Virus record (IMG/VR): IMGVR_UViG_2737471848_000012
Source of the DNA: a virus
Taxonomy: Duplodnaviria; Heunggongvirae; Uroviricota; Caudoviricetes
Strand: one strand, 5' to 3'
DNA length: 6,260 nt
Shown here: piece after piece, positions 1 through 6,260 of the stretch
How the letters are laid out: every line of letters starts with the position of its first letter
How positions within the stretch are numbered: position 1 is the first letter of the stretch
The notes under the pieces: model-generated
The model's input: only the letters and a program-made list of their open reading frames with translations
Told to the model about the DNA's origin: nothing
Database searches by the model: none
Made by a program: the position numbers and the translations under genes

Positions 1-82
1 AGTCATATTCGCCCTGACTTTCCAGAACCATACGGGCTGCCCGTTGACGGACTTCAGGGGAAAAACGAGTATTTTTAGTCAT
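1..82 (-). CDS. IS3-family transposase OrfA, N-terminal fragment (partial, 5' end only)
   Basis: Minus-strand ATG at 82..80 translates as MTKNTRFSPEVRQRAARMVLESQGEYD..., matching from memory the N-terminus of IS629/IS1203-type OrfA. RBS GAGG lies upstream (reverse complement of 91-97). The ORF is open to the window edge. Confidence 0.8.
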   Translation of the reverse strand, partial: MTKNTRFSPEVRQRAARMVLESQGEYD

Positions 83-136
83 CCTGTTTACCTCTTTCTC
101 AGGGAGTTTAGTCTCCAGGATTCCCGGGGCGGTTCA
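1..136 (-). mobile_element. Left terminal region of an IS3-family insertion sequence (IS629/IS1203-like); the element continues beyond the window start
   Basis: Reverse complement of 121-136 is TGAACCGCCCCGGGAA, the TGAACCG-type terminal inverted repeat I recall for IS3-family elements. The orfA start codon lies about 55 bp inside this end. The 3 bp at 137-139 (tcg) could be a target-site duplication, but the other end is not in the window. Confidence 0.75.
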
Positions 137-155
137 TCGCGCCCTCAACAATGAG

Positions 156-295
156 TTTTGTGATGCGGTGCCTGGTGCCTCCAGGTGACGTTAACCAGTT
201 AACAATTAACGCCGGATACAGAGAATCCACCCATAACACTGTTTTTGGTTTTAACTGTTCCGCGTGCGCTTAGCCGCATTCACCGCATCACAAAA
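156..295. repeat. 15-bp perfect inverted repeat (156-170 TTTTGTGATGCGGTG; 281-295 CACCGCATCACAAAA) bracketing a 110-bp segment
   Basis: Direct read: the two 15-mers are exact reverse complements. The bracketed segment contains the palindrome CCTGG-N5-CCAGG (171-185) and two GTTAAC sites (190-195, 198-203). Confidence 0.6.
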
Positions 296-303
296 TTCAC
301 TTT

Positions 304-361
304 AAAAAGGGCGGCAGAGCAGTCACGGAGTAAAACTGATACCGCCAAACGTCACCAGAAA
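304..361 (-). ncRNA. dicF: DicF small regulatory RNA (Hfq-dependent, inhibits ftsZ translation), with its intrinsic terminator
   Basis: Reverse complement of 309-361 reads TTTCTGGTGACGTTTGGCGGTATCAGTTTTACTCCGTGACTGCTCTGCCGCCC, followed by TTTTT (reverse complement of 304-308). This matches my recollection of the 53-nt E. coli DicF sequence and its GC-stem plus U-tract terminator. It lies downstream of the three small genes, as in the Qin ydfABC-dicF-dicB operon. Confidence 0.75.
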
Positions 362-702
362 ATTGATAACAGAGGGCGTTGCAGCGGGGTTGTCACTTAA
401 GCGTATGGTCAACCTGACAACCCGGTGTCCTCAACGGGGGAAGGAATAACCCCGCCATACTTACCGCCGCGCCATTTCGCGGATTGCCACAACCGGAAGC
501 GCACGGTCGACGAAAATTTAACGACAGGCTATCTATGAACCAGCTACCTCGCCGTGCGCTTTCGCGTTATGGTCTGACTTTTCAGGGAAATATCCTTTCA
601 GTAAACTGTCAGTGCCGGATGCTCACCCGTGTCCGGCGCACGCACTCCACCTCACCCGTGGAGAACTCCTTAATTACCAACCTTAGCTTCGTTGGTTAGC
701 TA

Positions 703-921
703 TTAACGCGGGTATGTAATCATTCTGGCAATGCTTAATGCCGCTGCTTTTTCCAGCCTGGTGATATCCTGCTCCAGAGCGGACAGATTTTCAGCCTGCT
801 TAGCCCTGGCTTCATTGGCCCATTTCAGATCCTGCGCTGCATTAATTTTCTGGTGCATCCACTCATAAAGTTCATCATCGGTATAGTCTGGCGCGATGAT
901 GACGGGTTCTCGTTTCTGCAT
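703..921 (-). CDS. ydfC: 72-aa small prophage protein, YdfC-like (Qin dicB-operon family); function unknown
   Basis: ORF with ATG at 921 and RBS GAGGAA 6 nt upstream (reverse complement of 928-933). The predicted C-terminal half is helical and charged. Size and position (third gene before dicF) match Qin ydfC. Symbol is from recollection, not alignment. Confidence 0.55.
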   Translation of the reverse strand: MQKREPVIIAPDYTDDELYEWMHQKINAAQDLKWANEARAKQAENLSALEQDITRLEKAAALSIARMITYPR

Positions 922-950
922 ACTGATTCCTCGCGGTGCTGTTTCGCTTA

Positions 951-1079
951 TCAGCCGTTAGATTTTGCCGAGCTGGAAAGCGCCTGTTTAAATTCGCTGA
1001 AGCTGAGAGCTTCTTCGCCTTCGGCAAGGCCTTCGAAGTATTCTTCGTAAGCCTTTTCCATGATTGTGTCGAAATCCAT
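951..1079 (-). CDS. ydfB: 42-aa acidic small protein, YdfB/YdaG-like; not in the supplied ORF track (below its length cutoff)
   Basis: Hand translation of the minus strand from ATG 1079..1077: MDFDTIMEKAYEEYFEGLAEGEEALSFSEFKQALSSSAKSNG, stop at 953..951. The start lies 1 nt after the upstream gene's TGA (TGA-T-ATG) with RBS GGTGGG just upstream, suggesting translational coupling. Confidence 0.5.
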   Translation of the reverse strand: MDFDTIMEKAYEEYFEGLAEGEEALSFSEFKQALSSSAKSNG

Positions 1080-1080
1080 A

Positions 1081-1236
1081 TCACCCACCTGAATTTCTTT
1101 CCAGCCAGCGACGCGCTCCAGATTCGGTTTTAAACGTTTTGCTTTTGGTATACGTCATCGCGGTGAACGTACCGTCCTGGTTGGGGAACACGCCACATAC
1201 CAGAGATTCGCTGTTGCCAAGATCGATAGTATCCAT
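1081..1236 (-). CDS. ydfA: 51-aa small prophage protein, YdfA/YdaF-like; an alternative upstream start at 1317 would give 78 aa
   Basis: Internal ATG at 1236 with RBS GAGG 5 nt upstream gives MDTIDLGNSESLVCGVFPNQDGTFTAMTYTKSKTFKTESGARRWLERNSGG (51 aa), the size I recall for YdfA/YdaF. The ORF-track start at 1317 also has a GAGG RBS, so the start is ambiguous. Confidence 0.5.
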   Translation of the reverse strand: MDTIDLGNSESLVCGVFPNQDGTFTAMTYTKSKTFKTESGARRWLERNSGG

Positions 1237-1417
1237 GCTGACCTCATTTCCCCTTAACGCCGGGGTAGCGGAACAAAAACCTGCTGCATAGTTATTAAAG
1301 TTGAACCCTGCCGTCATGTTCTTACGCCTCGGGCTGGCTACTTAACCCCTGACCACTGCCTGGTAACTCGAGGTATTGCCCTGTATTGTGTGGGACGGGA
1401 TGGGTTGGTATGGGAAA

Positions 1418-1446
1418 ACTATAGGAAATGCCTAATTACTTGTCAA
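1418..1446 (-). promoter_or_regulatory. Leftward sigma70 promoter (PL-like) for the small-gene/dicF operon
   Basis: On the minus strand: -35 TTGACA (reverse complement of 1441-1446), 17-bp spacer, -10 TATAGT (reverse complement of 1418-1423). The -35 sits inside the 21-bp inverted repeat shared with the rightward promoter. Confidence 0.55.
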
Positions 1447-1459
1447 TAGGCTATGCCTA
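1447..1459. promoter_or_regulatory. Palindromic operator-like site TAGGC-N3-GCCTA (left copy), candidate RacR binding site
   Basis: TAGGCTATGCCTA is palindromic except at its centre and abuts the -35 of the leftward promoter. Extra GCCTAA half-sites lie at 1430-1435 (in the spacer) and 1475-1480. Confidence 0.5.
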
Positions 1460-1554
1460 ATAATTTGGGCGCGACCTAATAGGTGATGGTTTGTGGGAGA
1501 GGTAGTAGGAGTTAACTAACGGGAACTAGGAATTTCCCGTCGGACCATATAAGT

Positions 1555-2031
1555 TTAAGTTCCTGTCTTGGTGATGTTCTGGCTTTTCCGTTTTGATTCT
1601 TGATTTTTCAGATAGTTAGCTACCTTCATTTCCATTGCGGCAATGTAGGCGCGAACGTCATGATCAACCCAACTAGGCTCCGTAGCATTTCCAGATAAGA
1701 GGAAAGCCACAATTGCTCTTTTTTCATCAGAGGCGGCTTGATAAAGGCTGTTTATGTCTAAAAGTTCACTTTTTGTATCTGAAGTGGATGGGGTTGGTAT
1801 GGGGTATTCGTTAAGCCCCCAATGCTCTGGACCAACCACATCAGAAAAGAAACGCCATAGTTCTGGAAGTTTGTCTTTACTTATCGAACCTTTCTTAATC
1901 CAGTCATGGATTGATGGTGGTTGGACTTTGAAATGACGTGCGATTTCCGCCTTTGATTTGACGGCTCCTGATGCAATTTTTTTGTTAATGGCCTGCTCTA
2001 TCGCTCGGCCTAAGTCTTTACCACTAAGCAT
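1555..2031 (-). CDS. racR: RacR-like prophage repressor (158 aa, N-terminal HTH)
   Basis: The 158-aa ORF (MLSGKDLGRAIEQAINKK...) has an N-terminal HTH-like segment (SKAEIARHFKVQPPSIHDWIKKGSI). It is divergent from the Cro-like ydaS and sits between two operator-bearing promoters. Length and sequence match my recollection of K-12 RacR. RBS AGGAGA is the reverse complement of 2042-2047. Confidence 0.7.
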   Translation of the reverse strand: MLSGKDLGRAIEQAINKKIASGAVKSKAEIARHFKVQPPSIHDWIKKGSISKDKLPELWRFFSDVVGPEHWGLNEYPIPTPSTSDTKSELLDINSLYQAASDEKRAIVAFLLSGNATEPSWVDHDVRAYIAAMEMKVANYLKNQESKRKSQNITKTGT

Positions 2032-2085
2032 TGCTTAATAGTCTCCTATGCGCATCGCGTTAGGCAATCCCTACTCTCGATGTGT

Positions 2086-2124
2086 TAGGCATAGCCTATT
2101 GACAATTGTATTAGGCTAAGCCTA
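2086..2124. promoter_or_regulatory. Two palindromic operator-like sites (2086-2098 TAGGCATAGCCTA; 2112-2124 TAGGCTAAGCCTA) in the racR-ydaS intergenic region
   Basis: Same TAGGC-N3-GCCTA architecture as the left site. The first abuts the rightward -35 and the second overlaps the spacer and -10. 2085-2105 is the exact reverse complement of 1440-1460 (21 bp). One more half-site TTAGGC lies at 2060-2065. Confidence 0.55.
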
Positions 2125-2128
2125 ATAT
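2099..2128 (+). promoter_or_regulatory. Rightward sigma70 promoter (PR-like) for ydaS-ydaT and the replication genes
   Basis: -35 TTGACA (2099-2104), 18-bp spacer, -10 TAATAT (2123-2128). The predicted transcription start is about 20 nt upstream of the ydaS ATG. Confidence 0.55.
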
Positions 2129-2155
2129 TGTTGCGTGTTTTTTGGAGTTCATTCG

Positions 2156-2479
2156 ATGAAAAAAGATAACTATTCATTCAAACGAGCTTGTGCTGTTGTC
2201 GGTGGGCAATCAGCAATGGCTAGGCTTTTAGGTGTATCTCCTCCAAGCGTAAATCAATGGATCAAAGGTGTACGTCAGTTGCCTGCTGAGAGATGTCCTG
2301 CGATTGAACGAGCAACAAAAGGTGGTGTCCTGTGTGAAGAACTTCGTCCTGATGTTGATTGGACATACTTACGACGCTCGTCATGTTATTCGCAGAATAT
2401 GTCGATGAAGCAACCAAATGACGAAAACGATCATACCCGAAGCATCAAGAGGCAAATGATTCATGAAAATCAAACATGA
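2156..2479 (+). CDS. ydaS: YdaS-like Cro/CI-type HTH protein (107 aa); first gene of the rightward operon
   Basis: ATG at 2156 with GGAG at 2144-2147. The ORF-track start at 2135 is a GTG with no RBS. The motif QSAMARLLGVSPPSVNQWIKGVRQLPAERCPAIERAT is typical of the YdaS/Cro-like family, and the gene is divergent from racR as in Rac. Confidence 0.65.
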   Translation: MKKDNYSFKRACAVVGGQSAMARLLGVSPPSVNQWIKGVRQLPAERCPAIERATKGGVLCEELRPDVDWTYLRRSSCYSQNMSMKQPNDENDHTRSIKRQMIHENQT

Positions 2480-2888
2480 GCACATCCGCATGGCGATGAA
2501 TGCCTGGGCATACCCTGATGGTGAGAAAGTTCCTGCAGCTGAAATAGCCCGGACTTATTTCGAACTGGGGATGACGTTCCCTGAACTGTACGACGACAGC
2601 CATCCGGAAGCCCTGGCCCGTAATACACAGAAAATTTTCCGTTGGCTGGATAAAGACACCCCTGATGCTGTTGAAAAAATTCAGGCTCTGTTACCGGCGA
2701 TCGAAAAGGCAATGCCGCCTCTGCTGGTGGCCCGTATGCGCAGCCACAGTTCTGAATATTACCGTGAGATCGTCGAACGGAGGGATCGGCTGGTGAAGGA
2801 TGTCGATGATTTTGTTGCGTCAGCGGTTGTTTTGTATGACCAGATGAATCGCGGCGGCCCGGCAGGGAATGCTGTGGTGATGCACTAA
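2463..2888 (+). CDS. ydaT: YdaT-like protein (141 aa); toxic when derepressed in K-12 Rac, sometimes viewed as a cII analogue
   Basis: ATG at 2463 with RBS AGAGG upstream, overlapping the ydaS 3' end by 17 nt in a different frame. Size (141 aa) and position match K-12 ydaT (about 140 aa). Confidence 0.6.
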   Translation: MKIKHEHIRMAMNAWAYPDGEKVPAAEIARTYFELGMTFPELYDDSHPEALARNTQKIFRWLDKDTPDAVEKIQALLPAIEKAMPPLLVARMRSHSSEYYREIVERRDRLVKDVDDFVASAVVLYDQMNRGGPAGNAVVMH

Positions 2889-2910
2889 AAGCACGGTGTT
2901 CGGGGGTTTT

Positions 2911-3873
2911 ATGAGCAGCAAGCTTCATGGTCTTGTCTGGGAAGGGTGCGCCTTCACCGGCATGATCTTATCCAGGGTGGCGGTTATGGCCCGTCTTGCA
3001 GACTACAGCAATGACGAGGGCGTGTCATGGCCTGCCATTGAAACTATCCGGCGTCAGATCGGTGCAAGAAGTGAATCCACAGTGAAATCGGCTATTGCAG
3101 AACTGGCGAAAGAGGGCTGGCTGACGAAGGAAGAGCGTAAGGTCGGTGGGCGTAATGTAAGCAATATCTATCGGCTTAATGTGGAAAAACTCGAAGCAGC
3201 TGCTGCGGCGGCGCGTGAGTCATATAAACCGAAAAGAAAAATTAGCCCGGCAAAAAATGACCCGTTAACAGTTGACCCGTCAAATATTGCCCCCTCAACG
3301 GTTGACCCGTCAAATTTTGATGGATCAACTGTTGATAACAAACTGCCGATTAGGGGGGCGATGATTGACCCCGATCCGTCAGTATTAAAACCTGATCCGT
3401 CAGATAAAAGATCTTCTTGTCCGGACGCTTCGCAACCGGACCCGCAGACGGCTGAACAGAATTTTTTAACCCGACACCCTGACGCGGTTGTGTTCAGTGC
3501 GAAAAAACGCCAGTGGGGAAGTCAGGAAGATTTGGTGTGCGCACAGTGGATCTGGGGACGAATCGTGAGTCTTTACGAGCAGGCGGCCAGCGATGATGGC
3601 GAGATCACGAGACCGAAAGAACCCAACTGGACTGCATGGGCCAATGACGTGCGGACAATGCGGATGCTGGATGGCAGAACTCACAGACAAATTTGTGAAA
3701 TGTTTGGGCGTCTCCAGCGGGATTCGTTCTGGGTAAAAAACATCATGAGTCCGGCAAAACTCCGGGAAAAATGGGATGAACTGGTTATCCGCCTGGGGCG
3801 TTCGCCCGCGCAGCGTTGCGTGAATCACATTTCTGAACCGGACACTGAAATACCGCCGGGATTCAGGGGGTGA
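2911..3873 (+). CDS. ydaU: Replication initiator, YdaU-like (lambda O analogue): N-terminal winged-helix DNA-binding domain, repeat-rich linker encoded by the iterons, C-terminal domain
   Basis: ATG at 2911 with GGGGG 4 nt upstream. The ORF-track start at 2896 is a GTG. The N-terminus (ILSRVAVMARLADYSNDEGVSWPAIETIRRQIGARSESTVKSAIAELAKEGWL) resembles phage replication-initiator winged-helix domains. The linker has repeats TVDPSN x2 and DPS-rich segments. It sits directly upstream of the DnaC-like gene. Confidence 0.55.
   Translation: MSSKLHGLVWEGCAFTGMILSRVAVMARLADYSNDEGVSWPAIETIRRQIGARSESTVKSAIAELAKEGWLTKEERKVGGRNVSNIYRLNVEKLEAAAAAARESYKPKRKISPAKNDPLTVDPSNIAPSTVDPSNFDGSTVDNKLPIRGAMIDPDPSVLKPDPSDKRSSCPDASQPDPQTAEQNFLTRHPDAVVFSAKKRQWGSQEDLVCAQWIWGRIVSLYEQAASDDGEITRPKEPNWTAWANDVRTMRMLDGRTHRQICEMFGRLQRDSFWVKNIMSPAKLREKWDELVIRLGRSPAQRCVNHISEPDTEIPPGFRG
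3258..3413. repeat. Iteron array and GATC cluster inside ydaU-like gene: candidate prophage replication origin
   Basis: Perfect 15-mer GTTGACCCGTCAAAT at 3271-3285 and 3301-3315 (30-bp phasing), each with internal dyad TTGAC-CC-GTCAA. Partial copies at 3258-3270 and 3331-3339. A second pair, GATCCGTCAG, at 3373-3382 and 3394-3403 (21-bp phasing). Four GATC sites fall within 91 bp (3323-3413). An AT-rich tract GAATTTTTTAAC follows at 3459-3470. Confidence 0.6.
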
Positions 3874-3879
3874 CGTGTC

Positions 3880-4620
3880 ATGAAAAACATTGCGGCAGTT
3901 GGGGTTCTTGAACGTATTCGCAGACTTGCACCACAGGGGGCGGTTCCACCGTACCGGACGGTGGAGGAGTGGCGGGAATGGCAACTTGCTGAAGGACGAA
4001 AACGCAGCGAGGAGATTAACCGCCTGAATCATCAGGTGCGGGTTGAAAAAATCCTGAACCGTGCGGGCATCCAGCCGCTTCACAGGAAGTGCTCATTCGG
4101 GAACTACCGGGTGCAGAACGACGGTCAGCGCCATGCTCTGAGCCAGGCGAAATCCATTGCCGATGAATTGATGACCGGATGTACAAACTTCGTGTTCAGC
4201 GGTAAACCTGGTACCGGTAAAAATCACCTGGCAGCAGCGATTGGCAATCGGCTGATGGCGAAGGGGAGAAGCGTGATTATCGTCACCGTGTCCGATGTCA
4301 TGAGCGTGTTGCATGACGGCTACGACAACGGCCAGTCCGGGGAAAAATTTTTACAGGAGCTTTGTGGAGTTGACCTTCTGGTCCTTGATGAAATTGGCAT
4401 GCAGCGGGATACGCGCAACGAGCAGGTCACGCTGAACCAGATAGTCGACCGCAGAACGGCTTCGATGCGTAGTGTCGGAATGCTGACGAACCTGAATCAC
4501 GCAGCGATGAGCACACTCCTCGGAGATCGGGTGATGGACCGTATGACCATGAATGGTGGTCGTTGGGTGAATTTTAACTGGGAGAGCTGGCGGTCAAACG
4601 TTGGACGTCAGGGTATGTGA
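3880..4620 (+). CDS. ydaV: DnaC-like AAA+ helicase loader (YdaV-like, 246 aa)
   Basis: Walker A FVFSGKPGTGKNHLAAAIG and Walker B LLVLDEIG, with overall resemblance to E. coli DnaC. Length equals K-12 YdaV (246 aa). RBS GGGGGTGA upstream; the start follows the ydaU stop by 6 nt. Confidence 0.7.
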   Translation: MKNIAAVGVLERIRRLAPQGAVPPYRTVEEWREWQLAEGRKRSEEINRLNHQVRVEKILNRAGIQPLHRKCSFGNYRVQNDGQRHALSQAKSIADELMTGCTNFVFSGKPGTGKNHLAAAIGNRLMAKGRSVIIVTVSDVMSVLHDGYDNGQSGEKFLQELCGVDLLVLDEIGMQRDTRNEQVTLNQIVDRRTASMRSVGMLTNLNHAAMSTLLGDRVMDRMTMNGGRWVNFNWESWRSNVGRQGM

Positions 4621-4645
4621 GAATTTTTGACGAGGTAAATTTTCG

Positions 4646-5395
4646 ATGGAAACTGTATTGCATGCACTGAAAGCGATGGGAAAAGCCAATTCTGTTGAAC
4701 TGGCGGCGCGGCTTGATATCAGCCGTGAAGAAGTTCTTAACGAACTGTGGGAACTCAAAAAAAATGGCGTTGTTGATAAAACGGGTCACACCTGGTTTCT
4801 GGCTGTCGAAGGTGAAGCCGGGGTAACCGAAGGGCAGGCACTACAACCTGAAGCGCCGGATGTGGTAACCGAAGAGGTCGCTCCAAAAGTTACCGCAGAC
4901 ATGATGGTTGAGTTTATCGGTCAGGATGGTGCTAAAACGTGTGAGGAACTGGCGGGTAAGTTCGGCGTCAGTACTCGCAAGGTTGCTTCCACGCTGGCGG
5001 TGGTAACCGCAACGGGGCGGCTGGCACGCGTTAATCAGAACGGTAAATTTCGTTACTGCATGTCGGGGGGTAATTTACCAGCAGATCCGAAAGCCGCGCC
5101 GGTAACGAAAAATGATGGTAAGGCCTTTCCTCAGCCAGCAGGTGCTGCGTTACCAGTCCGGGAAGCCGCAACACAGGAAGAAATTAAAACAGAAACTGTG
5201 GCGGACATTGTGCAGCCGTTGCTATCGTTTACCGAAACGCAAGCAGATGAGCTGATTTTTCCGTCCCTGCGCAGGGCGAAAAGTGATGTTCAGAAGTGGG
5301 AGCGAGTCTGCGCCGCGCTGCGGGAGCTGAACAAGCACCGGGATATTGTTCGACAGATTACTGATTCTTCCCGCCGTGTTGTATCGGAAAAGTGA
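4646..5395 (+). CDS. 249-aa prophage protein with two predicted winged-helix-like domains joined by Pro/Ala/Glu-rich linkers (DUF1627/YdaW-like?); function unknown
   Basis: ATG at 4646 with RBS GAGGTAA. HTH-like segments SVELAARLDISREEVLNELWELKKNGVV and CEELAGKFGVSTRKVASTLAVVTATGRLARV. Family assignment is tentative and from memory. Confidence 0.5.
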   Translation: METVLHALKAMGKANSVELAARLDISREEVLNELWELKKNGVVDKTGHTWFLAVEGEAGVTEGQALQPEAPDVVTEEVAPKVTADMMVEFIGQDGAKTCEELAGKFGVSTRKVASTLAVVTATGRLARVNQNGKFRYCMSGGNLPADPKAAPVTKNDGKAFPQPAGAALPVREAATQEEIKTETVADIVQPLLSFTETQADELIFPSLRRAKSDVQKWERVCAALRELNKHRDIVRQITDSSRRVVSEK

Positions 5396-5410
5396 TAGCC
5401 GGAGGCGCTT

Positions 5411-5806
5411 ATGGCGAAACCTTTTACACACGAACAGCGTGAAGAACTGAAGGCCCGAATTATCGGGCTGGTACGCAAAAATGAACGCATGACGATATCA
5501 CAACTGGAGAGAGCGACGGGAGCAGGCTGGCATTCAGTCAGACGTTGCCTTGTGGATGTACTGGCTTGTGGCGATTTATACATGCCCGGTAAATACGGTG
5601 TTTTTACATCAGAACAGGTGTATCGCGTATGGCGTAAGGCAGCGGAGAAAGCAACCGACCAGACATTGATTCGAAAGTTACCAGACGGAGAAATACGCCG
5701 CTACGACAGACAACAGAACATAATCTGTGGCGAGTGCCGGAAGAGTGAAGTTATGCTGCGTGTACTGGCGTTCTATCAGGGCAATTTTCAGGAGGCGGTA
5801 CTGTGA
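5411..5806 (+). CDS. 131-aa hypothetical prophage protein with a possible N-terminal HTH (TISQLERATGAGWHSVRRCL) and four Cys residues
   Basis: ATG at 5411 with RBS GGAGG 6 nt upstream. Tightly packed after the preceding gene in the same operon. No recognised family. Confidence 0.5.
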   Translation: MAKPFTHEQREELKARIIGLVRKNERMTISQLERATGAGWHSVRRCLVDVLACGDLYMPGKYGVFTSEQVYRVWRKAAEKATDQTLIRKLPDGEIRRYDRQQNIICGECRKSEVMLRVLAFYQGNFQEAVL

Positions 5807-5862
5807 GTGAATTAGCTATCAGGCTTCAATTGTCGCTGGCATTCGCATCAAAGGAGAATGAG

Positions 5863-6260
5863 ATGACCACTTTTACAAAAGAGCAGTTAATCAGTCATGT
5901 TAGTGAAAATGTAAAGGCGATGAAATTTGCAGTAAAACAGACAGTATTCAAAAATTCTCTCGAGGCAATTGAGTTGGATTTAGCACTGGCCCTTGTTGCT
6001 CAGGCTTCGCTGGAAGCAGAGCCCGTGCTTTATATGAATCGATTTACCGGAAAGACATTCTCACTGGAAGAGCAACCCGGTGCTGATAAGGAACCGGAAA
6101 TATACGTGCCGCTATATGCTGCCCCGCCAGACAGCGCCGCCATGCTTCAGGCTGGAAACTTTCGGGAAAATAAGGGTTCGTCAACCAATAATTTTCGGGA
6201 AATCTCGGAAACGTCAACCAACTATCCGGTAACTCCGGATGGTTGGATAAGCTGTAGTGA
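5863..6260 (+). CDS. Hypothetical prophage protein, 5' portion (at least 132 aa, open to the window end)
   Basis: ATG at 5863 with RBS AAGGAGAA (5851-5858). Hand translation MTTFTKEQLISHVSENVKAMKFAVKQTVFK... has no stop to the window edge. Absent from the ORF track because it is unterminated. Confidence 0.5.
   Translation, partial: MTTFTKEQLISHVSENVKAMKFAVKQTVFKNSLEAIELDLALALVAQASLEAEPVLYMNRFTGKTFSLEEQPGADKEPEIYVPLYAAPPDSAAMLQAGNFRENKGSSTNNFREISETSTNYPVTPDGWISCS

Follow-up and report, generated by a model that had tools for sequence, protein, structure and literature searches.

The window, a stretch of 6,260 nt analysed at its whole length, was 100% identical in BLAST to the chromosome of E. 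coli OkiPb01684 (NZ_AP042519.1; L001, 9001-15260), a strain isolated from bovine faeces in Okinawa and represented by a complete circular chromosome record. The early-left operon of a lambdoid prophage was found on the minus strand in the order DUF1391 gene, ydfB, ydfC, DicF, an insertion sequence (IS), dicB, and ydfD. According to the RefSeq annotation of the identical sequence, the ydfA-like DUF1391 gene lies at 1081-1236, ydfB at 951-1079, and ydfC at 703-921, all on the minus strand. The DicF sRNA gene (309-360, minus strand) is intact and matched Rfam RF00039 over the full model 1-52, scoring 76.7 bits (gathering score, 48; E = 3.5e-16). With DicF followed by dicB downstream of ydfA-, ydfB-, and ydfC-like genes on one strand, the operon is of the dicBF type.

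Farther upstream on the minus strand, RefSeq places a gene for a RacR-type repressor at 1555-2031, in the prophage immunity region and in the position held by dicA upstream of dicBF in K-12. By analogy with DicA (PMC10448788), the RacR-type protein may serve as the repressor of the operon. The immunity region does not belong to the DicA/DicC type, its repressor being RacR-type and its neighbors YdaS/YdaT-like. The whole region from 1555 to 2888 is Rac-like and comprises the gene for the RacR-type repressor, a divergent YdaS-like helix-turn-helix (HTH) gene, and a YdaT-family gene. Rac-like immunity combined with a Qin-like early-left operon makes this prophage a mosaic of two K-12 cryptic prophage types; in other respects it is a full-length lambdoid prophage that carries genes for lysis, head, and tail.

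The first 136 nt of the window (1-136, minus strand; L001, 9001-9136) represent the left end of an IS629 isoform, comprising the left terminal inverted repeat (IRL), the leader, and orfA codons 1 to 27, with the remainder of the element situated to the left of the window. Read on the minus strand from position 136, the sequence begins with TGAACCGCCCCGGGAATCCTGGAGA, which constitutes the IRL (112-136). The 5' part of orfA (1-82, minus strand) starts with an ATG at 82-80 preceded by GAGG, and its translation, MTKNTRFSPEVRQRAARMVLESQGEYD..., belongs to an open reading frame beginning MTKNTRFSPEV... that is cut by the left window edge. The IS boundary falls exactly at 136, and positions 137-139 (tcg on the plus strand, CGA on the operon strand) are non-IS sequence. 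BLAST matches to IS-free relatives start at 136 and not at 137, because the base that follows CGA in the empty site is also a T. A 100-nt probe over the junction matched 26,019 places in 3,845 E. coli genomes, nearly all of them through its IS half; with thousands of E. coli copies matching the IS end, a chance resemblance is excluded. On the same strand, RefSeq annotates a partial DicB pseudogene with a missing C-terminus at 135-239, and in IS-free genomes a GTG-initiated open reading frame at this stretch runs in frame into dicB to give 97 codons. Since dicB, with its 62 codons, is intact on the far side of the IS, the annotated pseudogene is probably artefactual and due to a match with a DicB model whose N-terminus is extended.

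Leftward extension in the OkiPb01684 chromosome disclosed the full element at L001, 7827-9136, which is 1310 bp long and carries both inverted repeats together with orfA and orfB. Its termini are of the form 5'-TG...CA-3' (TGAACC...GGTTCA), and 23 of the 25 IRL positions agree with the right end, the outer 14 being perfect. Within the element, orfA encodes 108 aa (IS positions 55-381) and orfB, beginning at 378 in the -1 frame, encodes 296 aa; the two genes, in relative frames 0 and -1, overlap where an A6 run is located (IS positions 373-378). RefSeq annotates a single intact transposase with a programmed frameshift (CDS 7869..9082) and marks an AL1L pseudoknot. Full-length OrfA matched the Pfam domain HTH_Tnp_1 (E = 3.7e-12), and OrfB matched HTH_21, rve_3, and rve, the DDE core (rve E = 5.7e-27), with 35 residues between the second D and the E as counted by eye in the translation (HSDKGSQY...AESING).

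Members of the IS3 family are marked by a length of about 1.2 to 1.55 kb, imperfect TG...CA repeats, orfA and orfB in 0/-1 frames with an A-run, HTH and DDE domains, and a target duplication of 3 to 4 bp. The element agrees with all of these in its length and ends, overlapping open reading frames, HTH and DDE domains, and target duplication. By the convention followed in ISfinder practice, isoforms agree from end to end at about 95% of their nucleotides or more. Measured against the phage BP-4795 copy that bears the IS629 annotation (AJ556162), the element lies above this level, with 97.9% identity over 1310/1310 nt. Structure, domains, and this identity together assign it to the IS3 family as an IS629 isoform; IS1203 and IS3411 are likewise described as isoforms of IS629, and IS629 sub-types differ by 4 to 5% (PMC3271280). 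The original prediction, made from the window alone, had recognized an IS3-family element whose terminal repeat ends at 136 and whose orfA is read leftward, and the complete element bears this out on every point. The sequence to the left of the window does contain an entire IS to which 1-136 belongs, and the other IS end and the target-site duplication proposed as a check were both found there, the latter as CGA.

One copy of CGA (operon strand) occupies window positions 137-139, and the second copy was located 1310 bp to the left, at L001, 7824-7826, adjoining dicB. The flanks read ...GAGGGCGCGA|IS|CGATAATG..., corresponding to the empty site GAGGGCGCGATAATG in strain A1 (NZ_CP029328.1); in fuller form, the junctions on the operon strand are ...GTTGAGGGCGCGA | IS | CGATAATGAAAACG.... 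Strain A1 is IS-free, is 100% identical to window positions 136-1500, and carries the uninterrupted sequence GTTGAGGGCGCGATAATGAAAACG at the same place. CGA is present on both flanks of the IS and as a single copy in A1, and it is thus the 3-bp target-site duplication; IS629 was reported to generate duplications of 3 to 4 bp (PMC3271280). Removal of the IS and one CGA copy restored the A1 junction sequence over the junction stretches read in both strains, and the two strains differ in size at this locus by 1313 bp, i.e., 1310 + 3.

Beyond the IS, the left arm continues with dicB, ydfD, a gene for a 3'-5' exonuclease, a DUF4224 gene, a frameshifted integrase gene, and tRNA-Ser next to mtfA. The DicB, YdfD, exonuclease, and DUF4224 proteins have the same WP accessions in OkiPb01684 and A1. 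The dicB gene is complete with 62 codons, and its ATG follows 5 to 6 nt past the other IS end. For the integrase gene, the annotations of OkiPb01684, with the IS, and A1, without it, agree on a frameshifted pseudogene of equal length; being frameshifted with or without the IS, this gene shows that the IS is not the first cause of an excision defect. Comparison with an IS-free homologous prophage, as the original prediction had advised, thus gave an intact empty site with identical flanks, and it overturned the claim that the IS truncates the left arm of the prophage: this is a simple insertion with a 3-bp duplication and flanks that are contiguous in A1. The genes normally found farther left had been supposed to lie beyond the IS or to be deleted. 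They do lie beyond it, from dicB to tRNA-Ser, and the deletion half of that statement fails. Nor was a toxic gene removed, as the full 62-codon dicB lies directly past the IS. As to the suggestion that the insertion may have inactivated the prophage, the integrase frameshift is also present in IS-free A1, and a polar effect on dicB and the downstream genes is plausible.

The left flank of the prophage in OkiPb01684 is made up of mtfA and tRNA-Ser (L001, 2560-3540) and the right flank of a further tRNA-Ser and hyaA (L004, 32714-34346), and both tRNA-Ser genes point into the prophage. The prophage of strain A1, which has the identical left arm, ends at yodB/zinT (L005, 899-2422). This arrangement suggests recombination between two prophages integrated at tRNA-Ser genes, together with a large chromosomal inversion in OkiPb01684; the recombination would have taken place rightward of the antiterminator gene. 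At L001, 1-315 and 239-766, a second IS629-type copy was noticed abutting a short gene for a chorismate-binding protein next to an integrase gene and tRNA-Asn. With only 96.9% identity, this copy represents a different sub-type, and the tRNA-Asn locus looks like an island truncated by an IS.

The insertion point lies downstream of dicF, which is intact and situated 172 nt upstream of it in the operon direction, and between the Shine-Dalgarno sequence and the ATG of dicB. The IS and the ydfABC-dicF-dicB-ydfD operon point in the same direction. In the empty site, the native Shine-Dalgarno sequence GAGGG (142-146, minus strand) precedes the dicB ATG by 7 nt; in OkiPb01684 it is now 1313 bp from that ATG. 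The sole source of dicB expression in K-12 is dicBp, located upstream of ydfA, from which dicB is transcribed as part of ydfABC-dicF-dicB-ydfD; an internal promoter was not detected (PMC10448788). A simple loss of the dicB ribosome-binding site was considered and rejected. The right end of the IS supplies GGGGCGGU 8 nt before the dicB ATG, and this G-rich stretch is predicted to be equally strong: a crude duplex calculation gave a pairing energy with the anti-Shine-Dalgarno sequence of -7.1 kcal/mol for the IS end versus -6.1 kcal/mol for the native GAGGG. As the predicted pairing energy of the IS end is no worse than the native one, translation of dicB may survive. A scan of the operon strand inside the IS found no terminator-like and no promoter-like site; with the element co-oriented and without an obvious terminator, dicB mRNA could still arise by read-through. 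Also rejected was a hybrid promoter directed outward from the right end of the IS and serving dicB. The dicB ATG starts 6 nt beyond the IS, so a -10 element formed with flanking DNA would fall inside dicB and would be useless for its expression. Expression of dicB and ydfD is probably lowered or rewired, with DicF unaffected.

The same 100-nt junction probe was fully covered in one of 5,426 complete E. coli genomes, namely, the source strain, whereas the empty site (201-nt probe, at least 80% covered) was detected in 4,191 genomes. About 25 places in the OkiPb01684 chromosome match the IS end, and about 62% of the IS629 copies in O157 lie in prophages (PMC3271280). Because the junction was confined to one genome and the uninterrupted site was found in thousands, the insertion is, on the evidence of these genome comparisons, recent and strain-specific, caused by an IS that is abundant in OkiPb01684. 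An independent 1310-bp IS629-type insertion was found in the ydfC-dicB spacer of E. coli E110019 (L003, 4317-5626, corresponding to about window position 450). This IS is 96.8% identical in blastn to that of the window, follows the operon orientation, and is flanked by a 3-bp GGG target duplication; it lies about 85 nt upstream of dicF, in contrast to the insertion between dicF and dicB in OkiPb01684. The two separate hits in one 570-nt spacer may reflect chance or a regional preference.

With high confidence, we regard window positions 1-136 as the IRL end of an intact 1310-bp IS629 isoform that entered the dicF-dicB spacer in a simple and recent insertion, with dicB expression likely affected. 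The IS629 isoform, which would have transposed by copy-out/paste-in, entered this spacer of the lambdoid prophage of E. coli OkiPb01684, duplicated the 3-bp target CGA, and settled in the orientation of the operon; nothing was deleted, and the left arm of the prophage carries on unaltered past the IS. As a likely consequence, dicB and the downstream genes are placed 1.3 kb farther from the only known promoter of the operon and lose the native ribosome-binding site. Upon derepression, expression on the dicB side should drop or rely on transcription through the IS, and DicF, encoded upstream of the IS, should be unaffected. Nothing ran counter to the structural part of this reading; the functional part appears weaker, in view of the substitute Shine-Dalgarno stretch and possible read-through.

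Within the window, the operon breaks off at the IS, as would be expected if the element were a deletion endpoint at which the early-left genes (dicB/kil, recombination, and xis/int) had been lost, and IS629 is described as causing adjacent deletions in O157 (PMC9943667). Such a truncation is extremely unlikely, being refuted by the leftward extension and the comparison with A1: the 3-bp target duplication is perfect, the flanks are contiguous in the IS-free strain, and dicB, ydfD, and the genes for the exonuclease, DUF4224 protein, integrase, and tRNA-Ser all follow beyond the IS, four of them encoding intact proteins with the same accessions as in A1. That 1-136 is a solo IS end or decayed fragment outside a functional element has next to no probability. 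Only 136 nt are visible in the window and truncated IS629 copies are known in E. coli, one of them on pO55 (PMC3271280), but leftward extension refuted this reading as well, with the full 1310 bp, both inverted repeats, uninterrupted orfA and orfB with their domains, and a transposase annotated as intact and frameshifted, not as a pseudogene. Genomes with many IS copies are prone to repeat misassembly, and the junction is unique to one record, which might point to an IS copy misplaced here in the public assembly. We consider such an artefact highly improbable, as the 3-bp duplication matches at both junctions, a feature that no misjoin would produce, as the two flanks stand in exact continuity in relatives, and as the record is a complete circular chromosome.

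It is also unlikely that the IS was retained by selection for uncoupling the toxic division inhibitor DicB, along with YdfD, while DicF was kept, i.e., that the insertion is an adaptive domestication and not a neutral event. Such silencing would fit the precise placement of the IS, which parts the Shine-Dalgarno sequence of dicB from its ATG and leaves dicF whole, the toxicity of both DicB and DicF on overexpression (PMC10448788), and the finding that E110019 independently acquired a co-oriented IS629-type element in its ydfC-dicB spacer. Against it stand the lack of any sign of spread, with the junction in 1 of 5,426 genomes and the intact site in 4,191, the general location of about 62% of O157 IS629 copies in prophages, and the approximately 25 IS-end copies in the genome, with which a random hit is expected. 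Moreover, the IS brings a substitute Shine-Dalgarno-like stretch, and the E110019 insertion lies upstream of dicF, so DicF was not spared there. In a further variant, to which we assign a very low probability, the IS629 element would be kept because it rewires the operon: DicF would remain repressor-controlled, dicB-ydfD-exo would become a downstream cistron of the transposase transcript, the G-rich end of the IS standing in for the ribosome-binding site, and in E110019 selection for uncoupling would have acted a second time. If true, DicB dosage would follow transposase expression.

The case of the simple insertion described here is that of a known element with known behavior, the site being new and strain-specific; searching the literature for IS629 in combination with dicB gave no hits. 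For annotation, the left edge of the window is to be read as an IS629 end and the prophage as interrupted, not truncated, with dicB still there, and beyond this correction the importance is small. For DicB/DicF physiology, OkiPb01684 offers a natural allele in which dicF is intact and dicB is 1.3 kb from its ribosome-binding site and promoter. IS629 positions serve as strain-typing markers in Shiga-toxin-producing E. coli (PMC4667661), and the OkiPb01684 allele is of use for strain typing by IS629 position.

The element shares its length of 1310 bp, its ends, and its 0/-1 reading frames with IS629 and the isoforms IS1203, IS1203v, and IS3411 from Shigella and Shiga-toxin-producing E. coli, and, like IS629, it produced a 3-bp duplication, is located in a prophage, and occurs in many copies per genome (PMC3271280). 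It diverges by about 2 to 3% from the IS629 copies compared, inside the reported sub-type spread of 4 to 5%; its site upstream of dicB is particular to OkiPb01684. The IS3-family models IS911 and IS3 likewise have TG...CA ends, an HTH OrfA, OrfAB produced through -1 frameshifting on an A-run, a DDE catalytic core, and a 3- to 4-bp duplication, but they are different elements with which no close sequence identity is claimed. Copy-out/paste-in through a circular intermediate is the mechanism of this family (bioRxiv 10.1101/2023.06.07.543989). The interrupted operon resembles the dicBF operon of the K-12 prophage Qin (ydfABC-dicF-dicB-ydfD) in gene order, a full-score DicF, and a 62-codon dicB, and by analogy it would be driven by a single repressor-controlled promoter upstream of ydfA (PMC10448788). 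Unlike Qin, a cryptic prophage with DicA, the prophage in OkiPb01684 is a full-length lambdoid one with a RacR-type repressor, and its operon is split by IS629 between dicF and dicB.

Follow-up and report, generated by a model that had tools for sequence, protein, structure and literature searches.

How is a 53-nt small RNA released from a polycistronic prophage transcript, and which parts of the untranslated RNA ahead of it take part in that release? The question is relevant for DicF, which blocks cell division, rewires metabolism and raises virulence gene expression in EHEC, so that the amount produced from silent prophages matters. Here we consider it for a window of 6,260 nt (the whole stretch of viral DNA analysed; IMG/VR record IMGVR_UViG_2737471848_000012) that carries DicF together with a long spacer upstream. 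An earlier note, made from the letters of the window alone, had drawn attention to two small hairpins in this spacer, at 645-663 and 676-696, as candidate processing determinants or a source of additional small RNAs. We argue below that attention belongs on a long conserved stem and a conserved leader, and not on these two small hairpins.

The minus strand of the window represents the early-left operon of a Qin-like lambdoid prophage (Table 1). The open reading frame at 703-921 is annotated as ydfC ('protein YdfC') in thousands of E. coli genomes, and the small RNA itself is recognised over its full length by the Rfam DicF family (76.7 bits against a gathering score of 48, E = 3.5e-16). The Rfam alignment and the published 53-nt form place the DicF 5' end at 361, with the 3' end at 305-309; taken with the position of the ydfC stop codon, this delimits a spacer of ~340 nt at 362-702, untranslated and situated between ydfC and DicF just as the earlier note had it. 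A search of the whole window against Rfam 15 at E <= 1 returned no family within 362-702; the hits were DicF, a chance match to speF (4797-4902) and a match to the STnc100 small RNA between DicF and the end of an insertion sequence (157-297, minus strand), which lies below threshold (38.8 bits, gathering score 47, E = 6e-06). The initial half of this STnc100-like stretch (~252-308) is also found, in conserved form, behind almost every DicF-type terminator among the loci examined. At the other end of the operon, the 158-aa protein encoded in the repressor position is without Pfam or PHROG match at the thresholds used, and part of it resembles a helix-turn-helix.

Table 1 Features of the window discussed in the text (DNA positions; P0-P3 and H1-H4 are predicted RNA helices or hairpins)
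Feature	Position	Strand	Remarks
Repressor-position gene (158 aa)	1555-2031	minus	position where dicA or cI would be
DUF1391 gene, ydfA-like	1081-1317	minus	
ydfB-like gene	951-1088	minus	
ydfC (72 aa)	703-921	minus	last protein gene ahead of the spacer; stop codon 703-705; PHROG 1744, E = 1e-39
H1	674-698	minus	starts 5 nt past the ydfC stop; register GCUAACC / GGUUGGU (692-698 / 674-680)
H2	645-663	minus	CUCCAC-GGGUGAG-GUGGAG; inverted repeat and fold
H3	614-637	minus	GCCGGA...UCCGGC; inverted repeat; fold -11.7 kcal/mol, z = -0.55
H4	572-610	minus	CUGAC...GUCAG, three-tier; directly 5' of the long stem; -9.5 kcal/mol, z = -1.8
Long stem-loop, probable RNase III substrate	488-571	minus	arms 549-571 / 488-510; apex 511-548
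Putative RNase III cut, 5' end of 190-nt pre-DicF	494-498	minus	190 nt back from the DicF 3' end (305-309)
Pre-DicF leader	378-493	minus	closed four-helix domain (predicted); helices P0-P3
P0	486-493 / 378-385	minus	predicted fold
P1	478-482 / 467-471	minus	predicted fold
P2	450-456 / 433-439	minus	predicted fold
P3	415-423 / 387-395	minus	predicted fold
RNase E site, AAU↓UUU	359-364	minus	cut between 362 and 361; DicF 5' end
DicF sRNA (53 nt)	309-361	minus	includes intrinsic terminator; Rfam RF00039 match 309-360

The region has a well-studied counterpart. Positions 300-930 of the window are found in 4341 of 5426 complete E. coli genomes and are 97.9% identical over 631 nt to K-12 W3110, where the gene order is ydfA-ydfB-ydfC, 340 nt of spacer, dicF and dicB. 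The comparison with the Qin spacer that the earlier note had proposed thus reveals a homologous precursor, with ydfC upstream and DicF downstream, and with the same spacer length and every structural element described in this article; the differences amount to a few point changes, two of which fall within the hairpin 676-696. In the surrounding operon, the upstream repressor gene is unlike dicA and an IS3-family element has inserted 2 nt before the dicB start-codon position. Window positions 1-135 are the end of this element, which has 100% identical copies in many E. coli chromosomes and plasmids, and homology to K-12 resumes at 136; in this strain DicF has been kept and dicB has been severed from the operon. 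In K-12, DicF derives from a polycistronic transcript initiated at dicBp, without an internal promoter having been found; cleavage by RNase III creates the 5' end of pre-DicF (190 nt), and RNase E generates the 53-nt DicF (PMC10448788). Both enzymes had been named correctly in the earlier note. Bands of ydfA mRNA are lost in a K-12 rnc mutant (PMC10448788), and RNase III cleavage hence appears to stabilise the upstream RNA. The DicF-precursor region has been called the ydfC 3' UTR (PMC9438474) and a long untranslated region (PMC5069750). The stretch 362-702 is therefore the 3' UTR of ydfC, i.e. the precursor part of a ydfABC-dicF transcript of a Qin-like prophage, and its role as a DicF-processing region is already known, having been published for the 98% identical K-12 sequence. 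What can be added is which of its parts are likely to do the work.

The spacer shows little sign of coding for protein. The only minus-strand ATG codons in 362-702 are at 475 (opening 4 aa) and 458 (21 aa), and 476-702 contains none at all, in keeping with the earlier statement that 484-700 holds no ATG-initiated ORF on this strand. The combination of start, conserved frame and family match that marks a protein-coding gene is likewise missing from the spacer as a whole, where no ATG ORF exceeds 21 aa. A small unannotated protein initiated at a non-ATG codon could be imagined, as GTG/TTG ORFs of 23-31 aa do exist on the minus strand (the longest with starts at 504, 492, 680 and 412) and a strong Shine-Dalgarno-like AAGGAG is present at 665-670; the GUG that follows AAGGAG, however, opens just 10 codons. 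Pfam gives no match for the 31-aa minus-strand ORF or for a 71-aa ORF on the plus strand of the spacer, 1-base indels (in a CCCCC/CCCC run) and block replacements fall inside the ORFs in close relatives, and neither the K-12 nor the phage Tritos record annotates a gene in the spacer, all of which renders a protein product extremely improbable. Scans of 250-1000 identified no terminator-like site on the minus strand and, at 9 of 12 consensus matches, no promoter on either strand. The sense RNA of 453-710 is G-rich (C/G ratio 0.48-0.95), which is unfavourable for Rho. A nut-like boxA/boxB arrangement was also considered and discarded because no convincing boxA is present.

Structure prediction across the spacer singles out an element that the earlier note had passed over. 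The strongest and least chance-like structure lies not at the two small hairpins but at 486-574 (-37.4 kcal/mol, z = -3.84), where the arms of a long stem form ~21 predicted base pairs in blocks of 8, 10 and 3, interrupted by one bulge, one 1x1 loop and one further bulge. RNase III substrates require roughly two helical turns (~20 bp) of duplex, and by prediction the long stem provides such a mostly continuous helix. To follow its conservation we compared 110 distinct sequences comprising DicF and 460 nt upstream, taken from one-genome-per-species contigs, IMG/VR and annotated records; the IMG/VR part comprises the first 120 matches listed per scan, and E. coli prophages dominate the sample. 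DicF, the leader and the long stem (286-582) are kept in 109 of these loci, which comprise all those of Escherichia type, and both arms of the stem persist in all 37 sequence variants, whereas the apex of ~38 nt between them is hypervariable, with at least eight unrelated versions of ~20-35 nt placed between near-identical arms. The one exception is a Salmonella locus (L012, the single one fetched), which has lost the leader and carries a homologous stem of ~20 bp only ~13 nt from DicF; its upper part differs in sequence and still pairs. Arms that are kept, an apex that is replaced and a divergent stem that still pairs are what is expected of an element selected as a duplex, such as an RNase III substrate. 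Further Salmonella-type loci, in which covariation of the long stem could be followed, were not present in the IMG/VR scans, and a BLAST search of phages gave partial matches only.

As a separate observation, the apex replacements occur in loci that are otherwise 90-99% identical; unconstrained turnover, recombination and specificity are all candidate causes.

The published K-12 data point to the same element. Measured from the DicF 3' end, a length of 190 nt, used here in place of the published coordinate 813/814, locates the RNase III-dependent end in the long stem, on its 3' arm and ~150-200 nt further downstream than the two small hairpins, the position in the present sequence being derived from a K-12 fragment length that was measured on gels. 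The sequence given in Fig. S1B of PMC10448788 begins at window position ~548, and the ladder template for primer extension (primer EM2784, same source) begins at ~525; given these starting points and the 190-nt length, the mapped cut cannot be at 645-696. The long stem 488-571 is thus the probable RNase III substrate, with a predicted cut near 494-498.

What, then, of the small hairpins? Both inverted repeats, CTCCAC 645-650 / GTGGAG 658-663 and ACCAAC 676-681 / GTTGGT 691-696, exist exactly as earlier described, and a third of the same kind is found at 614-619 / 632-637. Three perfect 6-bp repeats with loops of 3-12 nt compare with 0.82 +/- 1.1 in dinucleotide shuffles, a mild excess over chance given that 9.7% of shuffles reach three. 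Folded alone, H2 (641-667) reaches -11.7 kcal/mol with z = -2.96, better than all 200 shuffles. The region of the second repeat does form a hairpin, H1, although not the one described: on its own (672-702; -7.4 kcal/mol, z = -2.04) it adopts the register 674-680 / 692-698. In the 23 distinct sequences that contain the whole spacer the register first proposed is broken in four, the K-12 type included, and the alternative register is paired in all 23, by way of one-sided changes only. No covariation was seen in either 645-663 or 676-696 among these sequences. In H2, none of the 12 stem columns varies as against three of the seven loop columns and about a quarter of the columns in the 147 nt around it; an invariant stem with a varying loop is weak evidence of constraint, and the stems of H2 and H3, which never vary, are as such uninformative for or against structure. 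The loop of H3 also differs in sequence among relatives. In H4, 99% of cells are paired (set A3) with zero double changes, and in 27 of the 110 loci it has been swapped for an unrelated sequence that also forms a hairpin beside the long stem. A 10-nt direct repeat (plus-strand CTCACCCGTG; 622-631 and 651-660, 29 nt apart) occupies the loop and 3' arm of the neighbours H2 and H3. A loop motif that the hairpins share, CACGGGUGAG, was considered as a binding site or as a partner of the DicF loop and rejected, since the loops vary among close relatives including K-12 and the complementarity to DicF is just 6 nt.

These data weigh heavily against the proposal that the hairpins 645-663 and 676-696 are RNase III/RNase E determinants of DicF. 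The hairpins are real, 645-663 outperforms its shuffles and its stem is invariant wherever it is present; yet a stem of 6-7 bp falls far short of what RNase III needs as a substrate, and the RNase III-dependent end lies ~190 nt from the DicF 3' end, within the sequence from ~548 downwards. Neither hairpin resembles an intrinsic terminator, as the sequences that come next, AAUUAAGG and UGCGUGCG, contain no U-run, and no Rfam family is found there at E <= 1. The hairpin 676-696 is complete in 45 of the 110 loci (incomplete in 65), and 645-663 is complete in 59 and absent or partial in 51; all of these loci keep DicF and the long stem, which argues that the two hairpins are dispensable for DicF maturation. 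The proposal, also in the form in which the hairpins bound additional stable small RNAs, is accordingly very improbable as a whole, and for RNase III it is largely refuted; on additional small RNAs from the spacer in general, the sequence data are neutral. The spacer does carry the processing determinants that had been anticipated in it, but their assignment to these two hairpins is not supported, and on the sequence evidence the hairpins are at most accessory elements.

The same comparison explains their patchy distribution. Upstream of the long stem, homology between loci stops at a limited number of points, namely 582-590 (26 loci), 571 (1), 642 (13), 660 (8) and 682 (16), and it runs on into ydfC in just 45 of 110. 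In PPompW/Stx2a phages the loop of the 676-696 repeat is the exact site of a ~615-bp cassette that contains two small convergent genes, and at other junctions unrelated small genes of the opposite strand start directly at the breakpoint. Two loci (L095 and L113) have an exact 29-nt deletion between the CTCACCCGTG copies and with it have lost the hairpin 645-663. Judged by these alignments, 583-702 is a mosaic joint at which different phages attach different upstream genes to the DicF module.

Several further observations concern the related loci. The deletion in L095 and L113 is that expected from recombination or slippage between the repeat copies. In relatives, the region that separates the DicF module from the early-left genes is a cargo hot spot, with junctions at 682, 660, 642 and 582; three small genes on the opposite strand, of 77, 92 and 64 aa and mutually unrelated, and a same-strand gene of 135 aa occur there (L004 1382-2014, L006 1894-2172, L007 1902-2096). 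A motif of ~40 nt (GGATACCACC..GCCTGA.GTGGT.AAAAG) adjoins the long stem upstream in the Salmonella locus and in E. coli loci such as L010 and L033; it is absent from this window, has 92-95% identity to phage SfV and to Salmonella and Klebsiella phages, and may be a widespread element of early-left leaders. The antisense RNAs IsrK and C4 (Rfam, above gathering score) share loci with a DicF-type or leader module in L009, L155, L160 and L182, and in L009 (1087-1275) they fall within an annotated Rha-family gene, at a distance of ~230-420 nt downstream of DicF.

A recombination joint invites another explanation of the small inverted repeats, namely that they are functionless, being chance or hitch-hiking features of the place where phage modules recombine. 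The frequency of three 6-bp repeats in shuffled sequence, the breakpoints at 682, 660, 642 and 582 in or beside the hairpins, the PPompW cassette within the loop of 676-696, the loss of one hairpin by deletion between direct repeats and the absence of covariation are all in line with this idea, which is quite possible though it falls short of being the probable one: it leaves unaccounted for the contrast between the H2 stem and its variable surroundings, the alternative register of H1 that stays paired in every sequence, and the unrelated replacements that form hairpins by the long stem as well. Alternatively, the conserved part of 583-682 might act on the plus strand, as promoter and 5' leader of opposite-strand 'moron' genes, and persist in this window, where no such gene is present, as a remnant or as an antisense driver into ydfC. 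In relatives the 77-, 92- and 64-aa genes, which do not resemble one another, have their Shine-Dalgarno sequence and ATG right at the junctions 682 and 642, and the plus strand of the window has a weak promoter-like site (TTTTCA at 579-584, a 17-nt spacing and TAAACT at 602-607; 8 of 12 matches); it falls short of the 9 of 12 at which the scan of 250-1000 yields no promoter on either strand, and we regard this plus-strand function as distinctly unlikely.

Downstream of the putative RNase III cut, the precursor begins with a leader whose predicted helices P0-P3 make up the minimum-free-energy fold both when the leader is folded by itself (-45.8 kcal/mol) and when growing transcript prefixes of 125-160 nt are folded. 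P0, which closes the domain, can pair in every one (100%) of 37 distinct sequences. A double change from C:G to U:A (7 sequences) is found in it, along with U:G intermediates, and P0 was also examined in a set of 79 sequences; most of its variation consists of transitions opposite G or U that keep the pairing automatically, and the one double change could go back to just one event in the history of these closely related sequences. When pre-DicF is folded at its full length of 194 nt, the lowest energy (-69.9 kcal/mol) belongs to a structure in which the leader pairs with the DicF terminator, and the P0-closed fold lies 1.9 kcal/mol higher. ARAGORN detected no tRNA or tmRNA fold in 250-800, the leader included. 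RNase E prefers single-stranded AU-rich sites of the form RN↓WUU, a motif that AAU↓UUUC at 361/362 fits; in the P0-closed fold this site is predicted to fall between P0/P3 and the DicF terminator. For K-12, the dependence of the 53-nt DicF on RNase E has been published (PMC10448788). Because the 5' strand of P0 also makes up the base of the RNase III stem on its 3' side, the two pairings are mutually exclusive.

The leader is not confined to DicF. As a module (window 370-493; 89.5% identity) it recurs in phages that are without DicF by Rfam, among them cdtI and Stx2c phages. A 27-mer taken from it, a search that by construction fixes the conservation of P1, retrieves 40 loci in which the terminator hairpins that come next do not fit the DicF search pattern; some of these are point variants of DicF, and among the others at least eight forms differ in their 5' single-stranded region. 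Among nine representative loci, Rfam calls DicF in L009 and L012 only. From sequence, one shared leader ahead of small RNAs with different seeds looks like a family. The seven tested loci with the leader module followed by a terminator hairpin that is not DicF by Rfam are L002, L138, L142, L151, L159, L160 and L182.

We consider it very likely that the spacer is organised in three layers: the mosaic joint 583-702, the RNase III stem 488-571 and the conserved leader 378-493. The first layer, with the two hairpins originally noticed and two further small ones, would be dispensable for DicF. A cut by RNase III in the long stem would leave the upstream ydfABC RNA ending just 3' of H1-H4 (572-698), and the most plausible function of these as 3'-terminal stem-loops would be to shield the ydfABC mRNA from 3' exonucleases; they may also keep the G-rich untranslated RNA folded and thereby make it a poor substrate for Rho loading. 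A protective role at the 3' end, reasoned by analogy and from the one published observation on ydfA bands in the rnc mutant, is possible but rather unlikely. In the second layer, RNase III cleavage, which is established in K-12, would here fall in the 3' arm of 488-571 near 494-498 and produce the 190-nt pre-DicF. In the third, the first strand of the leader, GUUGUGGC, doubles as the base of the RNase III stem; cleavage would free GUUGUGGC to pair with GCUGCAAC (378-385), and closure of the leader would leave the AU-rich AAU↓UUU (361/362) exposed to RNase E, which would then yield the 53-nt DicF. The predicted folds thus suggest that, once RNase III has cut, the leader can close and the RNase E site becomes exposed. 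More tentative, and on balance unlikely, is the broader model in which the leader is a portable, self-closing four-helix domain that precedes DicF and at least eight non-DicF terminator-type small RNAs, and in which RNase III-triggered refolding makes the RNase E site accessible or governs the terminator.

Parallels exist in better-known systems. The early-left leaders of lambdoid phages, such as the N leader of lambda, carry RNase III hairpins, and the long stem shares with them a long imperfect duplex in an untranslated, leftward early transcript, the use of the host RNase III and an effect on how stable a neighbouring RNA is or how it is expressed; it differs in that the cut here generates the 5' end of a small RNA precursor instead of controlling the translation of a downstream gene. 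With the Hfq-dependent small RNAs derived from 3' UTRs (CpxQ, SdhX, SroC and MicL), DicF has in common its location at the terminator-proximal end of an mRNA and its release by RNase E at an AU-rich single-stranded site. In contrast to these, DicF involves an additional RNase III step and a structured leader of ~135 nt between the two cuts, and transcription that passes its terminator proceeds into additional genes. The RNase E cut in MicL is reported to be directed by flanking stem-loops (reference list of PMC9438474). The HK022 put RNAs offer a third comparison: they too are structured early RNAs of a lambdoid phage, ~70-120 nt in size, upstream of an intrinsic terminator that has to be read through, and a PL-like promoter is situated ~280 nt upstream of the leader module in phage cdtI. 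The put RNAs consist of two stem-loops whereas the leader has four helices, and a blastn search of the phage collection gave no HK022 record among the best 40 of 68 hits; a put-like antiterminator role for the leader is a remote lead.

The 110 loci represent a natural deletion series in which DicF always travels with ~220 nt of upstream RNA and the rest is exchangeable, and this unit of ~220 nt plus DicF defines the minimal maturation unit for experiments. The reuse of the leader ahead of other sRNA-like terminators, which we did not find described in the literature examined, is a modest lead; if the model holds, a two-nuclease maturation switch would be common to a family of phage small RNAs.

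Follow-up and report, generated by a model that had tools for sequence, protein, structure and literature searches.

The window analysed here, a 6,260-nucleotide stretch of caudoviral DNA taken as a whole, carries three small genes on its minus strand, which encode proteins of 51 aa (1081..1236), 42 aa (951..1079) and 72 aa (703..921). They are very probably ydfA, ydfB and ydfC, the first three cistrons of the early-left dicBF operon in a lambdoid E. coli prophage of the RacR immunity type, and these are known, catalogued genes rather than an unannotated discovery. All three are annotated by RefSeq (as ydfC, ydfB and DUF1391) in a strain that is 100% identical to the window, and a match is found in 4400 of 5426 complete E. 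coli genomes. In tblastn comparisons with the K-12 proteins, the identities were 94% for YdfA, 100% for YdfB (over 42 aa) and 97% for YdfC (97.2% over 72 aa), and the genes fall into PHROG families 751 (ydfA), 2061 (ydfB; profile match with E = 1.3e-27) and 1744 (ydfC; E = 1.3e-39). The homology to YdfA/YdfB/YdfC and YdaF that had been suggested in the original prediction is exactly right, as seen from Pfam, RefSeq, tblastn and the K-12 loci; a link to YdaG suggested at the same time did not hold, since ydaG of the Rac prophage is not a homologue of ydfB and fills the first-gene slot ahead of ydaF.

Operon context and immunity module

The gap between ydfA and ydfB is 1 nt and that between ydfB and ydfC is 29 nt, and both spacings recur in the Qin prophage of K-12, in phage Tritos and at locus L011. 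Downstream of ydfC and on the same strand, as expected of a dicBF operon, lies the DicF sRNA (309..360, minus strand; Rfam RF00039, 76.7 bits against a gathering score of 48, E = 3.5e-16, full model length), and positions 136-720 of the window are 97.6% identical to K-12 Qin. It has been reported that in K-12 the transcript starting upstream of ydfA is the DicF precursor, which RNase E and RNase III cleave (PMC10448788). The genes dicB and ydfD, which are carried by an uninterrupted relative (locus L001), are not found after DicF within the window, where their place is occupied by the end of an IS3-family insertion sequence (1..137, minus strand) by which the operon is broken immediately ahead of dicB. 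The match to the uninterrupted prophage ends at window position 136, which corresponds to L001 5537 and lies 2 nt upstream of the dicB ATG (L001 5535); over 1-137, the window shows 100% identity to elements that carry the annotation IS3 family transposase. An orfA-like reading, MTKNTRFSPEVRQRA..., is present in this IS3-family end at 91..1.

The early-left position that had been assigned to the three genes was borne out: they head the operon, downstream of a strong pL-like promoter (TTGACA-17-TATAGT, 1418..1446, minus strand, 11 of 12 consensus positions) with operators common to the rightward promoter. The operator repeats TAGGnnnnGCCTAA, at 1422-1437 and 1447-1462, overlap the early-left promoter, and a 21-nt perfect inverted repeat of operator and -35 sequence is common to the leftward and rightward promoters (1440-1460, 2085-2105). 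The repressor gene at 1555..2031 on the minus strand is racR, as identified by the NCBIfam equivalog NF049929 (246.8 bits against a cutoff of 200) and named also in RefSeq. Repression by DicA from a dicA-dicC region, a trait of the Qin-type dicBF operon, was not found in the window, where the repressor is RacR and the divergent genes are ydaS- and ydaT-like; the operon module is the same as that of Qin-type dicBF and the immunity module is different. In K-12, the operon is silent as long as the repressor is active, and displacement of RacR has been reported to derepress ydaF and ydaG 40- to 70-fold (PMC11014345). In the prophage studied here, ydfA, ydfB and ydfC would be transcribed only once RacR repression lifts.

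Among the closest known systems, ydfA-ydfB-ydfC of Qin in E. coli K-12 (b1571-b1573) shares with the window the gene order, the two spacings and a long untranslated region with DicF downstream. However, its repressor is DicA and not RacR, the promoter and the ~135-nt upstream leader of the window are of the Rac type, with Qin joining at ~1274, and in the window an IS3-family element lies where dicB should start. The Rac locus ydaG-ydaF of K-12 and the window agree in RacR, in promoter and operators, in the conserved ATG-containing leader and in the conserved block that precedes the first gene, and Rac YdaF is a DUF1391 protein with 86% identity to YdfA. In contrast, the first gene in Rac is ydaG, the leader ATG opens an 18-codon uORF ending in TAA, and ydfB, ydfC and dicF are missing, with sieB and kilR following. 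The early-left genes of lambda (ral, kil, cIII and gam among others), which encode small, non-essential accessory proteins expressed from the leftward early promoter, are alike in position and style; no match in sequence, family or fold was found between these genes and YdfA, YdfB or YdfC, and the window showed neither an N gene nor a nutL-type site.

Coding evidence and properties of the three proteins

Read directly from the sequence and recomputed, the junction between the first two genes is as originally proposed: the TGA stop of ydfA (1083..1081, minus strand) is separated by a single T at 1080 from the ATG of the 42-aa ORF (1079..1077), the junction reading AGGTGGGTGAtATG, and this ORF ends in a TGA at 953..951 and encodes a strongly acidic protein (D+E = 10, K+R = 3, net charge -7, pI 4.05). 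The ribosome-binding site attributed to it is present as an SD-like AGGTGG with -6.9 kcal/mol against the anti-SD sequence. That the ORF is missing from the ORF track holds as a length-threshold effect, but not as a sign of novelty, since RefSeq and K-12 annotate ydfB; an ORF listing at a 25 aa cutoff gives ydfB as 951..1088, with 45 aa from an in-frame GTG. Taken alone, the 42-aa ORF is not beyond chance because the window holds 80 ORFs of at least 25 aa. We consider ydfB to be real because it is conserved, as indicated by its identity to K-12 YdfB, the excess of synonymous changes and the recurring 1-nt and 29-nt spacings. The conserved TGA-T-ATG spacing fits a possible translational coupling of ydfA and ydfB, and ydfB, which besides having its own SD sits as the first gene elsewhere, would be translated either by ribosomes terminating at the ydfA stop or via this SD. 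The 72-aa gene is preceded by the GAGGAA ribosome-binding site that had been noted, with a start at 921, an end at 703 and GAGGAAtcagtATG upstream (-5.9 kcal/mol).

The substitution pattern is compatible with coding in all three genes, with pN/pS values of 0.13-0.29 for ydfA (p = 2.6e-8 against Rac), 0-0.46 for ydfB (p = 4e-4 against phiES15) and 0.27-0.80 for ydfC. For the 42-aa ORF, the pN/pS and Fisher tests gave an excess of synonymous changes. All three are taken as genuine coding genes; purifying selection is clear on ydfA and ydfB and only weak on ydfC, and the protein alignments of the three families contain conservative substitutions.

In its 78-aa form, YdfA matches Pfam PF07151 (DUF1391) over positions 1-48 of the 48-position model, with 95.3 bits against a cutoff of 27.3. 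Its AF2 model (pLDDT 80) has a beta3-alpha fold, and homology to the AP2 domain on the sequence level was tried and rejected. Searches of PDB sequences with YdfA, YdfB and YdfC gave chance or coiled-coil matches only, the latter weak in the case of YdfC; one weak PDB match, to a head-decoration protein (E = 0.22), is probably the cause of a recurring mis-annotation of YdfA. In the YdfC alignment, the N-terminal 22 residues are conserved and are followed by a variable coiled-coil-like helix, and Pfam, NCBIfam and PADLOC scans with this protein gave nothing usable.

The YdfB family comprises 83 cluster representatives in 1.84 billion and has the invariant motif YFxxLxEGEEALSFxEF, also written YFxSLxEGEEALSFxEF for mini-proteins of 30-50 aa. 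YdfB has no match in Pfam, NCBIfam or PADLOC. Its AF2 model (pLDDT 85) consists of two predicted helices (residues 3-16 and 27-39) joined by a 10-residue loop, and a Foldseek search of this model against the PDB gave zero hits; the predicted structures of YdfA and YdfB are at present weak fold leads only. The helix-loop-helix arrangement is reminiscent of an EF-hand, and the segment ALSFSEFKQAL aligns with TIDFPEFLTMM of calmodulin EF-hand 2, though with an hhalign probability of only 5.7%. In YdfB, however, L, E and E occupy positions 1, 3 and 6 of the loop, where the canonical EF-hand has D, D/N/S and G, and no Pfam EF-hand hit was obtained at E <= 10; membership of YdfB in this family was rejected. 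The YdfB profile also hits large proteins with multiple repeats, which are Calx-beta or Big_5 proteins, and these hits are spurious; a 205-aa ORF of HannyBb, like other long 'YdfB-containing' proteins, seems to be a fusion that arose from over-calling or frame-shifting. We also note that P0351 ('ORF 1') is a natural fusion artefact with YdfA and YdfB segments, and that a 29-aa YdfB variant is known from a sole contig of 1.1 kb.

Module junctions are located at window 1274 and 921, and ydfA, ydfB and ydfC are independent accessory modules because the three genes also occur separately. In Citrobacter and phiES15 the first position is taken by ydfB without the other two, ydfC is found alone in the PPompW and 640R1 phages, and DUF1391 is present without ydfB or ydfC in Rac and at locus L013. 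An obligate YdfA-YdfB complex is unlikely for the same reason.

Possible functions

The functions of ydfA, ydfB and ydfC, described as unknown in the original prediction, are also stated to be unknown in published work (PMC5069750, PMC10448788, PMC11430063, PMC11014345). The products would be small, non-enzymatic accessory proteins acting through partner binding, with YdfA as a predicted beta3-alpha domain, a kind often contacting nucleic acid, YdfB as a predicted acidic helix-loop-helix, and YdfC as a variable coiled coil headed by a conserved N-terminal peptide. It has been proposed that these proteins are anti-defence or host-takeover factors, which on induction or infection would attach to defence or housekeeping proteins of the host and disable them, in the manner of Ral, Gam, Kil or CIII of lambda. 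We regard this as possible but doubtful. The location directly behind the early-left promoter, the small size and non-enzymatic nature of the products, the strong acidity of YdfB and the mosaic, moron-like spread among functional temperate phages (Tritos, HannyBb, mEp460 and phiES15) are all consistent with it, as is the representative P0402, in which an S-AdoMet-lyase-like fragment and a YdfB-like segment are joined. However, position alone is weak evidence, and no match was found in PADLOC, in the PDB or, beyond a DUF, in Pfam. Furthermore, an induced operon without dicF and dicB but with ydfABC has been reported to be neither toxic nor filament-forming and to leave cell morphology unchanged (PMC5069750), and exclusion of lambda-vir rests on dicB, the deletion of which is alone sufficient to abolish it (PMC6832061).

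A second explanation, which we consider rather unlikely, is that the role of these ORFs is mainly in cis: as a spacer under translation, they would hold ribosomes on the long transcript of the early-left operon and shield it against Rho termination and RNase, so that DicF, DicB and the downstream recombination genes are expressed; the sequence of the peptides would then matter little. The leader opens with a C-rich, G-poor and weakly structured segment (1410..1385; fold z = +1.3), which are the properties of rut sites, the cistrons are tightly packed, and pN/pS of ydfC is 0.67-0.80. In addition, it has been found that the upstream ydfA part becomes less stable when RNase E processes the transcript at dicF (PMC10448788). 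This explanation is difficult to reconcile with the clear purifying selection on ydfA and ydfB, the retention of the YdfB motif in distant mini-proteins and the presence of ydfB and DUF1391 in operons without dicF. For ydfC, which is weakly constrained overall, part of the role could nevertheless be in cis.

Start codon of ydfA and the 5' leader RNA

The start of the first gene had been regarded as ambiguous, with ATG codons at 1236 and 1317 each preceded by a ribosome-binding site. SD-like sequences are indeed present at both: ATG 1236 has a GAGGT 5 nt upstream plus UAAGGGGA (-8.1 kcal/mol against the anti-SD) and ATG 1317 a GAGG 8-9 nt upstream (-5.9 kcal/mol), an anti-SD score of -6 kcal/mol being reached by only 11% of minus-strand ATGs. 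Comparison across loci decides this ambiguity in favour of 1236, and against 1317, as the conserved start of ydfA. The 51-aa start, at the Met of MDTIDLG, and its SD are kept in the window, Qin, Tritos, HannyBb, L011 and L013, and RefSeq gives the first gene a length of 51 aa in the 100%-identical strain. PF07151 matches the 51-aa form with 96.9 bits, and on the 78-aa form its match is confined to residues 29-76. ydfA would thus be translated from ATG 1236, and the 27 in-frame codons that lengthen it to the 78-aa reading (1237..1317, minus strand) are judged to be leader rather than conserved coding sequence. Across prophages, the ORF that opens at the leader ATG has 4, 6, 6, 9, 18, 45 or 77-78 codons, indels that are not multiples of 3 fall between 1305 and 1275, and Qin-type and other immunity types join at ~1274 with upstream sequence that is unrelated and without an ATG. 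A functional 78-aa protein that starts at 1317 and includes the N-terminal 27 residues is unlikely: the SD-like GAGG precedes this ATG, and the ORF is open in the window, Tritos, L013 and 2452 of 5426 complete genomes and so annotated in many records (e.g. Tritos and cluster P0236, with 725 members), which makes an extended isoform possible, but the two variants of the extension, FNFNNYAAGFCS and TLYITAQQVFSS, read similar DNA in shifted frames, the same ATG elsewhere opens ORFs of 4-45 codons, the Pfam and RefSeq models start at the internal Met, Qin-type loci have no upstream ATG, and AF2 predicts disorder already at residues 1-9 of 51-aa YdfA. ATG 1317 would rather belong to a conserved 5' leader RNA and be fused in frame to ydfA only through the local indel pattern.

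The least expected feature of the region is a conserved, covarying hairpin in this leader (1353..1393, minus strand), with a conserved apical loop, CAAUACCUCGAGUUA, at 1378..1364. In the RNAalifold consensus, 8 pairs of the hairpin have compensatory changes; 95.4% of its cells are paired, compared with 85.4% in shuffles and 31-42% in slid controls, and its covariation score is 0.285 against 0.107 in shuffles (0 of 500 shuffles). The leader as a whole is not unusually stable (fold z = +1.3), and the support is limited to the hairpin. The hairpin is followed by a conserved block, CUAAGUAGCCAGCCCGAGGCGUAAGAACAUGACGGC (1310..1346, minus strand), which contains the SD-like GAGG and ATG 1317. An exact-pattern scan, in which invariance inside the pattern is by construction, found this block in E. 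coli, Shigella, E. ruysiae, Superficieibacter, Serratia and Arsenophonus, and the pattern is present also at a Citrobacter locus (L008); in every case checked the leader block is just downstream of a repressor gene. Closer to the coding region lies a conserved translation-initiation block, GTTCCGCYACCCCGGCGTTAAGGGGAAATGAGGTCAGC (1240..1274, minus strand), which stands ahead of whichever gene is first, namely ydfA in the window, Qin, HannyBb and L011, ydaG in Rac, and ydfB in phiES15 and Citrobacter.

The leader resembles lambda nutL and HK022 putL in being a conserved structured RNA that closely follows the leftward early promoter and does not depend on the next gene. It differs from these in having no copy after the rightward promoter and no Rfam match. 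A covariance model detected exactly one leader copy at each locus, and neither in the window nor in 15 other loci did it find one downstream of the rightward promoter; pattern searches agree; a nut/put-type pair was rejected in the absence of a second copy, and a known Rfam family in the absence of Rfam hits. By BLAST, the leader is found in only 15 phage records and is annotated in none of them, and a literature search for its sequence found nothing.

Implications

Taking these observations together, we tentatively propose that ATG 1317 lies in an undescribed cis-regulatory leader RNA of the early-left operon and, separately, that YdfB represents a widespread mini-protein family. The leader consists of the covarying hairpin with its invariant 15-nt loop (1393..1353) and, after it, the conserved SD-AUG block (1346..1310), and it is common to prophages of Escherichia, Citrobacter, Superficieibacter, Serratia and Arsenophonus, irrespective of the gene that comes next. 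It could act as a short uORF or as an RNA switch over Rho-dependent termination, stability or translation of the leftward early transcript, and such control could concern lambdoid phages without N. The YdfB-type mini-proteins of 30-50 aa may have a specific ligand or partner.

As found, the three genes in themselves matter little, having been in the K-12 annotation for decades and being carried by the majority of E. coli genomes. In many records of phages and genomes, the first gene has a length of 77-103 aa or the name 'head-DNA stabilization protein D', and ydfB is missing from some; the comparative evidence fixes the 51-aa (ydfA) and 42-aa (ydfB) readings for annotation. Since ydfA, ydfB and ydfC occur in thousands of E. 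coli strains, among them ones with Shiga-toxin prophage backgrounds, any function assigned to them would be widely relevant, and the conserved leader upstream may be an undescribed regulatory element of the early-left operon.

Results

The window comes from a lambdoid E. coli prophage and represents its immunity and early region. Its minus strand carries racR (2031..1555; NCBIfam RacR equivalog, 246.8 bits), a strong leftward promoter TTGACA-17-TATAGT (1446..1418) with TAGGnnnnGCCTAA operator repeats on both sides, a leader of about 175 nt between this promoter and the first small ORF, the three small ORFs (ydfA, 1236..1081; ydfB, 1079..951; ydfC, 921..703) and, beyond an untranslated stretch of 340 nt, the DicF sRNA (360..309; Rfam RF00039, 76.7 bits). 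On the plus strand, ydaS-like and ydaT-like genes were recognized by Pfam, and RefSeq annotates two large ORFs in an identical strain as encoding an HTH-domain protein (2896-3873) and an ATP-binding protein (3880-4620). Repeated GTTGACCCGTCAAAT-like units inside the former (3255-3340, plus strand) encode TVDPSN protein repeats and may be likened to the lambdoid origin iterons situated in the replication initiator gene. A perfect 21-nt inverted repeat, TTGTCAATAGGCTATGCCTAA, links the leftward and rightward promoters (1440-1460 and 2085-2105), each copy holding the -35 hexamer together with an operator, and further TAGGnnnnGCCTAA repeats are spaced 25 nt apart in regions 1422-1462 and 2061-2127; together these are presumed to form the RacR operator set. 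In addition, two exact copies of the 13-nt sequence GGGTTGGTATGGG are present, one right where the leader transcript region begins (1402-1414) and one within the racR coding sequence (1791-1803), a duplication within 750 nt that is unlikely to have arisen by chance. The end of an IS3-family element (1-137), with an orfA-like reading MTKNTRFSPEVRQRA... (91..1), lies 2 nt upstream of the position of the dicB ATG in the uninterrupted relative L001, and the cell-division inhibitor gene dicB is therefore severed here from its operon promoter and ribosome-binding site.

The small-gene trio is already known. The record of a 100%-identical strain in RefSeq lists ydfC (72 aa) and ydfB (42 aa), a 51-aa protein of the DUF1391 family and then racR; the Qin prophage of K-12 has the same trio in the order ydfA-ydfB-ydfC-dicF-dicB-ydfD, with amino acid identities of 94%, 100% and 97%; and the three products match PHROGs 751, 2061 and 1744, each labelled 'unknown function'. 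The trio is thus a rediscovery, and while the original prediction had guessed the YdfA/YdfB/YdfC homology and the early-left position correctly, a novelty of these genes is not supported. The Rac prophage of K-12 has the order racR-ydaG-ydaF, YdaF being its DUF1391 protein. By megablast, 4400 of 5426 complete E. coli genomes match window positions 600-1600, with a median of two places per genome. In several phage records (ON470583, ON470580, PV340562 and others; hits H22, H24, H25 and H41-H43) the DUF1391 gene is labelled 'head-DNA stabilization protein D'. This is probably a propagated mis-annotation, as the sole basis found is that residues 18-39 of YdfA match head decoration proteins of phages at chance level (E = 0.22).

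The described junction was confirmed, with the TGA stop of ydfA at 1083..1081, a T at 1080 and the ATG of ydfB at 1079..1077. The 42-aa product MDFDTIMEKAYEEYFEGLAEGEEALSFSEFKQALSSSAKSNG is acidic as claimed (net charge -7, pI 4.05), its absence from the earlier ORF track being due solely to its shortness, and GAGGAA precedes ATG 921 of the 72-aa ORF by 5 nt. The original prediction had named a synonymous-site pattern at odds with coding as one result that would count against it. For ydfA, pN/pS against homologues is 0.13-0.29 (Fisher synonymous excess p = 2.6e-8 versus Rac ydaF), for ydfB 0-0.46 (p = 4e-4 versus phiES15; p = 0.048 versus Citrobacter) and for ydfC 0.27-0.80 (p = 0.045 versus locus L011), and replacements are conservative in the protein alignments. 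Judged from these comparisons, ydfA and ydfB are clearly coding, and ydfC is coding with loose constraint beyond its N terminus. In YdfB an invariant core is formed by M7, Y11, E12, Y14, F15, E20 and S26. In YdfC, the N-terminal MQKREPVIIAPDYTDDELYEWM is nearly invariant (alignment A2), as are residues 1-22 generally, and the variable helix that follows falls to 57-60% identity with a pN/pS of 0.67.

The predicted structure of YdfB (pLDDT 85) has helices at residues 3-16 and 27-39 joined by a 10-residue loop, and gave no Foldseek matches in the PDB. When 1.84 billion representatives were searched with a YdfB profile, just 83 proteins, nearly all of 20-100 aa, were found to share the motif Y-x-x-Y-F-x-S-L-x-E-G-E-E-A-L-S-F-x-E-F. 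One of them, the predicted 87-aa protein P0402, joins an S-adenosylmethionine-lyase-like N-terminal part (PF23780, E = 9e-11) to a YdfB-like C-terminal segment, which may be the trace of a ydfB-type gene adjoining an anti-restriction gene in some phage. The second half of YdfB aligns to the EF-hand 2 loop and exit helix of calmodulin with 5.7% probability and non-canonical ligand positions, and is a lead only. YdfC gave weak matches of coiled-coil type and nothing else.

The original prediction had left the ydfA start ambiguous between 1236 and 1317, and SD-like sequences do precede both. Five observations favour 1236. The Pfam model and the RefSeq entry begin at this internal methionine, other phages have mosaic junctions at window position 1274, within the putative N-terminal extension, and in Qin-type, HannyBb and L011 loci the upstream sequence is unrelated and without an in-frame ATG. 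A 35-nt block, GTTCCGCYACCCCGGCGTTAAGGGGA...GAGGTCAGC (1240-1274, minus strand), abuts ATG 1236 on its upstream side and is found across different immunity types, with recombination junctions recurring at about 1274, ahead of any first early-left gene, be it ydfA, ydaG (Rac) or ydfB (phiES15, Citrobacter); it is a non-coding translation-initiation and junction block. Between 1305 and 1275, the relatives differ in indels whose lengths are not divisible by three, and the 'N-terminal extension' variants FNFNNYAAGFCS and TLYITAQQVFSS of protein databases are similar DNA read in shifted frames. ATG 1317 is conserved, and its ORF has 4, 6, 6, 9, 18, 45 or 77-78 codons depending on the prophage. A minor extended isoform of 78 aa may also be made, in keeping with an ORF of this length being open in 2452 complete genomes and annotated in many records.

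Each of the three genes was also found apart from the others. Homologues of ydfB are the first early-left gene, without ydfA or ydfC, in a Citrobacter prophage (L008 3001-3129; 71% identical), where sieB, kilR, ydaE and recE follow, and in Cronobacter phage phiES15 (L007 3040-3165; 78% identical), where the copy is unannotated in the phage record. A lone ydfC is present in PPompW phages, Stx2a phages and vB_EcoS-640R1, the homology beginning exactly at its ATG, and mosaic junctions of other phages coincide with this codon (window 921). DUF1391 genes are accompanied by neither ydfB nor ydfC in Rac and in the E. coli prophage locus L013. Given this separability, YdfA and YdfB are unlikely to form an obligate complex, even though their genes show the 1-nt coupling arrangement. 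In L013 (1927-3234) a 124-aa unknown protein takes the place of ydfB and ydfC, and a paaR2-paaA2-parE2 toxin-antitoxin module lies between the divergent promoter region and the leader with its DUF1391 gene. A 205-aa annotated ORF of phage HannyBb (L006 3154-3771; PHROG 35040) consists of YdfB residues 1-34 followed by unrelated low-complexity sequence, and has the look of a fusion by recombination or frameshift rather than of a longer YdfB.

The leader is conserved from the transcription start to 1310 in the window, Rac of K-12, phage Tritos, L013 and Citrobacter; leader loci comprise window 1310-1393 (minus strand) and compared loci L003, L004, L005, L008, L013-L017, L020 and L023. Each locus has a single copy, and searches downstream of the rightward promoter gave no second one. 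An alignment of 12 sequences supports a hairpin (1393..1353) whose loop, CAAUACYNCGAGUUA, is invariant and in which eight pairs show compensatory changes; paired cells amount to 95.4%, versus 85.4% in shuffles and 31-42% in slid controls, and the covariation score is 0.285 versus 0.107 in shuffles. The 3' SD-AUG block (1346..1310, minus strand) contains GAGG and ATG 1317. An exact-pattern scan, whose design in part produces the invariance of this block, found it in Superficieibacter, two Serratia species and Arsenophonus, in every case just downstream of a gene for a repressor, the first genes behind it being unrelated. The leader has no Rfam match, is unannotated in 15 phage records, and a literature search on its sequence gave no match.

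Discussion

Most likely, ydfA, ydfB and ydfC are accessory cistrons at the promoter-proximal end of the early-left transcript and are under repressor control; displacement of RacR raises ydaF and ydaG 40- to 70-fold, and the function of the racR-proximal ydaFG operon is given as undetermined (PMC11014345). Translation would start at 1236, 1079 and 921, ribosomes terminating 1 nt upstream would probably aid ydfB initiation, the products would be small binding proteins rather than enzymes, and the trio mRNA would also serve as the 5' portion of the DicF precursor. When the K-12 operon was induced without dicF and dicB, with ydfABC still expressed, growth, viability and morphology were normal (PMC5069750), and dicB deletion alone abolishes lambda-vir resistance (PMC6832061). 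The selection pattern of ydfA and ydfB makes a role mainly in cis, by loading ribosomes, less likely for these two genes. The anti-defence activity put forward in the original prediction is possible but unsupported.

The useful outcomes for this locus are a resolved ydfA start, the demonstration that its genes are modules independent of one another, a motif for YdfB mini-proteins and a conserved leader RNA. The last is the unexpected element of the locus, and the natural hypothesis would be that a short uORF or the RNA itself controls how the leftward transcript is terminated or translated.

Follow-up and report, generated by a model that had tools for sequence, protein, structure and literature searches.

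A Rac-type immunity switch with predicted RacR operators in two outward-facing promoter cassettes on either side of racR

The stretch of DNA analysed here in full (6,260 nt, referred to as the window) is part of a Rac-immunity lambdoid prophage from a non-K-12 E. coli. In our estimation there is a probability of roughly 85% that the locus around its repressor gene, racR, works as a Rac-type lambdoid immunity switch in which RacR operators are embedded in two outward-facing promoter cassettes, one at each end of the gene. The right-hand half corresponds to a system that has been characterized in K-12. The left-hand half seems, from its sequence and that of related loci, to be the OL/PL analogue expected of a lambdoid switch, and an apparently undescribed part of it.

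The Rac-type locus and its repressor gene

A 951-nt core of the locus is 100% identical to several E. coli chromosomes, and is present at a coverage of at least 80% in 1086 of 5426 complete genomes. In strain A1, which carries an identical locus, the repressor gene is annotated as racR, and the left arm consists of DUF1391-ydfB-ydfC-dicB-ydfD-exonuclease-integrase, adjoining tRNA-Ser. In the window, racR (1555..2031, minus strand) encodes a protein of 158 aa that shares 92% identity with K-12 RacR and passed the cutoff of the NCBIfam equivalog NF049929 (246.8 bits against a cutoff of 200). When RacR was compared with Pfam at E <= 0.001 no family was matched, and hence the protein is without a Peptidase_S24 domain; RecA-stimulated self-cleavage is therefore not expected.

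On the right of racR, the gene order according to Pfam is YdaS_toxin/P22_Cro, YdaT_toxin, an HTH_36 replication protein and a DnaC/IstB-like ATPase, the homologues of the replication genes being labelled O and DnaC-like in phage vB_EcoS-683R6. The first gene of this rightward operon, ydaS (2156..2479, plus strand), encodes a Cro-like HTH protein (Pfam YdaS_toxin, 3.8e-30; P22_Cro, 1e-08), and it is followed by ydaT (2463..2888, plus strand; Pfam YdaT_toxin), a CII analogue. A YdaT-box, ATGATTCATGAAAATCAA, lies at 2456-2473 and is identical in sequence to the K-12 box (PMC11879457). The HTH of YdaS and the N-terminal domain of RacR are 41% identical over 29 aa, including the motif PPS(I/V)xxWIK, a likeness that fits the published competition between YdaS and RacR for the same operators (PMC11014345). 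On the left, the first gene of the leftward operon (1081..1236, minus strand) encodes a DUF1391 protein (Pfam, 5.1e-28) and is ydfA/ydaF-like. The same operon contains the DicF small RNA (309..360, minus strand; RF00039, 76.7 bits against a gathering score of 48), which is the sole match of an Rfam search of the window.

Operators and promoters on both sides of racR

A sequence-only reading of this DNA had drawn attention to an inverted repeat flanking racR. The repeat proved exact over 21 nt: its arms, at 1440-1460 (TTGTCAATAGGCTATGCCTAA) and 2085-2105 (TTAGGCATAGCCTATTGACAA), are perfect reverse complements of each other, with 624 nt between them. Three palindromes of the form TAGGC-N3-GCCTA had also been proposed, and the positions given for them were correct. 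These are the only exact matches in the window (1447-1459, 2086-2098 and 2112-2124), while 200 dinucleotide-preserving shuffles yielded none. As a count of sites, however, three is too low, since about seven are present when weaker ones are included, namely those at 1422-1434, 2061-2073, 2025-2037 and 1466-1478, which had been overlooked. In this regard, when up to 2 mismatches are allowed, 8 matches are observed in the window against 1.68 expected, and 7 of them are grouped at the two ends of racR. The only argument for taking the palindromes as chance or compositional features devoid of regulatory meaning is the general caution that matches to a consensus are not evidence of function. The empty shuffles, the footprints obtained on the right-hand sites (PMC9638921) and the conservation of the palindromes across genera all speak against such an origin, whose probability we consider negligible and which can be regarded as already refuted.

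A promoter scan of positions 1200-2300 returned two sites only, one per strand, which face outward and flank racR, in agreement with the near-consensus divergent promoters that had been proposed. The putative leftward early promoter, a PL analogue on the minus strand, combines TTGACA at 1446-1441 (feature 1441..1446) with TATAGT at 1423-1418 (1418..1423) over a spacer of 17 nt and scores 11/12 matches; its hexamers and their spacing are also found in K-12 Rac. Transcription from it would be predicted to begin ~7 nt past the -10, near 1411 in the window and near 1419619 (minus strand) in K-12, where positions 1400-1500 correspond to about 1419600-1419700 of NC_000913.3. The rightward promoter (PydaS, the PR analogue, plus strand) has TTGACA at 2099..2104, which is mapped in K-12, and TAATAT at 2123..2128 (PMC9638921), with a spacer of 18 nt and 10/12 matches.

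When the left region was reverse-complemented and aligned with the right one, the 21-bp repeat proved to be the upstream half of a cassette of ~45 bp, made up of a site A, an abutting TTGACA, a linker of 5-6 nt and a site B that overlaps the -10. The exact inverted repeat is thus site A plus the -35 of both cassettes. The two copies (right, 2086-2128; left, 1459-1418) lie in inverted orientation on either side of racR and line up position by position through site A, the -35 and site B, with a single 1-nt indel in the linker that accounts for the spacers of 17 and 18 nt. Both promoters are overlapped by several palindromic operators, site B being placed over the -10 on either side, so that its final two bases are the first two of that hexamer (CCTA/TAGT on the left and CCTA/ATAT on the right, with the stroke at the end of site B).

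On the right, site A (2086..2098) is a perfect palindrome, TAGGCATAGCCTA, that abuts the rightward -35 and has TAGGCACAGCCTA as its K-12 equivalent. Site B (2112..2124), also a perfect palindrome, TAGGCTAAGCCTA, lies over the spacer and, as the sequence-only reading had stated, overlaps the -10. Two further sites extend toward the repressor gene: TAGGCAATCCCTA (2061..2073; 1 mismatch, identical in K-12) lies over the racR promoter region, and TAAGCATTGCTTA (2025..2037; 2 mismatches, the same sequence in K-12) over the racR ATG. On the left, the candidate site A (1447..1459) is a perfect palindrome, TAGGCTATGCCTA, abutting the -35, and the candidate site B (1422..1434), TAGGAAATGCCTA, has 1 mismatch, covers the spacer and overlaps the leftward -10. 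The position of the left perfect site upstream of the leftward -35 had been noted correctly, but the geometry that had been called unusual for simple repression is not an anomaly, because site 1422-1434 mirrors 2112-2124 on the right. A putative weak third left site with 2 mismatches (1466-1478) overlaps the palindrome ACCTAATAGGT (1474-1484), both within 1466..1484; their conservation is restricted to Escherichia-type loci. A third left site in the 25-bp register, mirroring 2061-2073, is absent, the only match there being this 2-mismatch site, 19 bp off site A.

Much of the right-hand side is already known. Three GCCTAA/TTAGGC repeats in the 123 bp that separate racR from ydaS in K-12 were pointed out by Krishnamurthi et al. 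(2017, PMC5700373), who demonstrated binding of RacR to this region by thermal shift, ChIP-qPCR and an EMSA with three complexes, and showed that RacR represses ydaS. The TTGACA/TAATAT hexamers of PydaS were established by primer extension and -10 mutagenesis (Wisniewska et al., 2022, PMC9638921; PMC11879457). In addition, three racR promoters were mapped, and the DNase I footprints of RacR on the K-12 intergenic region led to the operator consensus (T/A)TAGGC-n3-GCCTA(T/A); the ydaS promoter holds one such operator, and another has its n3 spacer at the racR ATG (PMC9638921). The K-12 counterpart of 2112-2124 is the first to be protected, at the lowest RacR concentration, and the region of 2061-2073 is protected at higher concentrations (PMC9638921). 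Later work described four inverted repeats and a RacR octamer (PMC11014345, PMC11879457), the latter evidenced by size-exclusion chromatography (PMC11014345), while YdaS was reported not to repress racR (PMC9638921). RacR binding and repression on the right side have, in sum, been shown for K-12, by EMSA, ChIP, DNase I footprinting and reporters (PMC5700373, PMC9638921). The operator motif proposed from the sequence equals the published consensus (PMC9638921) and is consequently not new; the motif, the right promoter and the analogy with lambda are all known from PMC5700373, PMC9638921 and the later RacR papers.

The palindromes are retained between the window and K-12 Rac throughout the racR-ydaS region, with sites centred at ATG-87, -61, -36 and 0 in both. 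Measured from the racR ATG, the half-sites of the two prophages coincide in sequence and place; TTGACA-18-TAATAT is shared as well, and six strong or medium sites and two promoters are common to them. The N3 spacers, in contrast, are CAC and GTC in K-12 and ATA and TAA in the window, and the left arm of K-12 Rac carries ydaG-ydaF-kilR, whereas that of the window carries Qin-type dicBF genes.

The kil gene of Rac was reportedly identified by Conter et al. in 1996. We found no description of a left RacR operator or promoter in the literature; an earlier account in that study, in EcoCyc or in RegulonDB is possible. Sites or a promoter downstream of racR are mentioned neither in the RacR literature (PMC5700373, PMC9638921, PMC11014345, PMC11879457 and the racR CRISPRi papers) nor in the Jobling letter (PMC5917428), the KilR paper (PMC12482147) and the OxyS paper (PMC5793797). 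The left-arm genes ydaG, ydaF, kilR, ydaE and racC of K-12 have been found to rise 40-70 fold upon a fall in RacR (PMC6765115), and the same genes are up after racR CRISPRi (bioRxiv 10.64898/2026.09.06.749655). This derepression could also follow an indirect route via YdaS/YdaT, prophage excision or copy number.

Conservation of the cassettes among RacR homologues

The conservation of the architecture was assessed in two sets of loci. The first comprises 12 loci for which similarity to the RacR protein was the only selection criterion; they come from contigs of one genome per species and are free of pattern ascertainment bias. A downstream outward-facing cassette (GCCTA-TTGACA plus a second site 25 bp on) is present in 9 of the 12: four Escherichia-type loci, Mixta, a Pseudomonadota MAG, Proteus and two Achromobacter. 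Where a full-length RacR-type gene is combined with a short gap between repressor and PL, as in loci from Escherichia, Mixta, Proteus and a Pseudomonadota MAG, the downstream cassette occurs in all cases (7/7). No left cassette was found within 2.5 kb in loci L010, L012 and L014.

The second set of 120 loci was added by a pattern scan of viral contigs. The pattern contained site A and TTGAC, and hence their conservation in one of the cassettes of each contig is due to ascertainment. What counts as independent evidence in this set is the second cassette and site B, which were not selected for. Over 135 loci, two cassettes flank a RacR homologue in 82. The 45 distinct PL and 58 distinct PR sequences have nearly invariant half-sites and hexamers, with variable N3, linkers and flanks. 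The leftward TTGACA is kept at 5/6 bases or more in all 45 distinct PL cassettes, this hexamer being itself among the criteria by which they were detected. Left site A is perfect or has 1 mismatch in Escherichia, Mixta, Proteus, Klebsiella phage and Achromobacter-type loci, which is also the threshold used for detection, and its N3 varies. Left site B occupies the same position in every PL cassette of the other loci. The centre-to-centre separation of the left and right pairs is mostly 639-641 bp, as in most Escherichia loci, and reaches up to 2.6 kb where extra genes follow the repressor gene. A single cassette with no RacR homologue was present in 23 viral-contig loci; by a rough estimate, chance matches to a pattern with 15 specified bases would be of that same order in the viral collection.

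Both cassettes are likewise present in the complete Klebsiella phage KpF5, in which the repressor gene and PL are separated by a DUF450 gene, and in the partial record of Escherichia phage vB_EcoS-683R6. In other genera, TAGGCAATGCTTA takes the position of the racR-ATG site. The half-sites are retained in K-12 Rac and in RacR loci across genera, and the OL/OR-like layout with the repressor gene between the two promoters is supported on the right by published work and on the left by the comparison of loci.

In all homologues, residues 1-77 of RacR are highly conserved. They are the only part that the Achromobacter-type repressors (350-366 aa) and an Aeromonas one (225 aa) have in common with RacR, the C-terminus of these proteins being a Peptidase_S24 domain (1.2e-13 in the 366-aa protein of L055; 5.7e-15 in the 225-aa protein of L014). 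Despite the S24 C-terminus, the operator layout is kept in the Achromobacter-type loci; the Aeromonas locus, L014, has 2-mismatch sites only. As judged from these alignments, the operator motif tracks the N-terminal HTH domain of the repressor.

These comparisons bear on the idea that the left copy is a non-functional relic of a duplicated or recombined right operator-promoter, and that RacR acts at racR-ydaS only. A relic would decay, and this disfavours the idea, since the left cassette is kept across genera at a repressor identity of 54-64%, even with a different C-terminal domain; its half-sites, -35 and -10 are preserved, whereas N3, the linker and the whole of the flanking sequence are no longer alike. 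The cassette moreover still heads the leftward operon where 1.4-2.3 kb of other genes separate it from the repressor gene. In line with a relic, published RacR work concerns the intergenic region only and ascribes the octamer to its four inverted repeats (PMC11014345, PMC9638921), and no Escherichia-type locus has a perfect left site B. On balance we find it very improbable that the left copy is a relic.

The promoter-proximal half of left site B reads A/TCCTA in place of GCCTA in Escherichia-type loci. As this site is imperfect in every one of them, repression at the left promoter may be weaker than on the right, or dependent on cooperativity.

Proposed regulation and relation to other lambdoid switches

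The findings presented here allow a model in which RacR dimers would bind the 13-bp palindromes TAGGC-N3-GCCTA of both cassettes. The right cassette, PydaS, would drive the cro-like ydaS, the cII-like ydaT and the replication genes; the left one, as PL analogue, would drive the DUF1391-ydfB-ydfC-dicF-dicB operon in the prophage of the window. At both early promoters, RacR on site B is expected to keep RNA polymerase from the -10 and spacer, and site A, centred near -43, would probably act as a cooperative stabiliser of binding at site B. The sites at 2061-2073 and 2025-2037, which lie over the racR promoters and start codon, would provide for autoregulation of racR. We infer RacR binding at the left sites, the activity of the left promoter, cooperativity and any OL-OR loop; repression on the left is likewise an expectation drawn from the architecture, its conservation and the precedents of PL933P and dicBp.

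It could be argued that the left sites serve mainly as a distal loop anchor, or as a roadblock to racR read-through, rather than as a simple occlusion operator. Left site A, although perfect, is placed upstream of the -35 and is unable to occlude the core promoter; in addition, racR is transcribed in the same direction as the left operon and is not separated from it by a canonical terminator. In lambda, OL participates in looping or long-range repression. The OL of CP-933P has been implicated in the same type of control (PMC8630535), and RacR is octameric in solution (PMC11014345). In every cassette, however, site B overlaps the -10, an arrangement classical for occlusion, and the leftward hexamers (11/12, with a 17-nt spacer) are conserved; both observations argue that the left promoter is real and in need of repression. 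Looping and occlusion, besides, are not mutually exclusive. A role of the left sites mainly as anchor or roadblock seems to us unlikely.

Several elements around the left cassette were considered as well. Between racR and the left promoter the terminator scan detected no intrinsic terminator, and the stability of the 105-nt region is not unusual (z = -0.68). Folding predicts a hairpin at 1519..1540 (minus strand; stem 1519-1525 / 1534-1540) that begins 12 nt past the racR stop and shows one compensatory G-C to A-T change between Rac alleles. It has no T-run and the terminator scan makes no call on it; it could act as a weak terminator of racR or as a stabiliser. A structured leader RNA of the put- or nut-like type at 1237-1412 (minus strand), downstream of the left promoter, was rejected, as its fold is no better than that of shuffled sequences (z = +1.53).

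A more far-reaching version of the operator model, to which we would give slightly less than even odds, takes the left cassette as a true OL/PL. A RacR octamer would then join 1422-1459 to 2086-2124 in a loop of ~0.64 kb, which would tighten repression of both arms and set the autoregulation of racR; repression of the left arm would depend on cooperativity, given that the site overlapping the -10 is always imperfect in Escherichia. In this version the ~45-bp cassette and the 77-aa HTH domain would also form a portable specificity unit, joined in the course of evolution either to a non-cleavable oligomerisation domain, as in RacR, or to an SOS-cleavable S24 domain.

The layout is in many respects that of lambda. 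In both, two outward early promoters enclose the repressor gene and are each overlapped by multiple palindromic operators at centre-to-centre distances of ~25 bp; the rightward genes begin with a cro-like and then a cII-like one; and the repressor-proximal operator overlaps the repressor's own promoter and ATG. The DUF450 gene of KpF5 takes the position that rexAB has in lambda. The differences concern the operators, of 17 bp in lambda against a core of 13 bp for RacR, their number, which in the window is 2 (possibly 3) on the left and 4 on the right, and the distance between OL and OR, ~2.4 kb in lambda and ~0.64 kb in the window. Lambda furthermore has an N gene and nut site, neither of which was found in the window system, and repressors of the CI/LexA type have the Peptidase_S24 domain that is absent from RacR.

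Two other prophages offer precedents for the left side. CP-933P (PaaR2/YdaS/YdaT) shares with the window its gene order and an octameric repressor, and its promoters are PR933P, PRM933P and PL933P, the last of which is repressed by PaaR2 and YdaS (PMC8630535). By analogy, CP-933P is a direct experimental precedent for the left-side control that we infer in the window. Its operators are 18-bp palindromes with the consensus GTTTAGTAA, its repressor differs from RacR and, unlike in the window, a toxin-antitoxin pair is co-transcribed with the repressor gene. In Qin (DicA/DicC/dicBp), a non-SOS repressor acts on a leftward promoter that drives ydfABC-dicF-dicB (PMC10448788), dicBp being repressed by DicA (PMC10448788). 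There too, operators are found on both sides of the repressor gene, and the cargo operon has its homologue in the window, behind the left promoter. The specificity of repressor and operators is another one in Qin, whereas in the window RacR-type operators precede the same kind of operon.

Taken together, these results indicate that the feature is real, probably functional and rightly interpreted, and that it is an ordinary lambdoid immunity region. The direct value is modest: the map of the Rac switch is completed, a reading of the sequence alone proved able to recover a published operator motif, and the cassettes from different genera offer naturally varied operator sequences for tests of RacR specificity. 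Current RacR papers place an octamer on four intergenic sites, with the second pair of sites, 0.64 kb off, unmentioned. If RacR does act on the left sites, half of the system would escape experiments done with the intergenic fragment only, the octamer might serve to loop the DNA as in lambda, and the toxic genes of the left arm, kilR in K-12 and dicB and dicF in the prophage of the window, would be under direct control of RacR.

Cargo of the leftward operon

Downstream of the RacR-type left promoter, on the minus strand, lie the genes of a DUF1391-ydfB-ydfC...dicB operon (703-1236) together with the DicF small RNA (309-360; Rfam, 76.7 bits). In K-12 Rac, the corresponding position is held instead by ydaG-ydaF...kilR. 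On the basis of this gene order, Rac immunity in the window prophage would govern a Qin-type dicBF cell-division-inhibitor operon.

As racR is read in the same direction as the left operon, read-through from one into the other must be limited by something. No canonical terminator was found between them. A hairpin with a 7-bp stem (1519-1540, minus strand) begins 12 nt past the racR stop; it lacks a T-run, and Rac alleles differ in it by a single compensatory change, from G-C to A-T. Additionally, the palindrome ACCTAATAGGT (1474-1484), with inverted half-site-like arms and a 1-nt centre, is located between the left operator and the racR 3' end, and is kept in Escherichia-type loci only. An exact 13-nt direct repeat, CCCATACCAACCC (1402-1414 and 1791-1803, minus strand), has a chance expectation of 0; the first falls where the leftward transcript is predicted to begin, and the second within the linker-coding region of racR. 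This repeat may be a recombination scar.

Asymmetry between the left and right operators

The left site overlapping the -10 (1422-1434) has a mismatch at base 1 of its promoter-proximal half-site, which is always ACCTA or TCCTA in the PL cassettes of all Escherichia-type loci, whereas its right-hand counterpart is perfect in every case. This pattern suggests a difference in repressor affinity built into the two promoters. Four sites lie on the right in Escherichia Rac (2025-2124), with their centres at ATG-87, -61, -36 and 0, while other genera (L007-L013, L015, L019, L036, L049 and L069) have three, at ATG-60, -35 and 0; Escherichia looks to have one additional site unit of ~26 bp here.

Elements of the rightward operon

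The YdaT-box ATGATTCATGAAAATCAA (2456-2473) lies across the ydaT start codon and does not differ from the box footprinted in K-12 (PMC11879457). Further downstream, repeated GTTGACCCGTCAAAT units (3271-3285 and 3301-3315) are contained in a 33-nt imperfect inverted repeat (3267-3333) inside the HTH_36 replication-protein gene. Together with the CCNGATCCGTCAG repeats (3370-3403), these units form a probable origin or iteron region, comparable to that of lambda, whose ori lies within the O gene.

A possible accessory gene and repressor C-termini in related loci

In Klebsiella phage KpF5 (L136), a DUF450 gene (3649-4803) separates the left cassette from the gene for the RacR-like repressor; it occupies the place of rexAB in lambda and may be an accessory or defence gene expressed in the lysogen.

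The repressors L055:3195-4295 and L014:2501-3178 (the latter from Aeromonas) have only the N-terminal ~77 aa in common with RacR and end in a Peptidase_S24 domain, and those of L011, L013, L061, L090, L093 and L095 belong to the same class. Achromobacter-type loci with S24 repressors show TAGGC-N3-GCCTA operators and the two-cassette layout seen around racR; in L014 only sites with 2 mismatches are present. Thus, a single HTH/operator specificity is joined to C-termini of two kinds, one SOS-cleavable and the other non-cleavable.

Follow-up and report, generated by a model that had tools for sequence, protein, structure and literature searches.

Genes and regulatory sites at the locus

The locus described here lies within a 6,260-nucleotide stretch of DNA from a virus of the Caudoviricetes (IMG/VR record IMGVR_UViG_2737471848_000012), referred to below as the window. 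It harbors racR and, to the right of this divergent repressor gene, a rightward series in which ydaS and ydaT are followed by O-like and DnaC-like genes, identified from the list of open reading frames and from Pfam and PHROG assignments (Table 1). The names and arrangement given to racR, ydaS and ydaT in a preliminary description of the sequence are borne out by the reading frames, Pfam, NCBIfam and BLASTP comparison with K-12, and a genome segment identical to the window has the three genes at the same coordinates in its RefSeq annotation. RacR matches the NCBIfam equivalog model NF049929 with 246.8 bits (cutoff 200). The two replication genes, together spanning 2911-4620, match PHROG 391 (6.9e-115) and PHROG 50 (1.2e-81), Pfam HTH_36 and IstB_IS21, and NCBIfam PRK12377. 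The left arm of the window carries a DUF1391-ydfB-ydfC-DicF operon; the matching genome also has dicB and ydfD, and its prophage is located at tRNA-Ser/mtfA.

Candidate RacR operators were sought with the pattern WTAGGC-N3-GCCTAW, allowing up to two mismatches, the consensus being taken from PMC9638921. Six matches are found in the window, where 0.53 are expected, and none of 200 shuffled sequences reached that number. They fall into two clusters, one on either side of racR, which flank or overlap two strong promoter matches, one on each strand. The predicted operators at 2060-2125 surround a near-consensus rightward promoter, PR, with the hexamers and spacing of the experimentally characterized PydaST of K-12 (PMC11879457). 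The sequence of K-12 operator 3 (PMC9638921), ACTAAGCATTGCTTAATATTCTC, is found with one change at 2023-2045. The leftward, PL-like promoter is predicted to face into the DUF1391-ydfB-ydfC-DicF operon, and a perfect inverted repeat of 21 nt that is common to the PL-like and PR regions holds the PL-like -35 element and the adjoining operator. Judged from these sites, RacR appears also to control the leftward promoter of the DicF-bearing operon in this prophage.

A further leftward promoter, the counterpart of K-12 PracR4, is predicted within ydaS. Its -35 element reads CTGACG in 42 of 44 loci with the window type of ydaS and TTGACG in 28 of 28 loci of the K-12 type, and it lies 12 nt nearer to the YdaT-box than in K-12; because of these two differences, activation by YdaT could differ in amount from that in K-12. 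A look by eye for a CP-933P-like PRE next to the box gave a TATGAT 20 nt leftward of it, with a poor -35.

Table 1. Genes and sites of the locus, in window coordinates
Feature	Position	Strand	Basis or remark
PL-like promoter: TTGACA, 17-nt spacer, TATAGT; 11/12 consensus positions	1418-1446	-	Promoter scan
Predicted RacR operators, OL-like (three)	1421-1435, 1446-1460, 1465-1479		Pattern search
racR, predicted CI-analogue repressor, 158 aa	1555-2031	-	92% identity to K-12 RacR; NCBIfam; RefSeq name racR
Degenerate candidate RacR site over racR start codon	2025-2040		Inverted repeat and pattern search
Predicted RacR operators, OR (three)	2060-2074, 2085-2099, 2111-2125		Pattern search; OR region 2025-2125
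PR (PydaST): TTGACA, 18-nt spacer, TAATAT	2099-2128	+	Promoter scan; upstream of ydaS, ydaT and replication genes
ydaS, putative Cro analogue, 107 aa	ATG 2156 to TGA 2477-2479	+	Pfam, BLASTP, AlphaFold model
Putative PracR4 counterpart (PRE analogue) in ydaS: -35 CTGACG 2273-2278, -10 TACGCT 2246-2251	2246-2278	-	K-12 hexamers (PMC11879457)
CGA codon (YdaS Arg95) at the position of the K-12 ydaS TGA stop	2438-2440	+	DNA alignment; junctions of 8 loci
Shine-Dalgarno-like AAGAGG of ydaT	2447-2452	+	10 nt 5' of the ATG, within the ydaS frame
Mosaic joint	2455-2487		Homology breakpoints
YdaT-box, predicted YdaT site: half-sites ATGATT and AATCAA, spacer CATGAA	2456-2473		Pattern search; ydaT ATG in spacer
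ydaS/ydaT overlap, 17 nt	2463-2479	+	Reading frames and raw sequence; ydaS ends ATG ATT CAT GAA AAT CAA ACA TGA
ydaT, CP-933P-type putative CII-analogue activator, 141 aa	ATG 2463 to TAA 2886-2888	+	phmmer, Pfam, PHROG
O-like initiator gene	2911-3873	+	PHROG and Pfam; same operon, downstream of ydaT
DnaC-like helicase loader gene	3880-4620	+	Same operon, downstream of the O-like gene

The ydaS and ydaT alleles and their joint

As in Rac, the rightward operon opens with a gene for a helix-turn-helix protein of the YdaS family. YdaS is 85% identical to its K-12 counterpart over the BLASTP local alignment, and matches Pfam YdaS_toxin (PF15943; 3.8e-30, 103.9 bits against a cutoff of 30) and P22_Cro (1e-8). 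It had been described as longer than the K-12 protein, at about 107 rather than roughly 98 amino acids, perhaps on account of a different start or a different C-terminus. The greater length is confirmed by the reading frames and by DNA alignment with K-12, which places its cause at the C-terminus and leaves the start unchanged. After window position 2428 the gene lacks 12 nt of the K-12 sequence, an in-frame loss of four codons, and further on a CGA codon stands in place of the K-12 TGA. Translation thus continues for 13 more codons to a TGA within ydaT, which accounts for the 107 residues (98 - 4 + 13) and places the K-12 stop 39 nt earlier than that of the window. As to the direction of change, we infer that the K-12 TGA is probably the derived state, having arisen as a nonsense change.

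The helix-turn-helix core of YdaS occupies residues 6-74 or thereabouts, and the tail, residues 75-107, is predicted to be disordered. In an AlphaFold model the core has pLDDT values of 84-92 and the tail of about 50, and the best fold match is the Xfaso 1 Cro protein (3bd1; rmsd 1.4-1.5 A, target-normalized TM 0.84-0.87). As modeled, YdaS is an all-alpha Cro fold with a low-confidence tail. The homologue search behind the model gave 37 mostly singleton clusters, from which the main K-12 cluster was absent, and served solely as the alignment for structure prediction. The analogy with Cro is nevertheless imperfect, since K-12 YdaS does not repress racR in the way that lambda Cro represses cI (PMC9638921).

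YdaT is of a different type from that of K-12. It shares 31% identity with K-12 YdaT but about 95% (phmmer E = 1.2e-88, about 7 differences in 140 residues) with the CP-933P protein, whose structure, PDB 8bt1, is a POU-like helix-turn-helix tetramer to which the window protein corresponds; the recognition helix retains Arg60 and Trp61. It also matches Pfam YdaT_toxin (PF06254; 42.6 bits, cutoff 21) and PHROG 163, "CII-like transcriptional activator" (2.2e-47). Similarity to the K-12 counterpart on alignment holds for YdaS; for YdaT, membership of the family stands and orthology with the K-12 gene does not, which makes the locus a mosaic of Rac and CP-933P types. Both YdaT types are tetrameric helix-turn-helix activators that bind a box at the joint of ydaS and ydaT and turn on a leftward promoter for the repressor gene (PMC9986795, PMC11879457, PMC8630535), and the Rac and CP-933P proteins cross-activate a box-dependent promoter (PMC11879457).

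The 17-nt, out-of-frame overlap of ydaS and ydaT recorded in the preliminary description is present in the raw sequence. The two frames differ because (2463-2156) mod 3 = 1, and the ydaS stop spans codons 5-6 of ydaT. The published YdaT-box, ATGATTCATGAAAATCAA, lies across the ydaT start codon at 2456-2473. The pattern TTGATT-N6-AATCAA finds one site, with 1 mismatch, and as 78 of 200 shuffles also contain one, the match is not significant on its own. The box is accepted solely for its identity in sequence and position to footprinted sites: it agrees in every letter with the footprinted YdaT-box of K-12 (PMC11879457), and its position is that of the CP-933P OM site (PMC9986795). Every allele retains a Shine-Dalgarno sequence for ydaT, with GGAG-like motifs at the same place in the others. 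Homology with K-12 Rac is near-identical up to 2486 and then falls to the level of unrelated sequence, whereas homology to prophages that carry other cro genes begins at 2455-2458 (search query positions 76-79). The predicted fold of the junction RNA, 2425-2500, has a free energy of -9.9 kcal/mol, no better than that of shuffled sequences (z = 0.33), and within this segment no structured coupling element was found.

Related switches and the distribution of the joint

The Rac prophage of K-12 (b1356-b1358) resembles the locus in its divergent layout and operator consensus, and in the identity of the YdaT-box, the ydaT Shine-Dalgarno sequence and the first 8 ydaT codons. Apart from the ydaT allele, the ydaS with its 4-codon deletion and without the K-12 stop, and the altered reverse-promoter -35, which differs by one base, it is unlike the locus in having a 22-nt gap between ydaS and ydaT where the window has its overlap. 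Its downstream replication gene is ydaU, in place of the O-like gene (HTH_36/DnaD_N) found here, and its left arm holds sieB and kilR, in place of ydfB, ydfC and DicF.

The paaR2-ydaS-ydaT module of CP-933P (Sp12) in O157:H7, the source of the crystallized and footprinted YdaT, likewise has its box where the cro-like gene ends and ydaT begins, with an overlap of 4 nt, and its Cro and CII roles have been shown experimentally (PMC8630535). It differs in its repressor, PaaR2, with an embedded paaA2-parE2 toxin-antitoxin pair, in its operators and in the first base of the box (TTGATT there, ATGATT here). Its YdaS is of another family, with 100 amino acids, a GVDS ending and weak similarity to that of the window (E = 0.001); a 108-aa cro family was also considered as CP-933P YdaS and rejected, as the 100-aa family matches instead.

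More broadly, the order of repressor, divergent promoters with triple operators, cro, cII, O and P is that of lambda, and so is the second operator/promoter set (OL/PL) beyond the repressor gene. By analogy, leftward transcription to the repressor gene may here too be driven from an activator site located where cro meets cII. Such parallels for these prophage switches have been drawn previously (PMC5917428, PMC8630535, PMC11879457). The parallel is one of organization, however: published work reports no detectable similarity to lambda, and none of the lambda-family Pfam models (lambda Cro, CI, CII) is among the hits, YdaS matching P22_Cro and YdaS_toxin and YdaT matching YdaT_toxin only. The YdaT site is an inverted repeat, whereas that of lambda is a direct TTGC-N6-TTGC repeat; in K-12 Rac the activated promoter is about 190 bp from the box; and, as stated above, K-12 YdaS departs from lambda Cro in its behavior towards racR.

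The joint was surveyed in 167 loci, mostly E. coli prophages. Since these were picked by similarity to the two YdaT types, the overlap can be called generic for this set only. It measures 4 nt in 60 loci and 17 nt in 77; the main exception is the K-12-type ydaS, with its gap, in 28 loci, and two further loci have short gaps. At least 12 cro-like families, confirmed by Pfam as HTH/Cro, end within the conserved box region in front of the same ydaT types, and unrelated families share the endings that the box encodes, either IHENQA/T or VDS followed by the stop. A single G in a run of G residues toggles one cro family between both endings (loci L067 and L078). This conserved region, some 30 bp long, contains a stop in both non-ydaT frames and usually also in the ydaT frame (TGA 2457-2459). 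K-12-type ydaS is found with both ydaT types, and the state of the stop codon tracks the ydaS allele rather than the ydaT allele (L092).

The window type of ydaS encodes 107 aa and has a 17-nt overlap in all 44 of its loci in the survey, from IMG/VR and from genomes, and in every sampled allele down to 93% amino acid identity. Of 5426 complete E. coli genomes, about 506 carry it, O157:H7 being one of these, and about 584 carry the K-12 type; the exact proteins of the locus are in RefSeq and occur in hundreds of genomes, again with O157:H7 among them. A scan of genome contigs yielded just four loci, from E. albertii, Shigella, Serratia and a probably misbinned "Collinsella" MAG. In the phage collections searched there was no isolated phage with the whole module, which makes it essentially a prophage feature; phage vB_EcoS-683R6, with a Rac-type repressor, covers 68% at 87.6% identity.

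Interpretation of the module

We consider it highly probable, at roughly 85%, that 1418-2888 is the lysis-lysogeny switch of an E. coli lambdoid prophage of Rac immunity, in a mosaic variant, and that the overlap is a by-product of its architecture. RacR would act as the CI analogue on 15-bp operators, (T/A)TAGGC-N3-GCCTA(T/A), with a set of three at each of OR and OL, which overlap PR and its mirror-image leftward promoter, and would thereby silence both early operons. On loss of repression, PR would yield one message for ydaS, ydaT, the O-like and the DnaC-like genes. YdaS would then serve as the Cro analogue, and YdaT, as a tetrameric CII analogue, would bind the inverted repeat over its own start codon and activate the leftward promoter within ydaS, feeding expression of racR. 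The YdaT-box with the first 8 ydaT codons would be a conserved stretch that serves as the junction between differing modules of the cro and ydaT types. A ydaS allele without a stop of its own before this joint reads through the box, ending M-I-H-E-N-Q-T, to the TGA inside ydaT. Repression by RacR and binding and activation by YdaT have been shown for K-12 and CP-933P (PMC9986795, PMC11879457, PMC8630535, PMC9638921), and by analogy would be expected to operate at the present locus.

A different account of the overlap holds that it has been selected for translational coupling, such that ribosomes ending ydaS at 2477-2479 would reinitiate at the ydaT AUG 14 nt upstream and so fix the ratio of YdaS to YdaT. 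The cro-like gene does end 4 or 17 nt into ydaT in 137 of the 167 loci, and ATGA overlaps are a classic coupling arrangement. In K-12, moreover, ydaS and ydaT share a single transcript with no separate ydaT promoter (PMC11879457). Yet the K-12-type allele with its gap is found just as often in E. coli and functional YdaT is still made from it, ydaT has a Shine-Dalgarno sequence of its own whatever the allele, and the junction RNA lacks any structure that would tie ydaT to translation upstream. The box and the conserved YdaT N-terminus force the stops in any case, and separate selection is unneeded as an explanation. Selected coupling seems to us doubtful; it is compatible with the switch described above and bears only on whether coupling matters.

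The reading of ydaS and ydaT as a toxin-antitoxin-like or two-toxin module, with RacR as an antidote-like repressor and the overlap as a means of stoichiometric coupling, corresponds to the "conditional-lethal module" of the preliminary description and draws on names and on K-12 genetics. Pfam has YdaS_toxin and YdaT_toxin, and RefSeq a "toxin YdaT family protein". The K-12 background invoked at the outset is well founded: racR is essential there because it represses ydaS and ydaT, cannot be deleted unless both are gone, and expression of the pair is toxic (PMC5700373, PMC5700377), with YdaT causing filamentation via rcsA (PMC11879457). The preliminary description treated the choice between toxin-antitoxin partners and Cro/cII analogues as debated. 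Published work has largely settled it, however, in favor of Cro and CII analogues (PMC9986795, PMC11879457, PMC8630535). Fold and experiment alike mark both proteins as DNA-binding regulators, earlier tests cited in PMC5917428 and PMC8630535 gave no toxin-antitoxin behavior, and the toxin names trace to a 2007 prediction (PMC5917428). No toxin-fold family appears among the YdaS and YdaT matches, nor is the covariation of a type II cognate pair seen: one and the same ydaT accompanies at least 12 cro-like genes, and K-12-type ydaS occurs with both ydaT types, which fits modular regulators rather than a co-evolving toxin and antidote. The overlap itself carries no specific information on a toxin pair, for unrelated cro-like genes end likewise.

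The K-12 lethality is, in addition, not simply transferable to the present locus, as the CP-933P homologue of its YdaT gave no detectable toxicity on overexpression (PMC8630535). Were RacR to control the leftward operon with DicF and, in the matching genome, dicB and ydfD, lethality on racR loss need not stem from ydaS and ydaT at all. The toxin-pair reading, which for K-12 and CP-933P has for the most part been refuted already, is here very improbable.

Still less credible is damage to the 107-aa ydaS, through stop loss or a sequencing artefact, in a cryptic prophage undergoing decay. Although the gene has an indel and a changed stop relative to the K-12 reference and the integrase of the matching prophage in strain A1 is frameshifted, the idea is already contradicted by the population data, in which the form recurs at 93-100% amino acid identity and unchanged length in independent complete genomes, and also by the in-frame indel, by an extension that lies outside the folded domain of the model and by the like endings of unrelated cro genes.

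Earlier publications already cover the module with its operators and YdaT-box, and the Cro and CII roles of its proteins; the present finding is real but ordinary. A toxin pair should not be deduced from labels such as YdaS_toxin and "toxin YdaT family protein", and the toxicity results for K-12 YdaT should not be extended to this allele, given its 31% identity.

A possible, though rather unlikely, further role is that the segment of about 30 bp made up of the box with ydaT codons 1-8 is a universal linker for the exchange of modules among lambdoid prophages, the overlap setting the ratio of Cro to CII and the early K-12 stop being a derived change that uncouples the two; as far as we have found, the published work on this switch makes no statement of such a role. 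If this were so, any incoming cro-type gene would be cleanly terminated and coupled to the translation of ydaT. Within the surveyed set, the overlapping arrangement is the family-wide rule, and the separated ydaS and ydaT of K-12 are the exception.

Identities of the genes and the mosaic joint

The region harbors three genes whose identities as racR, ydaS and ydaT, proposed in the preliminary description, can be regarded as secure from sequence comparison with K-12 and from family matches. RacR shares 92% identity with RacR of the K-12 cryptic prophage Rac and exceeds the NCBIfam RacR equivalog cutoff (246.8 bits versus 200). The window's YdaS aligns locally with K-12 YdaS at 85% identity (BLASTP) and matches the Pfam families YdaS_toxin and P22_Cro, and YdaT matches Pfam YdaT_toxin as well as PHROG 163, "CII-like transcriptional activator". 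A segment of E. coli strain A1 is 100% identical over window positions 1400-3000, with exactly equal RefSeq gene coordinates. The described 17-nt overlap is likewise present: positions 2463-2479 are common to ydaS and ydaT in different frames.

Features of the window (coordinates are window positions)
Feature	Position	Strand	Remark
DicF sRNA, full-length	309-360	-	Rfam RF00039, 76.7 bits vs gathering score 48
ydfC	703-921
DUF1391 gene	1081-1236/1317
PL-like promoter, TTGACA-17-TATAGT	1446-1418	-	promoter scan
Three RacR-operator matches	1421-1479		around TTGACA-17-TATAGT promoter
racR	1555-2031	-	158 aa; ORF list and raw sequence
Three RacR-operator matches	2060-2125		around TTGACA-18-TAATAT promoter
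PR (PydaST), TTGACA-18-TAATAT	2099-2128	+	promoter scan
ydaS	ATG 2156 to TGA 2477-2479	+	107 aa; ORF list and raw sequence
PracR4 counterpart (predicted)	2246-2278	-	-35 CTGACG (2273-2278), not TTGACG
YdaT-box, ATGATTCATGAAAATCAA	2456-2473		contains the ydaT start codon (ATG)
ydaT	ATG 2463 to 2888	+	141 aa; ORF list and raw sequence
O-like replication initiator	2911-3873		3' of ydaT
DnaC-like helicase loader	3880-4620		3' of ydaT

In pairwise alignment the DNA is near-colinear with K-12 Rac from racR through the first ydaT codons, and the similarity then breaks off sharply after 2486, at ydaT codon 8. The gene had been assumed to be the ydaT of K-12, which is incorrect: its product is only 31% identical to K-12 YdaT and about 95% identical to YdaT of CP-933P, a cryptic prophage of E. 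coli O157:H7 (PDB 8bt1, E = 1.2e-88). K-12 also has a different replication gene and a different left arm. With 2380-2900 as the query, this ydaT type is found in about 2965 of 5426 complete E. coli genomes, where the matches adjoin many differently annotated regulators and begin at window 2455-2458. Since the matches begin there and K-12 similarity ends at 2486, the stretch 2455-2486 is common to both kinds of neighbor, and it is the place where modules join. Exchange at the YdaT-box runs in both directions, as L092 (E. coli ETEC1738, NZ_CP122768.1, 1614-2358) is a natural recombinant of K-12-type ydaS (98 aa, followed by a 22-nt gap) and a CP-933P-like ydaT 84% identical to that of the window.

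The A1 prophage (L001, NZ_CP029328.1) is located beside tRNA-Ser and mtfA, a different place from the Rac site of K-12, and has dicB, ydfD, ydfC and ydfB. Its integrase and DUF1627 gene are annotated as frameshifted, whereas the DUF1627 ORF of the window (4646-5395) is intact, which points to a close relative of A1, and not A1 itself, as the origin of the window. A 1.8-kb contig from a MAG labelled Collinsella sp. (L084, JAIHTM010000357.1) holds an E. coli-type cro-like gene, a YdaT-box and a ydaT 83% identical to the window's; it was placed in an actinobacterial MAG, most likely through misbinning of a prophage fragment of enterobacterial origin. Directly 3' of the racR stop on the minus strand, a short GC-rich inverted repeat (CGGGAA...TTCCCG, 1521-1541) could be the racR terminator; it was not reported by a consensus terminator scan of the window.

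Early promoters and the proposed switch

The RacR operator has the consensus (T/A)TAGGC-N3-GCCTA(T/A) (PMC9638921), which is matched six times in the window against 0.53 expected; none of 200 shuffles contained six. PR does not differ from the characterised K-12 PydaST in hexamers or spacing. The two operator sets have in common a 21-nt perfect inverted repeat, at 1440-1460 and 2085-2105 (TTGTCAATAGGCTATGCCTAA / TTAGGCATAGCCTATTGACAA), that contains both a RacR operator match and the -35 TTGACA, so that the two early promoters, leftward and rightward, mirror each other exactly there. Such an arrangement of operators and promoters, OR/PR with OL/PL, is that of a lambdoid immunity region.

The YdaT-box, an inverted repeat over the ydaT start, is letter-for-letter equal to the site footprinted in K-12 (PMC11879457) and one base apart from the CP-933P site TTGATT-N6-AATCAA (PMC9986795). 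In K-12, YdaT depends on the box to activate the reverse promoter PracR4 inside ydaS by as much as 29-fold; this promoter raises racR expression, and CP-933P YdaT activates PracR4 as well as the K-12 protein does (PMC11879457). At the -35 of the PracR4 counterpart, 42 of 44 window-type ydaS loci have CTGACG and 28 of 28 K-12-type loci have TTGACG, and the YdaT-box is 12 nt nearer to this hexamer in the window type. The window's YdaT retains Arg60 and Trp61 of the recognition helix, of which Arg60 is the sole fully conserved residue (PMC9986795).

YdaS was modelled with AlphaFold from an alignment of 26 sequences, and residues 6-74 form a confidently predicted helical core (pLDDT 84-92). For this core, superposition on 3bd1, the all-alpha Cro of the Xylella prophage Xfaso 1, gives an rmsd of 1.4-1.5 A and a target-normalised TM of 0.84-0.87; a sequence search also finds 3bd1 (E = 2.8e-10). 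Further fold matches are CP-933P YdaS, N15 Cro and the lambda cI N-terminal domain.

In the proposed switch, RacR would keep PR and the PL-like promoter silent. Upon failed repression, PR would transcribe ydaS, ydaT and the replication genes, after which YdaS would act at OR as a Cro analogue and YdaT, as a CII analogue, would bind the YdaT-box and drive leftward transcription toward racR. This mechanism has been shown for K-12 Rac and CP-933P (PMC8630535, PMC9638921, PMC9986795, PMC11879457), and identical sites and near-identical proteins make it most likely here also.

Consequences of repressor loss

The preliminary description regarded the module as conditionally lethal. In K-12, racR is essential as the repressor of ydaS and ydaT (PMC5700373, PMC5700377), and YdaT toxicity operates via rcsA activation and filamentation (PMC11879457). 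The case for transferring the K-12 lethality to this locus is weaker, because CP-933P-type YdaT, the type present in the window, showed no toxic effect when overexpressed (PMC8630535), and because the leftward operon contains DicF. This sRNA lies downstream of ydfC, ydfB and the DUF1391 gene in that operon, which has the PL-like promoter at its start and is apparently under RacR control; in the matching A1 genome the operon also includes dicB and ydfD. DicF, dicB and ydfD have division-inhibiting or lytic functions, and the functions of this operon alone could be sufficient to make repressor loss harmful. A Qin-like dicF/dicB arm would thus come under a repressor of Rac immunity.

Jobling argued that it is within its own prophage that a prophage repressor is essential (PMC5917428), and regulators under such repression are not thereby toxins. 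The framing of ydaS and ydaT as a toxin pair lacks support, given their Cro/CII roles in K-12 and CP-933P and a YdaT type reported as non-toxic (PMC8630535). Toxin or Cro/cII roles were described as debated; the matter is largely settled in favor of Cro/CII analogues (PMC8630535, PMC9986795, PMC11879457). The original observation is confirmed and its interpretation partly supported.

The ydaS/ydaT junction

YdaS was correctly noted to be about 107 aa, versus about 98 aa in K-12, and a different start or C-terminus was suggested; the start codon is unchanged, and it is the C-terminus that differs. Relative to K-12, 12 nt (4 codons) are missing after 2428, and the position of the K-12 TGA stop is CGA (2438-2440). 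A further 13 codons, R-S-I-K-R-Q-M-I-H-E-N-Q-T, are therefore translated, and 98 - 4 + 13 gives 107. The extension crosses the ydaT Shine-Dalgarno sequence (AAGAGG, 2447-2452), the YdaT-box and the ydaT ATG, and ends at a TGA formed by ydaT codons 5-6. Residues 75-107, the whole extension included, are modelled without secondary structure (pLDDT about 50).

For the survey of the junction, loci with the window's YdaT type were taken from IMG/VR (80) and from genomes (4), loci with the K-12 type from IMG/VR (80), and six loci from complete genomes. The end of the upstream gene was located in each of the 167 loci where that gene is complete. A 17-nt overlap is found in 77 (44 window-type ydaS, 33 other cro-like genes) and a 4-nt overlap (ATGA) in 60; K-12-type ydaS, with a gap of 22 nt (61 nt in one), accounts for 28, and other junctions, with a gap of 10 or 13 nt, for 2. 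Overlap is a generic feature of this set of ydaT loci, and the separated genes of K-12 are therefore the outlier; on the simplest reading, the K-12 TGA probably arose by a CGA-to-TGA change. CP-933P YdaS, which has been studied experimentally (PDB 8c7k), belongs to a 100-aa family with the 4-nt overlap. Stop-codon state tracks the ydaS allele rather than the ydaT allele, as in L092. Rac-type ydaS occurs in 1090 of 5426 complete E. coli genomes, and identity bands together with six sampled loci divide these into a window-type group of about 506, with 90% identity or more across the full query, and a K-12-type group of about 584.

The genes upstream of ydaT comprise at least 12 families of 71-108 aa, assigned by Pfam to P22_Cro, YdaS or HTH_3. 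Families in one frame end in IHENQ(A/T)-stop and those in the other in (V)DS-stop, which are the YdaT-box read in the two non-ydaT frames. Just 5' of the ydaT ATG, the IMG/VR loci L067 and L078 have G-runs of 6 versus 7; the difference shifts the frame of one cro-like family, which ends in GGIHENQA-stop (17-nt overlap) or GGDS-stop (4-nt overlap). Both forms are natural, and a tail that a single G can switch is therefore without protein-level selection. The overlap may add some translational coupling, but ydaT has its own Shine-Dalgarno sequence in every allele, K-12 functions without the overlap, and the junction RNA is not significantly structured (z = 0.33).

The system is of a kind already known, and its combination of alleles is natural and common. 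A mildly new point is that essentially all upstream cro-like genes of the family terminate in the YdaT-box region, which makes the separated genes of K-12 the exception.

Follow-up and report, generated by a model that had tools for sequence, protein, structure and literature searches.

Introduction

The initiators of phages lambda, P22 and L each have their own iterons within the coding region, and in gene 18 of phage L these consist of six imprecise 11-bp repeats (PMC8022706). An active origin, oriJ, has also been reported for the Rac prophage (PMC3945230). Here we describe a stretch of 6,260 nucleotides (the window) from the Caudoviricetes record IMGVR_UViG_2737471848_000012, for which an earlier note had proposed an origin inside the DNA that codes for the linker of an initiator, as ori-lambda lies in O. 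Judging from comparisons of sequences, the region of approx. 3257-3441 probably serves a lambdoid prophage as its replication origin, located where the prophage's own initiator gene codes for a disordered linker. The core of the earlier proposal is supported, on the one hand by DNA-level constraint across diverged lineages, and on the other by a C-terminal domain homologous to that of lambda O, a matching start of the array and the presence of lambda-P-type loaders in relatives. The family element would be a further case of the lambda-type arrangement with the ori inside the initiator gene, and not a new type of system. A search of the literature available without subscription retrieved no earlier description of an origin for this initiator family and no published binding or replication evidence for any of its members.

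Comparison with the origins of lambda, P22, L and Rac

As in lambda, dyad-symmetric repeated initiator sites lie midway in the initiator's own gene; iteron 1 of lambda starts 348 nt into O, and the present array begins at a distance of 348-354 nt from the start of its gene. The C-terminal domains are homologous (34% identity), the loader gene is directly downstream, each locus belongs to a rightward early operon preceded by a cro/cII-like control region, and relatives of the window's initiator have true lambda-P-family loaders as partners. Nevertheless, several features contrast with lambda. The N-terminal domain belongs to HTH_36 instead of Phage_rep_O; the four lambda iterons of 18-19 bp, spaced 20-24 bp, are replaced by dyads of 11-12 bp with a strict 15-bp phase; the window does not have the 40-bp tract of ~20% GC that follows the lambda repeats; and its loader is of the DnaC type (YdaV), with a DnaT-like tail on the initiator where lambda O ends in ...TDWIYGVDL. 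The gene 18 origins of P22 and L likewise have their own distinct repeats inside a distantly related lambdoid initiator gene; however, the repeat sequences and the initiator N-terminal domains are different, and these phages have a DnaB-type helicase (gene 12) in place of the DnaC-type loader.

The K-12 Rac prophage shares with the window the gene order racR, ydaS, ydaT, initiator and ydaV-type loader, a loader that is 79% identical, and the tail of the initiator. In contrast, the initiators themselves are unrelated (DUF1376 in Rac versus HTH_36 plus a lambda-O C-terminal domain), and K-12 ydaU has repeats of the AAGCAGATGTTCAA type with a spacing of 33 bp. The possibility that the element in the window is oriJ was therefore rejected, given that both the ydaU repeats and the initiator differ.

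The initiator gene and its neighbourhood

The initiator gene (2911..3873, plus strand; WP_000095669.1) codes for 320 residues, and RefSeq labels its product only as a 'helix-turn-helix domain-containing protein'. According to Pfam, PHROG, BLASTP and AlphaFold, the protein is formed by a winged-helix N-terminal domain (aa 1-105), a disordered linker (aa 109-179), a lambda-O-type helical C-terminal domain (aa 180-297) and a DnaT-like tail (aa 300-320). It matches PHROG 391 'replication initiation O-like' (E=7e-115), and its residues 153-300 align with residues 145-277 of lambda O (34% identity, E=3e-25); tblastn searches with the initiator also match lambda, 933W and phi80 gp15. The earlier note had placed the repeats in the linker-coding part, which agrees with the AlphaFold pLDDT of ~30 obtained for aa 109-179. 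It had also called the gene ydaU-like, a designation that has to be abandoned: initiator and K-12 YdaU (DUF1376) have in common only the last 19 residues (E=7e-6), and no DUF1376 match was detected by Pfam in the initiator.

The region coding for the N-terminal winged helix (2911..3225, plus strand) presumably represents the dyad-binding module. Pfam assigns this domain to HTH_36 (E=2e-6), with an additional weak match to DnaD_N and no match to Phage_rep_O. The AlphaFold model consists of four helices, a beta-hairpin wing and a further helix (pLDDT 74-88), and its best, weak matches in a Foldseek search of the PDB (E ~3e-3) were dimeric winged-helix regulators of the ArsR, MarR and PadR type, i.e., a generic winged helix-turn-helix with no specific Rep-family match. 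When solved structures were searched by sequence with the initiator, the DnaT tail was the sole match. Plasmid iteron replicons have direct repeats of 17-22 bp with a phase of ~22 bp, located outside the rep gene. A replicon of this kind (Rep_3/RepA/pi) was considered and discarded, as Pfam finds no Rep_3 and the dyads of 11-12 bp, with a 15-bp phase, are within the gene.

The upstream control region (1555..2888, no strand assigned), identified from Pfam and the RefSeq annotation, includes racR (1555-2031, minus strand), a ydaS/cro-like gene (2156-2479, plus strand) and a ydaT-like gene (2463-2888, plus strand), and rightward transcription from it passes through the initiator gene and the repeats. 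A scan of 2800-3900 detected no sigma-70 promoters or intrinsic terminators, and Rfam gave no match in the repeat region, its sole match in the window being DicF at 309-360.

The DnaC-like loader that had been reported next to the initiator is present at 3880..4620 (plus strand, 246 aa), and its gene starts 6 nt past the initiator. The protein is 79% identical to K-12 YdaV, of which it is the orthologue, and it matches IstB_IS21 in Pfam (E=1.5e-19, 70.9 bits for a cutoff of 24.1), PRK12377 in NCBIfam (500 bits, cutoff 389) and PHROG 50 'DnaC-like helicase loader'. Its score with the DnaC equivalog, 309 bits, is under the cutoff of 357, and for this reason the protein is considered a paralogue of DnaC and not DnaC itself. 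In some relatives a lambda-P-type loader is found directly downstream of the initiator.

The repeat region

The iteron array, or block A (3257..3338, no strand assigned), is supported by its five 11-bp dyads TCAAnNnTTGA, by synonymous resampling and by its presence in relatives. The dyads are located at 3265-3275, 3280-3290, 3295-3305, 3310-3320 and 3325-3335, with a phase of exactly 15 bp; three are exact and two have one mismatch. Block A may equally be read as units TTGA-SSSS-YCAA-NNN. The 15-mers that had been described 30 bp apart, with internal dyad symmetry, were both found, i.e., GTTGACCCGTCAAAT occurs exactly at 3271-3285 and 3301-3315 within block A, with the symmetry TTGAC-CC-GTCAA; the true unit, however, is the set of five 11-bp dyads and not this pair of 15-mers. 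The encoded peptides (T)VDPSN and DPS are also as previously stated. Exact matches to TTGASSSSYCAA are confined to this array in a scan of 30 kb of prophage and flanks, where no second repeat cluster of this kind was found. With the super-dyad described below, the middle part of the initiator gene has five phased dyads plus one super-dyad, where the lambdoid ori-in-initiator type calls for at least four dyad-symmetric repeats.

The super-dyad is represented in the window by a degenerate copy, GGGGGCGATGATTGACCCC (3354..3372, no strand assigned), recognized in alignments with relatives. In these it is a perfect palindrome, reading GGGGTCAATGGTTGACCCC or, in the second subfamily, CCCGTCAGAATCTGGCGGG, and it begins 33 bp past the start of the last array dyad. 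The E. coli/Citrobacter clade has a mutated left arm. In the window itself, two array dyads out of five are imperfect, as is the super-dyad's left arm. The window allele also shows TCAAATATTGC where most close relatives have TCAAATATTGA, with Ala replacing Asp.

Next to the super-dyad is block B (3373..3441, no strand assigned), with the order GATCCGTCAGT..AAAAC..GATCCGTCAGATAAAAGATCTTCTTGTCCGGACGCTTCGCAACCGGAC, which is conserved at the nucleotide level in both subfamilies according to the alignment and to third-position identity. It contains two copies of GATCCGTCAG (3373-3382 and 3394-3403; two observed versus 0.30 expected), which correspond to the second pair of repeats, 21 bp apart, of the earlier note, and three conserved GATC sites (3373, 3394 and 3410). 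Its third-codon-position identity is 0.83, as compared with 0.33-0.58 in the folded domains (45 pairs, 10 lineages), and between the window and the lineage L003 it reaches 1.00 with an amino acid identity of 0.75. Block B is a candidate unwinding or host-factor region.

GATC is indeed present four times in 91 bp (3323, 3373, 3394 and 3410); yet the significance of this cluster is weak (P ~0.024 if sites are placed uniformly), the repeated decamer accounts for two of the four and the one at 3323 is not conserved in relatives. The proposed downstream AT-rich tract does not stand out, either in GC windows or in comparison with lambda: the best downstream stretch, 3383-3420, is nucleotide-conserved, but its GC content of 32%, versus 22% in the AT-rich ori segment of lambda, is no outlier within the window, and the best local 40-bp AT window (32.5% GC) is upstream, at 3218, where it occupies only about the 136th rank of the window and lacks conservation among relatives.

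Conservation at the DNA level

The same architecture is kept in 22 diverged lineages from at least 10 enterobacterial genera. This diversity was drawn from IMG/VR, phage records and contigs encoding the protein; a scan of genome contigs with a single protein query yielded only two loci. Synonymous-codon resampling of the window protein gives 0.79 dyads, versus the five observed (0/2000), and for nine lineages 5.8 dyads are expected (maximum 13) and 55 observed. Since synonymous sites are more conserved than amino acids and the dyads are lost upon synonymous resampling, selection on the repeats acts on the DNA and not on the protein. In nt 3238-3447 the third-position identity is 0.61-0.83 and the amino acid identity 0.41-0.73, in contrast with 0.33-0.58 and 0.66-0.88, respectively, in the folded domains (10 lineages in each case). 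The codon usage of 72 repeat units from 13 lineages was compared with that elsewhere in the same genes. The Ser codon of the unit is TCA in 63/72 cases versus 34/248 elsewhere (P=8e-32), TCT encodes the second Ser in 40/47 versus 15/248 (P=1e-29), and Lys is always AAA (37/37, versus 121/187); in the middle codon of the unit, none of the three positions is fixed. Without a change of frame, the 12-bp unit is found in either orientation, TTGACCCCTCAA coding for D-P-S and TTGAGGGGTCAA for E-G-S; these flips retain the DNA motif and alter the peptide.

The comparison of iteron copy number across relatives, suggested previously, revealed arrays of 4-7 units in nine lineages of the window's subfamily, and close relatives that differ by whole units, e.g., L079 is without one 15-bp unit and L078 without one 21-bp unit. 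The lengths of the relatives' proteins include 305, 310, 315 and 320 residues. The TCAA/TTGA half-site is present, in array and super-dyad, in 9/9 lineages of the window's N-domain subfamily and is replaced in both by TCAGA/TCTGA in the SfII/e14-like subfamily, although this covariation of half-site and N-terminal domain represents essentially one evolutionary switch. The initiators of the Shigella phages SfII and SfIV and of e14-like E. coli phages belong to the same protein family and their linker region has the 15-bp-phased array, the super-dyad and two copies of GATCCGTCAG; apart from the half-site, they differ from the window in that there is no phage-encoded loader downstream, and a Dam methylase gene is found one or two genes downstream. 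These initiators are annotated as 'primosomal protein' or 'replication protein O'. The window's initiator is 55-56% identical over its full length to those of the SfIV-like VIT_AJPSC and of PhiR49_1, and the latter is near-identical to that of SfII. Across the family, the N-terminal domain and the repeats move as a unit beneath three different C-terminal domains.

Proposed mechanism and alternative explanations

From the observed repeats, the DNA-level selection on them, the domain architecture and the homologies, we infer initiator binding, unwinding, helicase loading and replication at the candidate ori. Derepression of the RacR/YdaS-type switch would allow rightward transcription, and with it the production of initiator and loader. 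Dimers of the N-terminal winged helix may then bind the five phased dyads and the super-dyad, forming a higher-order complex similar to the lambda O-some. DNA opening, or the action of a host factor, would take place in the adjacent block 3373-3441, where GATC sites and brief A-rich runs are found, and DnaB would be brought in through the YdaV/DnaC-type loader by the lambda-O-type C-terminal domain and the DnaT-like tail.

It is scarcely credible that the repeats are a mere by-product of a low-complexity, slippage-prone linker, with no function at the DNA level. The encoded linker is certainly disordered and repetitive, and the unit-sized indels among close relatives are what slippage predicts; nevertheless, the excess of synonymous over amino acid conservation and the loss of dyads when the same protein is resampled argue against it, as does the fact that the peptide shifts between DPS, EGS, NPS and APP while TTGA and YCAA stay, and that the units form palindromes, a property not required for repeating a peptide. 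Selection could also act on nucleic-acid structure, either hairpins in the initiator mRNA, with effects on its translation or stability, or ssDNA hairpins that arise once the DNA is unwound and serve as a primosome-assembly-type signal. The RNA fold of 3250-3445 is in fact very stable (-64.4 kcal/mol, z=-5.0; 0/200 shuffles reached this stability), CCCC and GGGG units of one array are mutually complementary in relatives, and a DnaT-like tail is present on the initiator. This explanation is nonetheless very unlikely, given that any phased palindromic array folds stably automatically, that the bases of TTGA and YCAA are kept in every unit and lineage (1.5-2 bits per position) instead of showing the compensatory changes expected of pure structure, and that the SfII/e14-like subfamily retains the phased dyads without C4/G4 complementarity.

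The dyads might otherwise be sites at which the initiator or a regulator exerts autoregulation, attenuation, exclusion or incompatibility, with the origin elsewhere. The N-terminal fold resembles that of dimeric ArsR/MarR/PadR-type repressors and no strong AT-rich unwinding element is found alongside the array. However, the position is that of ori-lambda, the C-terminal domain is homologous to that of lambda O and the initiators are paired with lambda-P or DnaC-type loaders, the N-terminal domain and the repeats travel together under three C-terminal domains as a module of ori plus specificity would, and the 30 kb scanned hold no other such cluster; purely regulatory sites are hence quite improbable. 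There is also a small chance that the family element is an origin while the copy in the window is a decayed relic that no longer fires in a defective prophage. In line with this, the window carries the TCAAATATTGC allele and a degenerate left arm of the super-dyad, and the strain has a frameshifted integrase, an IS3 in dicB and an internal stop in a terB-like gene. The frameshifted integrase and the IS3 bear out only in part the cryptic prophage that had been presumed; on the other hand, according to the annotation, replication, Q and lysis genes are intact. Furthermore, the initiator and loader reading frames are intact, three dyads are perfect and the degenerate super-dyad is common to the whole E. 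coli/Citrobacter clade. The 301-bp region is present at a coverage of at least 80% in 1497/5426 complete E. coli genomes, mostly with at least 95% identity, and therefore maintenance is favoured over decay. An origin encoded within the initiator gene of the window thus continues to be the preferred explanation.

The C-terminal tail and the phasing of the dyads

The tail-coding region (3808..3870, plus strand) specifies ...RCVNHISEPDTEIPPGFRG, which closely matches the C-termini of DnaT from E. coli (...VNTVSEPDSQIPPGFRG) and of YdaU from K-12. The peptide ...SEPDxxIPPGFRG is common to three unrelated scaffolds, i.e., the initiator, YdaU and DnaT, the restart protein of the host. In at least some members, each of the three has a DnaC-family gene directly downstream of its own, and the peptide was found together with a lambda-P loader in 0 cases of the sample. 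The type of tail thus covaries with the type of loader, and this covariation provides a testable hypothesis on the recruitment of DnaC-type loaders by DnaT-like tails. Because the peptide is absent with lambda-P and lies upstream of DnaC-family genes, it may be a docking motif for DnaC or DnaB-DnaC; one step of DnaT action has been described as still unknown (PMC13377028), and such a motif, if real, would address it. As for the dyads, the ori could be viewed as an extreme example of dual coding, with orientation-flippable palindromes at a 15-bp phase in a disordered linker. This phase, of ~1.4 helical turns, would place successive initiator dimers on near-opposite faces of the helix, and hence the nucleoprotein architecture might be unlike that of the lambda O-some. 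Taken jointly, a dual-coding ori with a non-O-some architecture and a docking role of the tail make up a tentative scheme that we consider somewhat doubtful.

Distribution and relevance

The 301-bp region is matched in 2183/5426 complete E. coli genomes, and the protein family extends to Escherichia, Citrobacter, Salmonella, Edwardsiella, Serratia, Erwinia, Pantoea, Morganella and Klebsiella. It is thus a common element, yet no origin is annotated and the gene is labelled merely as helix-turn-helix. The site where replication starts is relevant for prophage induction, in-situ amplification and transduction, and also for the interference among co-resident prophages with a common initiator specificity. 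In genome design, recoding or codon-optimising the initiator gene would silently destroy the element. Likewise, the region offers a clean natural teaching example of selection at the DNA level overriding that at the protein level within a coding region. A circular 'plasmid' of 16 kb (NZ_CP148542) that carries the module was discarded as evidence of autonomous replication, as its ydaT-like and initiator genes are frameshifted. In this record, which is possibly error-prone or the product of a faulty assembly, the initiator frameshift is located at the GATC-rich block.

The candidate origin and its initiator gene

The repeats noticed earlier within the initiator gene (2911–3873, +, 320 aa) are real and biologically meaningful, and the candidate origin that they mark is, judged from sequence, probably a new addition to the well-known lambdoid class in which the origin lies inside the initiator gene. 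The earlier note, which had read the locus in this way, was right in substance; it erred on the identity of the gene, the AT-rich tract and the weight of the GATC sites. The general principle of iterons within an initiator coding region is already established. The element is of moderate interest; its repeats have an unusual geometry, and its dual-coding signature is very clean. The initiators of lambda, P22 and L each have their own iterons inside the coding region (PMC8022706). The first iteron of lambda O starts 348 nt into the gene (39034 versus 38686), and the first unit here lies at the same distance from the gene start, with the first dyad at 354 nt.

The gene had been called ydaU-like; however, K-12 YdaU is a DUF1376 protein that aligns with its product over the last 19 residues only, and this homology was rejected. 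The N-terminus is HTH_36, the protein falls in PHROG 391 'replication initiation O-like', and its C-terminal domain is 34% identical to residues 145–277 of lambda O (E=3e-25) and also resembles phi80 gp15. AlphaFold predicts a winged-helix domain (aa 1–105), which weakly matches dimeric ArsR/MarR/PadR proteins, a disordered linker (aa 109–179, pLDDT about 30), a helical C-domain (aa 180–297) and a disordered tail. The next gene (3880–4620, +, 246 aa) encodes a DnaC-family AAA+ protein 79% identical to K-12 YdaV, as expected from the adjacent DnaC-like loader proposed earlier.

The repeat array and its conservation

The 15-mer GTTGACCCGTCAAAT (3271 and 3301) and the decamer GATCCGTCAG (3373 and 3394) are both present as described; the 15-mers are a portion of a longer array of five 11-bp dyads, TCAAnNnTTGA, at 3265, 3280, 3295, 3310 and 3325, in an exact 15-bp phase with five codons per unit (D-P-S-N-I and similar). 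Exact matches to TTGASSSSYCAA are confined to this array in the 30 kb of prophage and flanks searched. Four GATC sites do occur (3323, 3373, 3394 and 3410), but their clustering is marginal (P about 0.024), two of them are parts of the repeated decamer, and they had been given too much weight. The supposed downstream AT-rich tract is unconvincing, since 3383–3420 has 32% GC versus 22% in the AT-rich segment of the lambda origin, and the lowest GC near the array is found in an unconserved upstream stretch. A reverse-strand ORF of 57 aa (3168–3341, −) with a mirror-like peptide (..STVDPSKFDGSTVEG..) is a by-product of the palindromic array; nothing points to a real gene.

Homologues were collected from phage records (PhiR49_1, SfII, Klebsiella phage 1 LV-2017, YeP3, an Stx2a phage and Kp4866-6), from IMG/VR contigs and from Erwinia, Symbiopectobacterium, Salmonella, Edwardsiella, Serratia, Pantoea, Morganella and Citrobacter genomes. 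All share one layout in the linker-coding DNA: block A (here 3257–3338), with 3–7 units in strict 15-bp phase; a super-dyad, GGGGTCAATGGTTGACCCC or CCCGTCAGAATCTGGCGGG (degenerate in the window, at 3354–3372); and block B (3373–3441), GATCCGTCAGT..AAAAC..GATCCRTCAGAT followed by AAAAnnyCTTCTTGTCCGG. Three relatives (L005, L006 and L007) have unrelated C-terminal domains, yet the N-domain and the repeats are kept together, which is how an origin and the domain that sets its specificity should behave. Natural copy-number variants from IMG/VR lack one 15-bp unit (L079) or the 21-bp GATCCGTCAG unit (L078), and the protein lengths of close relatives (P0002–P0020) include 303, 305, 308, 310, 315, 320 and 329 aa. 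Residue 127 is Ala in the window and Asp in most close relatives, which restores the perfect dyad TCAAATATTGA. Both GATC sites within the GATCCGTCAG copies are kept in nearly all lineages (the second copy is GAACC in two), and that at 3410 in 7 of the 9 lineages of the window's subfamily. Many relatives carry a Dam-type adenine methylase gene one or two genes 3' of the initiator (L003 4433–5086, L004 3951–4760, L006 4477–5190, L325 4431–5084, L330 3188–3981); together with the conserved GATC sites, this suggests a methylation- or SeqA-linked control of the candidate origin.

Selection on the DNA and alternative readings

Four lines of sequence evidence indicate that selection acts on the DNA, and that the peptide is not its target. 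Codon choice was compared between 72 repeat units, defined at the protein level and drawn from 13 lineages, and the rest of the same genes. TCA encodes the first Ser in 63/72 cases versus 34/248 elsewhere (P=8e-32), TCT the second Ser in 40/47 versus 15/248 (P=1e-29), and AAA the Lys in 37/37 versus 121/187; the middle codon of the unit varies at all three positions. When codons were redrawn with the linker protein sequence fixed, 0.79 dyads were obtained against the 5 observed in the window (0/2000), and 5.8 (maximum 13) against 55 for nine lineages pooled. Across 45 pairs from 10 lineages, third-codon-position identity in nt 3238–3447 is 0.61–0.83 with an amino-acid identity of only 0.41–0.73; the values for the two folded domains are 0.33–0.58 and 0.66–0.88, respectively. 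The 12-bp unit also occurs in both orientations in an unchanged frame, as TTGACCCCTCAA (D-P-S) and TTGAGGGGTCAA (E-G-S), so that the DNA motif is retained and the peptide altered. Per-position information peaks at TTGA and YCAA (1.0–2.0 bits) and has its minimum in the three central nucleotides.

These synonymous-site data contradict a pure protein-repeat effect, which is very improbable. Selection on an RNA or single-strand structure, to which the RNA fold (z=−5.0) would point, is quite unlikely, given that a stable fold is the automatic outcome of phased palindromes; a regulatory binding array that is not an origin is unlikely as well. An origin accounts better than either of these for the homology, the position and the way in which the module behaves. 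The window's copy of the element could be weakened: a single mismatch is found in each of two dyads, and the super-dyad has a degenerate left arm. Nevertheless, the initiator and loader genes are both intact, and 1497 of the 5426 complete E. coli genomes contain the region at a coverage of at least 80%.

Returning to the origin reading, the half-sites of both array and super-dyad differ with the type of N-domain. TCAA/TTGA occurs in 9/9 lineages with a window-like N-domain, whose wing carries GG(R/K)N and whose recognition helix is preceded by one extra residue; TCAGA/TCTGA occurs in the SfII/e14-like and Stx2a-phage lineages. This fits a predicted reading of the half-sites by the N-domain, and amounts to essentially one evolutionary switch. 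From these features we infer a mechanism in which initiator dimers would bind the phased dyads, block B, which holds GATC sites and short runs of A, would be the site of opening or of host-factor action, and the C-domain and tail would recruit DnaB via the YdaV/DnaC-type loader. A literature search found no publication on the origin of this initiator family.

The C-terminal tail and the loader

The loader partner differs among relatives, tracking the C-terminal tail of the initiator. Erwinia, Salmonella, Edwardsiella, Serratia and Pantoea relatives have a lambda-P-family gene after the initiator and a tail ...W..(V/T)L, comparable with that of lambda O (...DWIYGVDL); those of Morganella and Symbiopectobacterium also have a lambda-P-type gene, with tails of other kinds. 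The initiators of the window's clade have the tail ...SEPDTEIPPGFRG and are followed by a DnaC-type gene. The SfII/e14-like clade has the same tail with no loader gene downstream, and presumably uses host DnaC. In the two tallies for this sample, of 128 and of 153 distinct tail-plus-downstream combinations, none paired the GFRG tail with a lambda-P loader.

The initiator ends in ...RCVNHISEPDTEIPPGFRG (3808–3870), E. coli DnaT in ...VNTVSEPDSQIPPGFRG (dnaT, L327 1479–2018) and K-12 YdaU in ...VNTVSLPDSAIPPGFRG (ydaU, K-12 MG1655 locus L002 4120–4977). These are three unrelated scaffolds, each encoded directly 5' of a DnaC-family gene (the window locus, dnaT-dnaC and ydaU-ydaV). The GFRG tail may act as a peptide on which DnaC or DnaB-DnaC docks. 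The manner in which DnaT recruits DnaB/DnaC has been described as unknown (PMC13377028). Of the leads from this locus, the DnaT-like tail promises most.

K-12 ydaU has a mid-gene repeat cluster of its own (L002 4472–4578, 352–458 nt into the gene), with AAGCAGATGTTCAA-like copies at 4472, 4505, 4538 (33-bp spacing) and 4550 and a perfect inverted copy, TGTTTGAACAT, at 4568. Their relative position is as in lambda O and the window initiator, and they are candidate iterons of Rac oriJ.

The prophage

A 15,977-bp circular 'plasmid' (L334, NZ_CP148542.1; initiator region 1660–2637) is made up solely of the region of such a prophage that runs from immunity to lysis (repressor, cro, initiator, DnaC-like loader, hokD, rusA, Q and lysis genes), has no typed plasmid replicon and resembles a lambda-dv-like replicating circle. 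Frameshifts are present in its ydaT-like gene and, at the GATC-rich block, in its initiator gene, so the assembly may be error-prone or artefactual.

The window is 100% identical to a segment of the E. coli OkiPb01684 chromosome, and 98–100% identical to many other strains. The prophage is lambdoid and adjoins tRNA-Ser; its annotated order is integrase, exonuclease, ydfD, dicB, ydfC, ydfB, DUF1391, racR, ydaS/cro-like, ydaT-like, the initiator ('helix-turn-helix domain-containing protein'), the loader ('ATP-binding protein'), DUF1627 and DUF977, then hokD, rusA, Q and lysis genes. In the source strain (L001 6568–7618, 10869–12239 and 23357–23719) the integrase is frameshifted, an IS3 element inserted in dicB has left a fragment of that gene, and a terB-like gene has an internal stop; the prophage is thus at least partly defective, with its replication genes intact. 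A full-length DicF antisense sRNA lies at 309–360 (−) (Rfam RF00039, 76.7 bits versus a gathering score of 48) and, with the Qin-type dicB/ydfC/ydfB to the left of Rac-immunity genes, indicates that the prophage is a mosaic.

Follow-up and report, generated by a model that had tools for sequence, protein, structure and literature searches.

What are the three open reading frames (ORFs) that follow the helicase-loader gene in this lambdoid prophage DNA, do they form a single group, and what could they contribute to the phage? An earlier note, made from the sequence alone, had described them as ORFs of unknown function lying downstream of the replication genes. Here we describe the families to which the three ORFs belong, the genes with which they are linked in other genomes, and the role that these relationships suggest.

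The locus and its three ORFs

The window, by which we mean the whole stretch of 6,260 nt that was analysed, has its three ORFs at the right-hand end. Bases 4600-6260 (1661 nt) have a 100% identical counterpart in E. coli OkiPb01684 (NZ_AP042519). Among 5426 complete E. coli genomes, 3494, or about two thirds, match this region in part, and 376 cover at least 80% of stretch 4600-6260. The annotated context in NZ_AP042519 is a Rac-type lambdoid prophage in decay, as seen from a frameshifted integrase, an IS3 inside dicB and a TerB gene with an internal stop. The rexAB genes are absent from this prophage carrying ORF1-ORF3. The genes of the window are as follows.

309-360, minus strand: DicF RNA
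Upstream part of the window, minus strand: ydfC, ydfB and a DUF1391 gene
1555-2031, minus strand: racR
Ending at 2479: ydaS/cro-like gene
2463-2888: ydaT-like gene
2896-3873: O-like initiator, with iteron-like repeats at 3265-3403
3880-4620, plus strand: DnaC-like helicase loader, ydaV-type (NCBIfam PRK12377, 500 bits; DnaC equivalog, E 1.8e-92)
4646-5395, plus strand: ORF1, 249 aa, DUF1627 (Pfam PF07789, phrog_630)
5411-5806, plus strand: ORF2, 131 aa, DUF977 (Pfam PF06163, phrog_142)
5863-6260 and past the window end, plus strand: ORF3, first 132 codons of a 194-aa DUF551 protein (Pfam PF04448)

The DnaC-like loader also gives matches to Pfam IstB_IS21 and Bac_DnaA, and is annotated as "ATP-binding protein" in NZ_AP042519. 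Gaps of 25 nt, 15 nt and 56 nt separate the loader gene from ORF1, ORF1 from ORF2 and ORF2 from ORF3, and the three ORFs are preceded by the Shine-Dalgarno-like sequences GAGG, GGAGG and AAGGAG, respectively. Because neither promoter-like nor terminator-like sites were found on the plus strand within 3800-6260, co-transcription of ORF1-ORF3 with the replication genes is plausible. This operon-like array after the DnaC-like gene agrees with the co-transcription after ydaV that the earlier note had proposed. The lengths of 249 aa and 131 aa given there were exact, and the third ORF does run past the window end, being open from ATG 5863 to 6260. In a search for RNA elements in 4500-6260, only one sub-threshold speF match was obtained (19 bits vs 37), and tandem repeats were not found in the same range. 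Short repeats look like chance, with the exception of a 33-nt duplication within ORF3.

All three ORFs are supported as coding sequences by Pfam scores far over threshold (302, 243 and 75 bits for ORF1, ORF2 and ORF3). Comparison with diverged relatives gave dN/dS values of 0.26-0.54 for ORF1 and 0.24-0.32 for ORF2; differences in ORF3 were too few for a dN/dS judgement. The exact proteins are present on 207 (ORF1), about 1000 (ORF2) and 418 (ORF3) contigs of a large protein collection, where they carry DUF names only, and each is identical to a RefSeq protein. The view that the ORFs were unassignable from their sequence thus has to be given up, as they fall in DUF1627, DUF977 and DUF551. Profile search and structure prediction, which had been suggested as checks, gave a consistent result: Pfam, PHROG and NCBI all lead to the same families, and AlphaFold2 (AF2) predicts winged helices.

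ORF1 and YdaW of E. coli K-12

ORF1 matched the entire profile of Pfam DUF1627 (PF07789, positions 1-155/155) with 302.3 bits, clearing the gathering threshold of 28.1 bits (E 7.7e-91), and also matched phrog_630 (E 4e-123). DUF1627 is a small family, with 155 clusters (50% identity) at E <=0.001 among 1.84 billion representatives, and the named matches come from Escherichia, Salmonella, Citrobacter, Enterobacter, Cronobacter and similar genera. An alignment of 35 relatives, reaching down to 19% identity, revealed a common architecture consisting of a first winged helix (WH1), a variable linker, a second winged helix (WH2), a Pro/Ala-rich linker and a basic C-terminal helix. The second linker ends in an IPxFT...DDLxxPS motif. 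ORF1 displays this family-wide architecture both in the alignment and in an AF2 model, which was built on a 55-sequence alignment and predicts the following domains.

4646-4810, plus strand: WH1, aa 1-55 (pLDDT about 91, order of elements H-E-H-H-E-E; acidic, pI 5.6)
4883-5068, plus strand: WH2, aa 80-141 (pLDDT about 87; basic, pI 9.5)
5261-5392, plus strand: C-terminal basic helices, aa 206-248 (helices 206-230 and 232-248, pLDDT about 85; pI 10.8)

The two winged-helix-like domains noticed previously in the 249-aa protein are thus recovered in the model (residues 1-55 and 80-140, pLDDT about 90), and both linkers have a pLDDT below 50. Residues L34 and W50 of WH1 are invariant across the DUF1627 family, and the EIRRTK..L..LE..R motif of the C-terminal helix is kept in distant relatives. 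When the ORF1 model was compared with the PDB using Foldseek, only proteins with tandem or single winged helices were found (best E 2.5e-4), and no functional lead was obtained. The Foldseek matches of the ORF1 and ORF2 models were ScpB, ESCRT-II, SelB, IclR, GntR and Zalpha. The predicted structures of both proteins consist of winged helices and helices only, with no catalytic fold.

The Zalpha domains of ADAR1, ZBP1 and PKZ share the fold of WH2 and were its best sequence-profile matches in the PDB (E 1e-5 to 3e-3). The residues of Zalpha in contact with Z-DNA are Asn173, Tyr177 and Trp195 (ADAR1 numbering). In WH2, the positions of Asn173 and Tyr177 are occupied by Ala114 and Ala118, and that of Trp195 falls at Phe135/Arg136. 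A Zalpha identity was rejected on these grounds, and the resemblance is, judging from the aligned residues, that of a generic winged helix.

Concerning the particular ORF1 allele in the window, 7 aa (21 nt) are missing where the C-terminal helix begins, in comparison with P0002. The allele also carries the replacements P140S and P193L at two sites where at least 90% of the relatives have proline, and L193 takes the place of the proline in the IPxFT motif. Given this deletion and the two proline replacements in a decaying prophage, the allele may be impaired.

The E. coli K-12 Rac prophage encodes YdaW (b1361, 186 aa), whose gene, like ORF1, is situated directly after a ydaV-type gene. ORF1 displays 58% identity to residues 1-154 of YdaW, a range that covers both winged helices. 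Past residue 154, the YdaW sequence is unrelated, and the motif of the second linker and the C-terminal helices, which ORF1 has, are missing. The next gene after ydaW in K-12 Rac is rzpR, which fits an internal deletion of Rac. The YdaW of K-12 is thus a DUF1627 protein in truncated form, and ORF1 is the intact form.

ORF2, lambda Ren and linkage to the loader gene

ORF2 matched Pfam DUF977 (PF06163) over profile positions 1-134/134, with 243.1 bits against a gathering threshold of 22.1 bits (E 9.4e-73). It also matched PHROG 142, named "Ren-like exclusion protein", over positions 1-115/116 (E 1.7e-43). Lambda Ren (ren, NP_040633, 96 aa; from NC_001416) matched the same PHROG over positions 11-110/116 (E 1.6e-41), and the two proteins are both full-length members of this family. 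In a profile search, lambda Ren did not match Pfam DUF977. A direct BLASTP comparison of ORF2 with lambda Ren gave 29% identity over 87 aa (E 2e-6), and in the C-terminal motif of this pairwise alignment ECRKSEVMLRVLAFY stands opposite ECRQSAAMKRVLAVY.

5717-5782, plus strand: ORF2 C-terminal motif N-I-I-C-x-E-C-R-x-S-x-x-M-x-R-V-L-A-F-Y, common to lambda Ren (ECRQSAAMKRVLAVY) and aligned with Ren residues 66-92

Among 101 sequences, the invariant columns were N103, I105, C106, E108, S112, M115, R117, L119, F121 and G124. The AF2 model of ORF2 (mean pLDDT 80) has a winged helix at residues 7-65 with pLDDT above 90, bearing out the possible HTH that had been seen in the 131-aa protein, and a helix at 68-82. 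Beyond residue 82 there is a low-confidence linker, followed by a C-terminal hairpin and helix. Foldseek searches of the model against the PDB and BFVD identified generic winged helices only, with best E values of 0.012 and 0.0085, respectively.

Lambda Ren and ORF2 both possess an N-terminal winged helix and a C-terminal ECRxSxxMxRVLAxY motif, both are basic (pI 9.5 against 9.9), and in the early rightward operon both are encoded downstream of the gene for the helicase loader. ORF2 differs in that it is longer by 35 residues, which make up an extra helix and linker, and in that it has a CxxC where lambda Ren has a single Cys at the same place. There are also differences in the surroundings: lambda ren overlaps the end of P, whereas ORF2 is set apart from the loader gene by ORF1, and the loader is DnaC-like at this locus whereas it is P in lambda. 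As far as profiles and the shared motif can tell, DUF977 is the Ren family. The comparison with ren that the earlier note had made from gene position alone thus extends to the protein itself. The same note had regarded membership in well-characterised lambdoid families as the outcome that would remove these genes from accessory status. Profile searches do place them in known families, but function has been characterised only in the genetics of lambda Ren. The "LygF"/DUF977 proteins of Rac-SA53 and other lambdoid phages are members of ORF2's family, and their genes likewise come after a ydaW-type gene. We set the name "LygF" aside as a functional clue, for in the annotations examined it is a mere label with no functional content.

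A relationship to Ren may also exist for ORF1. Its WH2 matched phrog_142 over aa 86-137 (E 4.6e-6), and hhalign of WH2 against DUF977 gave an E value of 1.8e-4 with a probability of 48%. Reciprocally, short Ren-like proteins matched phrog_630 at positions 78-136. This weak but reciprocal similarity between WH2 and the winged helix of Ren suggests that ORF1 may be an enlarged relative of Ren.

Gene linkage was surveyed around close DUF1627 genes at 80 IMG/VR loci. Immediately 5' of DUF1627, a DnaC-like loader gene was present in 40/80 and a lambda-P-like loader gene in 36/80; the P-like identity was confirmed in L055 by matches to Pfam Phage_lambda_P and phrog_109. The gene next after DUF1627 was Ren-like in 74/78 close loci, whereas an ORF3-like gene followed in 13/72 only. 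Distant loci, in which DUF1627 is 24-32% identical, came from Enterobacter, Citrobacter, Cronobacter, Leclercia and Pseudescherichia. There, DUF1627 starts 16-20 nt past the loader gene, the initiator gene varies, and a Ren-like gene, of phrog_142 or of the shorter phrog_2391, comes next in 7/9. Because a Ren-like gene follows DUF1627 so regularly at close and distant loci alike, and an ORF3-like gene so much less often, ORF1 and ORF2 make up a conserved pair anchored at the replication module's 3' end, no matter which of the unrelated DnaC- or P-type loaders is present, and ORF3 is the first gene of a mosaic nin-equivalent region outside the pair. The single candidate accessory region proposed before is thus divided into a pair tied to the loader and one gene, ORF3, in a variable region. 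It is this loader-linked context of DUF1627 that is new; the gene families themselves were already catalogued and are common.

The alleles of ORF2 group at identities of at least 95%, of about 62% and of about 50%. These classes were found with both loader types, and ORF1 is about 86% identical beside either type. The mixing of ORF2 classes across DnaC-like and P-like contexts rules out loader-specific co-adaptation of the ORF2 alleles. Together with the constancy of ORF1 beside either loader, it makes specific contact with the loader protein less likely.

ORF1 and ORF2 lie in one reading frame, and two database proteins are fusions of both. Production of a fusion by programmed read-through was discounted, both for the tandem stops TGA TAG in the window and for the distant loci, where the two genes do not share a frame and their spacing varies.

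ORF3 opens at ATG 5863, has no stop before the window end, and encodes a protein of 194 aa in NZ_AP042519 (L001:10264-10848). The full-length protein matched Pfam DUF551 (PF04448) at aa 127-190 with 75.3 bits (gathering threshold 22 bits, E 6.8e-21); this domain is almost wholly past the window end, with about 6 residues inside. The reading frame is open from 5749 and contains an alternative in-frame start, GTG 5803, which overlaps the stop of ORF2 and is preceded by AGGAGG. DUF551 has been described as a portable domain, seen in YfdS and an Ea22 variant (PMC10834534). The acidic ORF3 protein (pI 4.5) shares this small domain with YfdS of CPS-53 and with the C-terminal domain of Stx-phage Ea22 variant V2. 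Its N-terminal part differs from these proteins, and a match to the Ead/Ea22 coiled coil was not found.

A Ren-like role and its alternatives

With family memberships, domain architectures and gene linkage established, we considered what the ORF1-ORF2 pair may do. The best guide is lambda ren, a non-essential gene (PMC10695390). A preprint (bioRxiv 10.1101/2021.04.19.439022) reports that Rex excludes ren mutants, whose growth on Rex+ lysogens is poor, that suppressors map in O and P, and that Ren interacts with RexA and RexB in two-hybrid assays. Its authors, citing Weigel & Seitz 2006, state that ren is carried by all initiator + helicase-loader modules. Resistance to Rex exclusion and interaction with RexA/RexB are known for lambda Ren only, and would apply to ORF2 by extension.

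By analogy, we propose that the ORF1-ORF2 pair, an appendage of the initiator-plus-loader module with ORF3 outside, acts in the manner of Ren, shielding replication from exclusion. We would put the probability of this reading at roughly one half. ORF1 and ORF2 would be expressed as part of the early rightward operon, along with the replication genes, and the pair would represent a dispensable, small winged-helix factor that is co-produced with the replication proteins. Its task would be to keep phage replication running in cells where exclusion or abortive infection operates, for example through the RexAB of a resident prophage. Protection could be brought about by binding to the exclusion proteins, or else to the replication-initiation complex. 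ORF1 would be an enlarged form, in which a Ren-like WH2 is combined with an acidic WH1, a conserved short motif in a disordered linker and a basic C-terminal helix. Such a build would be less fitting for an enzyme than for an adaptor between proteins or to DNA. The action of K-12 ydaW against a retron toxin in an overexpression screen, described below, also counts in favour of this reading. Against it stand the low identity of ORF2 to Ren (29%), the absence of rexAB from this prophage, and the signs that neither protein makes a specific contact with the loader.

Winged helix-turn-helix domains such as those modelled in ORF1 and ORF2 could also belong to sequence-specific transcription regulators of the MarR/ArsR type, tuning prophage or host genes, and YdaW has been catalogued as a predicted E. 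coli transcription factor of MarR type (PMC4797297, PMC9308461). Weak, sub-threshold matches of the two proteins to HTH_11, ArsR, MntR, MarR and IclR-type proteins point the same way, but no HTH family surpassed its Pfam/NCBIfam cut-off (HTH_11, 24.4 vs 25; ArsR/SmtB, 25 vs 55). WH2, the C-terminus of ORF1 and ORF2 are basic, but WH1 is acidic, and the AF2 model lacks the dimerisation helices of MarR and has long disordered linkers between its domains. A repeated operator-like sequence was not found in or beside the genes. Moreover, the fixed place after two unrelated loader types points to the replication module, and we consider it unlikely that the two proteins are regulators of this kind.

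Another explanation would make ORF1 an anti-defence protein that directly neutralises abortive-infection toxins, for example RcaT, independently of replication, with ORF2 as a second such inhibitor. Early expression of the genes and the ability of Ren to counter Rex exclusion are compatible with this. The experimental basis is an overexpression screen in which, according to another preprint (bioRxiv 10.1101/2020.06.22.160242), K-12 ydaW was among the prophage genes that block toxicity of the retron-Sen2 toxin RcaT. This is one screen hit; the repressor dicC was a further blocker, and 11 blockers were revalidated, among which ydaW may or may not be included. The YdaW of K-12 is also truncated and has no C-terminal domain. 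Since dicC was a hit as well, the effect of ydaW on RcaT may be indirect. In addition, anti-defence genes usually vary in position, whereas DUF1627 is fixed beside the loader gene. Direct toxin inhibition as the primary role therefore appears quite doubtful to us.

A defence or superinfection-exclusion cassette guarding the lysogen might be imagined from the location in the accessory-rich early right region and from PHROG, which files family 142 under "moron, auxiliary metabolic gene and host takeover". We rejected it as highly improbable because PADLOC-DB 2.0 yielded weak matches at best, namely to HTH portions of Csa3/CasR/CARF (E 1e-5 or worse) and to mad1 (E 0.005), with none for ORF3. Nor did the Pfam and AF2 analyses reveal an enzymatic or membrane domain. 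Moreover, ORF1-ORF3 have no promoter of their own and would not be expressed in the lysogen, where the repressor silences the operon. The earlier note had likewise seen no hallmarks of defence, and nuclease or ATPase signatures were not found in our analysis either.

The Ren-like reading can be taken one step further. The DUF1627 and Ren-like proteins might together constitute a dedicated counter-exclusion module that shields DnaB-loading replication complexes of the DnaC or P type from those abortive-infection systems by which phage replication is sensed or attacked, with full-length YdaW serving as an adaptor that binds toxins or sensors, for example RexA/RexB or retron RcaT, directly. We regard this extension as speculative and rather improbable, but if true, it would provide the first mechanism for Ren, 45 years past its genetic description.

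In themselves the genes are of modest importance, being already catalogued and very common in E. coli. The analysis tidies the picture in that YdaW of K-12 appears as a truncated DUF1627 protein, DUF977 as the Ren family, and the two families as a stable pair travelling with the loader gene. An experimental lead already exists in the block of a retron toxin by ydaW in the overexpression screen. The function of Ren, and the reason for its retention by initiator + loader modules, are now testable in Rac-type and Stx prophages.

The ORF1-ORF2 junction and the ORF1 allele

ORF1, encoding a DUF1627 protein, and the following ORF2, encoding a DUF977 protein of the lambda Ren family, are in a common reading frame, with the sequence TGA TAG CCG GAG GCG CTT (5393-5413) between them. 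Of the 67 ORF1-ORF2 junctions from IMG/VR loci, 54 have only one stop codon, after which come five sense codons that mostly encode LPEAL. In two database proteins, P0068 (403 aa) and P0156 (204 aa), the stop is replaced, resulting in DUF1627-DUF977 fusions. Because the DUF1627 gene and the next gene are out of frame at distant loci, the common frame is probably due to shared ancestry rather than programmed read-through.

The ORF1 allele carries a 21-nt in-frame deletion (window 5261-5275) relative to most relatives, which removes the residues ANLALRR between LRRA repeats. In addition, Ser140 and Leu193 replace prolines present in at least 90% of relatives. Despite the deletion and these substitutions, the exact allele was found on 207 contigs. 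We also compared ORF1 with YdaW of the E. coli K-12 Rac prophage.

L003 (K-12 Rac locus) 5753-6313: ydaW (b1361)

The match is limited to residues 1-154 of YdaW, and the sequences diverge beyond this point. K-12 YdaW is a truncated DUF1627 protein without the conserved C-terminal helix. This reference-strain protein is sometimes catalogued as a MarR-type transcription factor (PMC4797297, PMC9308461).

Start site and internal repeat of ORF3

An in-frame GTG at 5803, overlapping the ORF2 stop codon (GTGA) and preceded 7 nt upstream by AGGAGG (region 5790-5865), is an alternative start for the DUF551 gene ORF3 and would add 20 codons. RefSeq places the start at ATG 5863, the residue at which PHROG alignments also begin. 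ORF3 further contains a duplication.

6157-6221: imperfect 33-nt tandem duplication, 75% identity

This generates an 11-residue repeat, NFRENKGSSTN/NFREISETSTN, immediately ahead of the DUF551 domain.

State of the prophage

Two features were identified at the left end.

309-360, minus strand: DicF antisense sRNA (Rfam RF00039; full-length match scoring 76.7 bits, where the gathering score is 48)
~135-239, minus strand: dicB remnant

DicF is flanked by the truncated dicB remnant and ydfC. Within 1-239, an IS3-family element is inserted in dicB, and its end forms the start of the window. In the same prophage (positions 1-4640 of L001, the locus of an identical genome), the integrase is frameshifted and a TerB gene has an internal stop. 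Taken together with the IS3 insertion, these lesions indicate that the prophage is defective.

Repeats within the initiator gene

The O-like initiator gene (2896-3873) harbours a repeat cluster.

3265-3403: repeat cluster, inside the initiator gene

The palindromic 12-mer TYAACNGTTGAY occurs three times, at 3265, 3295 and 3325, with a spacing of exactly 30 bp. When one mismatch was permitted, six matches to TYAACNGTTGAY were obtained over both strands, against 0.13 expected by chance. Downstream of this array are two copies of GACCCGTCAAAT and two of CCYGATCCGTCAG 21 bp apart. The cluster looks like an iteron-type replication origin, an arrangement that would be the same as in lambda O, where an iteron-type origin likewise lies inside the initiator gene.
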